DNA of 64,000 nt from an uncultured bacterium (GTDB lineage Bacteria; Actinomycetota; Acidimicrobiia; Spongiisociales; UBA5794). The position numbers and the translations under genes were made by a program. The notes beneath the pieces are model-generated. The model worked only from the letters and a program-made list of their open reading frames with translations. It was not told the DNA's origin and made no database searches. The stretch spans positions 64,001 through 128,000 of the forward strand of contig CAWDDT010000006.1 in NCBI GenBank assembly GCA_963801165.1, written 5' to 3'. Numbering within the stretch: the stretch's first letter is position 1; every line of letters begins with the position of its first letter. Below, piece by piece: positions 1-64,000 of this stretch.

Positions 1-2
1 GG

Positions 3-1901
3 TTGGTTGGCCTTCTGGGTGCCATCTTCCTGTTGATGCTGACCGGTCTCGAGACGGATGTCGACCTCATTCGGAGGAATGCGCGTGTGGCGGCAGGCGT
101 GGCCTTGGGGGGCCTCGTCTTGCCGTTTGGGCTCGGCTACCTGGTCGCGTATGCCGTTCCCGAGCGTCTCGTAGCGAACCCGGGAAGACCGGTCGTTTTT
201 GCGCTCTTCTTCGCCACCGGGCTTGCCGTGTCGGCGATACCCGTCATCGCCAAGATCCTGTTGGATCTCGGGTTGATTCGGCGCAACTTCGGCCAGACAG
301 TGCTGGCCGCCGGGATGATCGACGACACAGCGGCATGGATACTCCTTTCGGTGGTGCTCGCACTTGCGACTGAAGACTCCACATCACCATGGACCATGGC
401 GCTGGCAGTTGCCCGAATTCTCTTGTTCATCAGCCTCACATTGTCGGTGGGTCGCTGGCTGGTCGACCGTGCCCTCGAACTCATCCAGGATCGGGGGTCT
501 ACGCCGGACGGTGTTCTAACCCTCGCGGTAGCGGTTGCTTTAGGTTTTGGGGCGGTCGCCATGGCGTTCGGTATTGAAGCGGTCATGGGCGCATTTCTCG
601 CCGGCGTTGTCCTTGGTCTGAACCCGCGCCTCCCGGTCGAGGTCGTGGGGCGTTTACACACGATGGCTTTGGCTGTTTTCGCACCGGTCTTCTTTGCGAT
701 AGCCGGCCTCCAGGTCGACGTGTCGGTCCTGAGCGATGGAGCTACTCTCCGCATCGCGCTACTGACCATTGTCGTTGCTATCGTCGGCAAGTGTCTCGGG
801 GCGGCGGCGGTTGCCCGGTGGATGGGCGTCGATGCATGGACTTCGCTCGCATATGGCGCAGCACTGAACGCTCGGGGTGCGATCGGGATCATCGTTGCGT
901 CGATAGGGCTAGATCTGGGCATTCTGTCGAAAGAGATCTATGCGATCATCGTGCTGACCTCCGTGGTGACGTCGATGCTTGCTCCACCGCTCGTGCGCAG
1001 CTTTCTCCGACGGGTGGCAGTCGACAGCGAAGAGGACAAGCGTCTGACGCGGGAGGCTGCAGGGCCGATCCTAGGTCGAACCCCGCGCCGGATCCTTGTC
1101 CCAATACGGGCTCGGCCGGAGGTGGCTCCTGTCCACGAGGTGGCTTCTGAAGTGGTGCGGTCGATCAACCCGTCGGCTCAGGTGACACTTCTCACTGTCG
1201 TCGCCGATACAGAGTCGAGACCACTGGCCGCCGAGCTACTGGAAACGCTAGTTCCTCGCTTTCGTCCTGCATCGCCGCAATGCGTTGTGGATGTCGGCGA
1301 TGATCCGACAGCGGCGATCCTCCGCTTTGCCCAGACCGGGTTCGACCTGGTCGTTGTCGGTGCGCCCGAGACTGAGAGTGGCGAGGGGCTCTTCGACCCG
1401 GTTGTCGATACGGTGACGCGCCTTGCCCCCTGTCCTGTGCTCATCGTGGCCGGGCATGGGCTCGGGTTCGTTTCGTGGCCGCCGCGTCGGATCATGGTGC
1501 CGGTCGCTGGCACCGACACTTCGCTCGGGGCGGCCCGTCTCGCTTTGACGCTTGCCGAGGGCGCAGAGGTGAGTGCTGTGCACGTAGTTCCGCGATCGCG
1601 GTACGCCACGAGCGGTGCGCCTGGGCGGCTCCTGGAGAGGCGCGTGTCACTTGGGCGTGAGGTCGTCGCTGAGATCGAACAGCTCGGCAAGTCCTACGCC
1701 GCCACTGTGTCCGGCCATGTCCTGACGAGCAGCGGCGACTTTGTCGAGGACATTCTCGACGCGATCGCACGTCAAGATATCGATCTACTCGTCATGGGCA
1801 GCAGCCTGCGCCCCGGATCCGCCCGGCTTCACCTCGGACCAAGAGTGGAGGAGATCCTGCAACTCGCTCCATGCCCCGTGCTGCTCGTCAACGCCACGTG
1901 A
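3..1901 (+). CDS. Cation:proton antiporter (CPA2-type) with two C-terminal universal stress protein domains; 5' truncated by window edge
   Basis: Many TM helices with GLETD, AAGMIDD and ALNARG motifs; two USP-like repeats (RRILVPI...APCPVLIV; RRIMVPV...APCPVLLV). Confidence 0.9.
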   Translation: MVGLLGAIFLLMLTGLETDVDLIRRNARVAAGVALGGLVLPFGLGYLVAYAVPERLVANPGRPVVFALFFATGLAVSAIPVIAKILLDLGLIRRNFGQTVLAAGMIDDTAAWILLSVVLALATEDSTSPWTMALAVARILLFISLTLSVGRWLVDRALELIQDRGSTPDGVLTLAVAVALGFGAVAMAFGIEAVMGAFLAGVVLGLNPRLPVEVVGRLHTMALAVFAPVFFAIAGLQVDVSVLSDGATLRIALLTIVVAIVGKCLGAAAVARWMGVDAWTSLAYGAALNARGAIGIIVASIGLDLGILSKEIYAIIVLTSVVTSMLAPPLVRSFLRRVAVDSEEDKRLTREAAGPILGRTPRRILVPIRARPEVAPVHEVASEVVRSINPSAQVTLLTVVADTESRPLAAELLETLVPRFRPASPQCVVDVGDDPTAAILRFAQTGFDLVVVGAPETESGEGLFDPVVDTVTRLAPCPVLIVAGHGLGFVSWPPRRIMVPVAGTDTSLGAARLALTLAEGAEVSAVHVVPRSRYATSGAPGRLLERRVSLGREVVAEIEQLGKSYAATVSGHVLTSSGDFVEDILDAIARQDIDLLVMGSSLRPGSARLHLGPRVEEILQLAPCPVLLVNAT

Positions 1902-2082
1902 GCGCGTACTTCCACACCCACCACTATCCCGCCGACCGGGTTTGTGTGGATCGAGGACCTTACGTTGACGGACAACGTGGCCGACATCCCGGCCCCGAAT
2001 ATTCCACCCACCGGGGGTCGACGAATCGCCCGCACCGCGACCGCAAAAGACGCCTGGAGAATCGGCTCAACTCCGGGAAGAT

Positions 2083-3315
2083 GTGACCGATCAGCTCGCG
2101 ATGGAACGCACCATTTCGCAGCGAGTTCGAACGCTCAGTTCACCGCTGGCTGTCCTTATCGCGGTCATCCTGTTCACTCTTGTCATCGGTCTCGACCTGG
2201 TTACTGGTCCCGAGTTGTCGTTTTCGTTCTTCTACCTACTGCCTGTTGTCTTCGTCTCACTGAGGTGGGGCACTCCTCAGGGGCAGGCTGCCGCGCTGGG
2301 AGCCGCCTCTGCCTGGTTCCTGATCGAGGTGTCGTCGGGCGGTCAACAGAACCACGCGCTCATACCTCTATGGAACGCCGCGGTGCGTTTCGGCTTCTTC
2401 AGCCTTGTCTCCTGGCTGCTCGACAGCCTCCACCTGGCGCTGGAGCGAGAGACCGCGCTAGCCCGGACAGACCCGCTCACCGGGCTCCCAAACCGGCGAG
2501 CGTTCAGTGAGCTCGCAGACCGTGAGCTGGCTCGCTCCGCACGGCTCGACGAGACTCTCGCCCTCGTGGTGATCGACCTCGACGACTTCAAACTCGTTAA
2601 CGACCGCCACGGACACGAGGGGGGAGACGAGGTGCTCTGCCGCTTCGCCGCCACCGCACGGCGGGCCCTCCGATCTGTCGATGTCATAGCTCGTACGGGC
2701 GGAGACGAGTTCGCGGTGCTCCTCCCCGATGTGGATGCTGCGACGACGGTCGGGGTACTGCAGCGTCTGCGAGGGGCACTCGGTTCTGAGGACGCGGGTG
2801 GTATCAGGTGCTCGATGGGTGTGGCGTGCCTAACTGGCGGCACCCTATCTGACGCTTTGCGGTCGGCGGACAAGGCCCTGTACGGGGCGAAGACAGCCGG
2901 AAAGGGATCCATTCTGCTCGTTGATCTTGTGTCGGAATCGCCACAGGACCCGCGATCGGTCGCTGCGGGATCCGCGGTCCCCGATGCGCTCGGCCAGCCG
3001 GACTGCACGTGGTCACCCGGCGGCTCCCGCGACCCGAGCGGTTCGATCTTCACCGCAGCGGGGTTTCTGGCGAGCTCAAGTGGGCCTGTAGCGGTGTGTG
3101 CCGGCAGCCCACCGAGTGGTAGAGAAGACGGTGGCACGGTGCGGACTCTGGAGGGTGTACCGCCGGACTCGGCGACCAGCTCTGGCGAGCCTGGGACCTG
3201 GGACCCATATCCGCAAGTGCTGATCAGGAGGAACGGAGACATGGTGGTCTACGACCAGGGGTCCAAGCCGGATCCGCAGCCGCGGCGAGGCGTCGTGGCT
3301 CATCTCGCGTCGTAG
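2083..3315 (+). CDS. Membrane-bound GGDEF diguanylate cyclase with long low-complexity C-terminal tail
   Basis: N-terminal TM helices; TDPLTGLPNRRAF, DLDDFKLVND, GGDEF; alternative start ATG 2101. Confidence 0.9.
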   Translation: MTDQLAMERTISQRVRTLSSPLAVLIAVILFTLVIGLDLVTGPELSFSFFYLLPVVFVSLRWGTPQGQAAALGAASAWFLIEVSSGGQQNHALIPLWNAAVRFGFFSLVSWLLDSLHLALERETALARTDPLTGLPNRRAFSELADRELARSARLDETLALVVIDLDDFKLVNDRHGHEGGDEVLCRFAATARRALRSVDVIARTGGDEFAVLLPDVDAATTVGVLQRLRGALGSEDAGGIRCSMGVACLTGGTLSDALRSADKALYGAKTAGKGSILLVDLVSESPQDPRSVAAGSAVPDALGQPDCTWSPGGSRDPSGSIFTAAGFLASSSGPVAVCAGSPPSGREDGGTVRTLEGVPPDSATSSGEPGTWDPYPQVLIRRNGDMVVYDQGSKPDPQPRRGVVAHLAS

Positions 3316-3438
3316 GTGGGTTGGGATCTGATCCGAGCGGCAACGTCAATTGTGATTGCAGTTGATGTCAAAGACCGGTCACCGGGACGCAGTACAGCCG
3401 TATAGTCCGTCGTGTCGCCACCTCGTCGAGAATTGAGC

Positions 3439-4578
3439 ATGTTCCCAACGGCGCAGCAAACCTGCTTCTTGATCGCGGACATCTCGGGCTACACCGGATA
3501 CCTAGCCGGCGTGGAACTCGATCATGCCCAGGACATCCTCGCGGACCTGATTGGTGCGGTGGTTTCCGCCCTGGGGCCTAACTTCGCCCTTGCCAAGCTC
3601 GAAGGCGACGCCGCCTTCACGTACTTGCCGGCGGATACGATCGACGGGTCGATGCTGCTCGACACTATCGAGCGCTGTTACTTCGGGTTTCGCCGTCGCC
3701 GGCGCGACGTGCGACAGGCGACGTTGTGTACTTGCGCGGCCTGCAGCCGCATCCCCGACCTCGATTTGAAGTTCGTCGTGCATCACGGCAGCGCAATCGT
3801 TCAGGAGGTTGCGGGGAGCCGCGAGCTCCTCGGGTCGGATGTGATCGTCGTCCACCGGATGCTCAAGAACGATGTGGCAGCCGACCTGGACATGGCCGCG
3901 TACGCACTGATCAGCCAGCAATGCATCGAAGTCGCCGGCCTCGATCCGGCGGCGCTGGCCATGCGACGCCACACCCAGATGTACGACGGAGTCGGCGAGG
4001 TGTCGGCATGGGCCCACGATCTGCACCGTCGCTGGGAAGAAGAGGAGGCTCGGGGGCGCGTCATCGTGACTCCCGACGAGTCGATCCTCACCGTGTCGAT
4101 ACCGACCCGTGTCCCGCCGCAGCTCGCATGGGAGTTCCTGACCAAACCCGGCCAGCGTATGTCGTGGCAACCGTGGGTGACGGCGGTGGAGACCAAGGGC
4201 GCCACCGGTGGGCGGCGCGGGATCGGGTCCGCCAACCACTGCATGCACGGGGCGGACTCGGTGATCGAGGAGATCCTCGACTGGCGCCCGTATGACTATG
4301 TGACCGACCGCACAATCATCGAGACGCCACATGGCCCGCTCCGGCTCCTCCACACGATCGAGTTCGAACCGACCGCGAGCGGAACGCTGATCCACTATCG
4401 GTTCGCTCCACCAGAGGCAGATGCGGAGCGGGAGCTCGCCGAGAAGGTGGGCAGTGAGTACGGCGCCGCCCTCCGCTCTTGTATCCCAGCACTCGTCGCA
4501 CAACTCGACGACGAGCTTGCGTCCCGTATCGCGGGCGGTGAGCCGGACCCCGACGCGGGCCGTGACGATGCCTGCTGA
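3439..4578 (+). CDS. DUF2652 (class III nucleotide cyclase-like) domain fused to SRPBCC/START domain
   Basis: IADISGYT, KLEGDA, CTCAAC, LKFVVHHG, HRMLKN; C-terminal WEFLT...EEILDWRPYDY. Confidence 0.8.
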   Translation: MFPTAQQTCFLIADISGYTGYLAGVELDHAQDILADLIGAVVSALGPNFALAKLEGDAAFTYLPADTIDGSMLLDTIERCYFGFRRRRRDVRQATLCTCAACSRIPDLDLKFVVHHGSAIVQEVAGSRELLGSDVIVVHRMLKNDVAADLDMAAYALISQQCIEVAGLDPAALAMRRHTQMYDGVGEVSAWAHDLHRRWEEEEARGRVIVTPDESILTVSIPTRVPPQLAWEFLTKPGQRMSWQPWVTAVETKGATGGRRGIGSANHCMHGADSVIEEILDWRPYDYVTDRTIIETPHGPLRLLHTIEFEPTASGTLIHYRFAPPEADAERELAEKVGSEYGAALRSCIPALVAQLDDELASRIAGGEPDPDAGRDDAC

Positions 4579-4883
4579 TCCGATGCCGTCCGCGACTGCG
4601 TGCACTGGAGCTCTTCAGCATCTTCCTAGCTAGGAGTGTGCTGAGTACACACCTCGATAGGGCTACCGCCACGACGCCGATATCGCCCTTGGGCGGACCC
4701 GGCTGTGTCGATTGTGATGACGCCCCGAGCTTGCGTGAACTGGTAGCCCCCGCCGCCGACAGCCGAGCCGGGCTAGACAGAATCGGTGGTTCGCGAGACT
4801 TCGAGAAGCGGCAACTTTCGGGACCAGCCTCTATATCCGCGGGCTAGGCTCAGATCACCAAACCTTTCCAACTGGGGTGTTTC

Positions 4884-5693
4884 ATGTCCATACAGGACGA
4901 TCGGGTCACCGCCTTCCACGGCCTCCATGCCGCAGGGTGCTTCGTCATGCCAAACCCGTGGGACATAGGAAGCGCGGTGGTCCTCGAACGGCTCGGCTTC
5001 AAGGCGCTGGCGACGACGAGTGCCGGCCACGCATGGACGGTGGGCCGCGCCGACAACCAACTGTTGCTCGAGCAGACGCTTGAGCATCTTCGTGAGGTCG
5101 TTGGTGCCGTGGACGTACCGGTGAATGCGGATTTCGAGGGCGGTTTTGCGGACGATCCCGAGTCCGTGGCCAGGAACGTGAAGCTCGCCGCGGCGACGGG
5201 GATTGCCGGTATCTCGATTGAGGATTCCACCGGTCGCGAGGCCGAGCCCCTGTACGACTTCGACCTCGCCGTCGAGCGAGTTCGAGCCGCGCGCCTGGCC
5301 ATCGACGAAAGCGGAACGGGTATCGTGCTCACCGGTCGATCCGAGGGGTTCGTATGCGGGCGCCCCGACATCGATGAGACGATCCGCAGGCTGCGAGCCT
5401 ATGCGGAAGCCGGAGCCGACTGCCTCTACGCTCCGCGGATCGACAGTGTCGAGCACGTCTCTGCGGTCGTCGCCGCGGCGGCGCCGAAGCCGGTGAACCT
5501 CCTGATCAACGCCCCCTTCATGACGGTCGCAGAGGCAGCGTCTCTGGGAGTACGTCGAATCAGTGTCGGGGGCACGCTGGCCCGTGCCGCGTGGGCCGGA
5601 TTCCTCGACGCGGCGAGGGAGATCTCGAGCGAAGGGACCTTCTCCCGGTTCGTAGGTTTGCCGAACGTCGATGCGCTGTTCGCCGGGCAATAG
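4884..5693 (+). CDS. Isocitrate lyase/PEP mutase family protein
   Basis: PNPWD, ALATTSAG, VNADFEGG, GISIED, AGADCLYAP. Confidence 0.9.
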   Translation: MSIQDDRVTAFHGLHAAGCFVMPNPWDIGSAVVLERLGFKALATTSAGHAWTVGRADNQLLLEQTLEHLREVVGAVDVPVNADFEGGFADDPESVARNVKLAAATGIAGISIEDSTGREAEPLYDFDLAVERVRAARLAIDESGTGIVLTGRSEGFVCGRPDIDETIRRLRAYAEAGADCLYAPRIDSVEHVSAVVAAAAPKPVNLLINAPFMTVAEAASLGVRRISVGGTLARAAWAGFLDAAREISSEGTFSRFVGLPNVDALFAGQ

Positions 5694-5749
5694 CTGCGGA
5701 GCGCGGCGTCCCGGCACCGTCTCGCTGCTTTCGCCCCTGCTCCGGTGGC

Positions 5750-6351
5750 TAGAACAATGTGTCGACCGCAACGATGGTGATGCCTGTTGCCACAACCACT
5801 GGAGCGGGATGAGCGTTGCACCACGCAGGCGGCCCGCCGACCGGCGTATCGCCCACACGAGGAGTATGGCCGAGGCGACGAGATATGCGACGGCAACCGC
5901 ATAGCCAGGGGCCCTCTGCGCATAGCGGGGCAGTTCGGCGAACGCGATGCGGAATAGGAGCAGGGCAGTGAACCCGACGGAGAACACTGCAACCACGGTG
6001 GTCTCGTCACGAAACAATCGACCGCCGTGACCGCCTGAAACGGCGTCGTGGTAAGTGCGTGCGTCGGCGACGGCGACCGGCCAGCGGCGAAACCCCAGGT
6101 CAACGAGCCTCCCATGATGCCCGCCGCCAAGAGGGAAGAGAGCCCGACCGCTATGGCCGTGATCGGCGGCTCGGTCTGGGGAAGGTAGGTGTCCATGAGT
6201 GAGAAGAACTGCGTCTCGTAGTCAGACTCGCACTGAGCGCGCCGAGAAGCAGTACGGTCAGCACCATCGCCGTCCCCACACAGGAACTGGCCGCCAACGC
6301 GTCGTCCAGCCGCGGGTTGATCCCCTGAGGTCGACGAGTCATCGGAGGCAC
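5750..6351 (-). pseudogene. Probable frameshifted membrane protein
   Basis: Hydrophobic segments continue across three frames (AMVLTVLLLGALS / ITAIAVGLSSLLAAGIMGG / VVAVFSVGFTALLLF...YLVASAILLVWAIRR); boundaries approximate. Confidence 0.45.
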
Positions 6352-6479
6352 TCGGACATCTCACGCAATCCAAACCACATCGACTATGGGTTTAGGAGCG
6401 CACCGGCGGGGAGGATCGGTGGCGCCGGGATCCGCGCGCCGGTCGCGAGTTTCGCCTTGCGAAAGTGGGTAGGAGTCGT

Positions 6480-6568
6480 CCGAAAGTAGCACCTCGTGAT
6501 CGAACTTCTGGCTAGGTGAAGATGGGCACTTCCGCCGATGGCAACCACGAGCAGGTCGGGGACGATGC
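6480..6568 (+). promoter_or_regulatory. Putative response-regulator-activated promoter with the same architecture as 28412-28500
   Basis: CCGAAAGTA at 6480, CCGATGGC at +55, GACGATGC at a further +26; same spacing upstream of the MMPL gene. Confidence 0.55.
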
Positions 6569-6625
6569 GAAGGTGGGCTGAAAGCGACACAAAGATGCCG
6601 GTCTTCGGTCTCGAGAGGTAGCAGG

Positions 6626-7423
6626 ATGACAGCGAGAGCAGTTGACAAGGATGCGTCGGCGCAGAAAGGACGGACTCAGGACAAGTCCCGTCTTGCGGTG
6701 GTGCGGCGGACCGGTGACTACCGGCGAAGCGCCATTTGGGTGGGCATCCTGTACATCATCGCGACAGTTGCTCCCGTTGTCTCTTTTGGTGCCTGGGGGA
6801 CGCTCACGGGCGGGCGCGGGATTCTCACCAACGCCGCCGGCCACGAGAGCCAGGTCATCACCTTCGTGTTGCTCAATTTGGCGATGGCCATCGCGGTTGC
6901 CGGTGTTGCGTTCATGATGTACCCGGTGCTGAGACGCATCACCGAGACGACGGTCGAGGAGGGTCTTGCCCATTGGTATGTCGGTACCAGGGTCACCGAG
7001 GGTGCGCTGTCCATCGTGGCATTGATTGCTGTTCTGGCCTTCCTCCCGCTGAGCCGGGATTTCATCACCGCGGGCACTCCGGCCGCGTCGTACTTCCAGA
7101 CCGGCGGGGCGGCGCTGCAATCGACGGTGGATCTGGCGTTTGCACTCGCAGGGACCGTAGTCGCCGTCGGTGCCGCGATGCTGTACTACCTGCTCTACCA
7201 ATCGAAACTCGTTCCTCGCTGGCTGTCCGGATGGGGCCTGGTGGCGGCACCGCTCTTCGTCGTGGCAAGTCTCTCTCTGCTCTGGACCGGGGATCCGAAC
7301 TCGACATTGTCCACGGTGTTTTACGCGCCGATGGGTGTACAGGAGATGGTGCTGGCCGTGTTGCTCATCGCACGAGGCTTCGACCCCACCCCCCTTGAGG
7401 CCCATGTGACCGAGCAGAGGTAG
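6626..7423 (+). CDS. DUF4386 family membrane protein
   Basis: About 6 TM helices; GILYIIAT, LYQSKLVPRWLSGWG, QEMVLAVLLIARGF. Confidence 0.8.
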   Translation: MTARAVDKDASAQKGRTQDKSRLAVVRRTGDYRRSAIWVGILYIIATVAPVVSFGAWGTLTGGRGILTNAAGHESQVITFVLLNLAMAIAVAGVAFMMYPVLRRITETTVEEGLAHWYVGTRVTEGALSIVALIAVLAFLPLSRDFITAGTPAASYFQTGGAALQSTVDLAFALAGTVVAVGAAMLYYLLYQSKLVPRWLSGWGLVAAPLFVVASLSLLWTGDPNSTLSTVFYAPMGVQEMVLAVLLIARGFDPTPLEAHVTEQR

Positions 7424-7478
7424 CAGGGCAGTGGGCTTGGCACCAGGCGGTGGTGATCCGCCGGGCCGGCGGCAGGTA

Positions 7479-7636
7479 CCACCCGGACATCGGTGTCCAC
7501 CGCTCCCTCGTTCAACCTTTTCGCGCTCGATACCACGCTGGGTCTGGCACCAGGTGCGAGTAAAAGCGATGTCCTCGACGCCGTCGCAAGTCACGTCCTG
7601 GCCGAGGCGACGCTGACGGGACGCTACGGCCGCTGA
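7479..7636 (+). pseudogene. C-terminal remnant of a YbhB/YbcL (PEBP/Raf-kinase-inhibitor-like) protein
   Basis: PPGH/GVHR broken by 1-nt shifts, then FNLFALDTTLGLAPGASKSDVLDAVASHVLAEATLTGRYGR* (7511-7636); no 5' part. Confidence 0.7.
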
Positions 7637-7668
7637 CCGTCGCTCTCACATCGGAACCGGTGGCCCCG

Positions 7669-9678
7669 TCACGTCGTGAGGTCGTATATGGTTACGCCGT
7701 CGATCTGGATTCCTTGGAACGTCGCTGCGACCCAGTTGGAGATGTCGGTCGTGTCGGTGCTGCCTCCGTTGGGGGTACCAAAGCCACCGCCGGAGATGAA
7801 CCAGTGGATCTGGCCGTTGGAGACCATCTGCTGGAAATCGGCGAGGGTTGGGAACGGGTCGCTGCCGTTGAAGCCACCCAGCGCAAGCACCGGTCGCTCG
7901 GTGGCGAGTTGGTAGCCGGAGGCGTTGTTGGCCCCCACTGCCGCCGCCACCCAGGTGTAGTCGTCGGCGTTTTGGAGCAGCAGCTCGGTCAGCGCTTCGG
8001 ACGGCTCCGACCCGTTCAGCAAGCCACCGGGGCCGCCTGCTCGTTGCCCGCCGGGCCTGGCGAATGTTCCCCCGGGGGCTCCCGGGGTGCGGGCACCGTT
8101 TCCGCGTTGTGCGGGCGGTGTCTGTCGGCCGATGGTGTTGAACCCGCCGGGAGCGAATCCGCCGGGTCCGCCGGGGCGCCCGCCGACGCTTGCATTGTCG
8201 ACATCGGGCCCGGCAGTGACGATCGAGCCCGAATGTGGGGTCGCCGCCGTCTGTAGCGACCAGGCGGCAGGGCCGATGAACAGCACCATCGCACCCGCGA
8301 GGGCGGCTGCCAACGCCACCGGGGCGGAACGGTGCCAGACGGCAATTAGCGCGGCTGCCGCGATGGCGGCCAGTAGGAGAAGGGCGGGACGCAGCCAGGT
8401 GTTCCAGGTGCTGGCCCTGCCCAGCAATTCGACGGACCACAGTGCGGAACCGAGCACCACCATGGCCGCCGTGATCCGGGCTGCCCGGCTTGACCGGTGC
8501 TGCCACAGCAGGTGGCCACCGATCCCGACAAGAGCGGCAATCGCGGGCGCCAGTGCCACCGTGTAGTACTCGTGGAAGATGCCGGCCATGAAGCTGAACG
8601 TGAGCGCCGTCACCACCAGCCATCCGCCCCACACCAGCAGACCGGCGCGTTGCCCATCGGTGCGGGGCGCCTTTCGGGTGAGCCACAAGCCACCGACGAT
8701 CGCAATGAGGGCCGCCGGGATCAGCCATGCGATCTGACCGCCGATGACCCCGTCGAGCATTCTTGTGATCCCCGTTTGGCCCCACATGCCGGGGCGCGCA
8801 GCACCGCCCCCGCCGCCGGTCACCGATCCCACCTCATTTCCCGTGATCCTGCCCAGACCGTTGTATCCGAAGGTCAGCTCGAGGATCGAATTGGTCTGCG
8901 ACCCACCGATCCAGGGCCGTGAGCTTGCCGGCCACAACTCGACCAACGCCACCCACCAGCCTGCGGAGGCAACAATCGCGGCTCCTGCGATGATCAGATC
9001 GACCAGGCGTCTTCGGAACGTCCCTTTGGCTGCGACGAGCCAGGCGAGCGCTAGCGGCGGGACCAGCACCATCACCTGCAGCTGTTTCGTGAGGAATCCC
9101 AGCCCAATCAGCACGCCGGTGGCGATCACCCAGCGGCGGCGACGGTCTTCGATACCGCGCAGAGTCGTGATGGCGGCCAACGTCATGAGCAGTGTGAGCA
9201 GAGCATCCGGGTTGTTGAACCGGAACATGAGGACTGCCGCCGGGGTGAGCGCCATCACGATCGACGCCAGCAGCGCCGCCCCGGCAGAGAACCAGCGACG
9301 TAGGCCGTACCAGACTGCGGCGACGGTCCCGACGCCCATCAGAGCCTGAGGCACCAGTATCGACCAGGAGTGGAGACCAAAGATCTTCACGGACAGCGCC
9401 ATCACCCACAGCGCCGCGGGCGGCTTGTCGACGGTGATGGCGTTGGCGGCGTCGAACGAGCCGAAGAGAAATGCCTTCCAACTCACCGATCCGGCCTGTA
9501 CCGCTGCCGAGTAGAAGCTGTTGGCCCACCCCGAGGCGCCAAGTCCCCACAGGTATAGAACGGCGGTGGCGAGCAGGACTGCGATCAGGGTCGGGCGCTC
9601 CCATCCCGCCCTCCTGCCGCTATCGGTCTCGATCATGGTCGTGGTCTCTGGGGGCCTTGTGTCTATGAGCGTTGTCAT
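7669..9678 (-). CDS. Glycosyltransferase family 39 (ArnT/PMT-like, GT-C)
   Basis: ANSFYSAAV, TVDKPP, FRFNNPDALL, FHEYYT, LGGFNGSDP. Confidence 0.92.
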   Translation of the reverse strand: MTTLIDTRPPETTTMIETDSGRRAGWERPTLIAVLLATAVLYLWGLGASGWANSFYSAAVQAGSVSWKAFLFGSFDAANAITVDKPPAALWVMALSVKIFGLHSWSILVPQALMGVGTVAAVWYGLRRWFSAGAALLASIVMALTPAAVLMFRFNNPDALLTLLMTLAAITTLRGIEDRRRRWVIATGVLIGLGFLTKQLQVMVLVPPLALAWLVAAKGTFRRRLVDLIIAGAAIVASAGWWVALVELWPASSRPWIGGSQTNSILELTFGYNGLGRITGNEVGSVTGGGGGAARPGMWGQTGITRMLDGVIGGQIAWLIPAALIAIVGGLWLTRKAPRTDGQRAGLLVWGGWLVVTALTFSFMAGIFHEYYTVALAPAIAALVGIGGHLLWQHRSSRAARITAAMVVLGSALWSVELLGRASTWNTWLRPALLLLAAIAAAALIAVWHRSAPVALAAALAGAMVLFIGPAAWSLQTAATPHSGSIVTAGPDVDNASVGGRPGGPGGFAPGGFNTIGRQTPPAQRGNGARTPGAPGGTFARPGGQRAGGPGGLLNGSEPSEALTELLLQNADDYTWVAAAVGANNASGYQLATERPVLALGGFNGSDPFPTLADFQQMVSNGQIHWFISGGGFGTPNGGSTDTTDISNWVAATFQGIQIDGVTIYDLTT

Positions 9679-10961
9679 CGGCTTTCTCCGGGACTATCGA
9701 CGAGGCTGAGCGCCGACGCGTTGTTGGGTGAGGTGCGGTGGGTGGCAAACACCCACACCCGCAGTCCGAGGAAGCGGACAACGGTGGCGGCAGCGTTGGC
9801 GGTGATTAGCACGGCCAGCTGGGCGAACCGGGTGGCGTTTGGGGCGAGATGGTTCAGGACCGCCAGCGAGCCCGAGGTGATCGCCAATGCCGCCGCGAAC
9901 ACAACCAGGCCCTCGGCGAGGTGCGTCCACAATCGATGGCGGCCGCTGATCCCAAAGGTGAATCGGCGGTTGGCGGCCGTGTTGAACACCGCCGTCGCCG
10001 CCAGGGCGACCGAGTTCGACCACTGTGGGGTCAGCCGGGTTCGTAGGGTCAGGAAGAGCAGCACATATGAGATGGTGCTGACCACGCCAACGCCGGCGAA
10101 CCGGCCCACCTGGCCTAGAAAGGAAGCCGGCGCAGCGGTAGCGGCACGGACCGTGAGGTTGACGCGGATCTCGTCCAGCGGGATGTCGCCCCGCGCCAGG
10201 CTACCTGCCAGCCGGGCGAGGCCCGCAAGGTCGGCCCTGGCGGTGGTGACGATATCGACCTTCGAGTCGGGGTCGTCGACCCAATCGACCGGCACTTCGT
10301 ATACGCGCAGGCCTGCGCGTTCGGCGAGCAGCAAAAGCTCGGTGTCGAAGAACCATCCGGTGTCGCGCACGTAAGGCAGCAGCTCGTGAGCCACGTCTGC
10401 CCTGATGGCCTTGAACCCGCATTGGGCGTCGCTGAACCGAGCGGCCATCAGTCCCTTGAGCAGGAGGTTGTAGCCTCGGGAGATCACCTCGCGTTTGGGT
10501 CCTCGCACTACGTGCGACCTGCGGTTGAGCCGGGTACCGATTGCAATGTGGGAATGTCCGCTGATCAGCGGGGCGATCAGCGGGAGCAAGGCATCGAGGT
10601 CGGTAGACAGGTCGACGTCCATGTAGGCGAGTACCTGCGCATCGGAGGCGGCCCAGACTGTCGCCAGTGCTCTGCCCCGACCCTTCTGTTCGATCCTGAC
10701 TGATACCACGTTGTCGAAGCGAGCTGCGAGGCTCGCGGCGATCATCGCCGTTGCGTCGGTGCTGGCATTGTCGGCGATCGTGATGCGACACGGGTACGGG
10801 AAGTGGTATTCGAGGTGGTCGTGAAGCCGCTCGATCGACGAGGCAAGATCGGCTTGTTCGTTGTAGACCGGGACGACGATGTCGACGATCGGTGTGGAGA
10901 GAGCGAAATCCGATCCGATACGAGGTGCGGAGACGTTGTGTTGCATGTCCCCATGGTTCAT
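9675..10961 (-). CDS. Bifunctional GT2 (polyprenol-phosphate mannose synthase-like) / GtrA protein
   Basis: VVPVYNE, DNASTD, YMDVDLS, DAQCGFK, WFFDTE; C-terminal GtrA-like TM domain; overlaps GT39 start. Confidence 0.92.
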   Translation of the reverse strand: MNHGDMQHNVSAPRIGSDFALSTPIVDIVVPVYNEQADLASSIERLHDHLEYHFPYPCRITIADNASTDATAMIAASLAARFDNVVSVRIEQKGRGRALATVWAASDAQVLAYMDVDLSTDLDALLPLIAPLISGHSHIAIGTRLNRRSHVVRGPKREVISRGYNLLLKGLMAARFSDAQCGFKAIRADVAHELLPYVRDTGWFFDTELLLLAERAGLRVYEVPVDWVDDPDSKVDIVTTARADLAGLARLAGSLARGDIPLDEIRVNLTVRAATAAPASFLGQVGRFAGVGVVSTISYVLLFLTLRTRLTPQWSNSVALAATAVFNTAANRRFTFGISGRHRLWTHLAEGLVVFAAALAITSGSLAVLNHLAPNATRFAQLAVLITANAAATVVRFLGLRVWVFATHRTSPNNASALSLVDSPGESR

Positions 10962-10979
10962 CGGGAAACTTCAGCGAGG

Positions 10980-11007
10980 CTGTGCAGTCCCTGGGAATTC
11001 GCTGAGA
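10980..11007 (-). promoter_or_regulatory. Three 11-bp-period direct repeats, OmpR/MprA-like operator
   Basis: Minus strand TCTCAG-N5-TCCCAG-N5-GCACAG upstream of the GT2-GT39 operon. Confidence 0.5.
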
Positions 11008-11367
11008 GCACGCCCGTCGGGTGGCCTCATGCTCGAGCGTCTCGTGCCGGGGCACGAGCATCAGCAATGCGCCGCAAGACTCCCGAAGTTGCCGCTCGTC
11101 TTGTCGTCGCTACGTCTCGGATGGTGCCGGCCACTCGTTCGAGAGCAGCCGCGATCGGGACGGTGGCCGGCCTAGGGGATATGGGTGTGTGTGTCTCACA
11201 GTCGTGGGCTGCGGGCAAGCAGGTTGGCATGTACCCGACGAACGGACGGCGGAAACGATCAGTCATGCCGCTCTTCAGCACGGCCGAGTCTCGCTCGGCG
11301 AACAGCCAGTGCCGCGAGAAAACACGTCCTTGACGACGCTACGTGTGCGTTGGCGGCCTTTGGGGTG

Positions 11368-11440
11368 TACCATGAAACCGCGACCACCAGTCGCCCCTCA
11401 CTTCTCGTTGAAGCATCCTCTGGTCCAACACCGGGCCGGC
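11368..11440 (+). promoter_or_regulatory. Promoter and divergent third copy of the RRM-type leader element
   Basis: TACCAT, 6 nt, GCGAC-cacca-GTCGC, 4 nt, CACTTCTC, 13 nt, CTGGTCC...GGGCCGG hairpin. Confidence 0.55.
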
Positions 11441-11508
11441 CCTCGTTGATGAGTGACTGTCGCCAGGCTTGCCCCCATCGAGGCGGGCCCTCATCGAAGG
11501 AGGACGCT

Positions 11509-12696
11509 GTGAAGACAGCAGCCGCCAGTGTGTCGATCGGGTTCGTCAGCACCTACCCGCCAACCGTCTGTGGCCTTGCCACCTATACGGAGTCGTTGCT
11601 CGGGGCCATCGCGGGTAATCGGGGAACCCATATAGGGCTAGGCGTGGTGGACGTCGGCGATGACAATCGACATGTCGACCGGCGCCGGGTAGTCCATCGC
11701 CATGTTGCCGGCGATTCCGGCTCGCTCGAGCGAGCCGCCCGAGTGCTGAACACTTTCGACACCGTGTCGATCCAACACGAGTATGGGATCTTCGCCGGAC
11801 CGGACGGCGAGGAGGTGCTCGACTTGATGGCGGCGATCTCCGTGCCCACGGCGGTCACCCTCCACACAGTCCTTGCCGATCCAACCCGGCACCAACGAGC
11901 GATCACCGACCAGCTCGCTGACGAAGCCGAGCTGCTGGTGGTAATGAGCGAGACGGGGTCGACCAGGCTGACGACCAGCTACGGGATCGATCCGGATCGG
12001 ATCGAGGTGCTCCCTCATGGCGCAAACACTCTGTTCGCGGGACCGTCGCTGGCTGCTGGCGGCAGACCGCTGGTCCTCACGTGGGGTCTGATCGGCCCCG
12101 GGAAGGGTCTGGAATCAGCGATCGAGGCTTTCGCCGAGCTCCGCGAGCTCCGACCTGCCCCGCGGTACCTGATCGCAGGAGCCACGCACCCTCACGTCAG
12201 AGAGAGCGCCGGTGAGGCCTACCGCCAGAGTCTCATCGAACTGACAGCGGCGCTCGGCCTGAACGACATCGTCGAATTCGACGACCGATACCTGGACAGG
12301 GTCACCCTGGCACGTCTCGTCCGCAGCGCCGACGTGGTGTTGTTGCCGTACTCATCGACCGAGCAGGTCACATCCGGCGTTCTCGCCGAGGCGATAGCCG
12401 CGGGAAAGCCTGTGATCGCAACCCGATTCCCGCACGCGGTCGAGCTGCTGACGGGCCGCGCCGGCATGACGACACCGCATGGTGACACCATTGCGATGGC
12501 CAAGGCGGTTCGGTTTGTGCTGACAGACCACGAAGCCAGATCGAGGATGGGACGGGAGGCTCGGCGACTGGCCGACGGGTGGTTCTGGCCGACAATCGGT
12601 CGGAAGTTCACCGATCTGATGACGGGCATGGTCGAGATGAGAGCCAGCGTCGATGACAGGGGAGAGATGAAGGAGGTCTGCCGTGCCGCCGGATGA
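11509..12696 (+). CDS. Glycosyltransferase family 4
   Basis: STYPPTVCGLAT, IQHEYGIF, TWGLIGPGKGLE, QVTSGVLAEA; GTG start after GGAGG. Confidence 0.9.
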   Translation: MKTAAASVSIGFVSTYPPTVCGLATYTESLLGAIAGNRGTHIGLGVVDVGDDNRHVDRRRVVHRHVAGDSGSLERAARVLNTFDTVSIQHEYGIFAGPDGEEVLDLMAAISVPTAVTLHTVLADPTRHQRAITDQLADEAELLVVMSETGSTRLTTSYGIDPDRIEVLPHGANTLFAGPSLAAGGRPLVLTWGLIGPGKGLESAIEAFAELRELRPAPRYLIAGATHPHVRESAGEAYRQSLIELTAALGLNDIVEFDDRYLDRVTLARLVRSADVVLLPYSSTEQVTSGVLAEAIAAGKPVIATRFPHAVELLTGRAGMTTPHGDTIAMAKAVRFVLTDHEARSRMGREARRLADGWFWPTIGRKFTDLMTGMVEMRASVDDRGEMKEVCRAAG

Positions 12697-13765
12697 TAGG
12701 GCTGAGGCGTCGGGCCATCCATCGTCGCCCCGGCGCGCCGGCTTGCCGGTACCGCGCTTCGATCACCTGCGTGCCCTCACTGACCACGCCGGGCTGTGGG
12801 AACATGCGAAGCTCCTGGTACCTCGTATCGATCACGGCTTCTGCACCGAGGACAGCGCACGCGCCCTCGTCGTTGTCTCGCGGCAAGCGGCCCTGACCGG
12901 TGCCCTGGAGGATCTCGCCGCCACCTATTTGAGGTTCGTCCTCGAGTCACGCACGAAGGCCGGGGCGTTCCGGAACCGCCGGGCCGCCGATGGCTCGTGG
13001 CAAGAAGACGGCGGTAGCGACGACAGCCAGGGCCGGGCCTGGTGGGGGCTCGGTAGCGCGGCCCGGTTGGCACCAACCGAATCGATGCGGCGTGCCGCCA
13101 TGGACGCTTTCGCAACCTGCGGATTGTTCGAGTCGCCGCATCTGCGCGCCAATGCCTATACCGCGCTCGGTGTGGTCGAGGTGCTGGTTGCCAACCCCGC
13201 TCACACCGGTGCCCGCGACCTCCTCGAAGAAACGGCCGGTGTCATCGCCGATGCCGCACGGAGCGCCATCCCATGGCCTGAGGATCGGCTCACCTATGAC
13301 AACGCTCGTCTCCCCGATGCGCTACTGGCCGCAGGGACGATTCTCGGTCGGCGGCGCCTCATCGCAGACGGCCTGCGGCTGCTGGAGTGGCTCGTCAACG
13401 TCGAGACGATCGGAGACCACTTCAGCTTTGCGCCTACATCCGGCTGGTCCATCGGTGAGCCGCGACCGGGATTCGACCAGCAGCCCGTCGACGCATGGGC
13501 GATGGCCGATGCCTGCCATCGGGCCTGGGTGGTCACTGGAGATTCGGTCTGGCGTGTCCGTGCACTCCGTGCCGCCCGGTGGCTGGTTGGTGGTAACGAC
13601 ATCGGGATCTCGCTGTACGACCCGGAGAGCGGAGCAACCTACGACGGCCTGCACAGCGACTCGGTCAACGAGAACCGGGGAGCGGAGTCCACGCTCGCCG
13701 GAATCGGAACGCTCCAGGTCGCGGCCTCATGCGAGGCAAGCCCCCGTCGCTTGGCGTTTCCATGA
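12683..13765 (+). CDS. GT4-associated protein, probably an (alpha/alpha) barrel glycosidase-like domain
   Basis: HLRALTD, GFCTEDSARAL, LTYDNARL, FDQQP, DGL...NENRGAEST; I recall this domain fused to GT4 in other bacteria. Confidence 0.75.
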   Translation: MPPDDRAEASGHPSSPRRAGLPVPRFDHLRALTDHAGLWEHAKLLVPRIDHGFCTEDSARALVVVSRQAALTGALEDLAATYLRFVLESRTKAGAFRNRRAADGSWQEDGGSDDSQGRAWWGLGSAARLAPTESMRRAAMDAFATCGLFESPHLRANAYTALGVVEVLVANPAHTGARDLLEETAGVIADAARSAIPWPEDRLTYDNARLPDALLAAGTILGRRRLIADGLRLLEWLVNVETIGDHFSFAPTSGWSIGEPRPGFDQQPVDAWAMADACHRAWVVTGDSVWRVRALRAARWLVGGNDIGISLYDPESGATYDGLHSDSVNENRGAESTLAGIGTLQVAASCEASPRRLAFP

Positions 13766-15231
13766 TTACGCAGATCAAAGTGACTCGATCGGATGTCCGA
13801 CTTGTCCCGGACCTCCGCCGCATAATCGTCAAGCCGTACCTGCTCGAGGCCGGTGAGCAGGGCACGCGTAGCCGCACAGACGAGTTGCTCGAACGGATCC
13901 TGGCGCTATCCCCCCAGGAGGTTGCGCATGTCCTGGAGGAGGTCAGGGCCGGCTTCCTTGGTCGACACAGCGACCTCGACGACATCTTGCAGAGAGGCTT
14001 CTACGAGGTGGTGGACCTCGTGCCCGACCCATCTGGACTGTCCGAGGACATGCGGCGGGTCATCGGCGCCTTCTTCGTACACGAGTTCTCGCTCGAAGGC
14101 GCCGCGCTCACCAACCCGTCGATCGTTGCCGCTCCCGATCAATCCGGCACACCTTCCGGCTCGTTGCGCGTGATCGTGAGTTTGCGCGCTGTGGGTGAGG
14201 GTCACATCTCCTCGATCGAGTTCCGCTCAGGGCTGGTAGGGCGGCGAGGCCACATCGAGCTGGATCCCCCCGGTTCCCCCATTACCGGTATCCGCCGACC
14301 GCCAATGCTCGACAAGGCCCTGTTTGCGACCAAGCTCGATGAGATCGGCGCCGAGACGGAGCTCGCGGAAGAGGCATTGGGCCCGCTGCCCGCTCGATTC
14401 ACGATGGTCGAGCTCGAAGCTGCGCTGACCGAGCTGGACCGGCGAAGTGGGTCTTCGAGTGCGATCCAGCACGTGATACAGGCGATGCGTTGGTTGGCTT
14501 CATCGAACTACGAGCTGACCTTTGCGGAGGGCTCGGATCTTTCTCAGCGGGTGCTGTTCCCGAGCGGACTATCTGAAAGCCACGGCATGGAGGACGCCCG
14601 CCTCGTGCGGTTCACTGAAACAGACGGATCGGTCGTGTACTACGCCACGTACACGGCCTTCGATGGTTTCAGCATCCTCCCTCAGCTCGTGGAGACCACC
14701 GACTTTCGCTCGTTCCGGATAGCCACTCTCAACGGTCGGGCCGCAAGAAACAAGGGGATTGCTATCTTCCCGCGTCGGGTCGGCGGTCGCTACGCAGCTC
14801 TTGCTCGCTCCGACGGTGAGAGCAACTACCTCATGTTCTCCGATCATGTCCGCTTCTGGCACGAGGCAGAACGAATCCAGATCCCGACGAGTCCATGGGA
14901 GCTCCGCCAGATCGGCAACGCTGGTTCTCCGATCGAGACCGAAGCTGGGTGGCTGGTCGTGACCCACGCGGTCGGCCCGATGCGTCGCTACGTCCTCGGC
15001 GCGATTCTGCTCGACCTCGACGATCCTCGTGACGTCATCGGTCATCTCGAGGAGCCTCTTCTCACTCCCGAAGAGTCCGAGCGCGATGGGTACGTGCCAA
15101 ACGTCGTTTATTCGTGCGGATCACTGGTCCATGACGGCCAACTCGTGATTGCATACGGCGCGTCCGACACCGCGACAGGATTCGCATCGGTGCCGCTCGA
15201 TGACCTCCTCGGCGAGCTGTTGAAGCACTGA
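13762..15231 (+). CDS. Glycoside hydrolase family 130 protein
   Basis: SLRAVGEGHISSI, GMEDARLV, YYATYTAFDG, NKGIAIFP, GYVPNVVYSCG. Confidence 0.9.
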   Translation: MITQIKVTRSDVRLVPDLRRIIVKPYLLEAGEQGTRSRTDELLERILALSPQEVAHVLEEVRAGFLGRHSDLDDILQRGFYEVVDLVPDPSGLSEDMRRVIGAFFVHEFSLEGAALTNPSIVAAPDQSGTPSGSLRVIVSLRAVGEGHISSIEFRSGLVGRRGHIELDPPGSPITGIRRPPMLDKALFATKLDEIGAETELAEEALGPLPARFTMVELEAALTELDRRSGSSSAIQHVIQAMRWLASSNYELTFAEGSDLSQRVLFPSGLSESHGMEDARLVRFTETDGSVVYYATYTAFDGFSILPQLVETTDFRSFRIATLNGRAARNKGIAIFPRRVGGRYAALARSDGESNYLMFSDHVRFWHEAERIQIPTSPWELRQIGNAGSPIETEAGWLVVTHAVGPMRRYVLGAILLDLDDPRDVIGHLEEPLLTPEESERDGYVPNVVYSCGSLVHDGQLVIAYGASDTATGFASVPLDDLLGELLKH

Positions 15232-15245
15232 TCCTCCGAGCGGTT

Positions 15246-16283
15246 TCATCGACCGAGGAGACGGTGATAGAGCGACACATAGTCGTCGACCATCCTGGCT
15301 ACATCGAAACGTCCCTCAATCGAGCGACGCACGCCCTCGCGGCTGAGATGCCGAGCCTCCCCGATCGCATCGACGGTCGCTCCTCTGGTGGAGACGAGGA
15401 ACCCGTTGACTCCGGGTTGGATTATCTCCGGCATCGACCCTCGCCGGTGAGCGATTACCGGCGTGCCACATGCCATTGCTTCGACGACGCTGAACCCGAA
15501 GGGCTCATCGAAGTCGATCAAATGAAGCAGCGCCGCTGCAGTGCCCAGGACTGCCTGGCGTTGCTCCGGCCCAACCGACCCCAGGTAGATGACGCGGTCG
15601 CCATCGATATGGGGCCGGACGAAGGTTTCGAAGTACTCCTGGTCCTGAATGATGCCCGCGATGACAAGGGGGCGTCCCGCCGCGGCAGCAACCTCGATGG
15701 CGGCAGCCGTTCCCTTGTCGGGATGGATCCGACCGAAGAAGACGAGGGCGTCCCCGCCCGGGCCTACGTCAAATGAGTCGATGTCGATTCCGTGGTGGAT
15801 CGTCGCGGCATACTCCAGAGCCGGGTGCCGATCGGCGTCGCTGATTGCCACGTAGTTGACACGATCGGAGTAGGCGAGGTACGCGGGCAGGGTGGCGTCT
15901 GAGGCAAACCCGTGGATCGTAGTCACGACGGGTGTGTTGACCAGCCTGGTGAAGGCGAGGGGAAGGAAGTCGAAGCTGTTGTGGATCAGATCGAACTCGT
16001 CTGCCCGCTCGAACAAGCCGGCAATGTGAAGCGCCTCCCATGTCTTGGCGTCGAGGGACGGATCTTCCGCGTACCCGGTGGGAGCCACGCCCACAAGTTT
16101 CGCTGCAGTCACCGAATCGGCGGTAGCGAAGAGCGTCGTGTCGACGCCCCGAGCCACGAGGCCTTCGGTCAGCAGTGAGGCGAACTGCTCCCACGGGCCG
16201 TAGTGGCGCGGCGGAACCCTCCATGCAATGGGAGCGAGAACTGCCACGCGTAGCGGCGCGGCCGTACGGTGGGCGGAGAGCAC
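15246..16283 (-). CDS. Glycosyltransferase family 4
   Basis: PPRHYGPWE, FGRIHPDKG, EPFGFSVVEAMACGTPV. Confidence 0.92.
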   Translation of the reverse strand: MLSAHRTAAPLRVAVLAPIAWRVPPRHYGPWEQFASLLTEGLVARGVDTTLFATADSVTAAKLVGVAPTGYAEDPSLDAKTWEALHIAGLFERADEFDLIHNSFDFLPLAFTRLVNTPVVTTIHGFASDATLPAYLAYSDRVNYVAISDADRHPALEYAATIHHGIDIDSFDVGPGGDALVFFGRIHPDKGTAAAIEVAAAAGRPLVIAGIIQDQEYFETFVRPHIDGDRVIYLGSVGPEQRQAVLGTAAALLHLIDFDEPFGFSVVEAMACGTPVIAHRRGSMPEIIQPGVNGFLVSTRGATVDAIGEARHLSREGVRRSIEGRFDVARMVDDYVSLYHRLLGR

Positions 16284-16397
16284 GGTATTACCTCGATCTC
16301 ATCGGAGGGCCGGTGAGATGAACAATTGGTCCGGGCATCGACCCTGCAGCTGCGGCATTCGGTCGTTCATGGAGAGCCCAGGGTTGTCGGCGTCGGC

Positions 16398-16520
16398 TCA
16401 ATCGATCTTGGACGACTTGGCGGCGGCGTCCCGCTTGCCCTTCTTGGCGAGGCGCTTTTCCTTCAGGTTCTTGGTGGCGAGCTTCTTGGTGTCTTTACTG
16501 CCTTTGTCCTTGGTTCCCAT
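16398..16520 (-). CDS. Small lysine-rich protein (40 aa)
   Basis: MGTKDKGSKDTKKLATKNLKEKRLAKKGKRDAAAKSSKID; GGAGG 5 nt before ATG; AAG codon use. Confidence 0.75.
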   Translation of the reverse strand: MGTKDKGSKDTKKLATKNLKEKRLAKKGKRDAAAKSSKID

Positions 16521-16639
16521 GAGTGCCTCCAGGCCGGCCGCCGGAGCGGCGGCCGATCCCATCGTGGCAGGCTCAAATCCGACGACGAGATCGTCGAGCA
16601 AACGAGGTGAGCCTGCCGTGTCGTTGGGCGAGAAATCAA

Positions 16640-16876
16640 TCAGCCGTCGGTGTCTGGGATGCCGAGCTCGAGGAAGATGCGCTGGCGTTCCCTCTTGTAC
16701 GCCAACTCCGGGACCCTGCCCGCAGCGTGCCCCTCGCTGAGAACACGAAACTCGTCCATGAGCCGAGCCTCAACGGCGTTGTCGATCACCTCGGTTTCGG
16801 AAGCGATGGTCTCTCGTCGCAACCGTTTTGCCTCCTGGCGCTGTACGCGCCGGCGCTCTCGTTCCCGTTTACCCAT
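16640..16876 (-). CDS. Small hypothetical protein (78 aa) with Arg-rich N-terminus
   Basis: MGKRERERRRVQRQEAKRLRR...FLELGIPDTDG; co-oriented downstream of the RRM gene; start uncertain. Confidence 0.55.
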   Translation of the reverse strand: MGKRERERRRVQRQEAKRLRRETIASETEVIDNAVEARLMDEFRVLSEGHAAGRVPELAYKRERQRIFLELGIPDTDG

Positions 16877-16958
16877 CCCCTCACGCCCGCGCGACATCAG
16901 CAGCACCAATCGGCAGTGGGTCGCATCGACCGGCGCGCGGTCCGCTTGGCGAGCATCA

Positions 16959-17213
16959 TCATCGACGAGGGGCGCGGGGCTTGGCCTCATTGACCGTGAT
17001 CTGCCGTCCGTTCCACTCGCGGCCATTCAACTTCTCGATGGCCTGCGCAGCCAGAGCGCTATCGGCGAGCTCAACAAAGCCGAACCCCCGGGATCTGCCC
17101 GTGTCGCGGTCGGTGATGACGGATGCCGAATCGACGGTGCCGAAATCCGCAAAAAGGCCACGGAGGTCGCCCTCGGCAGTGTCAAAGGGAAGATTCCCTA
17201 CATAGAGTTTCAT
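16959..17213 (-). CDS. RRM (RNP-1) RNA-binding protein, copy 1
   Basis: RNP2 LYVGNL and RNP1 RGFGFVEL; AGGAGAGG SD. Confidence 0.95.
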   Translation of the reverse strand: MKLYVGNLPFDTAEGDLRGLFADFGTVDSASVITDRDTGRSRGFGFVELADSALAAQAIEKLNGREWNGRQITVNEAKPRAPRR

Positions 17214-17265
17214 GGTTGATACCTCTCCTGGTGTGGGAAACGCGTTCGATCCCCGGTATAGATGA

Positions 17266-17348
17266 CTCGGATACCGACTCTGCCGCAGTCCAGTCCGAAG
17301 AAGGAGAGAAGTGAGCCGCCGCCGAAGCAGCTTCGCCCACCATACCAG
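17266..17348 (-). promoter_or_regulatory. Extended -10 promoter and conserved structured 5' leader of RRM copy 1
   Basis: TGGTATGGT, GCTGC-TTCG-GCGGC, CACTTCTCTCCT, second hairpin; aligns with 20825-20907. Confidence 0.8.
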
Positions 17349-17494
17349 CAGCTGTGCCGGAACATGGCGAGCTCTCCACTGCAACGGCCGGAGTTCTGCT
17401 CCTGGTTTGCGCCATTTCGCCGTCGGGAAGTTGGGTCGCTCAGTGTCGAACCGCGCTCGGGGTGACGAAGTTGACGGGGCAGGACGGGAAGTTG

Positions 17495-18592
17495 TCAGAC
17501 GCCGATCGGTTCGAGGCCGAGCCATCCGGCTAGGTCGGCGATCTCCGCCTGCACCGCCGCTGTGATCGCCTTGGTGAAGCGCACGTCCTGGTGAACGGCG
17601 TACACCTCGAGCGTCCCGCTCTTGCGGTCCGCCCTGGCATCCAGCTTTCCGATCAGCCGATCGCCGTGGAGGATCGGCAGGGCGTAGTAGCCCCAGCGAC
17701 GATCTTGCTTCGGCTTGTACATTTCGAGCACGTACTCGTAGTCGAACAACTCCTGAACGCGGGCCCTGTCGTGTACGAGCCGGTCGAACGGCGACAGCAA
17801 GGCGGTTCGCCCTTCGAATGGTTCGTTTCTCGTCCGCCCCAGCGTCTCGGGATCGACCCGCCATTCGCCCTTCGCGTTTTCGACCACAGCAGGTTCACCA
17901 ACTTCACCGACGTCCCACGGCTCGACAGGCACTTGCGTCGTCCGGCTGCGGGCGATACCGAGCGCCCGCAGCCGACGCTCGTTGCGCATGCGGCGAGCAT
18001 CCGGCTCGGGGACAGGCGACACGTCGGATGGATAGACTCGCTCGGCGAGATCCCATATCCGTTGGCGACTTTGCCGACCCGTGATGGCAACCTCGCCGCG
18101 CATCATCAGGAACTCCAACATTTGAGTTACGTTGCGGTCGTTCGTCCATCCGCTAGACCCCCACTGCTCTTGCGAAGTGTCGGGGATGTCGCGCGACATG
18201 AGGGGTCCCGAGCTCTCGAGCCGTTCCAGGATGTCGCGCCGGAATCGGTCGTTGGCCTCGAGCCACCGGCGTGCCCTCTCCGTGGTGGGCCATGTCGCCA
18301 TGGCGGTTAGGTAGAGCCCGAGGTCACTCATGGGCCGCACGAGAGCGTTGAATTCGAAGAGGGTTCGGTCGCGTTCGAGCGCCGCCCGCAGGCCGTCGGG
18401 GTCGTACGACTGTCCCAGCCTGCTCCACGCTACGAGGTCGGCGTTGGGTGCGATCGCCGCTGTCGGGTCGATTTGGAGGAGGGTGAGGTGCTCGACCACC
18501 TCGACGAGGGCGTACGGTCGCCGAGCATCGAGGAGCTGGGCGCGGACCGCGAGTCTCCTGGCTTCCTGTCGGGTGAGTTCGTGAGGAGTCAT
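17495..18592 (-). CDS. YcaQ/AlkZ-family winged-helix DNA crosslink repair glycosylase-like protein
   Basis: LQIDP, WDLAERV, LLSPFDRL, LEMYKP..RRWGYYALPIL. Confidence 0.88.
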   Translation of the reverse strand: MTPHELTRQEARRLAVRAQLLDARRPYALVEVVEHLTLLQIDPTAAIAPNADLVAWSRLGQSYDPDGLRAALERDRTLFEFNALVRPMSDLGLYLTAMATWPTTERARRWLEANDRFRRDILERLESSGPLMSRDIPDTSQEQWGSSGWTNDRNVTQMLEFLMMRGEVAITGRQSRQRIWDLAERVYPSDVSPVPEPDARRMRNERRLRALGIARSRTTQVPVEPWDVGEVGEPAVVENAKGEWRVDPETLGRTRNEPFEGRTALLSPFDRLVHDRARVQELFDYEYVLEMYKPKQDRRWGYYALPILHGDRLIGKLDARADRKSGTLEVYAVHQDVRFTKAITAAVQAEIADLAGWLGLEPIGV

Positions 18593-18787
18593 CGGCCGGG
18601 AGCCTAATGGCATGGTCGCGCCGAGCCGGTGGGTTCGACCTTAGATCGTCGTCGGCCCGGGCCTGCGCGATGACGTCGGCAGCGGCGGCACGACTTGCGG
18701 GACGGAGCAAGCCGTGTGTCCCTCAAATAGCGACTTCGACGGCGGTTCGTACTCGCCGCGGTGACGAGGACGGCACTGTGATGGCCG

Positions 18788-19642
18788 TCAGGCTGTCGGC
18801 ATGCCTTTGATCTCGGGGAGGATTCGTTCGGCCACGATCTCGGCGACCCTTACCGGTGCATCGCACGGTGGTATGTAGACGATGTTCTCAGTAAAGCCGG
18901 CGTTCATGTACCCGTGAAGCAGGTCGACCATGGCAGAGGGTTCCATATCGTTGAAGCGCGGCTGGACGGAGCGCTTGATCTCCGTTGGGTCGCGGCCGAT
19001 CGCGGCACAGTGTTGATCGAGGATTGCGGCCTTTCGGGAGACATCCTCAACCGAGCCGACAATATTCCACACATCGGCATGCTCGGCGACGACGCGTAGC
19101 GTGAGCTTCTCACCTCCGCCGCCGATCCAGATGGGTGGGTGCGGCTTCTGGAGCGGCTTTGGATTCGAAACCGCGTCGGTGAGCTTGTAGTACCGACCCT
19201 CGTAGGACGCCTGTTCCTCAGTCCACAGCTTCCGGCACACCGTCAGGGCCTCGCCGAGCCTGCGGACGCGCTCGCCCGCCGAGTAGAACGGTATGCCGAG
19301 CATCCTGTGTTCGATCTCCGCACCACCCGCCCCGAGCCCGAACTCGAGCCGCCCTCCCGAGAGGTGATCGATCGTAGTGGCAATCTTGGCGAGTAGCGCG
19401 GGGTGGCGGTAGCCGTTACCGGCAACCATCAGCCCGATACGCACGCGTGTCGTCGCCTCTGCCATCGCCGCCAGGAGGCTCATGCCCTCGAACATGTCTC
19501 CGGTGACGTCGGCGAAGATCGGGTTGAGGTGGTCAAAGCCCCAGAGATGATCGAAGCCGGCTTCGTCCGCAATGCGCCAAACGGCATGCAGATCGGCTAT
19601 CGAACAGTTCTGCGGCGAGAGCTTGAGACCGAGCGTGACCAC
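18788..19642 (-). CDS. LLM-class (probably F420-dependent) oxidoreductase
   Basis: WGFDH, YRHPALLAK, GGRLEFGLGAG, PPIWIGGGGEK. Confidence 0.9.
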   Translation of the reverse strand: MVTLGLKLSPQNCSIADLHAVWRIADEAGFDHLWGFDHLNPIFADVTGDMFEGMSLLAAMAEATTRVRIGLMVAGNGYRHPALLAKIATTIDHLSGGRLEFGLGAGGAEIEHRMLGIPFYSAGERVRRLGEALTVCRKLWTEEQASYEGRYYKLTDAVSNPKPLQKPHPPIWIGGGGEKLTLRVVAEHADVWNIVGSVEDVSRKAAILDQHCAAIGRDPTEIKRSVQPRFNDMEPSAMVDLLHGYMNAGFTENIVYIPPCDAPVRVAEIVAERILPEIKGMPTA

Positions 19643-19776
19643 CCGACGAGGCTACCAGCGCCGGCCAGACAGTGGTGGTCGCACGATGCGCTCACGGTCT
19701 GAGACGTGGTGGGTGGTGGTCGACACCGGGTGTAGGGTCTGTGCCGTCGGAGCCATCGAGCAGGCGGGCGGGGACG

Positions 19777-20412
19777 GTGATCGTGGGCGATCGTTCAGGG
19801 TCTGATCTGAGAGTGCTCCATGTGCTGCGATGCATCGGTGTGGCCGGAGCGGAGAGGTTGGCAACGGCAGCGGGGCTCGACCTGAGCGACACCGACAGGA
19901 TGCTGAGGGAGCTCTCGGACCGGGGTCTCGTCGAATCCGATCCCGGGCCTTTTGGTGGTTGGAGCCTCACCGACAACGGCCGCACGGTCGAGCAGGAGAT
20001 GCTCGATGGAGAGCTAGAGCGTGCCCGGGCGCGAGATGATGTGCTTGCGTGCTACGAGTCGTTCATGGGTCTGAATCCGAGACTGCTCGAGATCTGCAGT
20101 GCATGGCAGATGTGGCGGGTCGGTGACACTTATATCCCCAACGATCATGGCGACCCGGACTACGACTGTCGGGTGCTTTCCCGGCTCGTTACGGTCGATG
20201 GGGGAGCGCAGCGGATCTGCGCCGACCTGGCCCGACGCTTGGCGCGCTTCGGTGTCTACGGGGACCGTCTTGCGTTTGCCCTCGAGCGGGTGAAGGGCGG
20301 CGATCACAACTACGTCGCAGACAACATGGATTCATATCACACGACCTGGTTTCAGCTCCACGAAGACCTGCTCACGACACTCGGAATCCCGCGTGACGGC
20401 CGGCCGGCCTGA
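19777..20412 (+). CDS. MarR-like winged-helix protein of the actinobacterial SYH.W.LHEDL family
   Basis: N-terminal wHTH; C-terminal DSYHTTWFQLHEDLL; start uncertain. Confidence 0.7.
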   Translation: MIVGDRSGSDLRVLHVLRCIGVAGAERLATAAGLDLSDTDRMLRELSDRGLVESDPGPFGGWSLTDNGRTVEQEMLDGELERARARDDVLACYESFMGLNPRLLEICSAWQMWRVGDTYIPNDHGDPDYDCRVLSRLVTVDGGAQRICADLARRLARFGVYGDRLAFALERVKGGDHNYVADNMDSYHTTWFQLHEDLLTTLGIPRDGRPA

Positions 20413-20521
20413 GGGGTGCAGGAACTGGGTGTGGTCGACCCGACCTCGGGTCAGGCGCGGCCCGGTTCGGCTGACTAGTCGCAGCTGCCGGGCGAGATCG
20501 GCCGCCCAATGAGCGGAAGTG

Positions 20522-20773
20522 CTACCGCCGTGGCGCGCGTGGCCTGGCTTCGTTGACCGAGAGCCGCCGGCCATCCACCTCATGACCGTTGAGCTCCTCG
20601 ATGGCTCGTGCGGCCTTCGTCGAGTCGGTGATCTCGACGAACCCGAAGCCACGGGATCTGCCGGTCTCACGATCGGATATGACCGATGCCGACTCGAGGT
20701 CGTAGCCGGAGAAGAGGTCGCGAAGATCGCTCTCTCGAAAGCTGAAAGGGAGATTGCCCACGTAGATGTTCAT
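20522..20773 (-). CDS. RRM (RNP-1) RNA-binding protein, copy 2
   Basis: IYVGNL, RSRGFGFVEI, VNEARPRAPRR. Confidence 0.95.
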   Translation of the reverse strand: MNIYVGNLPFSFRESDLRDLFSGYDLESASVISDRETGRSRGFGFVEITDSTKAARAIEELNGHEVDGRRLSVNEARPRAPRR

Positions 20774-20824
20774 AGTTGTCCTTGTTCTGGCGGAGACGCC
20801 TTCGCGTGAACGGTTGAATTGGTG

Positions 20825-20907
20825 CTCGGATCCGACTCCGCCTCAGTCCAGACCGAGGGTAGGAGAGAAGTGCGTCGCCGCCCTAGCAGCGGAAGGGACC
20901 ATACCAG
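20825..20907 (-). promoter_or_regulatory. Extended -10 promoter and conserved structured 5' leader of RRM copy 2
   Basis: TGGTATGGT, GCTGC-TAGG-GCGGC, CACTTCTCTCCT, CTCGGTCTGGACT...AGTCGGATCCGAG. Confidence 0.8.
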
Positions 20908-20973
20908 GACGGGAAGGGTTTGTCCGCCGACATGACCGTCTTGGCCGTCCCCGGGGCGATTTCGCCGACGAGA

Positions 20974-21552
20974 TCACCCGGGAGCTCGCTCGTTGCGCTG
21001 GGCCGCGGCAGCGATCTTGTCGATGCGAGCGGCCCTTGTCTCCGGGCGCCTGGCCAGAGCCACCCACGCCAGCATCTGCTTTCGCGCCGAGGGGGGGAAC
21101 GCCGCGAAGTTCTCGGCGGACGGCGCGCGGAGCGCAAACGCGGCGTCGAGGTCGTCGGGCACCTCGAGCCGCTCGGCCGAATCGAGGATCTCCCAGTATC
21201 CGTTCTCCTTTGCTGCCTCGACTGCGGCGATGCCCGCGGGCATCATCCGACCTTGGGCCGTAAGCCGGGCAACGCGAGCCTTGTTCGTCGCTGCCCACGG
21301 GCTGCGCGCTTTGCGGGGAGCGAAGTAGAGCTTGCCGCGGTCCTCGTCGAATCTGCCCGCGGTGCTGTCAACCCATCCGAAACAGGTTGCCTCTTCTATG
21401 GCCTCCTCATAGGAGAGGCCGGGATGACCGGCACCGGCTCGCCACGTGACGAGCCAGCAGCCTGTGGCGTCGGCGTGGTGGTTGTCCAGCCATGCTCGCC
21501 ACGTAGCACGATCGTCGGCGTGAACGTAGGGGGCATCGTCAAGTGCGGACAT
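20974..21552 (-). CDS. YdeI/OmpD-associated family protein
   Basis: WRAWL..HH, EEATCFGWVDS, SPWAATNK, VPDDL, ARRPETRAARI. Confidence 0.9.
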   Translation of the reverse strand: MSALDDAPYVHADDRATWRAWLDNHHADATGCWLVTWRAGAGHPGLSYEEAIEEATCFGWVDSTAGRFDEDRGKLYFAPRKARSPWAATNKARVARLTAQGRMMPAGIAAVEAAKENGYWEILDSAERLEVPDDLDAAFALRAPSAENFAAFPPSARKQMLAWVALARRPETRAARIDKIAAAAQRNERAPG

Positions 21553-21559
21553 GTTCCGA

Positions 21560-23221
21560 TTATCGCGGCGGATGCGATGGGTTGTCAGCGCGTGGCCCAT
21601 CCGCGCGAGGGAGTGTGAGGCTGAACACGCTCCATCCATCGCGACGCTCGTAGCGGAGCTCTCCGTCCATCAGCTGTGCCAGCTTCCTCGCTACGGTGAG
21701 ACCAAGCCCGATCGAGGCTGGATTCCCTGTCGCGGCTTCGGATCTCTGGTAGGCGTCGAAGATGCGTGATTCGTCGCCGCTGGGAACACCGTCGCCGTTG
21801 TCCCGAACCTCGATGCAAACATAATCGTCGACGTAGCCGTAGAACAGTTCTATTCGTCCGCCCCCGTGCCGGCGGGCATTCACGACGAGATTTCGCAGGA
21901 TCTGCCGCGACCGGGAGTCGTCACACCAGGCTAGGACCGGCTCGTCTGGTGCGGCGACCTCGATGGCGAGATCCGAAGCCAGCGGCTGTAGCACTGAGGT
22001 GACCTGGGTGCCGATATCGACGGTCGTGCCCACGACGACGAGGTTGTCGAGGTCGGCACGGGCAGCAACCAATAGATCCTCGACGATGGCGACCACCTCG
22101 CCGGCCTGTTGCGCGAGCAGGGTGTGCAACTCGGCGATCTCATTTGCGCTCAGGTCGGCACTGTTGCCGCGCAGCTCTTCGCTGAGCCCGTAAACGACGC
22201 TGAGCGGGGTCCGCAGCTCGTGCGACACCGAAGCAACGAACTCGTCCTTCGAGCGGATCTGTTCTTCGAGTTGGCGGCGGTACCGGGCCGCGGCGGTGAC
22301 ATCGATGGCAACCCCCACCGTGCCGCGCCGGACGCCGAAGCCGTCGATTTGCGGCCGGTGGCGCACCGCAAAAGACACATCACCGAGCGTTATCTCGTGG
22401 ACGCTGTCCGTCGGGGACGACAGGGCCGCTCTGACCATGTCGAGCACCTCGGGGCTGCCGGCATAGACATCGGCAACGTTGAGCCCGACCACCTGTCCGG
22501 GTTCGAGGCCGAGGAGACGCAGGCCGGGGCCCTCGGACAGCGTGAATACGCCGTCATTATCGATCGCATAGAGCACGATCGGCGTGCTGTCGACAACGGT
22601 GTGGAGGCGCGATTCCTTCTCCCTCAGGTCGGCGTTCAGCCTCTCCCGCTCGTGTACCGCTGTCGCTGCCGTTGTCGTCATCAGGAAAGTCGCTCCCAGA
22701 TACACAACCACGGCGATGGCGACGACCACCTCTTGCCGACTCTGGCTCAGGGCGGCGCCGGTGACCGGGAGATCGAATGAGAGGACAGCAAGGCTCCACA
22801 GAGCCGCGTAGCCCACAACGGAAATCGACCAGCGTCGAGATAGGGCGAACACAGCCGAGACGAGGTCGTAGAACAGCGGTGCAACAATGATCACATGGGG
22901 CAGGTTGGTGAGCAAGACGGCTGCGCCCGTGACGGTGACATCGAGGAGCAGGGCTCCCAGCACCTGGTGTCCAGCACCCGGACGGAGACGGCGCAAGCCG
23001 TCGAGAAGGGCTAGGAACGCGGCGCCGGCAACGACCCACCCCCCCGGCCAGGTCCACAACGCGCCGAGAAACACCCCGCACACAACCAGCGCGGCGGCGG
23101 CCACCATCCGGGACCGCAGGTATCCGGTAGCCATGTCGAACTGGCCGAGGCTCTCCGATCCGAGAGCAGTCGGTACCGGGTGCGATGGCGCGTATGCGGA
23201 TGTATGAGTACGCTCGGTCAT
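21560..23221 (-). CDS. Membrane PAS-domain sensor histidine kinase (no adjacent regulator)
   Basis: TM region, PAS, SHELRTPL, NLVVNA, DNGDG, GLGL. Confidence 0.92.
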   Translation of the reverse strand: MTERTHTSAYAPSHPVPTALGSESLGQFDMATGYLRSRMVAAAALVVCGVFLGALWTWPGGWVVAGAAFLALLDGLRRLRPGAGHQVLGALLLDVTVTGAAVLLTNLPHVIIVAPLFYDLVSAVFALSRRWSISVVGYAALWSLAVLSFDLPVTGAALSQSRQEVVVAIAVVVYLGATFLMTTTAATAVHERERLNADLREKESRLHTVVDSTPIVLYAIDNDGVFTLSEGPGLRLLGLEPGQVVGLNVADVYAGSPEVLDMVRAALSSPTDSVHEITLGDVSFAVRHRPQIDGFGVRRGTVGVAIDVTAAARYRRQLEEQIRSKDEFVASVSHELRTPLSVVYGLSEELRGNSADLSANEIAELHTLLAQQAGEVVAIVEDLLVAARADLDNLVVVGTTVDIGTQVTSVLQPLASDLAIEVAAPDEPVLAWCDDSRSRQILRNLVVNARRHGGGRIELFYGYVDDYVCIEVRDNGDGVPSGDESRIFDAYQRSEAATGNPASIGLGLTVARKLAQLMDGELRYERRDGWSVFSLTLPRADGPRADNPSHPPR

Positions 23222-23409
23222 CGTCAGCTATCTATCGTGGTTCCGTTTCGTACCTATCGGCGCCTTCGGCTCGTTCCTGAGCCGACACTGATTGGTTCCG
23301 GTTCCATCCTCGGAAGACGCAAACAGATGATCGCTCAACCGGGGCGCAATCGATAGGGTCCTCGAGACAAACGCGGGTCTGGCTCGAGTACGAGGTGGTG
23401 GCGCAGAAG

Positions 23410-24624
23410 ATGACAGGCAACACCGAGAGCATGCTTGCCCGATTCCGGCGTCGTTTCTGGCTCCCGCCGCGTGCCCACGGAGAAGTGATCCTCGATCGAA
23501 GCGTCAGCTTCCTGGAACTGTTCTACGACCTCGTCTATGTCGTCGTGATCTCCAGGGCGGCACACACCCTGGCCGGCAGCGTCAGTTGGCGGGCCGTGGG
23601 TGAGTTCGCAGCCATCTTCGGGCTGATATGGCTCGCGTGGTTGAACGGAACCTTGTATTACGAGCTCCACGGCCGCGAAGACGGCCGGACGCGGCTATAC
23701 GTCTTCGTGCAGATGCTGCTGCTGGCCGTGCTGGCCGTGTTCACCGGTGATGCGGCCAGCGGCGGCGGGGCGCCATTTGCGGTTGCCTATGCGGGTTATC
23801 TGGCCGTGCTCAGCTGGCTTTGGTACACCGTGCGGCGGCGCGACTCGGACGAGTACATGGCCATCACGGGCCGCTACCTCATCGGGATGGTGGCTTCAAT
23901 CGCAGTAGTCGCCGCCAGTGCGCTGCTCCCCGCATCAACGCGAACCCTTGTGTGGGGGGCGCTTGTCGTTGGCTGGGTGGTCCTGTCCACTCTGATCGCC
24001 CGGTCGAACAAGCTCGTCTTCGGCGTATCCGTCACCGACTCGATGGTGGAGCGATTCGGGCTCTTTGTCATCATCGTCCTCGGCGAGATGGTGGTTGGTG
24101 TCGTCGACGGCCTTTCCGCAGGCGGGCGCTCGGTTCGTCCCCTGGCGACCGGGATGTTGGGTCTGATCGTCGGGTTTGCGTATTGGTGGACGTATTTCGA
24201 CTACGTAGGTTCCCGTCTCCCGTTCGACACGCCCCGAATCCGGATGCGGTGGATGGTTGCGCATCTGCCGGTGTCGATGTCGATAGCAGCGGCAGGCGCG
24301 GCCATGGTGAGTCTTGTCCGGCATTCGGCCGACGCGGCGACGCCGGTGGCGACTTCCTGGCTGCTCACCGGTGCGGTGACAGCCGGTCTCCTCTCGCTGG
24401 TACTGGTCATGAGCACACTGCGCGACGCCGAGATCGAGCCCACCCTGTACCGTCCGGTTTCGCGGGCACTTGTGGGTGCAGCCGCTATTTCACTCGGCTG
24501 GGGGTGGCTGCAACCGGCGCCGTGGCTGCTGGCACTGTTACTGGTGGTGACGCTCGGCGTGGTGTGGTTGTTCGCCGTGGACCGGTGGCTTCGTCTCGAT
24601 GAAGGTAAACAGACGCCCGGATGA
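23410..24624 (+). CDS. Low temperature requirement protein A (LtrA) family
   Basis: SFLELFYDLVYV, ERFGLFVIIVLGE, WWTYF. Confidence 0.88.
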   Translation: MTGNTESMLARFRRRFWLPPRAHGEVILDRSVSFLELFYDLVYVVVISRAAHTLAGSVSWRAVGEFAAIFGLIWLAWLNGTLYYELHGREDGRTRLYVFVQMLLLAVLAVFTGDAASGGGAPFAVAYAGYLAVLSWLWYTVRRRDSDEYMAITGRYLIGMVASIAVVAASALLPASTRTLVWGALVVGWVVLSTLIARSNKLVFGVSVTDSMVERFGLFVIIVLGEMVVGVVDGLSAGGRSVRPLATGMLGLIVGFAYWWTYFDYVGSRLPFDTPRIRMRWMVAHLPVSMSIAAAGAAMVSLVRHSADAATPVATSWLLTGAVTAGLLSLVLVMSTLRDAEIEPTLYRPVSRALVGAAAISLGWGWLQPAPWLLALLLVVTLGVVWLFAVDRWLRLDEGKQTPG

Positions 24625-24631
24625 GCCACAG

Positions 24632-26110
24632 TCAGTCGATTTCGAGCGATGAGTACTCGACGGCGCGGCTCTCCAGTATCTCGCGATTGCGACGTCGCCC
24701 GGGAAGGAAGAGCGCCAGCACGGTGGCGACGATGGCGCCGGCGAAGGCAACGTGGAACACCAGGTTGTAGGCGTTCTGGAGTTGCTCGGGATCGGTCGTT
24801 GGTGAACCCGTGATCGATCCGACGCGGGAGATGACGAGGCTGGACAGCACGGCCACGCCGATGGCGCCTGCGATCTGGCGGTTGAGTGAGCGGACCGCCG
24901 AGGCGCGGGCCACCCAGCGGTTGGGGAGCGAGTTCATAGCCGCGACCGTGTTCGGTATCAGCGCCAGACCGGTGCCGGCGCCCTGGATCAGCAAGTAGGT
25001 GAGGATTCGGCGCGAGGAGGTATCGGGGGTGAGTGATCCGAGCAGCCAGACAGCGGTTGCGATCATCGCCAGGCCGACGGTTACCGGGATGCGGGCTCCA
25101 AGGCGGTCCGCGATCCTTCCCCCGAAGGGCATGGTGAGTGCCGTTCCTGCCGCCGCGGGTGCGAGGAGCAGGCCTGCCTCGAATGCGGTCATCCGGTGAA
25201 CGGTCTGCAGCTCGATGGGGATGAAGACAAGACGGGCGAACTGGGCGACGGTGATCAGCCACACGATCGCGATCGTTACTGCGAAGGTTGGCACGGCGAA
25301 CATCCTCATCTCGAGCAGCGGGCTGCTCGATGTGATCTCCGACCGCACAAACAGCGCCAGCAGCAATGTGCCGACGACCAAAGGAATGAGGAATCTCGCC
25401 GATCCCCAACCGTTGTCAGGTTCCCAGTCGAAAGCGAGCAGGAACGCGACCAGCCCGGTCGCTGCCAGCAGCCAGGCTTGCCATGCCAGCCGGCGCCGCT
25501 CGCGGAAGCCGACGTCGCGCAACAGGCGGATCGCCAGCGTCACGCCAATCACGCCGATCGGCACGTTCACGGCGAACACCCATCGCCACGAGACGCTGCT
25601 GGCTATCCAACCGCCGGCGACCGGCCCCACCGCCGGGGCGGCCATGGCGGCAATACCCCAAATGCCGAGCGCGGTGCCGCGCCTGTGCGGTGGGAACAGT
25701 TCGTAAAGCATGGCAAGGCCGACCGGCATCATCGCACCGCCGCCGATCCCTTGCAGTATCCGGAATCCGATGAGTGTCGCGAGGTTGGGGGAGAGGGATG
25801 CCAGGAGCGATCCGATGCCGAAGAGAAACAGGCTCCACGTGTAGGTGGCTTTCTTGCCGAAACGGTCGCTGATCCAACCGGTGGCGAGCTGCGCAACGCC
25901 GACTGCGAGCAGATACGCGGTGACGACCCACTCGATGCCGTGAGCATTGCCTAGCTCCTCGCCAATCGACGGCAGGGCAACGTTCACGATGGTGGTATCG
26001 AGGATCACCATGAACGTGCCGGTGAGAACGACGGACATCGCTATCCACGGGTAGCGGCGCTGCGCCCGGGTCGCCTCGTCGGGTGGCGGCTTGGCTTGTG
26101 TCTGGGACAT
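24632..26110 (-). CDS. DHA2-family MFS efflux transporter
   Basis: LDTTIVNVALP, GWISDRFGKK, GPVAGG, WRWVFAVNVP. Confidence 0.92.
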   Translation of the reverse strand: MSQTQAKPPPDEATRAQRRYPWIAMSVVLTGTFMVILDTTIVNVALPSIGEELGNAHGIEWVVTAYLLAVGVAQLATGWISDRFGKKATYTWSLFLFGIGSLLASLSPNLATLIGFRILQGIGGGAMMPVGLAMLYELFPPHRRGTALGIWGIAAMAAPAVGPVAGGWIASSVSWRWVFAVNVPIGVIGVTLAIRLLRDVGFRERRRLAWQAWLLAATGLVAFLLAFDWEPDNGWGSARFLIPLVVGTLLLALFVRSEITSSSPLLEMRMFAVPTFAVTIAIVWLITVAQFARLVFIPIELQTVHRMTAFEAGLLLAPAAAGTALTMPFGGRIADRLGARIPVTVGLAMIATAVWLLGSLTPDTSSRRILTYLLIQGAGTGLALIPNTVAAMNSLPNRWVARASAVRSLNRQIAGAIGVAVLSSLVISRVGSITGSPTTDPEQLQNAYNLVFHVAFAGAIVATVLALFLPGRRRNREILESRAVEYSSLEID

Positions 26111-26208
26111 GCGGTTTGGCTCCGGTGCAGGGCAGGCGGAACATCCTACCGACCGGGCTCTCGTTGGCCCTACGAACAGCGCCCTACCGGGCGACGTAAG
26201 ATCGAGTC

Positions 26209-26562
26209 GTGAACATCGAGTACCCGGGATTTGGTCGGATCCTTGTCGACGGAGTCCAATACGAGCATGACATCGTGCTCGAGGACGGCGCCGTCCGGCC
26301 GCGGTCCAAGAAGCCCTCCCGCCACTTGAAAGAGGGTTACGGGCACACGCCGTTGACCGAGGCCGAATCGATACCGTGGACCCGGCCCCGGCTGATCATC
26401 GGGTCGGGCTATTCGGGGATGCTCCCCATCATGTCGGGGGTCTACGCCGAGGCAGAAGCAAACGGGGTCGAGTTGGATGTCATGCCGACCGCTGAGGCGT
26501 GTGCGCTGCTGCGCACCACGGAAGGCGCTGTGGCGAACGCGATACTGCACGTTACCTGCTGA
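26209..26562 (+). CDS. Mth938-like domain protein
   Basis: FGRILVDG..YEHD, IIGSG..G, terminal LHVTC. Confidence 0.8.
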   Translation: MNIEYPGFGRILVDGVQYEHDIVLEDGAVRPRSKKPSRHLKEGYGHTPLTEAESIPWTRPRLIIGSGYSGMLPIMSGVYAEAEANGVELDVMPTAEACALLRTTEGAVANAILHVTC

Positions 26563-26583
26563 CGATACCTGCCGGCGATCCGC

Positions 26584-27234
26584 CTACAGGCGCCCGGTCT
26601 CGTAGGCCCACATGGCCAGCTCCACCCGGTTCCGGGCCTCGAGCTTCGTCATCAGGCTGGATAGATGCGTCTTGACCGTGCTGAGGCTGATGTGAAGCTC
26701 CTCGGCGATCTCGGTGTTGGTGTGGCCCTTAGCAACGGTCAGCAACACCTCCTCTTCGCGCTCGGTGAGCGGCCATGCGGGCTGGATCGGCCGCGCCATA
26801 TCGGCCGTGTTTGCGAATGTGGCCAGAAGACGAGCGGTCACGCTCGGGGAAATGAGAGCATCTCCGTCGGCAGCGGCGCGGATGGCCTGGACCAGCAGCT
26901 CAGGTCCGGCGTCCTTGAGTAGGAAGCCGCGGGCGCCGGCTTTTAGCGCGCCATGGACGTACTCGTCGAGATCGAAGGTAGTGATGATGACAATCGCCAT
27001 TGGCTCGGCGACATCGGGGCCCGCGAGCACCCTGGTGGCTTCGATGCCGTTCATCTCGGGCATCCGGATGTCGAACAGACAGACGTCAGGTCGTAGACGG
27101 CGCGCCATTGCCACCGCTTCGACGCCATCGCGCGCCTGGCCGACCATTTCGATGCCCGGCTGGGCATCGAGGATCATGCTGAGCCCGGTGCGCACGAGCT
27201 CCTGATCGTCGGCGACCAGAACCCGGATCGTCAC
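26584..27234 (-). CDS. NarL/LuxR-family response regulator
   Basis: VADDQ, DIRMP, GFLLK, C-terminal LuxR HTH. Confidence 0.95.
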   Translation of the reverse strand: MTIRVLVADDQELVRTGLSMILDAQPGIEMVGQARDGVEAVAMARRLRPDVCLFDIRMPEMNGIEATRVLAGPDVAEPMAIVIITTFDLDEYVHGALKAGARGFLLKDAGPELLVQAIRAAADGDALISPSVTARLLATFANTADMARPIQPAWPLTEREEEVLLTVAKGHTNTEIAEELHISLSTVKTHLSSLMTKLEARNRVELAMWAYETGRL

Positions 27235-28373
27235 GGTGTACCTCCCCGGCGGGGAACCACGGCTTCCACGAACCAGCCTTGCTCAGGGTGAGGGCCTGCC
27301 GAGAACGAGCCGCCCAGTAGCTTGACCCGCTCGGCCATACCGGCGAGCCCGAACCCGGCATTGGCGCCCGGCGGCGCAGGAGAGACGCCGTCATCACGCA
27401 CCGAGAGCCGCACCGAGTCCTCGTCGCCGATGACGCGCACAAGGACACTTGTCGCTGCCTGAGCGTGCCGGCGGGCGTTTGTCACGGATTCCTGCGCCAG
27501 CCGGTAGACCGCGGTGTCCACCGGTGCCGGCAGGCCGGTGAGGTTGCCGATCAGTTCCACCTCCACGATGGGGTTCGCCGTCTTGTCGGTCAGGCGCTTG
27601 ATGTCGGCTACTCCAGGCTGCGGCGCCAGGTCGACGGGCTCACCACGGCGCAGCACCCCGACCATAGAGCGCATTTCGGCGAGGGTGCGGGACGCCTCCC
27701 TTTCGATCACGTCCAGCGCTCGGAGCGCTGCGTCAGGATCGCCGGCGGCGACGGTCGTTCCGGCCTGCGCCTGGATCGCGATGGCCGAAACGTGGTGGGC
27801 GACCGTGTCGTGAAGCTCACGAGCTAGCTGTTCTCGCTCCTGGAGCCGAGCCTGTTCGACCGCGCGGTCCAGTGATGTCCTCCGGTATCGAACGGATGCG
27901 CCGACCGCGCCCAGGAACAGCAGAAAGATGCTGCCCCCGATGGCGTCGCTCAGCAAGACGCTGTCGTCCACAATGGCAATCCAGGGGGTTATCACCATGA
28001 CGGACAGACCAATGATGGCATCCCGCCCCGAGCCCCAGCGCAACAGGCTGTAAGGAAGCACCACAATGAACGCCGCGCTGTAGATGCCGTCGCTGACCGC
28101 TCCGGCGAGCGTGGTGCCCAAAGTCAGCGCAATCCCGACGCCGAACACTGTCGCGGTGACCGCAAGCGGGCGGGTGCGGCGGAACGGCAGGACGAGAGCC
28201 GCCATCGCGACGTAGAGCAATTGGGCTTCCTTCCACGGCAGGGTGCGCAACGCCGACTCGGCGATGGCGGCGATGACGACCGCGGCGGTGAACCACCAGT
28301 CCCATTTCCCCGGTGGCGGCGGGTTGGGCACTGCTGGCTCGGTCCACGCAGATCGGAAGGCTCGTCGCATCAC
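27231..28373 (-). CDS. HisKA_3 membrane sensor histidine kinase
   Basis: ARELHDTVAH, QESVTNARRHA, DDG, GFGLAGMAER. Confidence 0.95.
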   Translation of the reverse strand: MMRRAFRSAWTEPAVPNPPPPGKWDWWFTAAVVIAAIAESALRTLPWKEAQLLYVAMAALVLPFRRTRPLAVTATVFGVGIALTLGTTLAGAVSDGIYSAAFIVVLPYSLLRWGSGRDAIIGLSVMVITPWIAIVDDSVLLSDAIGGSIFLLFLGAVGASVRYRRTSLDRAVEQARLQEREQLARELHDTVAHHVSAIAIQAQAGTTVAAGDPDAALRALDVIEREASRTLAEMRSMVGVLRRGEPVDLAPQPGVADIKRLTDKTANPIVEVELIGNLTGLPAPVDTAVYRLAQESVTNARRHAQAATSVLVRVIGDEDSVRLSVRDDGVSPAPPGANAGFGLAGMAERVKLLGGSFSAGPHPEQGWFVEAVVPRRGGTP

Positions 28374-28411
28374 TTCGCAGCGTAGAGGAAAGGGCCATCA
28401 CGACGGATCAG

Positions 28412-28500
28412 CCGGAAGTACGACTTCGGGCTCGGCCGTGCGGCCGGATGGATAGTGGCCGTACTCCCGATGGCGAGGCGGGTCTCTTTCGAGACGATGC
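28412..28500 (+). promoter_or_regulatory. Putative response-regulator-activated promoter of the MMPL gene
   Basis: CCGGAAGTA / CCGATGGC / GACGATGC with the same spacing as 6480-6568; divergent from the TCS. Confidence 0.55.
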
Positions 28501-28525
28501 CGGCGACTTCTGAGAAGGAGAGGAA

Positions 28526-30763
28526 ATGTCAAACGCGCTATACCGACTGGGCCGGTTTGCTGCCGGGCACCCCTGGCGAGTCATCGCCACATGGCTCATC
28601 ATCTCGGTCCTGGTCATCGGAACGTCCGCCACCCTCGGTGAGACCCTCAAGGAGTCGACGGCCGTACCCGGCCTCGATTCACAGCAAGCGACCGACCTGC
28701 TCACCGCGGCGCACTCGGATTCTGCCGGCCTATCTGCCGAGGTCGTCGTCACTCCCCGCAATGGGGCGACGTTCTTCGATTCTGCGGCGGCTCGAGCCGA
28801 CCTCGCCACGGTGGGAGAGATGGTGAACGACCTGCCAAACGTGCTCTATGCATCCGATCCCGCCGGGACGCTCGCGGAGGGGGCGGAGGCGGCAATCACA
28901 AGCGGGTCCGTTTCCGCAGACGGGCGGATCGCCCTCATCCGCGTTCGATACCCGGTCGCCGAGCAACTCAGCGCAGTCGATCTGGACAACTTCAAGAACA
29001 TGGCCGCCGCCGCTGCCGCCACGACCTCCCTGACGGTCGAGATCAGGGGTGACCTGTTCTTCTCGTTCGAATCCGGCGAGACCAATGCCGGTGAGATGAT
29101 TGGCCTGGTCGTGGCCGCAGTCATACTGCTGATCGCGTTCGGCTCCCTGCTCGCGATGGGTCTCCCGATCGGCATTGCCCTTTTCGGCATCGGGATCGGG
29201 GTAGCTGCGATGCCGCTGATCACGTATCTGATCGAGATCCCCAGCTTTGCTCCGGAGATGGCGAGCATGATCGGGCTCGGTGTCGGCATCGACTACGCCT
29301 TGTTCCTCGTTACCCGGCACCGCGAACACCTGGCTCTTGGTATGACCGTCGTCGATGCCGCGGGGAGGGCTACCGCCACCGCCGGCCAGGCCATCGTGTT
29401 CGCCGGTGGCACAGTGGTCATCGCCATTCTCGGCATGGGTGTCGCCGGTCTCCCGTTCATGACGGCAGGTGGGGTGGCGTCTGCGTTCATCGTGATGGTG
29501 ATGGTCTTCGCCTCCATCACGTTGCTCCCGGCCTTCCTCGGTCTCGCCGGATACCGCATGAAGCGGCTCAGCCTGCACCGGAGGCGCGCAACCCACCGGC
29601 GGGGTAAGGCGCCCATCTGGATGCGGTGGGGCCGGCACGTCTCCGGCCACGCCAAGACCTACGCCGTCGGGTCTGCGGTGCTGTTGTTGGCGCTGACGAC
29701 ACCGGTGCTCGCGCTGCGGCTCGGCTTTCCCGACGACGGCACGTTGCCCCAAACCCGGACCGAGCGCAGGGCCTACGATCTAGTCGCCGAGGGCTTCGGA
29801 CGCGGCGCCAACGGTCCGCTGCTCATCGCAGTCGACATCTCCGGGGATGCCACCGTCGTCGATCCGCTCAAAGTGGCGGTGGCGGCCGACGCCGGGATTG
29901 CAGCGGTGGCGCCGCCGGAAGTGAACACCGCCGCGGGAGTAGCCACGTTGGTCGCGTTCCCCACGACGGCGCCCCAGGACGATGCGACGGTCGACACGAT
30001 TAGGAGGCTTCGCAACGACGTGTTCCCACCCATCCTCGGGAACAGTCCGGCCGAGGCTCACGTCGGCGGGCTGACCGCGAGCTTCGCCGACATGGGTGAG
30101 AAGGTGACCGGGCGGCTCCCGTACTTCATCGGTACTGTGATCCTGCTGTCCTTCCTTCTACTGACGATGCTTTTCCGGTCGGTGCTGGTTCCGCTCAAAG
30201 CGGCACTGCTCAACCTCCTCAGCATCGGCGCTGCATATGGAGTGCTGGTGATGGTGTTCCAGTGGGGGTGGGGAGCGAGTCTGATCGGTCTCGAGTCGAC
30301 GGTCCCGATCGTGTCGTTCATACCGATGTTCATGTTCGCTGTGCTATTTGGCCTGTCGATGGACTACGAGGTGTTCCTGCTGTCCCGGATTCGCGAGGAG
30401 TACCTGCTCAGCAGGGACAATCAGGACGCCGTCATAAACGGCATCGCCGGTACAGCCAGGGTGATCACCTCCGCTGCCTTGATCATGATCTCGGTGTTCC
30501 TCGGCTTCGTGCTGGGTACCGACCCGAGCATCAAGATGGTGGGTCTGGGCCTGGCAACCGCAATCCTGGTGGATGCCACCGTCGTCCGGATGGTCCTCGT
30601 CCCAGCAACGATGAAGCTGCTCGGCGACGCCAACTGGTGGATCCCACGGTGGCTCGATCGAGTCCTGCCAACGATTCACATAGAGGGCGAGGCCGGGCTG
30701 CCTGAGCCTGAGTTTGTGATCGGCAGCCCGGTCGGCTCACCGGAACTGGCTCAGGTGAGCTGA
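28526..30763 (+). CDS. MMPL family transporter
   Basis: GVGIDYALF, FGLSMDYEVFL, two TM blocks. Confidence 0.95.
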   Translation: MSNALYRLGRFAAGHPWRVIATWLIISVLVIGTSATLGETLKESTAVPGLDSQQATDLLTAAHSDSAGLSAEVVVTPRNGATFFDSAAARADLATVGEMVNDLPNVLYASDPAGTLAEGAEAAITSGSVSADGRIALIRVRYPVAEQLSAVDLDNFKNMAAAAAATTSLTVEIRGDLFFSFESGETNAGEMIGLVVAAVILLIAFGSLLAMGLPIGIALFGIGIGVAAMPLITYLIEIPSFAPEMASMIGLGVGIDYALFLVTRHREHLALGMTVVDAAGRATATAGQAIVFAGGTVVIAILGMGVAGLPFMTAGGVASAFIVMVMVFASITLLPAFLGLAGYRMKRLSLHRRRATHRRGKAPIWMRWGRHVSGHAKTYAVGSAVLLLALTTPVLALRLGFPDDGTLPQTRTERRAYDLVAEGFGRGANGPLLIAVDISGDATVVDPLKVAVAADAGIAAVAPPEVNTAAGVATLVAFPTTAPQDDATVDTIRRLRNDVFPPILGNSPAEAHVGGLTASFADMGEKVTGRLPYFIGTVILLSFLLLTMLFRSVLVPLKAALLNLLSIGAAYGVLVMVFQWGWGASLIGLESTVPIVSFIPMFMFAVLFGLSMDYEVFLLSRIREEYLLSRDNQDAVINGIAGTARVITSAALIMISVFLGFVLGTDPSIKMVGLGLATAILVDATVVRMVLVPATMKLLGDANWWIPRWLDRVLPTIHIEGEAGLPEPEFVIGSPVGSPELAQVS

Positions 30764-30794
30764 CCGGGCGAACCCGAGCTACACCTCGGGGAGC

Positions 30795-30819
30795 GTCTCA
30801 CCCTGTGCGGCGGTGAGAC
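30795..30819. terminator. 8-bp hairpin between convergent genes
   Basis: GTCTCACC...GGTGAGAC; no U tract. Confidence 0.35.
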
Positions 30820-30909
30820 CGCAGATCGCGTCCGGGCCTTGGCCTACGGGTGCCAAGCCCCGCCGACGATGCCCGACGATCGGGCGACGTACCAGGCGAG
30901 TTCCTTCAT
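30820..30909 (-). pseudogene. N-terminal remnant of a ferric-reductase/MsrQ-like membrane protein
   Basis: MKELAWYVARSSGIV coupled to the apbE stop (ATGA overlap); stop at 30844 after 21 codons; GTRRPRP continues in another frame. Confidence 0.65.
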
Positions 30910-31850
30910 GGTGAGATTCCTTCTCTGAACAACTGGTGTGGGATGAAATCTGTGAATCTGCTGAGCCCCGGAGTACAAAGGACGGCCCCGTCCCGGGTCA
31001 CTGCCATTGCCTCCAGGCCGGTTCCGGAGACGAGCTCGAGCCAGCCATCGGAGCCGGCGAGGAGACACGCCTTGGCGATGACCTCGGCTCGCCAGGCGCT
31101 GGCTCCCACGACTGACACCAGGGTGAGGTCCGTCTCCGCAGGATTTCCCGTAGCGGGGTCTATCAGGTGATGGCGAACCTCGCTGCCGCTCGTCCACCGG
31201 CGCAACAGACTTGTCGAGGTGGCGACGGCTCCCGTAGCGAGTCCGAGCGTCGTCAGCGGGTCGGTTGTTTCAGGGTGGTCGATTGCGATCGTCCACCCCT
31301 CCTCCTGTGGGGCGAGACCTTCGACATGGATGTCACCTCCGAGATTGATGCAAACACCGGCGGCCCCGGCAGCGCTTAGCTCCGCTGCCACCGTGTCTGC
31401 GGCGAGGCCCTTGCCGATGCCTCCCGGGTCGAACCCCGTTCCCGGTGCGAGCAGGACCGTTGGCCCGATCACGTTGATCGAACCAGGGAACAGGTCGCTG
31501 ATCCCGCGAGGATCGCCCGGGAGCTGGTCGAACGGTCTGTCGTATCCGGCTCTGATGACGTCGCCCAACACGGTGGCGTCGAATCGGCCACCGGTGATGT
31601 GGTTCGCCTCTAGAGCCCTGGCAACAAGTAGCCGGGTGTCATCGGACACCAACACCGGGATTCCTTGTGAACGGTTGAGTATCGAGATCTCGCTAGTCGG
31701 GACGAACCGGCTCCATCTCCGCTCCAGCTCATCGATCCGGGAGCGGGCGACGCCGACCGCATCGGAGTGGCCCCCGACCACGATGATGTGGCACTCCGAG
31801 CCCATTGCCCGAAAGCGCAGTTCTGCGGAGGTGGCGTGATCAGCTGCCAT
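30906..31850 (-). CDS. apbE: FAD:protein FMN transferase (ApbE family)
   Basis: FRAMG, SRF..SEIS.LN, FDPGGIGKG, NLGGD, ATS, HHLIDPATG. Confidence 0.93.
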   Translation of the reverse strand: MAADHATSAELRFRAMGSECHIIVVGGHSDAVGVARSRIDELERRWSRFVPTSEISILNRSQGIPVLVSDDTRLLVARALEANHITGGRFDATVLGDVIRAGYDRPFDQLPGDPRGISDLFPGSINVIGPTVLLAPGTGFDPGGIGKGLAADTVAAELSAAGAAGVCINLGGDIHVEGLAPQEEGWTIAIDHPETTDPLTTLGLATGAVATSTSLLRRWTSGSEVRHHLIDPATGNPAETDLTLVSVVGASAWRAEVIAKACLLAGSDGWLELVSGTGLEAMAVTRDGAVLCTPGLSRFTDFIPHQLFREGISP

Positions 31851-32145
31851 GGCTCGAGGTGAGGGACGGGCGTGACGACGAGGAGCCCGAGGGCACGGCT
31901 GATGACGACTGGCTGATCCGGGCTTCGGTTGTGGTTGTAGTTGTGGTCGCCGGCGAGCCGTCTGCCGCAGCGGCAACGGTCGATGAGTCGGCGGATGTCG
32001 CAGCCGTGGCGCTGTCTGGCGTTGTGTACATTGCACCAACCAGCGCGACGCCGGCCATTGCCGAGGCAGCGCCTGTCAGCATTCGGGACCGTTTCGCCGG
32101 GTGTCGACGTCTATTCGGTGGTCTGGGTGTGGTCTGATTTGTCAT
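31840..32145 (-). CDS. Small secreted/anchored Ser/Thr-rich protein, candidate ApbE substrate
   Basis: Arg-rich n-region, hydrophobic helix, S/T/A linker, terminal TSSHGS; GGAGG SD; overlaps apbE start. Confidence 0.75.
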   Translation of the reverse strand: MTNQTTPRPPNRRRHPAKRSRMLTGAASAMAGVALVGAMYTTPDSATAATSADSSTVAAAADGSPATTTTTTTEARISQSSSAVPSGSSSSRPSLTSSHGS

Positions 32146-32187
32146 TTCGGTACCTCCTGTACTGACACCGATGATCACGAGGGACTC

Positions 32188-32215
32188 TGGGAGACAGCTT
32201 TGAGCGGGTTATGAG
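32188..32215 (-). promoter_or_regulatory. 11-bp-period direct repeats, OmpR-like operator
   Basis: Minus strand CTCATA-N5-CTCAAA-N5-CTCCCA upstream of the apbE operon. Confidence 0.45.
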
Positions 32216-32443
32216 GCGGGTAGGAGGATCCTCAGGGAACCCGGTGAATCCGGAGTCGCTTCGCCGACGCCATGGGAGGATGTGTCATCGGGGCAGTACG
32301 CCGCGGGCATGAAATGTGCGGGAGCTGCGATGATCGGTCGATTGCACGTTGCGACCGGTCTGGGTGTCGGATCCGGACGCGGCCGCAGCGTTCGTGCCGC
32401 CAATACGCCGAGCTGCTACGGGGTGTCTCGGATGTCCGCCGGG

Positions 32444-33433
32444 TCAGCGGTCAGAGTGGGGGAAGCCCTCCAGGCTCAGGATACCGATTATGTCGCCATG
32501 GGTCTCCCGGCGGGCAGCGGACACCGGAAGTCCCGTCGCGTCGACGATCCGGTTGTACAGCTCGAAAGCGCCGGCCACGGCCGCCGCTCGCACTGCGGGG
32601 ACGGGCCCGATGACGGCGGCGAGCGCTGCCGCGGGCGTGGCGTCGACGGTGGTACCTACCGCGGCATTGCCCAGAGCAGCAAGCTCGGCACCGCCGGGCA
32701 CACCGACGGGGGTTCCGGGGCGAAGCAAGGCGGCAAGGTCGACATCCCGTCCCGTTGACTGGGCGCTCCACCTGAGCATCCCTGCGTGCGCGAGTGTTCA
32801 GTAGAAGCAGTTGTTGGCGTGGGAAACAGTGCTGGCGACGATCTCGATCTGGGTCCGATGGAGGTCGTCGATGGTTGTGTCGGGGTCCTCCATTTGTGCA
32901 CCGGTCATATATAGCGTCTCTGCGGTGACGTTCGTGGCCGCCTGAGCGGGAGGCACCAGGGACAGCACGTTGGGCGGTACCGGAAGGTCGGTCATCGACA
33001 CCCAAGTCTTGCCGCGCTTGGGCAGGCCAGCCGGAGCCACCGCAACGGGCGCGCCCGGTACCGGGTCAGGGAACGGCTCGGGGGCGACACCGACGAGACG
33101 CGAGAACGTGTCGACCGCGACAACACGGGCTACCAAGCCGACAAGCTCGACATATGCGGGTTCGCCGACCGCGGTGACGCAGCTCTCGACGAACGCTTGT
33201 GACGTTGCCGACGGTGAGGCGGAGAGCGTGCGAACGGTCTCCTCGATTTCAGCAGGGAGTCCGGTGGCCGGGGTGTCGAGCCGCAGGCGTGCAGCACGGG
33301 TGAGCCTGGCCATGGCCACCCGATCGGCTCCGGACCAGACGCTCCCGGGTGTGGCGAGGCCGGTCCATGTCTCCTGGCACATGGAGACGATTGAGGAAGG
33401 AATCGGGAACGGGCTGCCGGAAAATGCAAACAT
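32444..33433 (-). CDS. AhpD-related alkylhydroperoxidase selenoprotein (Sec at TGA 32798-32800)
   Basis: QIEIVASTVSHANNCFY-TGA-TLAHAGMLR in one frame, giving a CxxU...H motif; SECIS-like hairpin follows. Confidence 0.8.
32761..32782 (-). promoter_or_regulatory. Putative bacterial SECIS element
   Basis: GGG-A-UGCUC-[AGGUG]-GAGCG-CCC; stem begins 15 nt after the UGA. Confidence 0.7.
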
Positions 33434-33566
33434 CGAGCCGACCTTAGTGCACCTACGTGGGATGCGCTCATCCGGGTGGAATACACCGTAACCGTCCGCC
33501 GTTCCAGCCACTAGCAAGCCACATTCCACCGGTCTGCCAGGACTACATGGGGAGGAGCCAACGCTT

Positions 33567-35054
33567 GTGAGAACGCCCGGGGGGTCGAACTCTGGAGACC
33601 GGATTAGCGTGGCCGGATCGGGTGATCCGGCCGCAAATCCCGGGTCGTCGCCGCATATGAGGGTCGTTGTCGTCGTTGCCATCCTGGCCGCAGCCTGGGT
33701 TGTCTTCGCAGCAACGGATCGGCAACCCACCGGGAGGGGCGATCCTCCTCAAAACGATGCCGCGGCCGAGCTCGACCTTCTCACTTCTGCTCAGCCCTCG
33801 TTCATCGACGCCTGGATCCCGGGTGGGATCAACGGCGACGTCGAAGTGTCCACGATAGCCAGGCTCGGCGAGCATCTGGTCGCGGTCGGGAGCGCCAACG
33901 ATCGTGCCGGCGTCTGGACGTCGCGCTTCGGGGATCGGTGGGATGGCGTCACCCTCACTGGCCGTGCCCAACCAGAAGGGTCGTCGATCACGAGCGTCGT
34001 GCGCTGGGAGGGTCATACATACGGTTACGGGCCGTACGGTTCGGGTCTCGGGGTGTGGCGGGCGCAGTCGTACGACGAGTGGGAGTACGTCGCAACGGTC
34101 CTCAGCGGCGAGGCGGTCGTCGATGTCGCTGCGGCGGGAAACCTGCTCGCGGTGACTACCGAAGCCGGCGGCGCGATGGCGATATACACGTCTGGCGACG
34201 GTGTCGATTGGTCCATGGTCAACCCGCACGGTCTAGATGCGGCGAGCCGGATTCAGACGCTAGCGAGCTTCGACGGCTGGTTCTATGCGGCCGGGAGCGA
34301 CTGCGCCGATGGTGTCTGCCGCCCCTCCCTGCACAGGTCCGAGACGGGCATCACCTGGGAGACGGTCACGCTTCCGACCCTGTCGGCCGGCGTGATCAAC
34401 GACATCGTCACGACCGGGCGCGGTCTGATCGCGGTAGGCACCGTGGAGGCCGGGGATGGCGCCAGCCAGGCTCTCATCCTGGGCTCCGACGACGCTGGTC
34501 GCTGGCACGATATCGACGGTGGGGACAGCTTCGCTCAGGCACGGGTCACGGTCGCGGTGCTGGCCGCCGACCTCGAGAAGGACACGGCGACGCTCTTGAT
34601 CGACGGGGAGTCACACGAGATCGCCGAAGGAGCATCCGTCGTCACCGACGCTGGACGATTCTCGGTCGGTCGCATCGCTGCCGATCAGGCCACACTGGTG
34701 CTGCCCACGGGAACGCGGCCGGTCGCGGTCGGGGAGACGGCAATGCTCGTGGCCGGGGCAGCGCTACAGGAGGTCACCGCGAGCGGGGATCGGATCGTCG
34801 TCACGGGCCACCGGCCGAGCCGGGGTGCACCGGCGACCACTGGTGTTGCTGGTGTCTGGTCGAGCGCCGATGGCGGCGACAACTGGGTTCGCGTCGTTCC
34901 CGACGACGGCCGCTGGGGCGGGGCCGTCATCGCGTATTCGTCTGGTTCGTCAATTGTGTTGACAGCTCCCGCCGCCAACGAGGCTGCCACCTGGGCTAGT
35001 GCGTGGAGAACGCGCGCCGCCGACGAGCTTGACTACGCCGAACCCGGGGCGTGA
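33567..35054 (+). CDS. Membrane-anchored/secreted beta-propeller-like protein with BNR-type repeats
   Basis: N-terminal TM helix; repeated S.DG..W boxes; GGAGGAG SD before GTG. Confidence 0.7.
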   Translation: MRTPGGSNSGDRISVAGSGDPAANPGSSPHMRVVVVVAILAAAWVVFAATDRQPTGRGDPPQNDAAAELDLLTSAQPSFIDAWIPGGINGDVEVSTIARLGEHLVAVGSANDRAGVWTSRFGDRWDGVTLTGRAQPEGSSITSVVRWEGHTYGYGPYGSGLGVWRAQSYDEWEYVATVLSGEAVVDVAAAGNLLAVTTEAGGAMAIYTSGDGVDWSMVNPHGLDAASRIQTLASFDGWFYAAGSDCADGVCRPSLHRSETGITWETVTLPTLSAGVINDIVTTGRGLIAVGTVEAGDGASQALILGSDDAGRWHDIDGGDSFAQARVTVAVLAADLEKDTATLLIDGESHEIAEGASVVTDAGRFSVGRIAADQATLVLPTGTRPVAVGETAMLVAGAALQEVTASGDRIVVTGHRPSRGAPATTGVAGVWSSADGGDNWVRVVPDDGRWGGAVIAYSSGSSIVLTAPAANEAATWASAWRTRAADELDYAEPGA

Positions 35055-35815
35055 TCCGGATGCCGGGGGACATCACGGCCGGCCATCTGTGTACCGGCCA
35101 TCGGTGTACCGGCCATCTGTGTAGTTGACGAGGTCGGGTCCTGTGGCACCGTGCGATTCAACCAAGCTGGATAACTCATGTCGACGCCCAGGGGGGTTAT
35201 CACTGATTCAGGCAATCCCGCGGCCGCCACGAACGCTGCCGCGGATTTCTCGAGCAGGCCGAGTCTCTGATCAGGGCCTCCCCAGGCCTCGAGGGCGAAG
35301 GTCCACACTTCGACACCGGCTACCGAGACGGCGGCCAACTCGATGTCACATCCGGGCACGGTCAGGTTTCCCGGGGTCACTTCCACGACTCTGTCCGGGG
35401 CGGAGAAGTGGTAGGTCCTGGTGAGAATTACCTTGTGTACGTCGGTCCACTTGTGTGCCGTGGCGCCCGGCCCCGGGGGCGTGCCAATTACCTTGCGCCA
35501 TTGTTCGGTGCGGCCCGAGAGACGTGAATCCAGGCACACGACAGGCCCGCGGGCGAGACATGTCTTGATCTCGAATGTTCCGCGATTGCGGCGCTTGCGT
35601 CCGACCGACGGTGCCGCGCCGACGAGATAAGAATCGTCGCGCACTTCGAGGCTGCCCCATCTTCCCGCCGAAGTGAACCAATTCACGAGCCGGCGCGGCA
35701 TAGGGCCCGCGGCGAACCAGCGGACCTCCGTAGTATCGAACGGGATCCGGGGGAGCGACGAGCCAATGAGTTGCTCCGAGCTGAGGCTCTCAAACGTGGT
35801 GCGCGCCGCTTCCAT
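35033..35815 (-). CDS. Hypothetical protein, possibly CYTH-like
   Basis: TEVRWF, RDDSYL, FEIK, CDIEL, FALEAWG. Confidence 0.6.
   Translation of the reverse strand: MEAARTTFESLSSEQLIGSSLPRIPFDTTEVRWFAAGPMPRRLVNWFTSAGRWGSLEVRDDSYLVGAAPSVGRKRRNRGTFEIKTCLARGPVVCLDSRLSGRTEQWRKVIGTPPGPGATAHKWTDVHKVILTRTYHFSAPDRVVEVTPGNLTVPGCDIELAAVSVAGVEVWTFALEAWGGPDQRLGLLEKSAAAFVAAAGLPESVITPLGVDMSYPAWLNRTVPQDPTSSTTQMAGTPMAGTQMAGRDVPRHPDHAPGSA
35079..35123. repeat. 15-bp tandem repeat x3 near the 3' end of a CDS
   Basis: CCGGCCATC(T/G)GTGTA x3, encoding TQMAG/TPMAG/TQMAG. Confidence 0.9.
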
Positions 35816-35911
35816 GAGCCACGAATCCTAGAGGTCGCGGACCCGCGCATCCAGGGGATATGGGCGCCCGCAGCACACGCAAGTGGTCGGTGGCCATGGG
35901 GGCCCTGCCGC

Positions 35912-36328
35912 TCACGGCGTTGTGGGTTCGTCGGCCAGCTCCTCGAAGATGGTCAGTTGCAGCCCTGCCGGGGCCTCGAGCCGCGAATTGAGAGAACGCC
36001 ACGGTGTCTCGACCGGGGGAGCCACGAGAGTCGCCCCGGCTTTCACCAGGGCATTTGTCATCACGCGGGCGTCGTTGACCTCGATGGCGACACGGATCTC
36101 GCGGCTCACCAGCCGACCCACCTCCAGATCATCGATCAGCCGCCTCTGGGCAGCGTTGACGATCTCGAGTGTGGCCCTGCCGGCCTGCAGCGCCATTACC
36201 TTCGCATCGTGATCGCTCTCGACATAGAACTCCTCCTTCATGCCGAGCGCATCCCGATAGAAGGCGACCGCCTGGTCGAAATCCTCCACAGCGACCACAA
36301 GCCGCAGTTGCCTGACCAACTGATCCAT
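35912..36328 (-). CDS. VOC/glyoxalase family protein
   Basis: AVAFYRDALG, GRATLE, ETPWRSLNSRL. Confidence 0.88.
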   Translation of the reverse strand: MDQLVRQLRLVVAVEDFDQAVAFYRDALGMKEEFYVESDHDAKVMALQAGRATLEIVNAAQRRLIDDLEVGRLVSREIRVAIEVNDARVMTNALVKAGATLVAPPVETPWRSLNSRLEAPAGLQLTIFEELADEPTTP

Positions 36329-36616
36329 ACGTACACCTCCAGCGCGGAGGGTACCCGGACGGAAGGGGGCGATCGCGCTGTGACGAGAGGCGCACCGCTT
36401 CGGGCGACGTCGGGTCCGGGTCGAGCCCATCATCGGCCATATTGCAGCGGGGAGAGCCGCGGGACATAGCCGGCGCCGGATGGGCGAGCAAATGTCAGAT
36501 CATGTTGACGTGACACGGGTCCGAGCCATAGCCTCGCGACAGACAGCATGTTCTGAGCCCGGCGTCCTAACCTGTCTGTATCGCCGCCCGATCGATCCTT
36601 GCGAGGAGACCGCAAA

Positions 36617-38386
36617 ATGTCATCAAAGCCGAGGGTTCCGTCTGACCTCGAAATCGCCAAGGCCGCAACCGTTCGGCCGATTGCCGACATCGCCGAGAAG
36701 ATCGGGGTCGCGCCCGAGCACCTCATCCCCTACGGCTATACCAAGGCCAAGGTGCACCTCGACATCCTCAAGGAGCTCAAGAGCCGTCCTTTGGGCAGGT
36801 ACGTCGACGTGACAGCGATCACGCCGACGCCGCTGGGTGAAGGCAAGACCACGGTTACCGTCGGTCTCACCCAGGGGTTGGGTCAGCTCGGGCACAACGC
36901 CATTGCGGCGATTCGGCAGCCTTCGATGGGGCCGACGTTTGGGATCAAGGGTGGTGCCGCCGGTGGCGGGTACAGCCAGGTCATCCCGATGGACGACTTC
37001 AACCTCCATCTCACCGGCGACATTCACGCCGTGTCCGTCGCCCATAACCTCGTGGCCGCAGCCATCGACGCTCGCCGCTACCACGAGCGCAGGCTCAGTG
37101 ACAAGGAGCTCTCCGACGTTGGCCTGAGACGGTTGGAGATAGACCTCTTCGAAGGCACCTGGAAGCGCGTCGTGGATGTGAACGACCGGGCCTTGCGCAA
37201 CGTCATCATCGGCCTTGGCGGCAAGATGGACGGGAGGCCGCGGGAAACGGGATACGACATCGCGGTGGCCAGCGAGCTGATGGCGATCCTTGCGCTCGCC
37301 GACGGCGACTCGTATCGATCCGCGCTCAGGAGCCTCCGGGAGCGGGTCGGCAACGTCGTCATCGGGCCCGATCGTTATGGCAAGCCGGTAACCCTCGACG
37401 ATCTCGAGGTCGCGGGTGCCGTGACGGTTCTCATGAGAGACGCCCTGCACCCCAACCTGATGCAGACGCTCGAAGGGCAAGCGGCCTTTGTCCACGCCGG
37501 ACCGTTCGCCAACATTGCACATGGGAATTCGTCCATCCTCGCCGACCGGGTGGCTTTGCGGCTGGGCGACTACGTCGTTACGGAGTCGGGGTTCGGCGCC
37601 GATATCGGGATGGAGAAGTTCTTCGATATCAAGTGCCGCATCTCGGGCCTGCGCCCGAATGCCGTCGTTCTGGTAGCGACCATCCGCGCCCTGAAGACTC
37701 ACGGTGGTGGTCCCCGTGTGGTACCGGGCAAGCCGCTTCACAAGGCGTACACCGAGAAGAACCTGAACCTGCTTCGTGCCGGGATCGGTAACCTCGAGGC
37801 GCATATCGCCAACGCCAAGAAGTTCGGGATTCCTGTCGTTGTCGCGGTTAACAAGTTCGCCACCGACGATCCCTCCGAGATTGACTATGTCAAGACCGCG
37901 GCGTTGGACGCAGGAGCTTTTGCCGCTGTGGAAGCGGACCCGTGGGCCAGCGGCGGACCGGGCTGTGTCGAGCTCGCCGAAGCGGTTGTGGCCGCCTGCG
38001 AGGAACCGTCCGACTTCAAGTTCCTGTATGAGTTGAATCGCCCTATCGCAGAGAAGATCGAGAAGATCGCGACCGAGATCTACGGCGCGTCGGGTATCGA
38101 GCTGACTCCGCAGGCCAAGGCGCAGATCGACGGGTACGAGGAGAACGGCTTCGGCTACCTGCCCATCTGCATGGCGAAGACGCATCTCAGCATGAGCCAC
38201 GACCCAAAGCTGAAGGGCGCTCCCAAGGACTTCGTTCTGCCGGTGCGCGAGGTGCGAGCCTCGGTCGGCGCCGGCTTCATCTACCCCATCACGGGAACGA
38301 TGAGGACGATGCCCGGCCTTGGCACAAGGCCTGCGTACATGAACGTCGACATCGACGAGGATGGCGAAGTGGTCGGCCTGTTCTGA
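36617..38386 (+). CDS. fhs: Formate--tetrahydrofolate ligase
   Basis: TPTPLGEGKTT, KGGAAGGGYSQV, HAGPFANIAHG, TMPGL. Confidence 0.97.
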   Translation: MSSKPRVPSDLEIAKAATVRPIADIAEKIGVAPEHLIPYGYTKAKVHLDILKELKSRPLGRYVDVTAITPTPLGEGKTTVTVGLTQGLGQLGHNAIAAIRQPSMGPTFGIKGGAAGGGYSQVIPMDDFNLHLTGDIHAVSVAHNLVAAAIDARRYHERRLSDKELSDVGLRRLEIDLFEGTWKRVVDVNDRALRNVIIGLGGKMDGRPRETGYDIAVASELMAILALADGDSYRSALRSLRERVGNVVIGPDRYGKPVTLDDLEVAGAVTVLMRDALHPNLMQTLEGQAAFVHAGPFANIAHGNSSILADRVALRLGDYVVTESGFGADIGMEKFFDIKCRISGLRPNAVVLVATIRALKTHGGGPRVVPGKPLHKAYTEKNLNLLRAGIGNLEAHIANAKKFGIPVVVAVNKFATDDPSEIDYVKTAALDAGAFAAVEADPWASGGPGCVELAEAVVAACEEPSDFKFLYELNRPIAEKIEKIATEIYGASGIELTPQAKAQIDGYEENGFGYLPICMAKTHLSMSHDPKLKGAPKDFVLPVREVRASVGAGFIYPITGTMRTMPGLGTRPAYMNVDIDEDGEVVGLF

Positions 38387-38408
38387 GGCCCACAGGAGGA
38401 TGAGCGGG

Positions 38409-38609
38409 CTACGCCTGGGAAGAGCTCCGGAGCCTGTCGGCCAACGGGTCAGGGCCGTGATCCGGTATGAGGCCCTCGAGTGCCTTGAACTTGTGATCCA
38501 TGTGGGGGAAGTTCATTGCCGCCATGTATTCATTCTGGAAATCCGGATCGACGGGCAACTCGATCCGCTGGATCGTCCGGGCAATGTGTTGGGCTTCGAG
38601 ACGGAGCCG
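38409..38609 (-). pseudogene. C-terminal remnant of an ASKHA/DUF4445 (RACo-type corrinoid activator) protein
   Basis: LEAQHIARTIQRIELPVDPDFQNEYMAAMNFPH resembles the RACo C-terminus; no start; overlaps the metF 3' end. Confidence 0.65.
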
Positions 38610-39543
38610 GGGTGGGGCCTGCGGGGACCACATCCGGTCGCGGGTAGAGCCCGAGGCGGGTCACGATATCCGGAAGGATGGAATGCCAGGACACAGCCAT
38701 GACGTGCAGTCCGCGCACTCCCTCGATCTGGCGCACCTCCTCGGCGATCTCCAGACAGAGGTTGACGCCCTCCTCGGCCGCTCGATCCTTGTCGAGGCCC
38801 TCGAGTCGCTTGACGACCTGGTCGGGCACATCCATCCCTGCGATCTCATCTCGCATGTACTTGGCCGCACGGGCGGAGCGTACGGGGCCGATTCCCGCCA
38901 GGATGGCAGTCTTCTCGTGGAGGCCCATGTCGACGACCCGTTTCATGTATTCCCGGAAACGGGGAATGTTGTAGATGAGTTGAGTCTGGATGAAGTCGGC
39001 GCCCGCCGCGATCTTCTTGGCGAGACGGATCGGTCGGAAGTCGTGCGGCGGCGCAAAGGGATTGGCTGCGGCCCCGATGAAGTAGCTCGGCGTGATCTTC
39101 GGAATCGGCTTCCCGTTCTCGAATACGGCGTCGTCGCGCATCATCCGCATCATGCGGACGAGGTTGATCGAGTCGATCTCGAAGACACCCTTGGCGTGCG
39201 GATGATCGCCCCAGATGGTGGCGTCGCCGCTTAGAGCGAGCACATTTTCGATGCCGAATAGCGACGCCCCCAACAGATCCGACTGCATCGCAAGCCGGTT
39301 GCGGTCACGACAAGTGATCTGGAGAACGGGATCGAGACCCGCCTGCTTGACCATGACGCTCGTAGCGAGGCTGGATGCATGCACGCGCGCCGACTGGTTG
39401 TCGGTGACGTTGAATGCGTCGGCATAGTCGGCGAGATGGTCGATCTGACGTCGGATGGCCTCTGGGTTGGGGCCAACCGGGGGCGAGATCTCGAGGGTCA
39501 GAGCGAAATGGCCGGCGTCGAGAACTGACTTGAGACGGCTCAT
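38530..39543 (-). CDS. metF: Methylenetetrahydrofolate reductase
   Basis: NVTDN, QITCRDRNRLA, LSGD, KKIAAGADFIQTQ, GLHVM. Confidence 0.93.
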   Translation of the reverse strand: MSRLKSVLDAGHFALTLEISPPVGPNPEAIRRQIDHLADYADAFNVTDNQSARVHASSLATSVMVKQAGLDPVLQITCRDRNRLAMQSDLLGASLFGIENVLALSGDATIWGDHPHAKGVFEIDSINLVRMMRMMRDDAVFENGKPIPKITPSYFIGAAANPFAPPHDFRPIRLAKKIAAGADFIQTQLIYNIPRFREYMKRVVDMGLHEKTAILAGIGPVRSARAAKYMRDEIAGMDVPDQVVKRLEGLDKDRAAEEGVNLCLEIAEEVRQIEGVRGLHVMAVSWHSILPDIVTRLGLYPRPDVVPAGPTPAPSRSPTHCPDDPADRVARRSGFPE

Positions 39544-40106
39544 TTGATGATTACCTCGGAAACGTGATGCGGCCCGTTGCCGCTACCGCTGGTCACCTGG
39601 TCTCGCCCGACAGCGAAGGTGACCCACGAAGCGGTCTTGTGCAGCCGCCAGTCGACCGGGGGATTGATCTTGCCGATCTCGTCACGATATGGGGTGCGCT
39701 CCGAGCGGATCACGGCCCTGGTCCACACGCAATCCATTTCGGGCTTGACCTCGCACTTGCCGTTCATTCGAACCCCACCACACGGCCCATTGCGGAGTTG
39801 CTTGGGACATGTCATGGGACAGGTCATCCCGGTGTTGTGCAGGATGCACTGGCCGCACATCTGGCAGTCGAAGAGCGGCTTCTTGACCAACTCCTCCACC
39901 GGTTTCACCCAGCGTGATGCCCGTGCAACCCCGATCCTGGTGAAAAGACCTCCCATCCGCGGCAGGACCGCTTCAGCGAGCTTCCATGTCCAGACGAGGG
40001 GAGCGGGGTTGTCCTGGAGAAGGAGCCGGAACCTACGCCACAGTCCCCGCTCCTTGCGGTCACCAAAGCGAAGCACATCGGCGTTGGCGTCATTGTCAGC
40101 GGTCAT
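39540..40106 (-). CDS. metV: MTHFR C-terminal-domain (MetV-like) Cys-rich protein
   Basis: CQMCGQC, CPMTCPKQLRNGPCGG, CEV...CVW; coupled to metF. Confidence 0.85.
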   Translation of the reverse strand: MTADNDANADVLRFGDRKERGLWRRFRLLLQDNPAPLVWTWKLAEAVLPRMGGLFTRIGVARASRWVKPVEELVKKPLFDCQMCGQCILHNTGMTCPMTCPKQLRNGPCGGVRMNGKCEVKPEMDCVWTRAVIRSERTPYRDEIGKINPPVDWRLHKTASWVTFAVGRDQVTSGSGNGPHHVSEVIIK

Positions 40107-40181
40107 GGTCCGCACCTATGTCAGTATGTCCGTATGTTTGCGAGTGTACTTGAGTCAGAAACGCGCCCGGTATGGGGTCCA

Positions 40182-41093
40182 TCAGACACCGTCCAGTATG
40201 CCCAGGACGCCGCCGAGCCATTCCACCGATGCGACGGTGATCGGGTCGACGACAAGTTGCACATGCGCGACACCTGATATGGCGAAGTTGGCAAGCGCTG
40301 CGGCAATCTCCTCCTGGTCGCCAGCGATGTACTCGTTACCGGAATGCGTGGAGTCACCGTAGAGACGTCCGGTTCCACCCGGCGCCCGTACCTGGACGGC
40401 GGCGGTCTTGGCCACCTCGACAGGGTCCCGGCCGGCGCTGCGGCACTGCTGGTCGATGGTGGCGATCATCGCGGTGAGCCCGTCCGGGGTGTTGCCGTAC
40501 CAGGCGTGCCAGGCGTTCCACATATCGACATGCGGCAGCGTCACACCAAGCAGGCGCGGTCCGATCGATCCGATCATCAGCGGGGGGCCGCCGGGGCGCG
40601 GCCGCGGTACCAGCTCGCAATCTCGCGCCTTGTAGTAGGTGCCGGCGTAATCGACGCTTCCCTCCCGCAGCAGTGTGCGGATGATCGTGAAGGCCTCAGC
40701 GAAGCGAGCGGCGCGGTGATCGAAGGGATAGCCAAATGCCGAGAACTCAGTGCGGTTCCACCCGGCTCCGAGCCCGAGGATGAGACGCCCGCCCGAGATC
40801 TCGTCAACGGTGGCGGCCTTCTTGGCGAGCATTGCGGGGTTGTGAAACGCGGTGGCGGCCACAAGTGGGCCCAACTGCACCCTATCGGTCACCGCGGCGA
40901 GGGCCGCCAGCACCGACCACGCCTCCCAGGGTCCGTGGGACTCCCCGTCGATCCGGTAGAGGAGATGGTCTCCGACCCAGATCGAGTCGAACCCGACGCC
41001 CTCGGCGGTGATGGCGATGGCGCTGAGCTCCTCCCACCGCACCCGGCGCTCGATTTCGGGAAGCTGGATACCGATCTGAAATGGGCGGGTCAC
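40182..41093 (-). CDS. LLM-class flavin-dependent oxidoreductase
   Basis: GFDSIWVGDH, PAMLAKKAATVD, GRLILGLGAGW. Confidence 0.9.
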   Translation of the reverse strand: MTRPFQIGIQLPEIERRVRWEELSAIAITAEGVGFDSIWVGDHLLYRIDGESHGPWEAWSVLAALAAVTDRVQLGPLVAATAFHNPAMLAKKAATVDEISGGRLILGLGAGWNRTEFSAFGYPFDHRAARFAEAFTIIRTLLREGSVDYAGTYYKARDCELVPRPRPGGPPLMIGSIGPRLLGVTLPHVDMWNAWHAWYGNTPDGLTAMIATIDQQCRSAGRDPVEVAKTAAVQVRAPGGTGRLYGDSTHSGNEYIAGDQEEIAAALANFAISGVAHVQLVVDPITVASVEWLGGVLGILDGV

Positions 41094-41181
41094 CCGGCGA
41101 GCATACCGGTGCGGGCGCGGCGGCGGCGTCCCGGTCACGGGCGGGAGTGACACGGGACGCCGGCTGTGAGCTACTTTCCGG

Positions 41182-42447
41182 TTACTGGTTGGCCGGGCGC
41201 TCGCCAAGGGTTACGTTGATCGTGCGGCCGTCGCTGAGGGTCATCTTGATGGTGTCGCCTGCGGCATAGCGACGAAGCTGACCGATGAGCTGGAAGTGCG
41301 ATCTCATCTGGGTACCGTCGATCGCCGACACGACGTCGCCAACCTTCAGTCCGGCCTGATCCGCAGCTGAATTCGGGACAACCGACTCGATGCTGACGCC
41401 GATGGGGGCACTACCTCCGTCGGTTGTGTCCTGCATGGCCGTGCTGATCTGGACACCGAGATAGGGAATGGATGCATGACCGTTGGCGATGATCTCGTCG
41501 GCGACGCGGGTTACGATTTCGACCGGCGTGGCAAAGCCGATTCCCTCGGCTCCCACCGGGCTCACACCGACCGCGGTGGTGATTCCGACGAGGGCACCGT
41601 CCTGGTTCACCAGGGCGCCACCACTCGACCCGGAGATGATCGGGGCGTCGGTCTGGAGCATTCCGTCGAGCCCGGCCGAAGAGGAGGCGTCTGTCTGTAC
41701 CTGGCGATTGAACGCCGAGATGACACCTACGGTCAGAGATGGTCCACCGCTGAGACCGAGCGGGCTGCCCACGGCGACGGCGGGATCGCCGACGGACAGC
41801 GAGTCAGAGCTTCCTATCGTGATCGGATGGAGATCCTGTGCTGATATCTGGAGCACTGCCAGGTCGGTAGTCGGATCGGTCCCGACAACGGTGGCGGGGT
41901 AGACCCTGCCGTCGGACAGGACGACCTCGTAGCTGGACCCGGCTGCGGCGACGTGGTTGTTGGTTATGACGTGACCCTGGTTGTCGTAGATGACACCCGA
42001 TCCGGAGCCTACGTCGACTTGCCGACCGTCGAACGCGGCGCCTTGGATCTCGACGGTGACCACCGAGGGGATCACTTTCTGACCCACTGCCCTGGCGTCG
42101 AGCCGCAGCGCGGGAGAGGTTTGAATGGCGTTCGTGGCTGTGCCGCTGCCCGTCGACTGGCTGACGTCGGCCGCTGCCTGGGTGGCGATGGTTGTGGTCG
42201 AAGCCGCCGCCTCCGCGGTAGCGGTTCCGCTGTCGCGGTTGGCGACGACGGCACCAGCGATCACAGCCAGACCAAGGGCGAGTGCCGCCAGGTACCACTT
42301 CCAGTAGCGTCCGGCTCCATCTGGCTTCCGCTGCGGTGAACTCGCCGGCGGCGGGGCAGTGGCTACGGTCTGGGCATCGAGAGGAATAGATGTGCCGGTA
42401 TCTGGTCCGGCGTCTGTAGAGGGAGTTTGCGGTTCGAGGTCGTCCAT
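41182..42447 (-). CDS. HtrA/DegP-like membrane serine protease with PDZ domain
   Basis: TM helix, TNNHV, DLAV, QTDA..SGSSGG, C-terminal PDZ. Confidence 0.93.
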   Translation of the reverse strand: MDDLEPQTPSTDAGPDTGTSIPLDAQTVATAPPPASSPQRKPDGAGRYWKWYLAALALGLAVIAGAVVANRDSGTATAEAAASTTTIATQAAADVSQSTGSGTATNAIQTSPALRLDARAVGQKVIPSVVTVEIQGAAFDGRQVDVGSGSGVIYDNQGHVITNNHVAAAGSSYEVVLSDGRVYPATVVGTDPTTDLAVLQISAQDLHPITIGSSDSLSVGDPAVAVGSPLGLSGGPSLTVGVISAFNRQVQTDASSSAGLDGMLQTDAPIISGSSGGALVNQDGALVGITTAVGVSPVGAEGIGFATPVEIVTRVADEIIANGHASIPYLGVQISTAMQDTTDGGSAPIGVSIESVVPNSAADQAGLKVGDVVSAIDGTQMRSHFQLIGQLRRYAAGDTIKMTLSDGRTINVTLGERPANQ

Positions 42448-42495
42448 GCGCTATGTCCTTGTCTCACTTCCGTCATTGGGAAGCATGCGACTTCA

Positions 42496-42523
42496 GCATG
42501 AAAATCGCATGAGGAACGTGTGC
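42496..42523 (-). promoter_or_regulatory. 11-bp-period direct repeats, MprA-like operator
   Basis: Minus strand GCACAC-N5-TCATGC-N5-TCATGC upstream of the htrA-like gene. Confidence 0.45.
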
Positions 42524-42533
42524 GTAATGTCTA

Positions 42534-42578
42534 AAACTCTCGGATGTGAAACTCTCGGATGTGAAACTCTCGGATGTG
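42534..42578. repeat. 15-bp perfect tandem repeat x3
   Basis: AAACTCTCGGATGTG x3. Confidence 0.95.
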
Positions 42579-42640
42579 TCTGGCTTCCGCCCCGACACCG
42601 CCGTGCTTCTAGAGAGCCGTGCTTCCAGAGAACGCTTGGG

Positions 42641-42823
42641 CTAGGGCAGGCTCTCTGCGATACCGGAGTACGAGCTGCTCAGCTGGGTGCCGAACGCAGC
42701 GATCGCGACCAGAGCAACGAGCGCGATGAGAGACACGAGGAGCGCGTACTCCACGATGCTGGCGCCCTGATCATCGTCCGCACGGGTCGCCAGTAGGTTT
42801 CTAATACTGATGTACACGCTCAT
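42641..42823 (-). CDS. Flp family type IVb pilin
   Basis: DDQG^ASIVEYALLVSLIA prepilin motif. Confidence 0.9.
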   Translation of the reverse strand: MSVYISIRNLLATRADDDQGASIVEYALLVSLIALVALVAIAAFGTQLSSSYSGIAESLP

Positions 42824-42977
42824 TTTCAGTGTCGCCTCTGGTTGCTCTAAGTTGTCATCTGACTACGCTGAGTAGTTCTCCCCACTAAACACCTAAAACG
42901 CCTAACCGTCTAGGGGTCGAGCGACCTATTCCATAAGGTGTCACATGTAGCGACCCTGGGTCGTACAATCGACAGAG

Positions 42978-43072
42978 GCAAGAAACCGTTCAACGCAAGC
43001 AAGAGACCATTCAACGCAACCAAGAGACCATTCGTCGCAACCAAGAGACCATTCGTCGCAAGCAAGAGACCA
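42978..43072 (+). repeat. 21-bp tandem repeat x4.5 in the presumed divIVA leader
   Basis: Consensus (G/C)CAAGAGACCATTC(AA/GT)CGCAA, between TACAAT (42964-42969) and the start codon. Confidence 0.95.
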
Positions 43073-43082
43073 AAGGTACGTC

Positions 43083-44045
43083 GTGGATCTGTCACAACAG
43101 AGCATTACCGACCATCAATTCGATCTGAACCGGCGCGGCTACGATCCGGACGCCGTCGATGCGCATCTCGGCGAGATCGCCGCAGCTGTGACGGCCAGGG
43201 AAAACGAGATCGCAGCGCTGAAGCGCACCGTTTCTGAGTTGCAGGCCAAGGTCCGCGACGCCGACGAGTCGGAGGAGGCGTTGCGGCTCACCTTGAAGGC
43301 CGCTGCTCACGCCAAAGAGGAGTTGTTGAGCGGAGCCCGGGAACGGGCCGCGGAGATCGAGCGCGACGCAACAGAGCAGGCGGAGCAGCTCGTCGCAGAC
43401 GCTGAGGAGAATGCAGCGACGATCACCGAACAGGCGCAGGTGCGAGCGGAGGCCATGACCTCTGGCGCCGCCGCCCAGGCTCGTGAGGTAGCCGGGGCGG
43501 CCCTCTCCGAGAGTGAGTTGCTCGTGGTCCGCATCGAGCAGTTGCGAGCACAGGTGGGAGCTGCTGAGGAATCGCTACGTGACCTGAGCGCCGATACGAC
43601 CCCCCAGCTGGAGGAGGCCCGCGGAGCGCTCGACAAAGCCCTCGAATCCGCCCGAGCCAGTGCCGAGAACCCGGAGCTTCTGGCCGCGGCCGCGCCACCA
43701 CCGCAGCCCCCGCAGGCGGTGAGTTACCCTTCTGAGCCCGTCGTCTATGCCCCGGTCCATACTCCCGAGGCCGAGGCGGCTCCGCCAATGGAGATAGGCC
43801 AGCCTCCCGCTGCGTTCGAAGAGGTGGAGCACCGGGATGAGGTGGATCACAGAGGTGATGGTTTCACCGTTGCGGGAGACGAGCAAACCGCCGACGACGC
43901 CGCGAGGGATGCGGCCGAGAGGGATGCGGCCGAGGACGCGGCGGAGCAGAGCGAAGAAATGCCGCCGCAGCGTGTAGCAGAGTCGAGTGCCGATATCAGC
44001 GACAAAGTCGACCGGCTGCTCGAGGAGCTGCGCGAAGTTACCTGA
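43083..44045 (+). CDS. DivIVA domain-containing coiled-coil protein
   Basis: F...RRGYDPDAVDAHL, long coiled coil. Confidence 0.85.
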   Translation: MDLSQQSITDHQFDLNRRGYDPDAVDAHLGEIAAAVTARENEIAALKRTVSELQAKVRDADESEEALRLTLKAAAHAKEELLSGARERAAEIERDATEQAEQLVADAEENAATITEQAQVRAEAMTSGAAAQAREVAGAALSESELLVVRIEQLRAQVGAAEESLRDLSADTTPQLEEARGALDKALESARASAENPELLAAAAPPPQPPQAVSYPSEPVVYAPVHTPEAEAAPPMEIGQPPAAFEEVEHRDEVDHRGDGFTVAGDEQTADDAARDAAERDAAEDAAEQSEEMPPQRVAESSADISDKVDRLLEELREVT

Positions 44046-44094
44046 ACCGATCAGGGTCACCCGATGCACAGGGTGGTCTGAGCACCTTCGTGAC

Positions 44095-44199
44095 CGGTCA
44101 TTTGGAAATCGGTCATTGCGGAATCGCTCATTGGGGAATTGGTCATTGGGGAATTGGTCATTGGGGAATTGGTCATTGGGGAATTGGTCATTGGGGAAT
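44095..44199. repeat. 15-bp tandem repeat x7 overlapping the patatin stop codon
   Basis: TGGTCATTGGGGAAT x4 perfect plus 3 degenerate copies further from the gene. Confidence 0.95.
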
Positions 44200-45171
44200 T
44201 GAGGGTGTCCTCCGGCCCAATCCGTCGCTACCGGCCAGATGACGAGCGAGGACGCTCCATGTTGCGGGTGCGGCCAGCTCCTGCTTCATCGAGCGCAGCG
44301 TGCGGAGGAACACGGGCATGGCGGCATCGGATGACATCGGGTTGGGTCGGGCTACGGCGAGAACGCGGTAGTCGGGGCGGAGGATCAGCACATCGGTCTG
44401 TGGCCACTGCCGGTTGACCAACGTGACCTCGGCCTCGAGAGCCGTTCGCCCGAACCGATCGAAAATGTCCTCGTAAAAGCGCGCACCCGGGCGCCGTTCG
44501 GCGGCAGCCAGGGGCGCTATGACTATGACGAGGTCGAGGGGCGAGTCGGAACCGAGCACGAGATCGACCGAGGTTCCGCTGGCCAGGCCACCATCGGCAT
44601 ACCAGCGATCGCGAATGAGAACCGGTTGGAAGATGCCGGGTACCGCCGCCGATGCTGCGACGGCATTGCGAATTTGTGCCGGTGGGGCGGCTTCGGTGCC
44701 AAACGGCACACGCTTGCGGGCCGCAACATCGTAAGCCACGACGACCGTCGGTCGGTCCGGCCAACTGGTGGCGGCGGGTCCGAGTGCGTCATCTATCCAC
44801 CGGGCCAGACCGATCGTGGAATACAGGGCCGGGCTACCGAGCACCAGGCTGAGGTCGGGTCGGCGCAAGCCGGGGACCACGCCGTGTCTCACCCAGCGGA
44901 TGAGTCCGGACGGTCGGCTTCTCTGGAACACACGGCCGTGCAGTTCGGTGGCAACTTCGCTGCGCGTGGTCGCGGAGCCGACGAATGTCTCGAGGCTGAG
45001 CTTGTCACCGCGGACCATGGCGCCGGTCAAAGCACCGCAGGAGGTGCCGACGACGACGTCGGCAGAGTTGGGATCCCAACCGGTTGCGAGCTGTAGCGCG
45101 AGCAGAGCACCAAATTGAAACGCGGCGCCGGTAATGCCGCCGCCGCCCAGTACGAGTCCTACTCTGCTCAC
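44188..45171 (-). CDS. Patatin-like phospholipase
   Basis: LGGGG, GTSCG, DGG. Confidence 0.9.
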   Translation of the reverse strand: MSRVGLVLGGGGITGAAFQFGALLALQLATGWDPNSADVVVGTSCGALTGAMVRGDKLSLETFVGSATTRSEVATELHGRVFQRSRPSGLIRWVRHGVVPGLRRPDLSLVLGSPALYSTIGLARWIDDALGPAATSWPDRPTVVVAYDVAARKRVPFGTEAAPPAQIRNAVAASAAVPGIFQPVLIRDRWYADGGLASGTSVDLVLGSDSPLDLVIVIAPLAAAERRPGARFYEDIFDRFGRTALEAEVTLVNRQWPQTDVLILRPDYRVLAVARPNPMSSDAAMPVFLRTLRSMKQELAAPATWSVLARHLAGSDGLGRRTPSIPQ

Positions 45172-45241
45172 GGGGCATAGGATACGGCGGCGAGATGCGG
45201 AGGTGCCGGCGCTACCCAATACGGGCCAGCGCGGTTGGACC

Positions 45242-46153
45242 ATGATGAAGATCACATCGGTGTCGGATAGCGATCTCCGGGAAGCCGTGGTGGCATTCCT
45301 GGAGATGCTCGAGGGTGAAGGCGACCCCGGGCTGTCTGAGAACAAGCACATGCATCTCGGAGGAACTCACGACGTTGTCGAACGGGTGGCACACACCGAC
45401 GACGGTTCGATAGCGGGTTACGCACAGGCGGCCTGGCACCGCGCCGTCAACGGAGGATATGGCCATTGGGCTCTCGAACTGGCGGTGGCTCCCGGCTTCC
45501 GGGAGACGTCGCTGCCGAGTGATCTGGCTGCAGCGGTGGTCGAGGCAGTAGGCGATGCGGCAATGACGCTGTGGGCGCATACGTCCTATGTAGCGGGCAT
45601 GGCCAACGATTGGGGATGGCGCCGCACTCGCGCCCTTCTCGAGATGACCTGCGCGCTGCCGGTCAGCTGTGACGGGGCTGCGGCTGCGGGCATCACGTTT
45701 TCGACTTTTCGGCGGGGTTTGGACGAGGAGGCATGGGTCGTGGCCAACAACCTGGCGTTCGCCGGGCACCCCGAGAACGGGGCCTTGACGATCGCCGACC
45801 TGGAAGCGCGGATACGACAACCCTGGTTCGACCCGAACGGGTTCTTCCTGGCGTGGGACGGGGATCAGCTCGCCGGGAGCTGTTGGACAAAGGTTCATGG
45901 CGATGGGCGTGGGGAGATCTACATCATCGGTGTCGTTCCCCGGTGGGAGCGTGTTGGCCTTGGCCGCGCCCTCATTTGCCGGGGACTCAACTACCTGAGC
46001 CGGGAGAAGAATGCCACCGCCGCGCTGCTCTACGTCGAGGGTGACAACGACCGCGCCACGACGGTTTACGAGAAGGTAGGTTTCACGGTGGCCCGCCGAA
46101 TCTCGGCTTTCTCAAGGCCGAGAGACACCACTACCGGTCCGTCGGTTCGGTAG
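45242..46153 (+). CDS. mshD: Mycothiol synthase (tandem GNAT)
   Basis: NNLAFAGHPENG, WFDP.GF, CWTKVH, GEIYIIGV, LYVEGDN. Confidence 0.88.
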   Translation: MMKITSVSDSDLREAVVAFLEMLEGEGDPGLSENKHMHLGGTHDVVERVAHTDDGSIAGYAQAAWHRAVNGGYGHWALELAVAPGFRETSLPSDLAAAVVEAVGDAAMTLWAHTSYVAGMANDWGWRRTRALLEMTCALPVSCDGAAAAGITFSTFRRGLDEEAWVVANNLAFAGHPENGALTIADLEARIRQPWFDPNGFFLAWDGDQLAGSCWTKVHGDGRGEIYIIGVVPRWERVGLGRALICRGLNYLSREKNATAALLYVEGDNDRATTVYEKVGFTVARRISAFSRPRDTTTGPSVR

Positions 46154-47029
46154 TCACTCGACCCGATCGGCGCTGAGAGTCGCGGCTGCGACCGCTCGCT
46201 TGAACTCGGACAGGTAGAGATCGTTGGCACCGATCGCGACATCCATGGAGCGCTCCACCCGGAACACGAGAGTCATCGCGGCGTGATAGACGATCCAGCG
46301 GTCGAGCTGGTATCGGTCGAGAGTCCGCCCATACCCCTCCTGGAATGCGGTCGAGGCCTGAGCACCGGCGCTGAGTGCCAGCAACCAGGTTGCCTTGGAG
46401 AGATCCCACTCTGGCGGGGCGACCGTCGCCCACTCCCACGTGATCAAGGTCACCTTCCCGTGATCGTCTACGACAAAATTGTCGGGAGCGGGGTTGGTGT
46501 GTGCGGCGCGCGGGTCCGAAGCGAACGGTGGTCTCACGTCGCGGGCTTCTGCGAGGACGTCACCAGGGAGATCGAGACGGCGCCGGTAGCGATCGAGGCG
46601 CTTCAGGGTGGAGATGAAGTCCACGGCCACCCATTCCTGATCCATGCCCCGGCTCAGATTCGTAAGCCGCTCCGGATTGGCGTCGTGGACGCTGCGTAGG
46701 ATGGCACCGGCCTTGCGAGCGAGACCGGGGTTCTCGGGGAGGGTCTCGAGATTCCACCGTCCGGCGTCCTCGAAGATCGCCCAATGGAGATCGTCCTCGA
46801 GCCCGCGATCGATGATCTGAGGCATACCCGCAAGAGTGGAGAGGATTTCGATGGCGTGAAATTCCCGGCGCTCGCGGGCCGGGGTGCCGTATACCTTGAC
46901 GACCCGGGTGCCATCGCCAACCCAGATCCGGAAAACACGGTTGGCCGACTGGCCACGCTCCATACCGGTCAGCTCGTGAACCCGGCCGCCTGCGGCGAGT
47001 TTCTGTGCTACTTCGATTGGTCTCACCAC
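46154..47029 (-). CDS. Aminoglycoside-phosphotransferase-fold protein
   Basis: VVKVY, HTNPAPDNF, LITWE, PEWDL; the usual catalytic Asp positions look substituted. Confidence 0.75.
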   Translation of the reverse strand: MVRPIEVAQKLAAGGRVHELTGMERGQSANRVFRIWVGDGTRVVKVYGTPARERREFHAIEILSTLAGMPQIIDRGLEDDLHWAIFEDAGRWNLETLPENPGLARKAGAILRSVHDANPERLTNLSRGMDQEWVAVDFISTLKRLDRYRRRLDLPGDVLAEARDVRPPFASDPRAAHTNPAPDNFVVDDHGKVTLITWEWATVAPPEWDLSKATWLLALSAGAQASTAFQEGYGRTLDRYQLDRWIVYHAAMTLVFRVERSMDVAIGANDLYLSEFKRAVAAATLSADRVE

Positions 47030-47124
47030 ATGTCCTTCAATGGGGAACCCCTATTGTCGCACGCGGAGGCCTGGCTCGCATCGCTTTGGGTTACTCTTAG
47101 CAGCCAAACGCTGAGAGGTACACC

Positions 47125-49059
47125 GTGGCATTGACAATCACCTTCCCCGACGGCTCCGAGCGCAGCTACGACTCGGGAATCACGGGCGCGGAGATCGCCG
47201 CGAGTATCGGGCCGCGACTGGCAAAGGCGGCTGTTGCCGTGAAGCTCGACGGAATGGCCATCGACCTCGGACGCCCCATCACTGAGAGTGGTGCCGTCGA
47301 GATCGTCACCGAGAGCACCGAAGAGGGAAGACACGTCCTACGGCACTCCGCCGCCCACGTAATGGCTCAGGCGGTGCTCGACCTCTACCCGGCGGCGAAG
47401 TTTGCCATCGGCCCTCCGATCACGGACGGCTTCTACTACGACTTCCAGGTCGACGAGCCTTTCACCGCGGAGGATCTGGATCGGATCGAGGCGAGAATGG
47501 CCGAGATCATTGCAGAGGATCAACCGTTCGAACGTGAGGAGTTGTCGTCCGAGCGGGCCCTCGAGGTTTTCGCCGATCAGCCGTTCAAAACCGAGATCAT
47601 CAACTCGGTCGACGTGGCAGAGGGAGCAGCGAGTGCCGGGGTCTCGGTATATCGAAACCTGTCTTTTGTCGACCTGTGTCGTGGCCCACACATACCGTCG
47701 ACACGCAGGATCAAGGCCGTAAAGCTGATGCGTTCTGCAGGTGCGTACTGGCGTGGAGACGAGAACAAGCCACAGCTACAACGTATCTACGGCACGGCGT
47801 GGGAGACCCAGCAGGAGCTCGACGCCTATCTGGAGCGGCTCGAGGAAGCGGAGCGGCGCGATCACCGCAAGCTGGGTCAGGAGCTGGATCTGTTCTCCTT
47901 TCCTCCGGAGCTTGGAAGTGGGCTTGCCATCTGGCACCCGAAGGGCGGTCTGCTCCGTACGATCATCGAGGACTACAGCCGGCGCACGCATCTGGCGAAC
48001 GATTACCTGCTGGTGTCGAGCCCGCACGTGGCCAAGGCAGCTTTGTGGCAAACCTCGAAACACCTGGATTTCTACGCCGATGGCATGTACCCGGGAATGG
48101 TGCTCGACGAGTCGACGGAGTACCGGATAAAGCCGATGAACTGCCCGTTCCACATCCTGATCTTCAACAGCAGGGGACGGAGCTACCGGGAGCTGCCGAT
48201 GCGGCTCTTCGAGCTGGGAACCGTGTACCGGTACGAGCGCTCCGGTGTCGTGCACGGGCTGATGCGAGCCAGGGGCTTCACCCAGGACGACAGCCACATC
48301 TTCATCGAGGAGAAGGACATCGGTGCGGAGCTGCAGAACCTCCTCGACTTCACGTTGATGGTGCTCAGAGACTTCGGCTTCGAGGAGTTCGAAGCAGATC
48401 TCTCGACGCGGGATCCGGAGAAACACATCGGAACTGATGAGATGTGGGACAAGGCAGAGAGCGCACTCCGGCAGGCTCTGGAGACTGCGGATCTTCCGTA
48501 TGAGGTCGCCGAGGGCGAGGGTGCGTTCTACGGCCCCAAGATCGATGTGCACGTCCGCGACGCCATCGGACGTCGCTGGCAGCTGTCCACCCTGCAGGTC
48601 GACTTCGGACAGCCGGAGAACTTCGAACTGCTCTACGCCACCGACCACAACACCCGGGAGCGCCCGGTGATGATCCATCGCGCCTTGATGGGCTCGGTGG
48701 AGCGGTTCGTCGGCATCCTCATCGAGCACTATGCCGGCGCTCTGCCGGGCTGGTTGGCGCCGGTGCAAGCAACCGTGGTGCCGGTGGCAGATCGTCACTT
48801 CGACTATGCGACGGAGGTGGCGGATCGTCTAAGGGCCGCGGGTCTCCGCGTCGAGATCAACGTTGCGGACGATACAGTCGGGGAGAAGATCCGGCTGGCC
48901 ATCACCCAGAAGCATCCTGCCATCCTGGTCGTAGGCGACCAGGACGTGGCCAACCGCACTGTCGGGGTGCGCTTGCGTCACGAGGACTCGGAAAAGCGGG
49001 GCACTCCGCTCGACACCGTGGTCGCTGATCTCGCGGATCTCTGCCGGCCGCCTCGCTAG
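47125..49059 (+). CDS. thrS: Threonine--tRNA ligase
   Basis: RHSAAH, DLCRGPH, RDHRKLG, KPMNCP, FYGPKID. Confidence 0.98.
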   Translation: MALTITFPDGSERSYDSGITGAEIAASIGPRLAKAAVAVKLDGMAIDLGRPITESGAVEIVTESTEEGRHVLRHSAAHVMAQAVLDLYPAAKFAIGPPITDGFYYDFQVDEPFTAEDLDRIEARMAEIIAEDQPFEREELSSERALEVFADQPFKTEIINSVDVAEGAASAGVSVYRNLSFVDLCRGPHIPSTRRIKAVKLMRSAGAYWRGDENKPQLQRIYGTAWETQQELDAYLERLEEAERRDHRKLGQELDLFSFPPELGSGLAIWHPKGGLLRTIIEDYSRRTHLANDYLLVSSPHVAKAALWQTSKHLDFYADGMYPGMVLDESTEYRIKPMNCPFHILIFNSRGRSYRELPMRLFELGTVYRYERSGVVHGLMRARGFTQDDSHIFIEEKDIGAELQNLLDFTLMVLRDFGFEEFEADLSTRDPEKHIGTDEMWDKAESALRQALETADLPYEVAEGEGAFYGPKIDVHVRDAIGRRWQLSTLQVDFGQPENFELLYATDHNTRERPVMIHRALMGSVERFVGILIEHYAGALPGWLAPVQATVVPVADRHFDYATEVADRLRAAGLRVEINVADDTVGEKIRLAITQKHPAILVVGDQDVANRTVGVRLRHEDSEKRGTPLDTVVADLADLCRPPR

Positions 49060-49166
49060 GAGCGTGTGACTTGCTTCGGGTTGTCCTGGCCCTAGGCTGC
49101 ATCGGACTCGATTCGAGAGATCTCTGTGCGAGCTGTCGCGTTCGTACGCAAGAAGGGGAATAGCTT

Positions 49167-51743
49167 GTGAAGTGGTTTGTCGGGGTTTTGGCCAGTGTGG
49201 TACGGCGCTCGCCGTGGGGGATCGTTGCCGCCACGGTGCTGTTGACGGTCGTGCTGGGGATTTTCATGACCCAGCAGGAGACGGCGTCCGGCAACGAGGG
49301 TTTCTCGCCCGACACACCCGAGTTCCTTGCTCAGGACGTGATAACGAATCACTTCGCAAGCAACTCCGAGCAGCGTGTTCAGATCGTGGTGACGGCGAAG
49401 AACGGCGACCTGCTGACAGCAGACGGCTTGCGTGACTATCTGGCCATTCGCCAGGCGATTGCAGCGAGCGATGCAGCTCCCCTGATGAAGAACGGAGCCG
49501 ACGCTGACATAGTCGGCTACTTCGATCCGCTGCTGCAGGGCCTGCAAATGCGCGCCGAGCAGACGGGGGTTCCTTTCGACACCATGGTCGCCCAACTGAC
49601 CGACGAAAAGGTGAAGCAGGGGTTCCTCCAGGCCTACGGGAACATCCCCGCCAACACCCAGGCGCTCGTCAGCGGCCTCTTTGGAAACAGCTCGGACCTC
49701 AGCACACCGAGCGCCCAGGTCGCCCTGATGGTTGTGACGCTCAACGTCTCCGATCTCAACGACCCGGACGAGACCAAGCTGCAGGCCATCGAGGTAAACA
49801 TGGCCGATGCGATATCGGAGGTGCCGACGGTCGCGTCCAATCCGCAGGCTTTCAGTTTTGCGCTCCTCTTCGCCGATAGTGGTCAATTCCAGAGCGAGAT
49901 CGGGCGACTATTCGCCGAGGCCTTCGCCATCATCATCCTCATCCTGATGTTCGTCTACTGGATCCACCCCAAGGGGCGGCTCACGAGAGGTAAGGCGATC
50001 CGCCGCTCGGCAGCAGACATGGCGGTCACGATGCTGGTGATCATCATGTCGATCGTGTGGATGAACGGGCTCGGTGTGCTTCTCGGGCCCAAGTACCTCA
50101 ACATCATCGGGAACTTCAACGAGATTCTGCAGATCCTGCCCATTCTGCTCATCGGTCTTGGCGTCGACTACGCCATTCACCTGACGAGCCGCTACCGCGA
50201 GGAGCTGGGCGCGGGAGTCGCTGTACAGGATTCGGCCATCAACGCCACCCGGACGGTGGGCATTGCTCTCGTGCTGGCAACCGTCACCACCTCGGTCGGC
50301 TTTCTGACGAACGTCGTCAACCCGGTGACGGCGCTGCGCGACTTTGGCATTCTTGCCGCCGTCGGCATCTCGTCGGCGTTCATCTTGATGCTGACCGTCG
50401 TTCCCGCCGTTCGTGTGCTTCTCGACAGCCGGGGCCAGCGAGCCGGTCACCTCGAGCGGCAGGCCTTCGGCCATCAGAGCGAGCGTGTGCTGCCCAAGAT
50501 AATGGGGTCGACGGCTGTGCTTGCCGAGAAGTACGCGGTCACCACGTTGATAGTCGCCCTGGCGCTCGGTGGGCTTGGCTTCTACGGTCTCACCAACCTC
50601 AGCACGACGTTCAGCTTCACGGACTTCTTGCCTGAGGGGAATACGCTGCTGAAGACGTACGACACGATCACCGCCCAGTTTGGCGGGGGTTTCGGCGAGC
50701 AGACCAATGTGATCATCGAGGGCGACGTGGCCAGCCCCGCCGTGTACAACGCGATCGTGGCGTCGTGGGACAACATGGCCGACACTCCCGACGTTGTGCA
50801 ATTCGGATCGGCGCCAGCGGCAGAGTCCCCCGTCTCTGTGATAGCGCAGCTTGCGAATCCATCCTCCGACACGTTCAATCAGGACTTCGCCGCTTATGCG
50901 GCGAGCGCCGGGCTCCAGCCTGATCTCACGGTCGCGCCGGATACGGATGTCACCGCGCTCTACGATCGGGCCGCAACGGTCAACCCGGATGCCATGGCTG
51001 CCGTAGTAGCCAAGGTCAACGGCTCGTATCACTACGTCGACGTTGCGGTGACGACGCAAGCGGGCGAGCAACGCGCCCTCGACCTGTCCGCTGATTTGAA
51101 GACTGATTTCGCACCGGTCATCGCGGCGGGTGCGACTGCCGTACCTACCAACCAGAACATCATCAGCGGAGGGGTGGTCACCGCGCTTCAGAACAGCCAG
51201 AAGGCATCGCTGACCATCACGATCCTCGCTGCGATGTTGCTGCTGGTATTGACGTTCTGGGTGGAGTCGCGCCGGCCGTTCTTGGGGGTGATCACCATTC
51301 TCCCGGTGGCGCTGGTTGTGCTGTGGGTGTTCGGGATCATGGCGGCGCGCGGTATCTCGTTTAACCCCGTCACCGCCACCATCGCCAACCTGGCGATCGG
51401 TATCGGAGTCCCATACACGATCCACATCACCCACCGCTACCAGGAGGATCGGCGGCGGTACGAGAGCCCTGAGGAAGCCATCCGCTCGACGACCACTCAT
51501 ACCGGCGGAGCGCTGGCGGGCTCGGCGTTCACGACGGCAGCCGGCTTCGGCATCCTGGTCACGTCCACTCTCAAGCCGTTCAAGCAGTTTGGTGAGGTGA
51601 CCTTCTGGGCGATCGTATTTGCGTTGGTGGCAAGCGTCCTGGTGCTGCCGTCGATGCTGGTGCTGTGGGATCGCTGGCACCGCAACCGTGGTGAGCAGGT
51701 GGTGGACGAAGCTGCCTTCGAGCGATCGCATACCGGCGTATGA
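49167..51743 (+). CDS. RND/MMPL family transporter
   Basis: GLGVDYAIH, GIGVPYTIH, two TM blocks with large extracytoplasmic loops. Confidence 0.92.
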   Translation: MKWFVGVLASVVRRSPWGIVAATVLLTVVLGIFMTQQETASGNEGFSPDTPEFLAQDVITNHFASNSEQRVQIVVTAKNGDLLTADGLRDYLAIRQAIAASDAAPLMKNGADADIVGYFDPLLQGLQMRAEQTGVPFDTMVAQLTDEKVKQGFLQAYGNIPANTQALVSGLFGNSSDLSTPSAQVALMVVTLNVSDLNDPDETKLQAIEVNMADAISEVPTVASNPQAFSFALLFADSGQFQSEIGRLFAEAFAIIILILMFVYWIHPKGRLTRGKAIRRSAADMAVTMLVIIMSIVWMNGLGVLLGPKYLNIIGNFNEILQILPILLIGLGVDYAIHLTSRYREELGAGVAVQDSAINATRTVGIALVLATVTTSVGFLTNVVNPVTALRDFGILAAVGISSAFILMLTVVPAVRVLLDSRGQRAGHLERQAFGHQSERVLPKIMGSTAVLAEKYAVTTLIVALALGGLGFYGLTNLSTTFSFTDFLPEGNTLLKTYDTITAQFGGGFGEQTNVIIEGDVASPAVYNAIVASWDNMADTPDVVQFGSAPAAESPVSVIAQLANPSSDTFNQDFAAYAASAGLQPDLTVAPDTDVTALYDRAATVNPDAMAAVVAKVNGSYHYVDVAVTTQAGEQRALDLSADLKTDFAPVIAAGATAVPTNQNIISGGVVTALQNSQKASLTITILAAMLLLVLTFWVESRRPFLGVITILPVALVVLWVFGIMAARGISFNPVTATIANLAIGIGVPYTIHITHRYQEDRRRYESPEEAIRSTTTHTGGALAGSAFTTAAGFGILVTSTLKPFKQFGEVTFWAIVFALVASVLVLPSMLVLWDRWHRNRGEQVVDEAAFERSHTGV

Positions 51744-52255
51744 CGGACCGGCGACCCGAGTTACCCAAGATCGAGGTCGACCCGGTCGTGGCCGCGGCCG
51801 CCGGCATGCCGGAGGACCTCGATGCCAACCTGCTCGGGCCCTATACGGTGCCGGATCCGGCCCGCCGGCGCCAGTCGGGCTCCGTCTACCTCATCGGCGC
51901 GGCCATCACCGTTGTAGCCATCATCCTCGGGCTCCCCGCGGGTATGTGGTCGATCGTTGTGGTCTTTGCCGCGATCGCCGGCTACCACATGGTCGCAGGG
52001 GTTCACCTCACCGTGACCGACACGAGAGCCTTGACCGTGGCGACGGGAGCCGTCGGGTTCCCGGTCGGCCATGCGTCGGCGGTTCTGGGGTTCGACGGTC
52101 TGTTGGCCCGTCCGGTGTGGAATGTGCTGGTGTTCTCAGCGGACGAGCCTCCCACCGAGCGTGGTCTCGTGCGCGTCGATGGCCGCTCGGGCGAGGTCGT
52201 CGAGACCTACACCGAGCCGGTGCCACCGGCCACAGAATGGGAGACGCCGGGGTAG
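51740..52255 (+). CDS. Hypothetical membrane protein
   Basis: Two TM helices; ATGA overlap with the RND gene; coding-like codon use. Confidence 0.75.
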   Translation: MTDRRPELPKIEVDPVVAAAAGMPEDLDANLLGPYTVPDPARRRQSGSVYLIGAAITVVAIILGLPAGMWSIVVVFAAIAGYHMVAGVHLTVTDTRALTVATGAVGFPVGHASAVLGFDGLLARPVWNVLVFSADEPPTERGLVRVDGRSGEVVETYTEPVPPATEWETPG

Positions 52256-52303
52256 AAGGCGTCCGGGGCGAAGCGCCGACTGCCGAGCCGCGAACGGCGC
52301 ACG

Positions 52304-53596
52304 CTACCGCTGATGCAGCGGGATGAACTTGCGGGCCGTCTCTCCGGTGTAGATCTGCCGGGGTCGTGCGATCCGGGTGTCGGGGTCCTCCGCCATCTCT
52401 TTCCAGTTAGCGATCCAGCCGGGAAGACGGCCGATCGCAAACAACACGGTGAACATCCGGGTGGGAAAGCCGAGGGCCCGGAAGATGATTCCGGAGTAGA
52501 AGTCGACGTTCGGGTACAGGTTGCGCTCCTGAAAGTACTCATCGTTGAGGGCGACCTGTTCCAACTCCTCAGCGACTTTCAGCAGCGGGTCGTCGCCACG
52601 TAGCCGATCGAGGACGTCGTCGGCAAACTTCTTGAGGATCCGTGCCCGCGGATCGTAGTTCTTGTAGACCCGGTGCCCGAAACCCATCAGCCGGAACGGA
52701 TCGTCCTTGTCTTTGGCCCTGGCAACGTAGGACTCGGTTGTTGCCTTTGGGTCGTTTGCGATGCCGGAGAGCATCTCGACGACAGCTTGGTTGGCGCCGC
52801 CGTGCAGGGGGCCCCACAGTGCGTTCATGCCCGCTGCCACGGAGGCGAACAGGTTTGCCTGGCTCGAGCCGACGAACCGGACCGTGGCGGTCGAGCAATT
52901 CTGCCCATGGTCTGCGTGGAGGATGAGCAACACATTGAGCGCTTTGACGATCACCGGGTCTACATGGTATTGCTCGCTTGGCACTGCAAACATCATGTGG
53001 AGGAAGTTCTCGACGTATCGCAGGTCGTTGCGCGGGTAGATATAAGGGAACCCGGTTGACTTCTTGTAGGCCCAGGCGGCGACGGTCGGCATCTTGGCGA
53101 TCAGACGCTGTGCGCTCTCGATCACAGATTCCTCGTCCTTCGGGTTGTGGTATTCCTCATAGAAGGTCGAGATCGCATTGGTTGCCGAGGAGAGAATTGC
53201 CATAGGGTGAGCGCTCTTTGGGAACGCATCGAAGAATCGCTTCAACTCCTCGTTGAGCAGGCTGTGACGCTTCATCGTGGCCTGCCACTCTTCCAGCTCG
53301 TGCTTGTTGGGTAGATGCCCGAAGAGCAGCAGGAAGGCGACCTCCAGGAACGAACAGCTGTTGGCGAGATCCTCGATGGCGTAGCCCCGGTGGGTCAACG
53401 TTCCCGCCGCGCCGTCGATGTAGGTGATAGCCGACCGGGCCGGTGCAGTATTGGCAAACCCGGGGTCATAGGTCACGGTGTGCGTCGCGGCCCGCAGCGT
53501 GCGGATGTCGAATCCGACGTTCCCTACGTTCGGTCGAACCGCGGGTAGTTCCAATGTTTTGTCCCCGATGTTGAGCGTTGCACCTACCTCATCCAT
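52304..53596 (-). CDS. gltA: Citrate synthase
   Basis: DPGF.NTA, HADH.QN.ST, GPLHGGAN, GFGHRVYK, PNVDFYSG. Confidence 0.97.
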   Translation of the reverse strand: MDEVGATLNIGDKTLELPAVRPNVGNVGFDIRTLRAATHTVTYDPGFANTAPARSAITYIDGAAGTLTHRGYAIEDLANSCSFLEVAFLLLFGHLPNKHELEEWQATMKRHSLLNEELKRFFDAFPKSAHPMAILSSATNAISTFYEEYHNPKDEESVIESAQRLIAKMPTVAAWAYKKSTGFPYIYPRNDLRYVENFLHMMFAVPSEQYHVDPVIVKALNVLLILHADHGQNCSTATVRFVGSSQANLFASVAAGMNALWGPLHGGANQAVVEMLSGIANDPKATTESYVARAKDKDDPFRLMGFGHRVYKNYDPRARILKKFADDVLDRLRGDDPLLKVAEELEQVALNDEYFQERNLYPNVDFYSGIIFRALGFPTRMFTVLFAIGRLPGWIANWKEMAEDPDTRIARPRQIYTGETARKFIPLHQR

Positions 53597-53729
53597 GTAG
53601 CGGCCTTTGCCTTTCTGATCATGTTGTCAATTTGGGCCGGAGTGTAGCGATCTGCATCCCGGGCGGCTCCAGCACCGCGTCGGAAGCGTTGTCGCGTCGC
53701 GGGTTGGCTGCGGCAACCGGGGTCACGCG

Positions 53730-53873
53730 TGGTAGCTTTTAGTCCGGAACTCCAATCTACCGGGAGATGCGACCCATTGGTCGGCGCCGGACGGGTTTTG
53801 GTCTGGCGCCTCGGCGGGCCGGTCCAACGAAGGGCCGCCTGCCGCTCTCCCGCACGATTGAGGTTGGAAGGAG
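53730..53873 (+). promoter_or_regulatory. Extended -10 (TGGTAGCTT) and four-way-junction structured 5' leader of pgsA
   Basis: Five stems traced by hand; G-U pairs favour the + strand; the closing stem touches the SD. Confidence 0.6.
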
Positions 53874-53880
53874 ATCAATA

Positions 53881-54477
53881 GTGCTCGATCTGAGGGCTCG
53901 GAGTCGGCTTGCCCCGGTTCTCGATCCGATCGCGGTCGGTTTGTCGAAGGCGAAGCTGACACCCACGATGGTCACCATTCTCGGCCTGTTGGTGACGCTG
54001 GCGGGAGCTTCATTGATCGCGGTCGACCGCTATGCCCTCGGTGCCTTCATCGCCGGAGTCGGCTCGACGCTCGATGCACTGGACGGTCCACTCGCGCGTT
54101 ACCAGGGAACCGCATCGATTCGCGGCGCCTTCGTGGACACCATGTCGGACCGGCTTGGCGAGATCGGGCTGTGGACGGGTCTGACGTTCAGCCTGCGTAG
54201 CGACGAGACGGGTCTCATGTTGTGTCTCCTCGCCCTCGCGTTCTCGTTGCTGACACCCTACGTTCGCTCCAAGGCGGAGAGTTGGGGAGCGGAGGGCCGG
54301 GGCGGTTGGATGGGTCGCGGAGAGCGGATGATCCTGATGCTGGTTGGGCTGATCGTCTACGGCTGGGGTCTGCGGGTTCTGCACCCGATGTTGTGGACTT
54401 TCGTCCTGCTGTCCGGGTTCACGGTGGCGCAGCGCAGCGTACGGACCTGGCAGCAACTGAGCGAAGACAACGAGTAG
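53881..54477 (+). CDS. pgsA: CDP-alcohol phosphatidyltransferase (PI/PIP synthase)
   Basis: DALDGPLAR...GAFVDTMSDR; position before the acyltransferase and pimA. Confidence 0.88.
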   Translation: MLDLRARSRLAPVLDPIAVGLSKAKLTPTMVTILGLLVTLAGASLIAVDRYALGAFIAGVGSTLDALDGPLARYQGTASIRGAFVDTMSDRLGEIGLWTGLTFSLRSDETGLMLCLLALAFSLLTPYVRSKAESWGAEGRGGWMGRGERMILMLVGLIVYGWGLRVLHPMLWTFVLLSGFTVAQRSVRTWQQLSEDNE

Positions 54478-54482
54478 CGACC

Positions 54483-55367
54483 GTGAAGGATCGGCTTGGC
54501 TACATCGCATACCGGGCTTTCGTCGGCGTCCTCGGTTGGTTCACCGAACCGGCGATGCGAGCGACGGGGGAGTGGTTGGGACGCGCCGCCTGGTATCTCG
54601 CACCGGGACGGAGACGGTTGGTGCAGCGACACCTGAGGCGGATTCTCGGTCCGGATACGGATGTCGTCGCGAGATCCAAGGCAATGTTCGCCAGCTACGG
54701 GCGCTACTGGGCGGAGACATTCTGGCTGCGCCCGCACCGCATCGCCGGCCTGGTGAGCAAGTCCACCGTCGACAACGAGAAGGGGTTGCGGGCGGCATTC
54801 GATGAGGGGCGGGGGGTGCTGCTCATCCTGCCGCATATGGGGAACTGGGAGGTCGCCGGGGCCGTCGCCAGGGATCTCGGGATGCCCGTGCTGTCGGCGG
54901 CGGAAAACCTTCCGAATCCTCTCATCACCAAGTGGTTCCTCGACGTCAGGAGAATGGCCGGGATCGACATCGTGCTCACCGGCAGGGGAGCACGGGCCAC
55001 TGTTTCGCTGCTGCAGCGCCTCGAGGAAGGCGGCACGGTGGCACTGCTCGCCGACAGGGACGTTACCGGGCGGGGTATTCCCGTCACCTTCTTCGGCGAG
55101 GAGACAACCATGCCGGCGGGGCCGATCGCCCTTGCCGTCAAGACGGGGGCGCCCGTTCTGGTTGCCGGTTCCTACTTCGAGGAGGGCGCTGGCCACAGGT
55201 ACGTCGTGTCTGATCCCCTTGCGATTCCCGAGAACGGGACCAAGGAGGACCGGATCTCCGTCGGAGTGCAGTTGCTTGCCAACGCCCTCGAAGAGTGCAT
55301 AGTGCGCAAGCCGGAGGACTGGCACTTGTTCGTACCCAACTGGCCGTCCGATCGGGCGTCTGCGTGA
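54483..55367 (+). CDS. Phosphatidylinositol mannoside acyltransferase (PatA-like)
   Basis: YGRYWAE, PHMGNWE, LLADRD, FFG. Confidence 0.88.
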   Translation: MKDRLGYIAYRAFVGVLGWFTEPAMRATGEWLGRAAWYLAPGRRRLVQRHLRRILGPDTDVVARSKAMFASYGRYWAETFWLRPHRIAGLVSKSTVDNEKGLRAAFDEGRGVLLILPHMGNWEVAGAVARDLGMPVLSAAENLPNPLITKWFLDVRRMAGIDIVLTGRGARATVSLLQRLEEGGTVALLADRDVTGRGIPVTFFGEETTMPAGPIALAVKTGAPVLVAGSYFEEGAGHRYVVSDPLAIPENGTKEDRISVGVQLLANALEECIVRKPEDWHLFVPNWPSDRASA

Positions 55368-56407
55368 AGGTGGGTCTCGTTTGCCCGTACGACCTGGGTC
55401 GGCCGGGCGGTGTCCAGGACCAGATCGTGCGGCTCGCCGGCTGGCTCAGGGGTGCCGGGCACACCGTAGTGATCGTTGCGCCGGGTGAGCACGATGACCC
55501 GGGCTTCGTTTCGGCCGGACCGGCGACGATCGTTCCCGCCAACGGTGCCTCGGCTCCGGTGGCGCTGTCCCCGCGGACCGTGCGGCGAGTTGTTTCTGCT
55601 ATCGACGGGACGGACCTGGTGCACGTACACGAGCCGTTGATGCCACAGGTGTCGCTGGGTGTGCTCCGGCACGCCCGACAACCGCTGGTGGGTACGTTCC
55701 ACGCCGCCCCTTCGTCTGCGGCTGCCCTGGCCTACACCCTTGGACGCCCGCTGAGCGGGAGATGGCTGCGGCGTCTCGGAGTCATAACGGCAGTCAGCCC
55801 TGTTGCCGCCCGGGCGGTGGAGTTCACGGGCCGGGTGCGCATCATCCCCAACGGCGTCGACGTCGCGCAATACGGTGGGGACGGCAAGCAGCCGAAGTCT
55901 GTGGTCTTTCTGGGCCGCGACGATGAGCGCAAGGGACTCTCGGTCCTGCTCGATGCGTGGCCGGACGTGACCAGAGTCGACCCGGAGGCGAGCTTGACAA
56001 TTGTCGGCGCAGAGCGGTCCGGTGATCCAATCCCGGGCGTTGTGTTTGCCGGACGGGTCACCGAAGCCGCCAAACGACGCTATCTCGCTTCGGCGGCGGT
56101 CTTCTGCGCCCCCAACCTGGGTGGTGAGAGTTTCGGCATCGTTGTGGTCGAGGCCATGGCCGCGGCCTGTGCGGTTGTCGCAACGGGACTTCCCGCCTTT
56201 GTGCATGTTGCCGGAGACACTGCGGTGTATACCGCCCCCGGCGATGCCGCCGGGGTCGCGGCGGCGATTTCGGGGTTGATCGGTGGCCCGGCTCGCAGCA
56301 GCGAGCTCGGGAGGAAGGCCCAGGAGAGGGCGTGGCGATTCGACGGCCCCGCCGTCGCGGCGGCCTACCTGGCTGCATATGAGGATGCCCTGTCCGCCGC
56401 CGGGTGA
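55364..56407 (+). CDS. pimA: Phosphatidylinositol alpha-mannosyltransferase (GT4)
   Basis: CPYD...PGGVQ, HEP, ERKG, GGESFGIVVVEAM; synteny. Confidence 0.85.
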   Translation: MKVGLVCPYDLGRPGGVQDQIVRLAGWLRGAGHTVVIVAPGEHDDPGFVSAGPATIVPANGASAPVALSPRTVRRVVSAIDGTDLVHVHEPLMPQVSLGVLRHARQPLVGTFHAAPSSAAALAYTLGRPLSGRWLRRLGVITAVSPVAARAVEFTGRVRIIPNGVDVAQYGGDGKQPKSVVFLGRDDERKGLSVLLDAWPDVTRVDPEASLTIVGAERSGDPIPGVVFAGRVTEAAKRRYLASAAVFCAPNLGGESFGIVVVEAMAAACAVVATGLPAFVHVAGDTAVYTAPGDAAGVAAAISGLIGGPARSSELGRKAQERAWRFDGPAVAAAYLAAYEDALSAAG

Positions 56408-56422
56408 ATCCACAGCTAGCGT

Positions 56423-57202
56423 GTGGCCGTGGACACGTCGCAGACCGTGGTTGACATCCAAGAGGGCGTGGGTCGTATTCTCCTCAACAGGCCCGAGCGG
56501 AGAAACGCCCTCGGTCTGGCCATGCTGGAAGAGCTGAGTAGACGTCTCACCGAACTGGGCGAGGACCCCGCGGTTCGGGTGGTGACGATCGCAGGCACCG
56601 GGCAGGCGTTCTCAGCCGGACACGACCTGAGCGAGATGATCGACAGGGAGCAGGAGTTCTACGACGCCCTCTTCGCCACGTGCACGCAGGTGATGTTGGG
56701 TATCCACGCATGCCCGAGACCTGTAATAGCCCAGGTGCATGGGATGGCGACCGCGGCGGGGTGCCAGTTGGTGGCAGCGTGTGATCTGGCCGTAGCGAGC
56801 GAGGACGCCCGCTTTGCGACGCCGGGCGTCAAGATCGGGCTCTTCTGTTCCACCCCGATGGTTCCGATCACACGCGCTATTGGGCGCAAGCGGGCTATGC
56901 AGATGCTGTTGACGGGCTCACCGATCGACGCCACGACTGCTCTTGGCTGGGGTCTCGTCAACGAGGTCGTCCCGCGTGACGATCTCGAAGAGACGGTCGC
57001 CGGTCTCGCCGCCCGGATCATGCGATACAGCCGCGAGGTCATCGAGCTGGGCAAGGCGGGCTTCTACGCTCAGATAGACGCTGCCGAGAGCGATGCCTAC
57101 CGGGTGGTCGAGCCGATCATGAGCCACAACGCCCGACTCGAAGCGGCTCAGGAGGGGATGTCGGCGTTCCTGGAAAAGCGGCAACCCATCTGGCCCGGGT
57201 AG
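56423..57202 (+). CDS. Enoyl-CoA hydratase/isomerase family protein
   Basis: FSAGHDL, ATAAGCQLVAACD, PGVKIGLFCSTP. Confidence 0.92.
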   Translation: MAVDTSQTVVDIQEGVGRILLNRPERRNALGLAMLEELSRRLTELGEDPAVRVVTIAGTGQAFSAGHDLSEMIDREQEFYDALFATCTQVMLGIHACPRPVIAQVHGMATAAGCQLVAACDLAVASEDARFATPGVKIGLFCSTPMVPITRAIGRKRAMQMLLTGSPIDATTALGWGLVNEVVPRDDLEETVAGLAARIMRYSREVIELGKAGFYAQIDAAESDAYRVVEPIMSHNARLEAAQEGMSAFLEKRQPIWPG

Positions 57203-57265
57203 CGCGGAGTCAGACGTCGGACCAGCGACCGGTAGACTGATTAGCTGATACACGAGGAGCTGGAA

Positions 57266-58159
57266 ATGAACACGTCCGACTCACAACGAGGCACCGATCT
57301 GGTCAAGAGAGGTCTGGCTGAGATGCTCAAGGGCGGCGTCATCATGGATGTCGTCAATGTGGAGCAAGCGCGAATCGCAGAGGAAGCCGGTGCGGTGGCT
57401 GTGATGGCGTTGGAGCGGGTACCCGCCGATATCCGTGCGATGGGTGGCGTAGCCCGGATGGCCGACCCGACCATCGTCGAAGACATCGTAAATGCGGTCT
57501 CGATCCCGGTTATGGCAAAGGCGCGCATCGGGCATTTCGTCGAGGCTCAGGTACTCCAATCGCTTGGTGTCGACTACATCGACGAATCCGAGGTGTTGAC
57601 CCCCGTCGACGAGAACCATATCGACAAGTGGAAGTTCACCGTCCCGTTCGTGTGTGGGGCCAAGGACCTAGGCGAGGCGCTTCGCCGCATCGGCGAAGGT
57701 GCCGCGATGATCCGCACCAAGGGCGAGCCCGGTACGGGGAACGTCGTCGAGGCCGTCAAGCACATGCGCACGATGAACAAGCAGATACGCCGTCTGACGG
57801 TGCTCGACGACGCGGAGCTGATGGCCGCCGCCAAGGAGCTGCGCGCACCATATGCGCTGGTCAAGGAGGTCGCCGAGACCGGAAAGCTGCCGGTGGTGAA
57901 CTTTGCTGCAGGTGGTATTGCGACGCCCTCCGACTCCGCGCTGATGATGCAGCTCGGCTGTGACGGTGTCTTTGTCGGGTCCGGGATCTTCAAATCCGGT
58001 GACCCGGCGCTGCGAGCGAGGGCCATCGTCGAGGCGACGACGTTTTACACCGACCCCGGGAAGATCGCCAAGGTGTCGCGGAACCTGGGCGAGGCGATGG
58101 TGGGCATCAACATCGACACGCTCACCCCACAGGAGCGGATGCAGGACCGCGGTCTGTAG
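57266..58159 (+). CDS. pdxS: Pyridoxal 5'-phosphate synthase lyase subunit
   Basis: [25 protein letters not shown]. Confidence 0.98.
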
Positions 58160-58752
58160 TGCCGGGCCTAGCCAAGACGATCGGTGCCCTCGCGCTCCAG
58201 GGCGATTTTCGCGAGCATCTTGCGGTGGTGCGCCGAATGGGTCTGGAGGGTGTGGAGGTACGGACGCCGGAAGAGTTGGCGGAAGTCGATGCCCTGATCA
58301 TCCCGGGCGGTGAGTCGACTGCCATCGGGCGGTTGGCATCCATCTATGGATTGATCGACCCGCTTCGCGACCGGATCGCGGATGGGTTGCCCGTTCTCGG
58401 GACGTGCGCCGGGATGATCTTCCTCGGCGCGGGCACCGTCAACCACTCGCAGCCACAGCTGGGGGTGCTCGACGTCGTGGTGGAACGCAACGCGTTCGGA
58501 CGCCAGGTCGATTCGTTTGAAGCCGACCTAAGAGTGACCGGGCTCGGCGATCCGGTCCACGCCGTTTTCATCAGAGCCCCGTGGATTCACAAGGTAGGCT
58601 CGGAAGTCGAGATACTGGCGACGGTGCCTGACCCCGAATCGGGTGACGAACATCCCGTCTTCGTGCGGCAAGGGCGTATCCTGGCAACCTCTTTTCATCC
58701 CGAACTGACCGAAGACACGAGGATTCATCAGATGCTCATGGAGGTGGGTTGA
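58159..58752 (+). CDS. pdxT: Pyridoxal 5'-phosphate synthase glutaminase subunit
   Basis: LALQG, PGGEST, GTCAG, FIRAP, FHPE. Confidence 0.97.
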   Translation: MPGLAKTIGALALQGDFREHLAVVRRMGLEGVEVRTPEELAEVDALIIPGGESTAIGRLASIYGLIDPLRDRIADGLPVLGTCAGMIFLGAGTVNHSQPQLGVLDVVVERNAFGRQVDSFEADLRVTGLGDPVHAVFIRAPWIHKVGSEVEILATVPDPESGDEHPVFVRQGRILATSFHPELTEDTRIHQMLMEVG

Positions 58753-59490
58753 ATGTCCGGGCATTCCAAATGGGCGAACATCAAACACCGCAAGGGTCGT
58801 CAAGACGCGATACGGGGGAAGCTATTCGCCAAGCTGATTCGGGCCATCGAGGCGTCCGCCCGTCAGGGGGGTGGCGACATCGCCGCCAACGCGACCCTGG
58901 CAACTGCGGTGCAGAAGGCCAAGGACGCCTCTGTCCCCAAAGACAACATCGAGCGGGCGATCTCACGTGGCATCGGGGACGAGGACGGCGCCATCTACGA
59001 CGAGGTTTGGTACGAGGGCTATGCCCCCGGCGGGGTTGCTCTCTACGTCCAGGTGCTCACCGACAACCGCAACCGGGCCGCCTCGGACGTGCGGGCTGCG
59101 TTCACCAGGAACGGAGGCAGCCTCGGTGAGCCCGGTTCGGTCGGCTATCTGTTCGAGCAGAAGGGTTACCTCGTCGCGGCCGGCGACGAGGACACGGTGA
59201 TGCTGGCGGCCCTCGAAGGAGGCGCCGACGATGTCACCGCCAGCGACGAGAGCTGGGAAATCGTCTGTGCACCCGGCGACCTCCAGTTGGTCAGGGGAGC
59301 CCTGGAAACGGCCGGTATCGCCATCGAGCAGGCCGAGGTGACCCAACTGCCTTCCGTGACGGTTACCGTCGACGAGGCCGGTGCGCCGAAGGTGCTGCGA
59401 TTGGTGGATGCTCTCGAGGATCTCGAAGACGTCCAGGCGGTATTTGGGAACTTCGACATCCCCGACGAGGTCCTCGCCTCGATGGATTGA
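58753..59490 (+). CDS. YebC/PmpR family protein
   Basis: MSGHSKWANIKHRK, YEGY.PGG, TDNRNR. Confidence 0.96.
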   Translation: MSGHSKWANIKHRKGRQDAIRGKLFAKLIRAIEASARQGGGDIAANATLATAVQKAKDASVPKDNIERAISRGIGDEDGAIYDEVWYEGYAPGGVALYVQVLTDNRNRAASDVRAAFTRNGGSLGEPGSVGYLFEQKGYLVAAGDEDTVMLAALEGGADDVTASDESWEIVCAPGDLQLVRGALETAGIAIEQAEVTQLPSVTVTVDEAGAPKVLRLVDALEDLEDVQAVFGNFDIPDEVLASMD

Positions 59491-59579
59491 GGTACGCGTC
59501 AATGGATTGACGTACGCCTCAATGGATTGAGCTGCTGGTGTCGGCTGGATTGCTTGGCTGGATTACTCGGCTGGATTAC
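59474..59579. repeat. 20-bp x3 and 13-bp x3 tandem repeats after the YebC gene
   Basis: ATGGATTGA-containing 20-mers at 59474-59533; T(C/T)GGCTGGATT(G/A)C at 59541-59579. Confidence 0.9.
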
Positions 59580-59617
59580 GAGGTCCTTGGCATGACGGAG
59601 TGCCACCCCTACGCTAG

Positions 59618-59631
59618 GGAACATATGTTCG
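59618..59631 (+). promoter_or_regulatory. LexA (SOS) box overlapping the ruvC start codon
   Basis: gGAAC-ATAT-GTTCG, matching the Gram-positive GAAC-N4-GTTC; -10 TACGCT at 59610-59615. Confidence 0.8.
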
Positions 59632-60122
59632 TCCTTGGAATCGATCCCGGTTTGTCTACGCTCGGCTACGGCGTGCTCGAAGCCCGTGGCCATCGCATCA
59701 GGGCGGTCGCCGCGGGCGCCATCCGCACCGATCCGGCCAAGGCGGTCGGCGATCGCCTCGCCGAGTTGTACCGGGACCTCGATGAGCTGATAACCGAGCA
59801 TGAGCCCGATGAAGCCGCCATCGAGCAGGTCTTCGTCAACCGCAACCTGCAGACCGCAACTACGGTTGGGAGAGCCTCGGGGGTGGCGCTGCTGGCGTTG
59901 GCGCACCACGGCGTCCCGGTTTCCGAGTACACGCCGTCCGCGGTCAAGCGGGCGCTCACCGGATATGGCAGCGCCGACAAGCTGCAGATGAGGAAGGTGG
60001 TTGCTATGCGTCTCGGCCTCACCGAGCTGCCCAGTCCGGCCGATGCCGCCGACGCTCTTGCCATAGCCTTGTGCCTCATCCAAGAGGCTCCTGTGCGCCG
60101 ACTCGTCGAGGGGGCGTCGTGA
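59625..60122 (+). CDS. ruvC: Holliday junction resolvase
   Basis: LGIDPG, AIEQVF, G.G.ADK.Q, DAADALA. Confidence 0.97.
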   Translation: MFVLGIDPGLSTLGYGVLEARGHRIRAVAAGAIRTDPAKAVGDRLAELYRDLDELITEHEPDEAAIEQVFVNRNLQTATTVGRASGVALLALAHHGVPVSEYTPSAVKRALTGYGSADKLQMRKVVAMRLGLTELPSPADAADALAIALCLIQEAPVRRLVEGAS

Positions 60123-60691
60123 TAGGCAGGTTGCGAGGAGAGATCGCCGAGAAGACCGGAGAGAGGATATTGCTCGACGTCGCCGGAGTCGGCTACGAGG
60201 TCGCGATCACCCCGGCGACCTCCAGTTCGCTGCCCGGCGTCGGTCAACCCGCCGTGCTGCATACCCACCTTCATGTGCGCGAGGACGCGATGGCGCTCTT
60301 CGGCTTCGGCGACAGCGATCAGCGCGACGTGTTCCAGGTCCTCATCGGTGTGAGCGGGGTGGGGCCCAAGCTGGCTATGGCCATTCTGGCGACGTTCGGT
60401 CCGGATCAGCTTCGTCACATCGTCCTCACCGAGGACGTGGCTGCCCTCACCTCGGTGCCTGGCATTGGCCAGCGCAGCGCTCAGAAGCTGCTGCTCGAGT
60501 TGAAGCCGAGGCTGGATGTCCCGGATTCGCCGCTCCCGGCGGGCACGCCGCTGGCAGAGGTGCGCCTGGCTCTCGAGAGCCTCGGCTACCAATCGGCGGA
60601 GATCCGGGACGTGTTGCGCGATCTGCCTGCCGGTGACTCGGTCGAGGAGTCGTTGCGGGCCGCCCTCCAGGAGTTGGGGAAGCGGCGGTGA
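60119..60691 (+). CDS. ruvA: Holliday junction branch migration protein
   Basis: GVGYEV, HVRED..LFGF, GVGPKLA. Confidence 0.97.
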   Translation: MIGRLRGEIAEKTGERILLDVAGVGYEVAITPATSSSLPGVGQPAVLHTHLHVREDAMALFGFGDSDQRDVFQVLIGVSGVGPKLAMAILATFGPDQLRHIVLTEDVAALTSVPGIGQRSAQKLLLELKPRLDVPDSPLPAGTPLAEVRLALESLGYQSAEIRDVLRDLPAGDSVEESLRAALQELGKRR

Positions 60692-60697
60692 TGGACC

Positions 60698-61723
60698 ATG
60701 CGTGACGAAGGTCCGCTCGCGACGAGCCCTCTGCCGGAGGACGATCGGGACGATGTGACGCTCCGGCCCCGGCACATGGACGATTTCGTTGGTCAGACCG
60801 AGCTGAAGGAACGCCTGTCCATTCTCATCGAAGCTGCTCGCCAGCGCGGGGAGTCGGTCGACCACGTCCTCTTCTCGGGACCACCGGGGCTCGGCAAGAC
60901 GTCGCTGGCCGCCATCCTCGCCGTCGAGATGAACGCACACTTCCAGGCCACGAGCGGGCCGGCCCTCGAGCGGCCGGGCGATCTCGCCGCCGTGATCACC
61001 AACCTGGAGCGTGGCGATGTGCTCTTCATCGATGAGATTCACCGGCTACCCCGCCAGGTCGAGGAGGTGCTGTACCCGGCGATGGAGGACTTTCAGCTCG
61101 ACATCGTCGTCGGCAAGGGCCCGGCTGCGAGGTCGATCCGTCTCGATCTCCCGCCGTTCACGCTGGTCGGCGCCACCACCCGTGTGGGGAGGGTGGCGCC
61201 GCCGCTACGTGACCGCTTCGGCTACGTGGCCCGGCTCGACTATTACAACTCCGCGGATCTCTCCCGGATCGTGATGCGATCTGCAGGGATTCTCGAGGTC
61301 AGTGTGACAACGGATGGCGCCGCCGCCGTTTCCCATCGTTCCCGCGGCACACCCCGCATAGCCAACCGGTTGTTGCGCCGCGTGCGGGATTTCGCGGCGG
61401 TGCGGTCGGACGGCATCGTCGATGAGGAGACGGCGCTCAGGGCACTCCACGTGTTCGAGGTCGATGACGCCGGTCTCGACAAGGTGGATCGGGCGGTACT
61501 AGAGGCGATCATCGGCAAGTTCGGCGGCGGGCCCGTGGGCCTGTCGACGCTGGCGATAGCGGTAGGCGAGGATCCCGAGACGGTAGAGGACGCCTACGAG
61601 CCCTACCTCTTGCAGGAAGGCTTCATCCAGCGCACGCCGCGGGGACGGGTGGCGACGCCTCACGCTTACCGGCACCTGGGCGTGGCCCCACCCGACGACG
61701 GCGGTCAAGGCACGCTCATCTGA
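60698..61723 (+). CDS. ruvB: Holliday junction branch migration helicase
   Basis: [23 protein letters not shown]. Confidence 0.98.
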
Positions 61724-61815
61724 AACGGGCCCCGTGGTCGGTGTTCTCCCGCTCCGGTCGGCCCGGATACGCGGTAGGTTTGGGAGCCTGCGGCCAACTC
61801 AGGAGGGAGCTGTAC

Positions 61816-63276
61816 GTGGATTGGCTCGAGGATGATCCAGGTCTTCCGATCAAACTCGGCCCGGCTTCGAACGGGGAGTATCTTCCCCAGCCGCTGGGAC
61901 CAACGGTTACCGAGGCGCTCCGGCTGGCACGCGAGCAATGTGATCGGGTGGCCCGTAAATTGCGGATGGACCGCCGCGAGTTCCTGAAGACCGCTGCAGC
62001 ATCGGCGATAACACTCTTCTTTCTCGATCGCACAGCCGCAGCCGCGGTAGCCGAGCCCGGAGGCCGGTTCCTGATCCCTGCGGAGGCCATCTGGGAGCCG
62101 CTGGCTGCCGAGGAGCGGATCACCGGGGACGAGTTCATAATGGACGTGCAGGGGCACCTACTCGAGTACGACCTCAACCCCGCCACCCGTGGCAAGCGCT
62201 TCTGGGGCGACCAGTTCCCCCAGGTCAACTGCGGTGAGGAGGACCCGCGGGCTTGTTTCACAATGACCCACTTCATGGAGGAGATGTTCCTCCGCTCGGA
62301 TACGTCCATGGCTGTCGTCTCTGCACTGCCGATCTACCCCGAAGGCAGCCCCCTCCCCATCGAGGTCATGGAGGAGACCCGCCGCGCCGCGATCGGGCTC
62401 ACCCGCGACGACCGGATCAAGATCCACGCCCAGGTGCTGCCGCAGATAACCGACCTGGGTGCCACGTTGGAGGAGATGGAGAACGTCGCCACCAACCACC
62501 CCATCGTCGGGTGGAAGACGTTCACCCACTTCCCGGACCCCGTTACCGGCGACCACTACTGGCTCGACGATCACGAGCCCGGGGTTCCCCAGGTGGGTCG
62601 AGCGATGATCGAGAAGTCGCTGGAGCTCGGCATAAACAGAATCTGCATCCACAAGGGGCTGTCCGACGGCAGCCGGTTTGGCTCGCCGATCGACATCGGC
62701 CCGGTCGCGCGGGACTACCCGGCAATGAACTTCATCGTGTACCACTGTGGATTCGAGGTAAATGTCGTCGAAGGCCCCTATACCGAAGACACACGCAACC
62801 GGGGTGTCAACAGGTTCATCGACACGCTGCGGGAAAACGGGATCGGCCCCGGTGACAACGTCTACGGCGAGCTGGGATCGATCTGGTGGTACCTGATACG
62901 AACGCCGACGCAGGCGGCACACGTCCTGGGCAAGTTGCTCGCACAGCTCGGCGAGGAGCGAATCCTGTGGGGCACCGACTCGATCTTCTACGGCTCGCCG
63001 CAGGATCAGATCGAGGCGTTCCGTGCATTCAGCATCTCATCCGCCTTCCGGGAGAAGTACGGGTACCCGCCGTTGGGAGGCCATGCCAAACGCAGGATCT
63101 TTGGCCTCAACGCGGCCGAGCTATACGGCGTCGATCCGTTCAAGGTCCACTGGGACTTCACCAGGGCGGAGCTGGCGGAGATAAGACGCACTTTTCCCGA
63201 CGGCAACCGGACACTCGGCCCCACGACTGCCACCGAGGTACGCGCCTTCAACCGCCATCACCAGGGGTGGTTGTAA
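61816..63276 (+). CDS. Amidohydrolase family protein
   Basis: DVQGH, IHKG, YHCG, LWGTDSI, IFGLNAA; AGGAGG SD. Confidence 0.85.
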   Translation: MDWLEDDPGLPIKLGPASNGEYLPQPLGPTVTEALRLAREQCDRVARKLRMDRREFLKTAAASAITLFFLDRTAAAAVAEPGGRFLIPAEAIWEPLAAEERITGDEFIMDVQGHLLEYDLNPATRGKRFWGDQFPQVNCGEEDPRACFTMTHFMEEMFLRSDTSMAVVSALPIYPEGSPLPIEVMEETRRAAIGLTRDDRIKIHAQVLPQITDLGATLEEMENVATNHPIVGWKTFTHFPDPVTGDHYWLDDHEPGVPQVGRAMIEKSLELGINRICIHKGLSDGSRFGSPIDIGPVARDYPAMNFIVYHCGFEVNVVEGPYTEDTRNRGVNRFIDTLRENGIGPGDNVYGELGSIWWYLIRTPTQAAHVLGKLLAQLGEERILWGTDSIFYGSPQDQIEAFRAFSISSAFREKYGYPPLGGHAKRRIFGLNAAELYGVDPFKVHWDFTRAELAEIRRTFPDGNRTLGPTTATEVRAFNRHHQGWL

Positions 63277-63306
63277 TCAGTGCGGCCGGCGGGGGAACCG
63301 GTGGAG

Positions 63307-64000
63307 CTAGAACGTGGGCCCCTCGATCCAGCGCTCCGCCAGCTTGCCTATGTAGACGTCCGGGGTTGTCTGGTAGAGCGATGCGCCGCCGGTGAACGCC
63401 GCCGTTTGTAGCCGGTGGCGCTCGGTGGCGATGGCGCCGTGGACCGGGTTGGGGTCGATTCCGGCCACCAATGCCGTGTCCCGCACGAGCCGGTGGGTAA
63501 GAACGGCGAGATCGTGGTCCTGGCCGAGCTGGTCGGTCAGCGTTGCCAGCTGGACCTCCTGCTCGCCCAACTCGCCCGGGCCGAGGATATTGAGCGCCTC
63601 GACCTGGTGACGGAGGTACTTGGCGCGCTTGCGCCAGGCATGGAGCAGGGTGTCGGTCGGCGAGGTTGCCGCGTTTCGCAATGCCTTCCGCCCGCTCCGG
63701 TAGACCCGCTCCAGCCCGGGGGCGATGGACTCGAACGTGTGCGGCAGCGGCTTGTCGGGATCGCCGCCCTCCAGCATCCAGACCTTGCTCCGCTTCTTGA
63801 CGTGCTCGAGCTGCACGACAATCGACGCAACATGGGCCGCATTACCCAAAATCGCGTCGCGCTCGATCTCGTACCGGGCTTGTAGCCGCCCGCGCAGGGT
63901 GGCGACTGCCGGTGCGGCCTCCTCATCGCTGAGGCCGAGCCCGTCGAGTGTGCCCGCCATGACCCACACGTCCCGGATCCAGCCGAGCTCCGAGGCGACG
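63307..64000 (-). CDS. CHAD domain-containing protein, 5' truncated by window edge
   Basis: LHAWRKRAKYLRH, LGQDHDL. Confidence 0.85.
   Translation of the reverse strand, partial: VASELGWIRDVWVMAGTLDGLGLSDEEAAPAVATLRGRLQARYEIERDAILGNAAHVASIVVQLEHVKKRSKVWMLEGGDPDKPLPHTFESIAPGLERVYRSGRKALRNAATSPTDTLLHAWRKRAKYLRHQVEALNILGPGELGEQEVQLATLTDQLGQDHDLAVLTHRLVRDTALVAGIDPNPVHGAIATERHRLQTAAFTGGASLYQTTPDVYIGKLAERWIEGPTF

Follow-up and report, generated by a model that had tools for sequence, protein, structure and literature searches.

A conserved structured leader RNA upstream of RRM-protein genes in an order of uncultured Acidimicrobiia

Two genes for small single-RRM proteins, found in a 64,000-nt stretch of DNA from an uncultured member of the Acidimicrobiia (the window), carry related leaders of about 120 nt, and in the canonical copy a CU-rich tract pairs with the Shine-Dalgarno (SD) sequence of the gene. 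The leader recurs before genes of this type and has no counterpart among catalogued RNA families. It is therefore probably a hitherto undescribed on/off control of RRM-protein synthesis, i.e. a new RNA family, although of an already known kind and involving no new principle of regulation. Small single-RRM proteins occur widely in bacteria, yet beyond cyanobacteria and, recently, Bacteroides they have received little study, and we know of no studies of small RRM regulators in the Actinomycetota. The leader is a compact, covariation-supported RNA with a testable mechanism, combining an anti-SD:SD helix, a three-way junction and a 5'-terminal tetraloop hairpin, and it gives a handle on whether RRM proteins of bacteria control their own synthesis in the manner of cold-shock proteins. 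It could enter RNA family databases and would improve the annotation of metagenome-assembled genomes (MAGs) of Acidimicrobiia. How the synthesis of RRM proteins is controlled is also a question raised by the authors of work on Bacteroides, in the part of their report available (PMC13370968).

Results

Two RRM genes share a leader

Both genes are on the minus strand. The ORF of rbp1 (16959..17213, stop codon included) encodes an 84-aa single-RRM protein (Pfam RRM_1, E 7.4e-23) and rbp2 (20522..20773, stop codon included) encodes one of 83 aa (RRM_1, E 3e-21); against the NCBIfam model NF058537 (Rbp_regulator) they score 114.1 and 107.5 bits respectively, both above the curated cut-off of 100. 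The canonical leader, L1, occupies 17214..17332 on the minus strand (model positions 1-119; 97.1 bits with covariance model R1 and 94.5 bits with R2, the last three positions of the covariance model being the ATG), and the diverged copy, L2, lies at 20774..20891 on the same strand (69.8 bits with R1 and 66.5 bits with R2). Counted from the first G of the 5' hairpin to the base before the ATG, the leaders measure 118 nt (17331-17214) and 117 nt (20890-20774), the lengths given in the original prediction, whose coordinates and letters for both leaders were likewise confirmed on re-reading.

The block shared by the two leaders runs along the minus strand from 17348 to 17266 in L1 (CTGGTATGGT...CCGAG) and from 20907 to 20825 in L2, and MAFFT aligned the two upstream regions solidly from the -10 box through CCGAG. 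Identity is 46/97 in the sequence preceding the -10 box and 33/56 in the 3' part of the leader. At the protein level the two genes share 65% identity and in coding DNA 68%, with 45% identity at third codon positions (19/55 at identical residues). Because the leader core is identical at 66 of 84 positions while the synonymous sites of the paralogs are saturated, selection on the core, as had been proposed, is supported, and the likeness of L1 and L2 exceeds both chance and recent copying.

Distribution and gene association

A blastn search of 40 related genomes with L1 gave significant matches in G035, G015, G014 and G005 (E 1.6e-19 to 3.9e-9) and partial matches in G018 and G020, and the matched copies all precede RRM genes. 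Scanning 185,579 species genomes for the exact pattern returned 18 matches, 14 of which sit 113-124 nt before an RRM ORF of 83-85 aa, the other four being rejected as unrelated chance sites; in metagenomes, 9/16 occurrences of the exact pattern precede an RRM ORF. Covariance models, built without coding sequence, matched 22/151 genomes of the order and 32/133 of the family and had zero matches in 150 genomes from elsewhere in the phylum. As far as sampled, the leader family appears confined to one order of uncultured Acidimicrobiia.

An intact RRM ORF lies directly downstream in 58 of the 66 distinct covariance-model matches. Five matches of at least 45 bits lack an intact RRM gene downstream: an NMO-like gene follows in two cases and a methyltransferase-like ORF in another, and of the remaining two, one is a relic and the other belongs to a decayed RRM gene. 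RRM genes themselves are present in 123/151 genomes of the order, most of these genes lacking the leader. There are 1-4 copies of the leader per genome, with up to four in G143 and three each in G155, G048 (where one of the three precedes an NMO-like gene) and G015. Several paralogs within one genome can have the leader in common.

The Rfam comparison proposed with the original prediction found the leader absent from Rfam 15, a cmscan of both strands of positions 16000-22000 against 4227 families giving no match to it at E up to 10; the only matches in that region, sR32 and Methylosinus-1, are weak, unrelated and away from the leaders. The Chlorobi-RRM RNA motif (RF01697; Weinberg et al. 2010, PMC2864571, available in part) is similar in being a lineage-restricted, structured and presumed cis-regulatory RNA upstream of RRM genes, known from comparative genomics and with its input not experimentally established, and the present leader likewise stands before RRM genes. 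However, it belongs to Chlorobi rather than Actinomycetota, and its Rfam model has no match in positions 16000-22000 at E up to 10. The Chlorobi motif reportedly consists of two hairpins and a terminator, implying transcriptional control, whereas the present leader sequesters the SD and has no terminator.

Leader anatomy and covariation

L1 opens with P1, a 5'-terminal hairpin (GCUGC-UUCG-GCGGC, 17318..17331, minus strand like all features of L1). It is followed by the CU tract CACUUCUCUCCU (17302..17313), by P2, a long bulged hairpin of highly conserved sequence (UUCGGACUGGACU-loop-AGUCGGUAUCCGAG, 17266..17299), and by P3, a hairpin of variable sequence but conserved pairing (17235..17254). 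The CU tract is the anti-SD that sequesters the rbp1 SD, AGGAGAGG (17222..17229). Complementarity of these two elements in L1 had been predicted and holds, the tract forming 8 pairs with its own SD at -12.0 kcal/mol in a duplex calculation and also in the MFE fold, and the anti-SD role extends through the family with covariation. RNAalifold on 20 sequences predicted P1, the CU:SD helix, P2 and P3 alike, and in these models the long-range CU:SD helix closes a putative three-way junction enclosing P2 and P3.

On alignments fitted to the covariance model, 86.8% of cells in 66 distinct rows were paired, against 40-51% in slid-partner controls, and 24 of 33 pairs showed changes on both sides, with a similar outcome on 42 rows; 0/500 shuffles reached the observed value on any of five pairing measures. 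P1 was paired in 99% of cells and changes only from G-C to G.U (13 rows) and from U.G to U-A or C-G, pairing being kept on the sense strand only. The P2 helices (3-5) were 83-85% paired with both-side changes in 11/14 pairs, and P3 (helix 6) showed them in 7/8 pairs, e.g. AU:31/GC:24. Together with the covariance-model matches, these counts uphold the earlier claim of a conserved structured leader specific to RRM genes.

Alignment-free comparison gave P3 a mean duplex energy of -12.2 kcal/mol with its own partner against -8.1 kcal/mol across sequences (0/2000 permutations). The CU:SD helix is less well supported, at about 1% of permutations (-10.35 own vs -9.66 cross, 21/2000; in a second run -11.48 vs -10.82, 60/5000), and its support comes in part from repetitive CU/GA sequence, in which register shifts can imitate covariation. 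Sub-clades carry matching yet divergent CU/SD partners: CUUCCCUU/AAGGGAAG, UUCCCGUC/GACGGGAA, CUCCCUCU/AGAGGGAG and CACUCUCU/AGAGAGUG. In 39/56 leaders the SD window pairs mainly with the CU region (single-sequence partition functions, 30 C), and real leaders leave the SD less accessible (0.28-0.30) than leaders with shuffled upstream sequence (0.41-0.43).

That the conserved stretch is not an RNA element at all, but acts in DNA as an operator or palindrome for a transcription factor, terminates the upstream gene or is a mobile repeat, is extremely improbable. P1 and P2 are indeed inverted repeats and P1 abuts the promoter, but the retained G.U and U.G pairs (those 13 changes in P1 and many pairs in P2 and P3) would become A-C mismatches if read on the opposite strand, and the long-range pairing to the SD covaries. 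Furthermore, the element keeps a fixed distance from the start codon (113-124 nt) but a varying one from the upstream gene, a terminator scan found no terminator-like site, and the copies are always gene-linked. The three-way junction, the invariant bulge and linker nucleotides and the SD-sequestering helix would also suit a riboswitch with a small-molecule-binding P2/P3 junction and the CU:SD helix as expression platform, as would the few copies preceding enzymes (the NMO-like gene twice and the methyltransferase-like ORF once). This is very unlikely, given that the regulated genes overwhelmingly encode RNA-binding proteins rather than transporters or biosynthetic enzymes, that the range is one order only and that no Rfam riboswitch matched at E up to 10.

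Promoter and 5' end

A putative extended -10 box, TGG-TATGGT, can be read on the minus strand at 17339..17347 for rbp1 and at 20898..20906 for rbp2. Among 63 distinct leaders, 60 have a TANNNT that ends 5-7 nt ahead of model position 1, with TGN just upstream in 36 of those, and a consensus sigma-70 scan found no promoter at the site of the rbp1 box. A check of RNA runs found none that contains the locus. From the position of the -10 box, we infer that transcription starts at approximately 17332/17331 for rbp1 and 20891/20890 for rbp2, which would place P1 within 1-2 nt of the start in 60/63 leaders.

Stem-loops at the 5' terminus are known to stabilise bacterial mRNAs (ompA-type), and a C(UUCG)G hairpin so close to the probable start would fit a constitutive stability or expression module, in which P1 guards the mRNA from 5'-end-dependent RNases, the rest fixes the level of translation and nothing is sensed. 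Such a module is nonetheless decidedly unlikely: it would leave unexplained both the near-exclusive link to RRM genes (58/66 matches) and the conserved three-way junction with SD sequestration, and P1 is not in general use here, with one exact copy in the genome and one-mismatch copies rarer than in a reversed control (13 vs 62).

Response of the fold to temperature

The original prediction had offered either a thermosensor or RRM autoregulation. A thermosensor would be a protein-free RNA whose fold shifts with temperature, cold-inducible through a kinetic or alternative fold as in cspA, or heat-inducible through a melting SD helix. Leader length (117-124 nt) and SD sequestration fit this, cold regulation of RRM proteins is known in cyanobacteria and Bacteroides, and the 5'-UTR of cyanobacterial rbpA1 reportedly has a role at low temperature (Ehira, in 2005). 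The available part of the Bacteroides report also raises the idea for the 5' UTRs studied there (PMC13370968). In equilibrium folding of 48 leaders, which does not reach a kinetic, co-transcriptional, cspA-like cold switch, the mean unpaired probability of the SD window was 0.27 at 5 C and 0.33 at 55 C, a change too small for a melting transition in the physiological range. Since SD occlusion is nearly constant in silico, a simple melting thermometer is weakened, and with it the thermosensor half of the original alternative. The helices are also GC-rich, the invariant sequence of P1 and P2 would be needless in a simple thermometer, and the alternative pairings on which a two-state switch could be built have no own-versus-cross advantage (CU tract with the P3 5' arm, 579/2000; P3 3' arm with the SD, 1428/2000). 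Overall, a protein-free thermosensor is considered unlikely.

Zipper-type RNA thermometers (ROSE, fourU) are short, weak SD-containing hairpins that melt at about 30-42 C; this type was rejected on the grounds that there is no Rfam match, that the SD pairs with a tract ~90 nt distant, within a GC-rich three-way junction, and that no melting is predicted.

The diverged copy of rbp2

On the minus strand, L2 keeps P1 (20877-20890, with a UAGG loop), the CU tract (20861-20872) and P2 (about 20825-20857), the last carrying one compensatory A-U to U-A flip. Its SD, AAGGA (20779-20783), forms a CU:SD duplex of about -4 to -7 kcal/mol (-4.4 in the own-versus-cross test), the P3 duplex is at -5.9 kcal/mol, and the MFE fold differs from that of L1. 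P3 and the SD pairing are therefore predicted to be lost or degraded in L2. L1 has the conserved, covarying anti-SD:SD helix of an SD-sequestering translational operator and L2 does not, and, because the rbp2 leader lacks SD pairing and P3, sequestration would not be obligatory for every copy. This copy, and some copies on other genes, offer natural variants.

Discussion

The leader is best read as a translational operator that sequesters the SD, with the RRM proteins themselves as its most likely input in a feedback loop, a proposal whose chances are judged to be about even. Transcription would begin 5-7 nt after the extended -10 box, so that the RNA would open with P1, a very stable UUCG hairpin expected to shield, and presumably stabilise, the 5' end. 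The CU-rich tract just behind P1 would then pair with the SD ~90 nt downstream, the resulting helix closing a three-way junction of P2, bulged and conserved in sequence, and P3, conserved in structure only. The closed form would hinder ribosome binding, and the leader would therefore act as a translational operator. RRM proteins may bind the invariant elements, i.e. P1, the bulges and loop of P2 and the AACAAC linker, and thereby determine how much of themselves and of their paralogs is made, by auto- and cross-feedback, with temperature as a possible second input. Sequence-specific recognition is suggested by the contrast between P1 and P2, which are invariant, and the freely drifting P3.

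In Bacteroides thetaiotaomicron, the rbpA, rbpB and rbpC 5' UTRs are 122-155 nt long and participate in redundant feedback by RbpA/B/C, with experimental evidence for a post-transcriptional, 5'-UTR-dependent component, according to the part of the report available (PMC13370968). Both systems have long leaders on mRNAs for small RRM-1 proteins (117-124 nt here) and several paralogs per genome. They belong to unrelated phyla, however, and are compared by description only, no structure or motif being described in that part of the source (PMC13370968); the Bacteroides feedback is experimental, whereas the Acidimicrobiia leader is known from sequence computation. RRM autoregulation is favoured here by analogy with Rbp feedback in Bacteroides and because P1, P2 and the P2-P3 linker are strongly conserved in primary sequence.

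The E. coli cspA 5' UTR thermoregulator likewise joins a long structured leader and control of SD access to a small nucleic-acid-binding stress protein. Control of SD access by the cspA leader is combined with autoregulation by the encoded protein, and an Rfam cspA family exists. The present leader differs in having no match to that family at E up to 10, no cold-box-like element identified in it and an encoded RRM rather than CSD fold; its SD access at equilibrium is predicted at 0.27 to 0.33 between 5 and 55 C. In cyanobacteria, the 5'-UTR of the RRM gene rbpA1 is similarly implicated in regulated transcript accumulation at low temperature, but control there is reportedly at transcript accumulation while the anatomy here points to translation initiation, a comparison made by description only.

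More tentatively, the leader could serve as a common operator for a small post-transcriptional regulon, a possible but less probable extension of RRM feedback in which Rbp paralogs recognise P1 and the bulged P2 on each other's mRNAs and on those of a few recruited non-RRM genes (the NMO-like oxidoreductase and the methyltransferase-like gene), stabilising or opening the anti-SD:SD helix and forming a cross-regulated network. Other RRM-gene leaders of the order, in which a 5' hairpin is followed by an SD-complementary CU tract, may have diverged from an ancestral design that they share with the present one. P3, the three-way junction closed by the CU:SD helix, the lost 3' half of L2 and the few non-RRM copies are additions to the original prediction.

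Two paralogous RRM genes with one leader

The two small RRM-protein genes of the window, rbp1 (16959-17213, minus strand, 84 aa) and rbp2 (20522-20773, minus strand, 83 aa), encode proteins that share 65% identity, match Pfam RRM_1 (E 7e-23 and 3e-21, respectively) and score above the cut-off of NCBIfam NF058537 'Rbp_regulator'. The minus-strand genes that lie upstream of them, an AlkZ-like gene (17495-18613) for rbp1 and a YdeI/OmdA-like gene (20974-21639) for rbp2, are unrelated. The original prediction gave both genes a conserved structured 5' leader, L1 and L2, and its two leader strings are exact to the letter at 17348 to 17266 and 20907 to 20825. A MAFFT alignment joins the upstream regions in a single stretch that runs from the -10 box through CCGAG, and the hairpin-to-ATG distances are the expected 118 nt (rbp1) and 117 nt (rbp2).

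The leader core is identical at 66/84 positions, compared with 33/56 in the leader 3' part, 46/97 in the region 5' of the -10 box and 45% at third codon positions (19/55 at identical residues), within coding DNA of 68% identity. It follows that the genes duplicated long ago and that selection holds the core, which upholds the earlier argument against recent copying. L1 is the canonical copy (97 bits); its 5'-terminal hairpin (P1), hairpins P2 and P3 and the claimed pairing of the CU tract with its own Shine-Dalgarno sequence (SD) are all present in the MFE fold. L2 (70 bits) retains P1 (loop UAGG), the CU tract and P2, the last with one A-U to U-A flip, while its P3 and CU:SD pairings are degraded (-5.9 and -4.4 kcal/mol; SD AAGGA) and its MFE fold is unlike that of L1.

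Distribution of the leader

No match to the leader was found among all 4227 Rfam 15 families (cmscan of 16000-22000, both strands, E up to 10), in keeping with the original view that it is not a recognised RNA family; the scan returned just two weak, irrelevant matches away from the leaders. By blastn against 40 related genomes, L1 has significant matches in G035, G015 (two), G014 and G005 (two) and partial matches in G018 and G020, all of which precede RRM genes. A search of 185,579 genomes, one per species, with an exact pattern made up of P1 and the first bases of the CU tract gave 18 matches, including four copies in one MAG. Fourteen lie 113-124 nt 5' of an RRM ORF of 83-85 aa, in records labelled Acidimicrobiia or Acidimicrobiaceae (13) or 'uncultured bacterium' (1); the other four are unrelated sites in other phyla. 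Among metagenome contigs, an RRM ORF follows 9/16 matches to this pattern.

Covariance models recovered the leader in other genomes of the order and family, so the predicted conservation extends beyond this genome. R1, built from 20 sequences with coding sequence excluded, matches 22/151 genomes sampled from the order, and R2, built from 42 sequences with 33 pairs, matches 32/133 genomes of the family, including only 3/15 from the window's own genus with the window's genome counted. R1 found nothing credible in the class outside the order, where matches in G194 (28 bits) and G191 (25 bits), with no RRM gene after them, were taken as chance, and R2 gave 0 matches in 150 other genomes sampled from the phylum; all genome sets are samples, and these negatives mean not found in the genomes searched rather than absent. 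Unpublished genomes G027 and G038, neither with a leader match, are counted in the blastn (40) and RRM-gene (151) tallies, and at least G027 in the R1 order tally. RRM genes are present in 123/151 genomes of the order against 22/151 for the leader, so that the leader tags just one subset of the RRM paralogs. Its distribution is patchy and often multi-copy, with up to four matches in G143 and three each in G155, G048 and G015.

Anatomy and covariation

P1 (GCUGC-UUCG-GCGGC) is 99% paired across 66 distinct rows, and the only changes seen turn G-C into G.U (13 rows) and U.G into U-A or C-G. These changes preserve pairing on the sense strand only, a pattern that argues for P1 acting as RNA rather than as a DNA palindrome. 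A conserved GACUCAC precedes the CU tract, which is followed by P2, a long hairpin that carries three single-base bulges and hardly varies in sequence (83-85% paired; changes on both sides in 11/14 pairs), and by a conserved linker, AACAACU. The sequence of P3 drifts freely while its pairing is kept (e.g. AU:31/GC:24, GC:33/AU:13). The partner of the SD is the CU tract, and RNAalifold predicts a nested three-way junction of the same layout. Many sequences also show a candidate further hairpin, P4 (GGCG-AUU-CGCC), in which bases ahead of the AUG would pair with the 3' part of the SD.

Over the 66 distinct rows, 86.8% of cells are paired compared with 40-51% with slid partners (the 42-row count is similar), covariation scores 0.335 versus about 0.1, and 24/33 pairs show changes on both sides; 0/500 shuffles attained the observed value in any measure. 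Since fitting the alignments to the model biases these counts in its favour, an alignment-free test was added, in which duplex energies were computed for segments of one and the same sequence (own) and for segments exchanged between sequences (swapped). For P3 the own energy was -12.2 and the swapped -8.1 (permutations at or below own, 0/2000). The CU:SD pairing gave -10.35 and -9.66 (21/2000), or -11.48 and -10.82 over 53 distinct combinations (60/5000). The CU and SD partners differ by sub-clade yet match (CUUCCCUU/AAGGGAAG, UUCCCGUC/GACGGGAA, CUCCCUCU/AGAGGGAG, CACUCUCU/AGAGAGUG, UUCUUUCU/AGAAAGAG). When leaders were folded singly (partition functions, 30 C), the SD window had the CU region as its main partner in 39/56, and SD accessibility is lower in real leaders (0.28-0.30) than with shuffled upstream sequence (0.41-0.43).

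An attenuator-like four-segment switch was considered, in which the CU tract pairs with the P3 5' arm and the P3 3' arm with the SD in place of P3 and CU:SD. Some clades carry matching CUCCUC/GAGGAG versus CUUCUC/GAGAAG, but the switch is not supported, as the own-versus-cross duplex test gave 579/2000 and 1428/2000. A pseudoknot between the P2 loop and the bases before the SD was unconvincing on inspection by eye. A leader peptide was also rejected: the only ORF across the leader (17210-17365) begins 5' of the inferred promoter, and indels among copies are not multiples of three. Nor is P1 a general 5' module of this genome, with one exact copy and one-mismatch copies rarer than the reversed control.

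Promoter and start site

A TANNNT box ends 5-7 nt ahead of model position 1 in 60/63 distinct leaders, and is directly preceded by TGN in 36. A consensus scan of 16300-21100 gave 0 promoter-like and 0 terminator-like sites; the sigma-70 consensus finds no promoter because a -35 box is lacking, and the -10 box therefore rests on conservation. From this we infer a promoter with starts at ~17332/17331 for rbp1 and ~20891/20890 for rbp2. The 16 runs that contain the rbp locus are all DNA contigs.

Genes behind the leader

The association of the leader with RRM genes, like its structure, is solid. Over all fetched loci R2 gave 70 matches, 66 of them distinct, and an intact RRM ORF stands directly after 58/66, starting 3-16 nt before the model end; among these 58, the start codon at L038 is replaced by ATC and the copy at L062:2637-2758 is frameshifted. 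Of the 8 without such an ORF, three are weak matches (loci L081, L142 and L143) and the remaining five are the copies at L071, L135, L084, L010 and L133.

Three of these five accompany genes resembling the nitronate monooxygenase (NMO) family. At L071:1501-1621 (minus strand) the leader is followed by an RRM gene that has decayed and has ATC as its start, and then by an NMO-like gene, and at L135:482-600 and L084:1255-1372 (both minus strand) it precedes NMO-like genes whose Pfam PF03060 scores, 24.7 and 20.2 bits, are below cut-off and come from partial sequences. Leader copies before, or in an operon with, NMO-like genes suggest a functional link or co-regulation. In G048, where one of the three leader matches belongs to such a gene, an RRM gene and the NMO-like gene lie back to back, with one leader copy each.

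In G015, a copy with altered P1 (L010:2518-2640, minus strand, 56-68 bits) lies ~950 nt 5' of a canonical leader and RRM gene, and precedes a methyltransferase-like ORF, so named from a GCGTG motif alone. This ORF has an apparent SD of its own and a TTG start 26 nt past the leader's ATG. In G314, a 55-bit relic without SD or ORF (L133:420-542, plus strand) probably marks a deleted RRM gene; it is followed by a long perfect hairpin and a tRNA-like sequence on the opposite strand.

A probable translational operator and its likely input

We infer the mechanism from this anatomy, which in the predicted fold is that of a translational operator. The junction would hold the anti-SD against the SD, behind a 5'-terminal hairpin that should stabilise the mRNA; such hairpins are expected to protect against 5'-end-dependent RNases. 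The original prediction read the leader as a thermosensor or an RRM autoregulatory element. A melting-type RNA thermometer is disfavoured because predicted SD access barely shifts, being 0.27 at 5 C and 0.33 at 55 C, and a kinetic cold switch is a possible alternative.

The favoured input, by analogy, is the RRM proteins themselves, because the invariance of P1, P2 and the linker, set against the drift of P3, suggests sequence-specific recognition, because several paralogs in one genome have the leader in common, and because Bacteroides RbpA/B/C show redundant feedback with a 5'-UTR-dependent component (PMC13370968).

Relation to other RRM leaders

No description of the leader was found in the literature searched, where subscription journals mostly fall outside coverage. 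The Chlorobi-RRM motif reportedly has an architecture unlike that of the Acidimicrobiia leader. It is nevertheless the closest known object and the same kind of thing (RF01697; PMC2864571), with no model match between the two (cmscan, E up to 10). The leader is accordingly filed as a new RNA family of a kind already known.

The anti-SD design may, judging by sequence, be general for RRM genes of the order; in a shuffled-SD control, the anti-SD tracts of other RRM leaders gave z between -1.9 and +0.8, a spread that speaks neither for nor against generality. RRM genes without the present leader (L096, L097, L101, L103, L105, L106, L108, L112) carry, 55-160 nt upstream, a run of pyrimidines that complements their own SD, for example CGCUUCUUCUG with CAGAAGGAGC (10 pairs). 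The window's genome (G000) holds a third small RRM gene (L004:1380-1830, minus strand; contig C13, about 175380-175800), whose RNP1 region is apparently frameshifted (GRSHADSGSS replacing GRSRGFGFV). Its leader is of another type, 'class B', in which AACGCC and a CU tract come after a 5' hairpin (GCACGC-ACAA-GGCGUGC), and leaders of this class also occur before MATNIYVGNLSF-type RRM genes in other genomes of the order (L096, L097, L099, L103, L104, L110).

Around the rbp loci, an ORF of 246 aa (19672-20412, plus strand), situated between the two and convergent with rbp2, has weak winged-helix matches (HTH_IclR, 25 bits), and no link between it and the leader was seen. The 67-aa ORF 3' of rbp1 (16398-16601, minus strand) has a tail rich in lysine (…KDKGSKDTKKLATKNLKEKRLAKKGKRDAAAKSSKID) and matches nothing in Pfam; within it, a P1-like hairpin, CGCCGC-UCCG-GCGGC, at chance level (12.7 bits), lies just 5' of an internal ATG at 16518. 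Elsewhere in G000, a DEAD-box-helicase-like protein ends C-terminally in an RRM domain (L003:1450-1750, plus strand; contig C10, 31966-32172).
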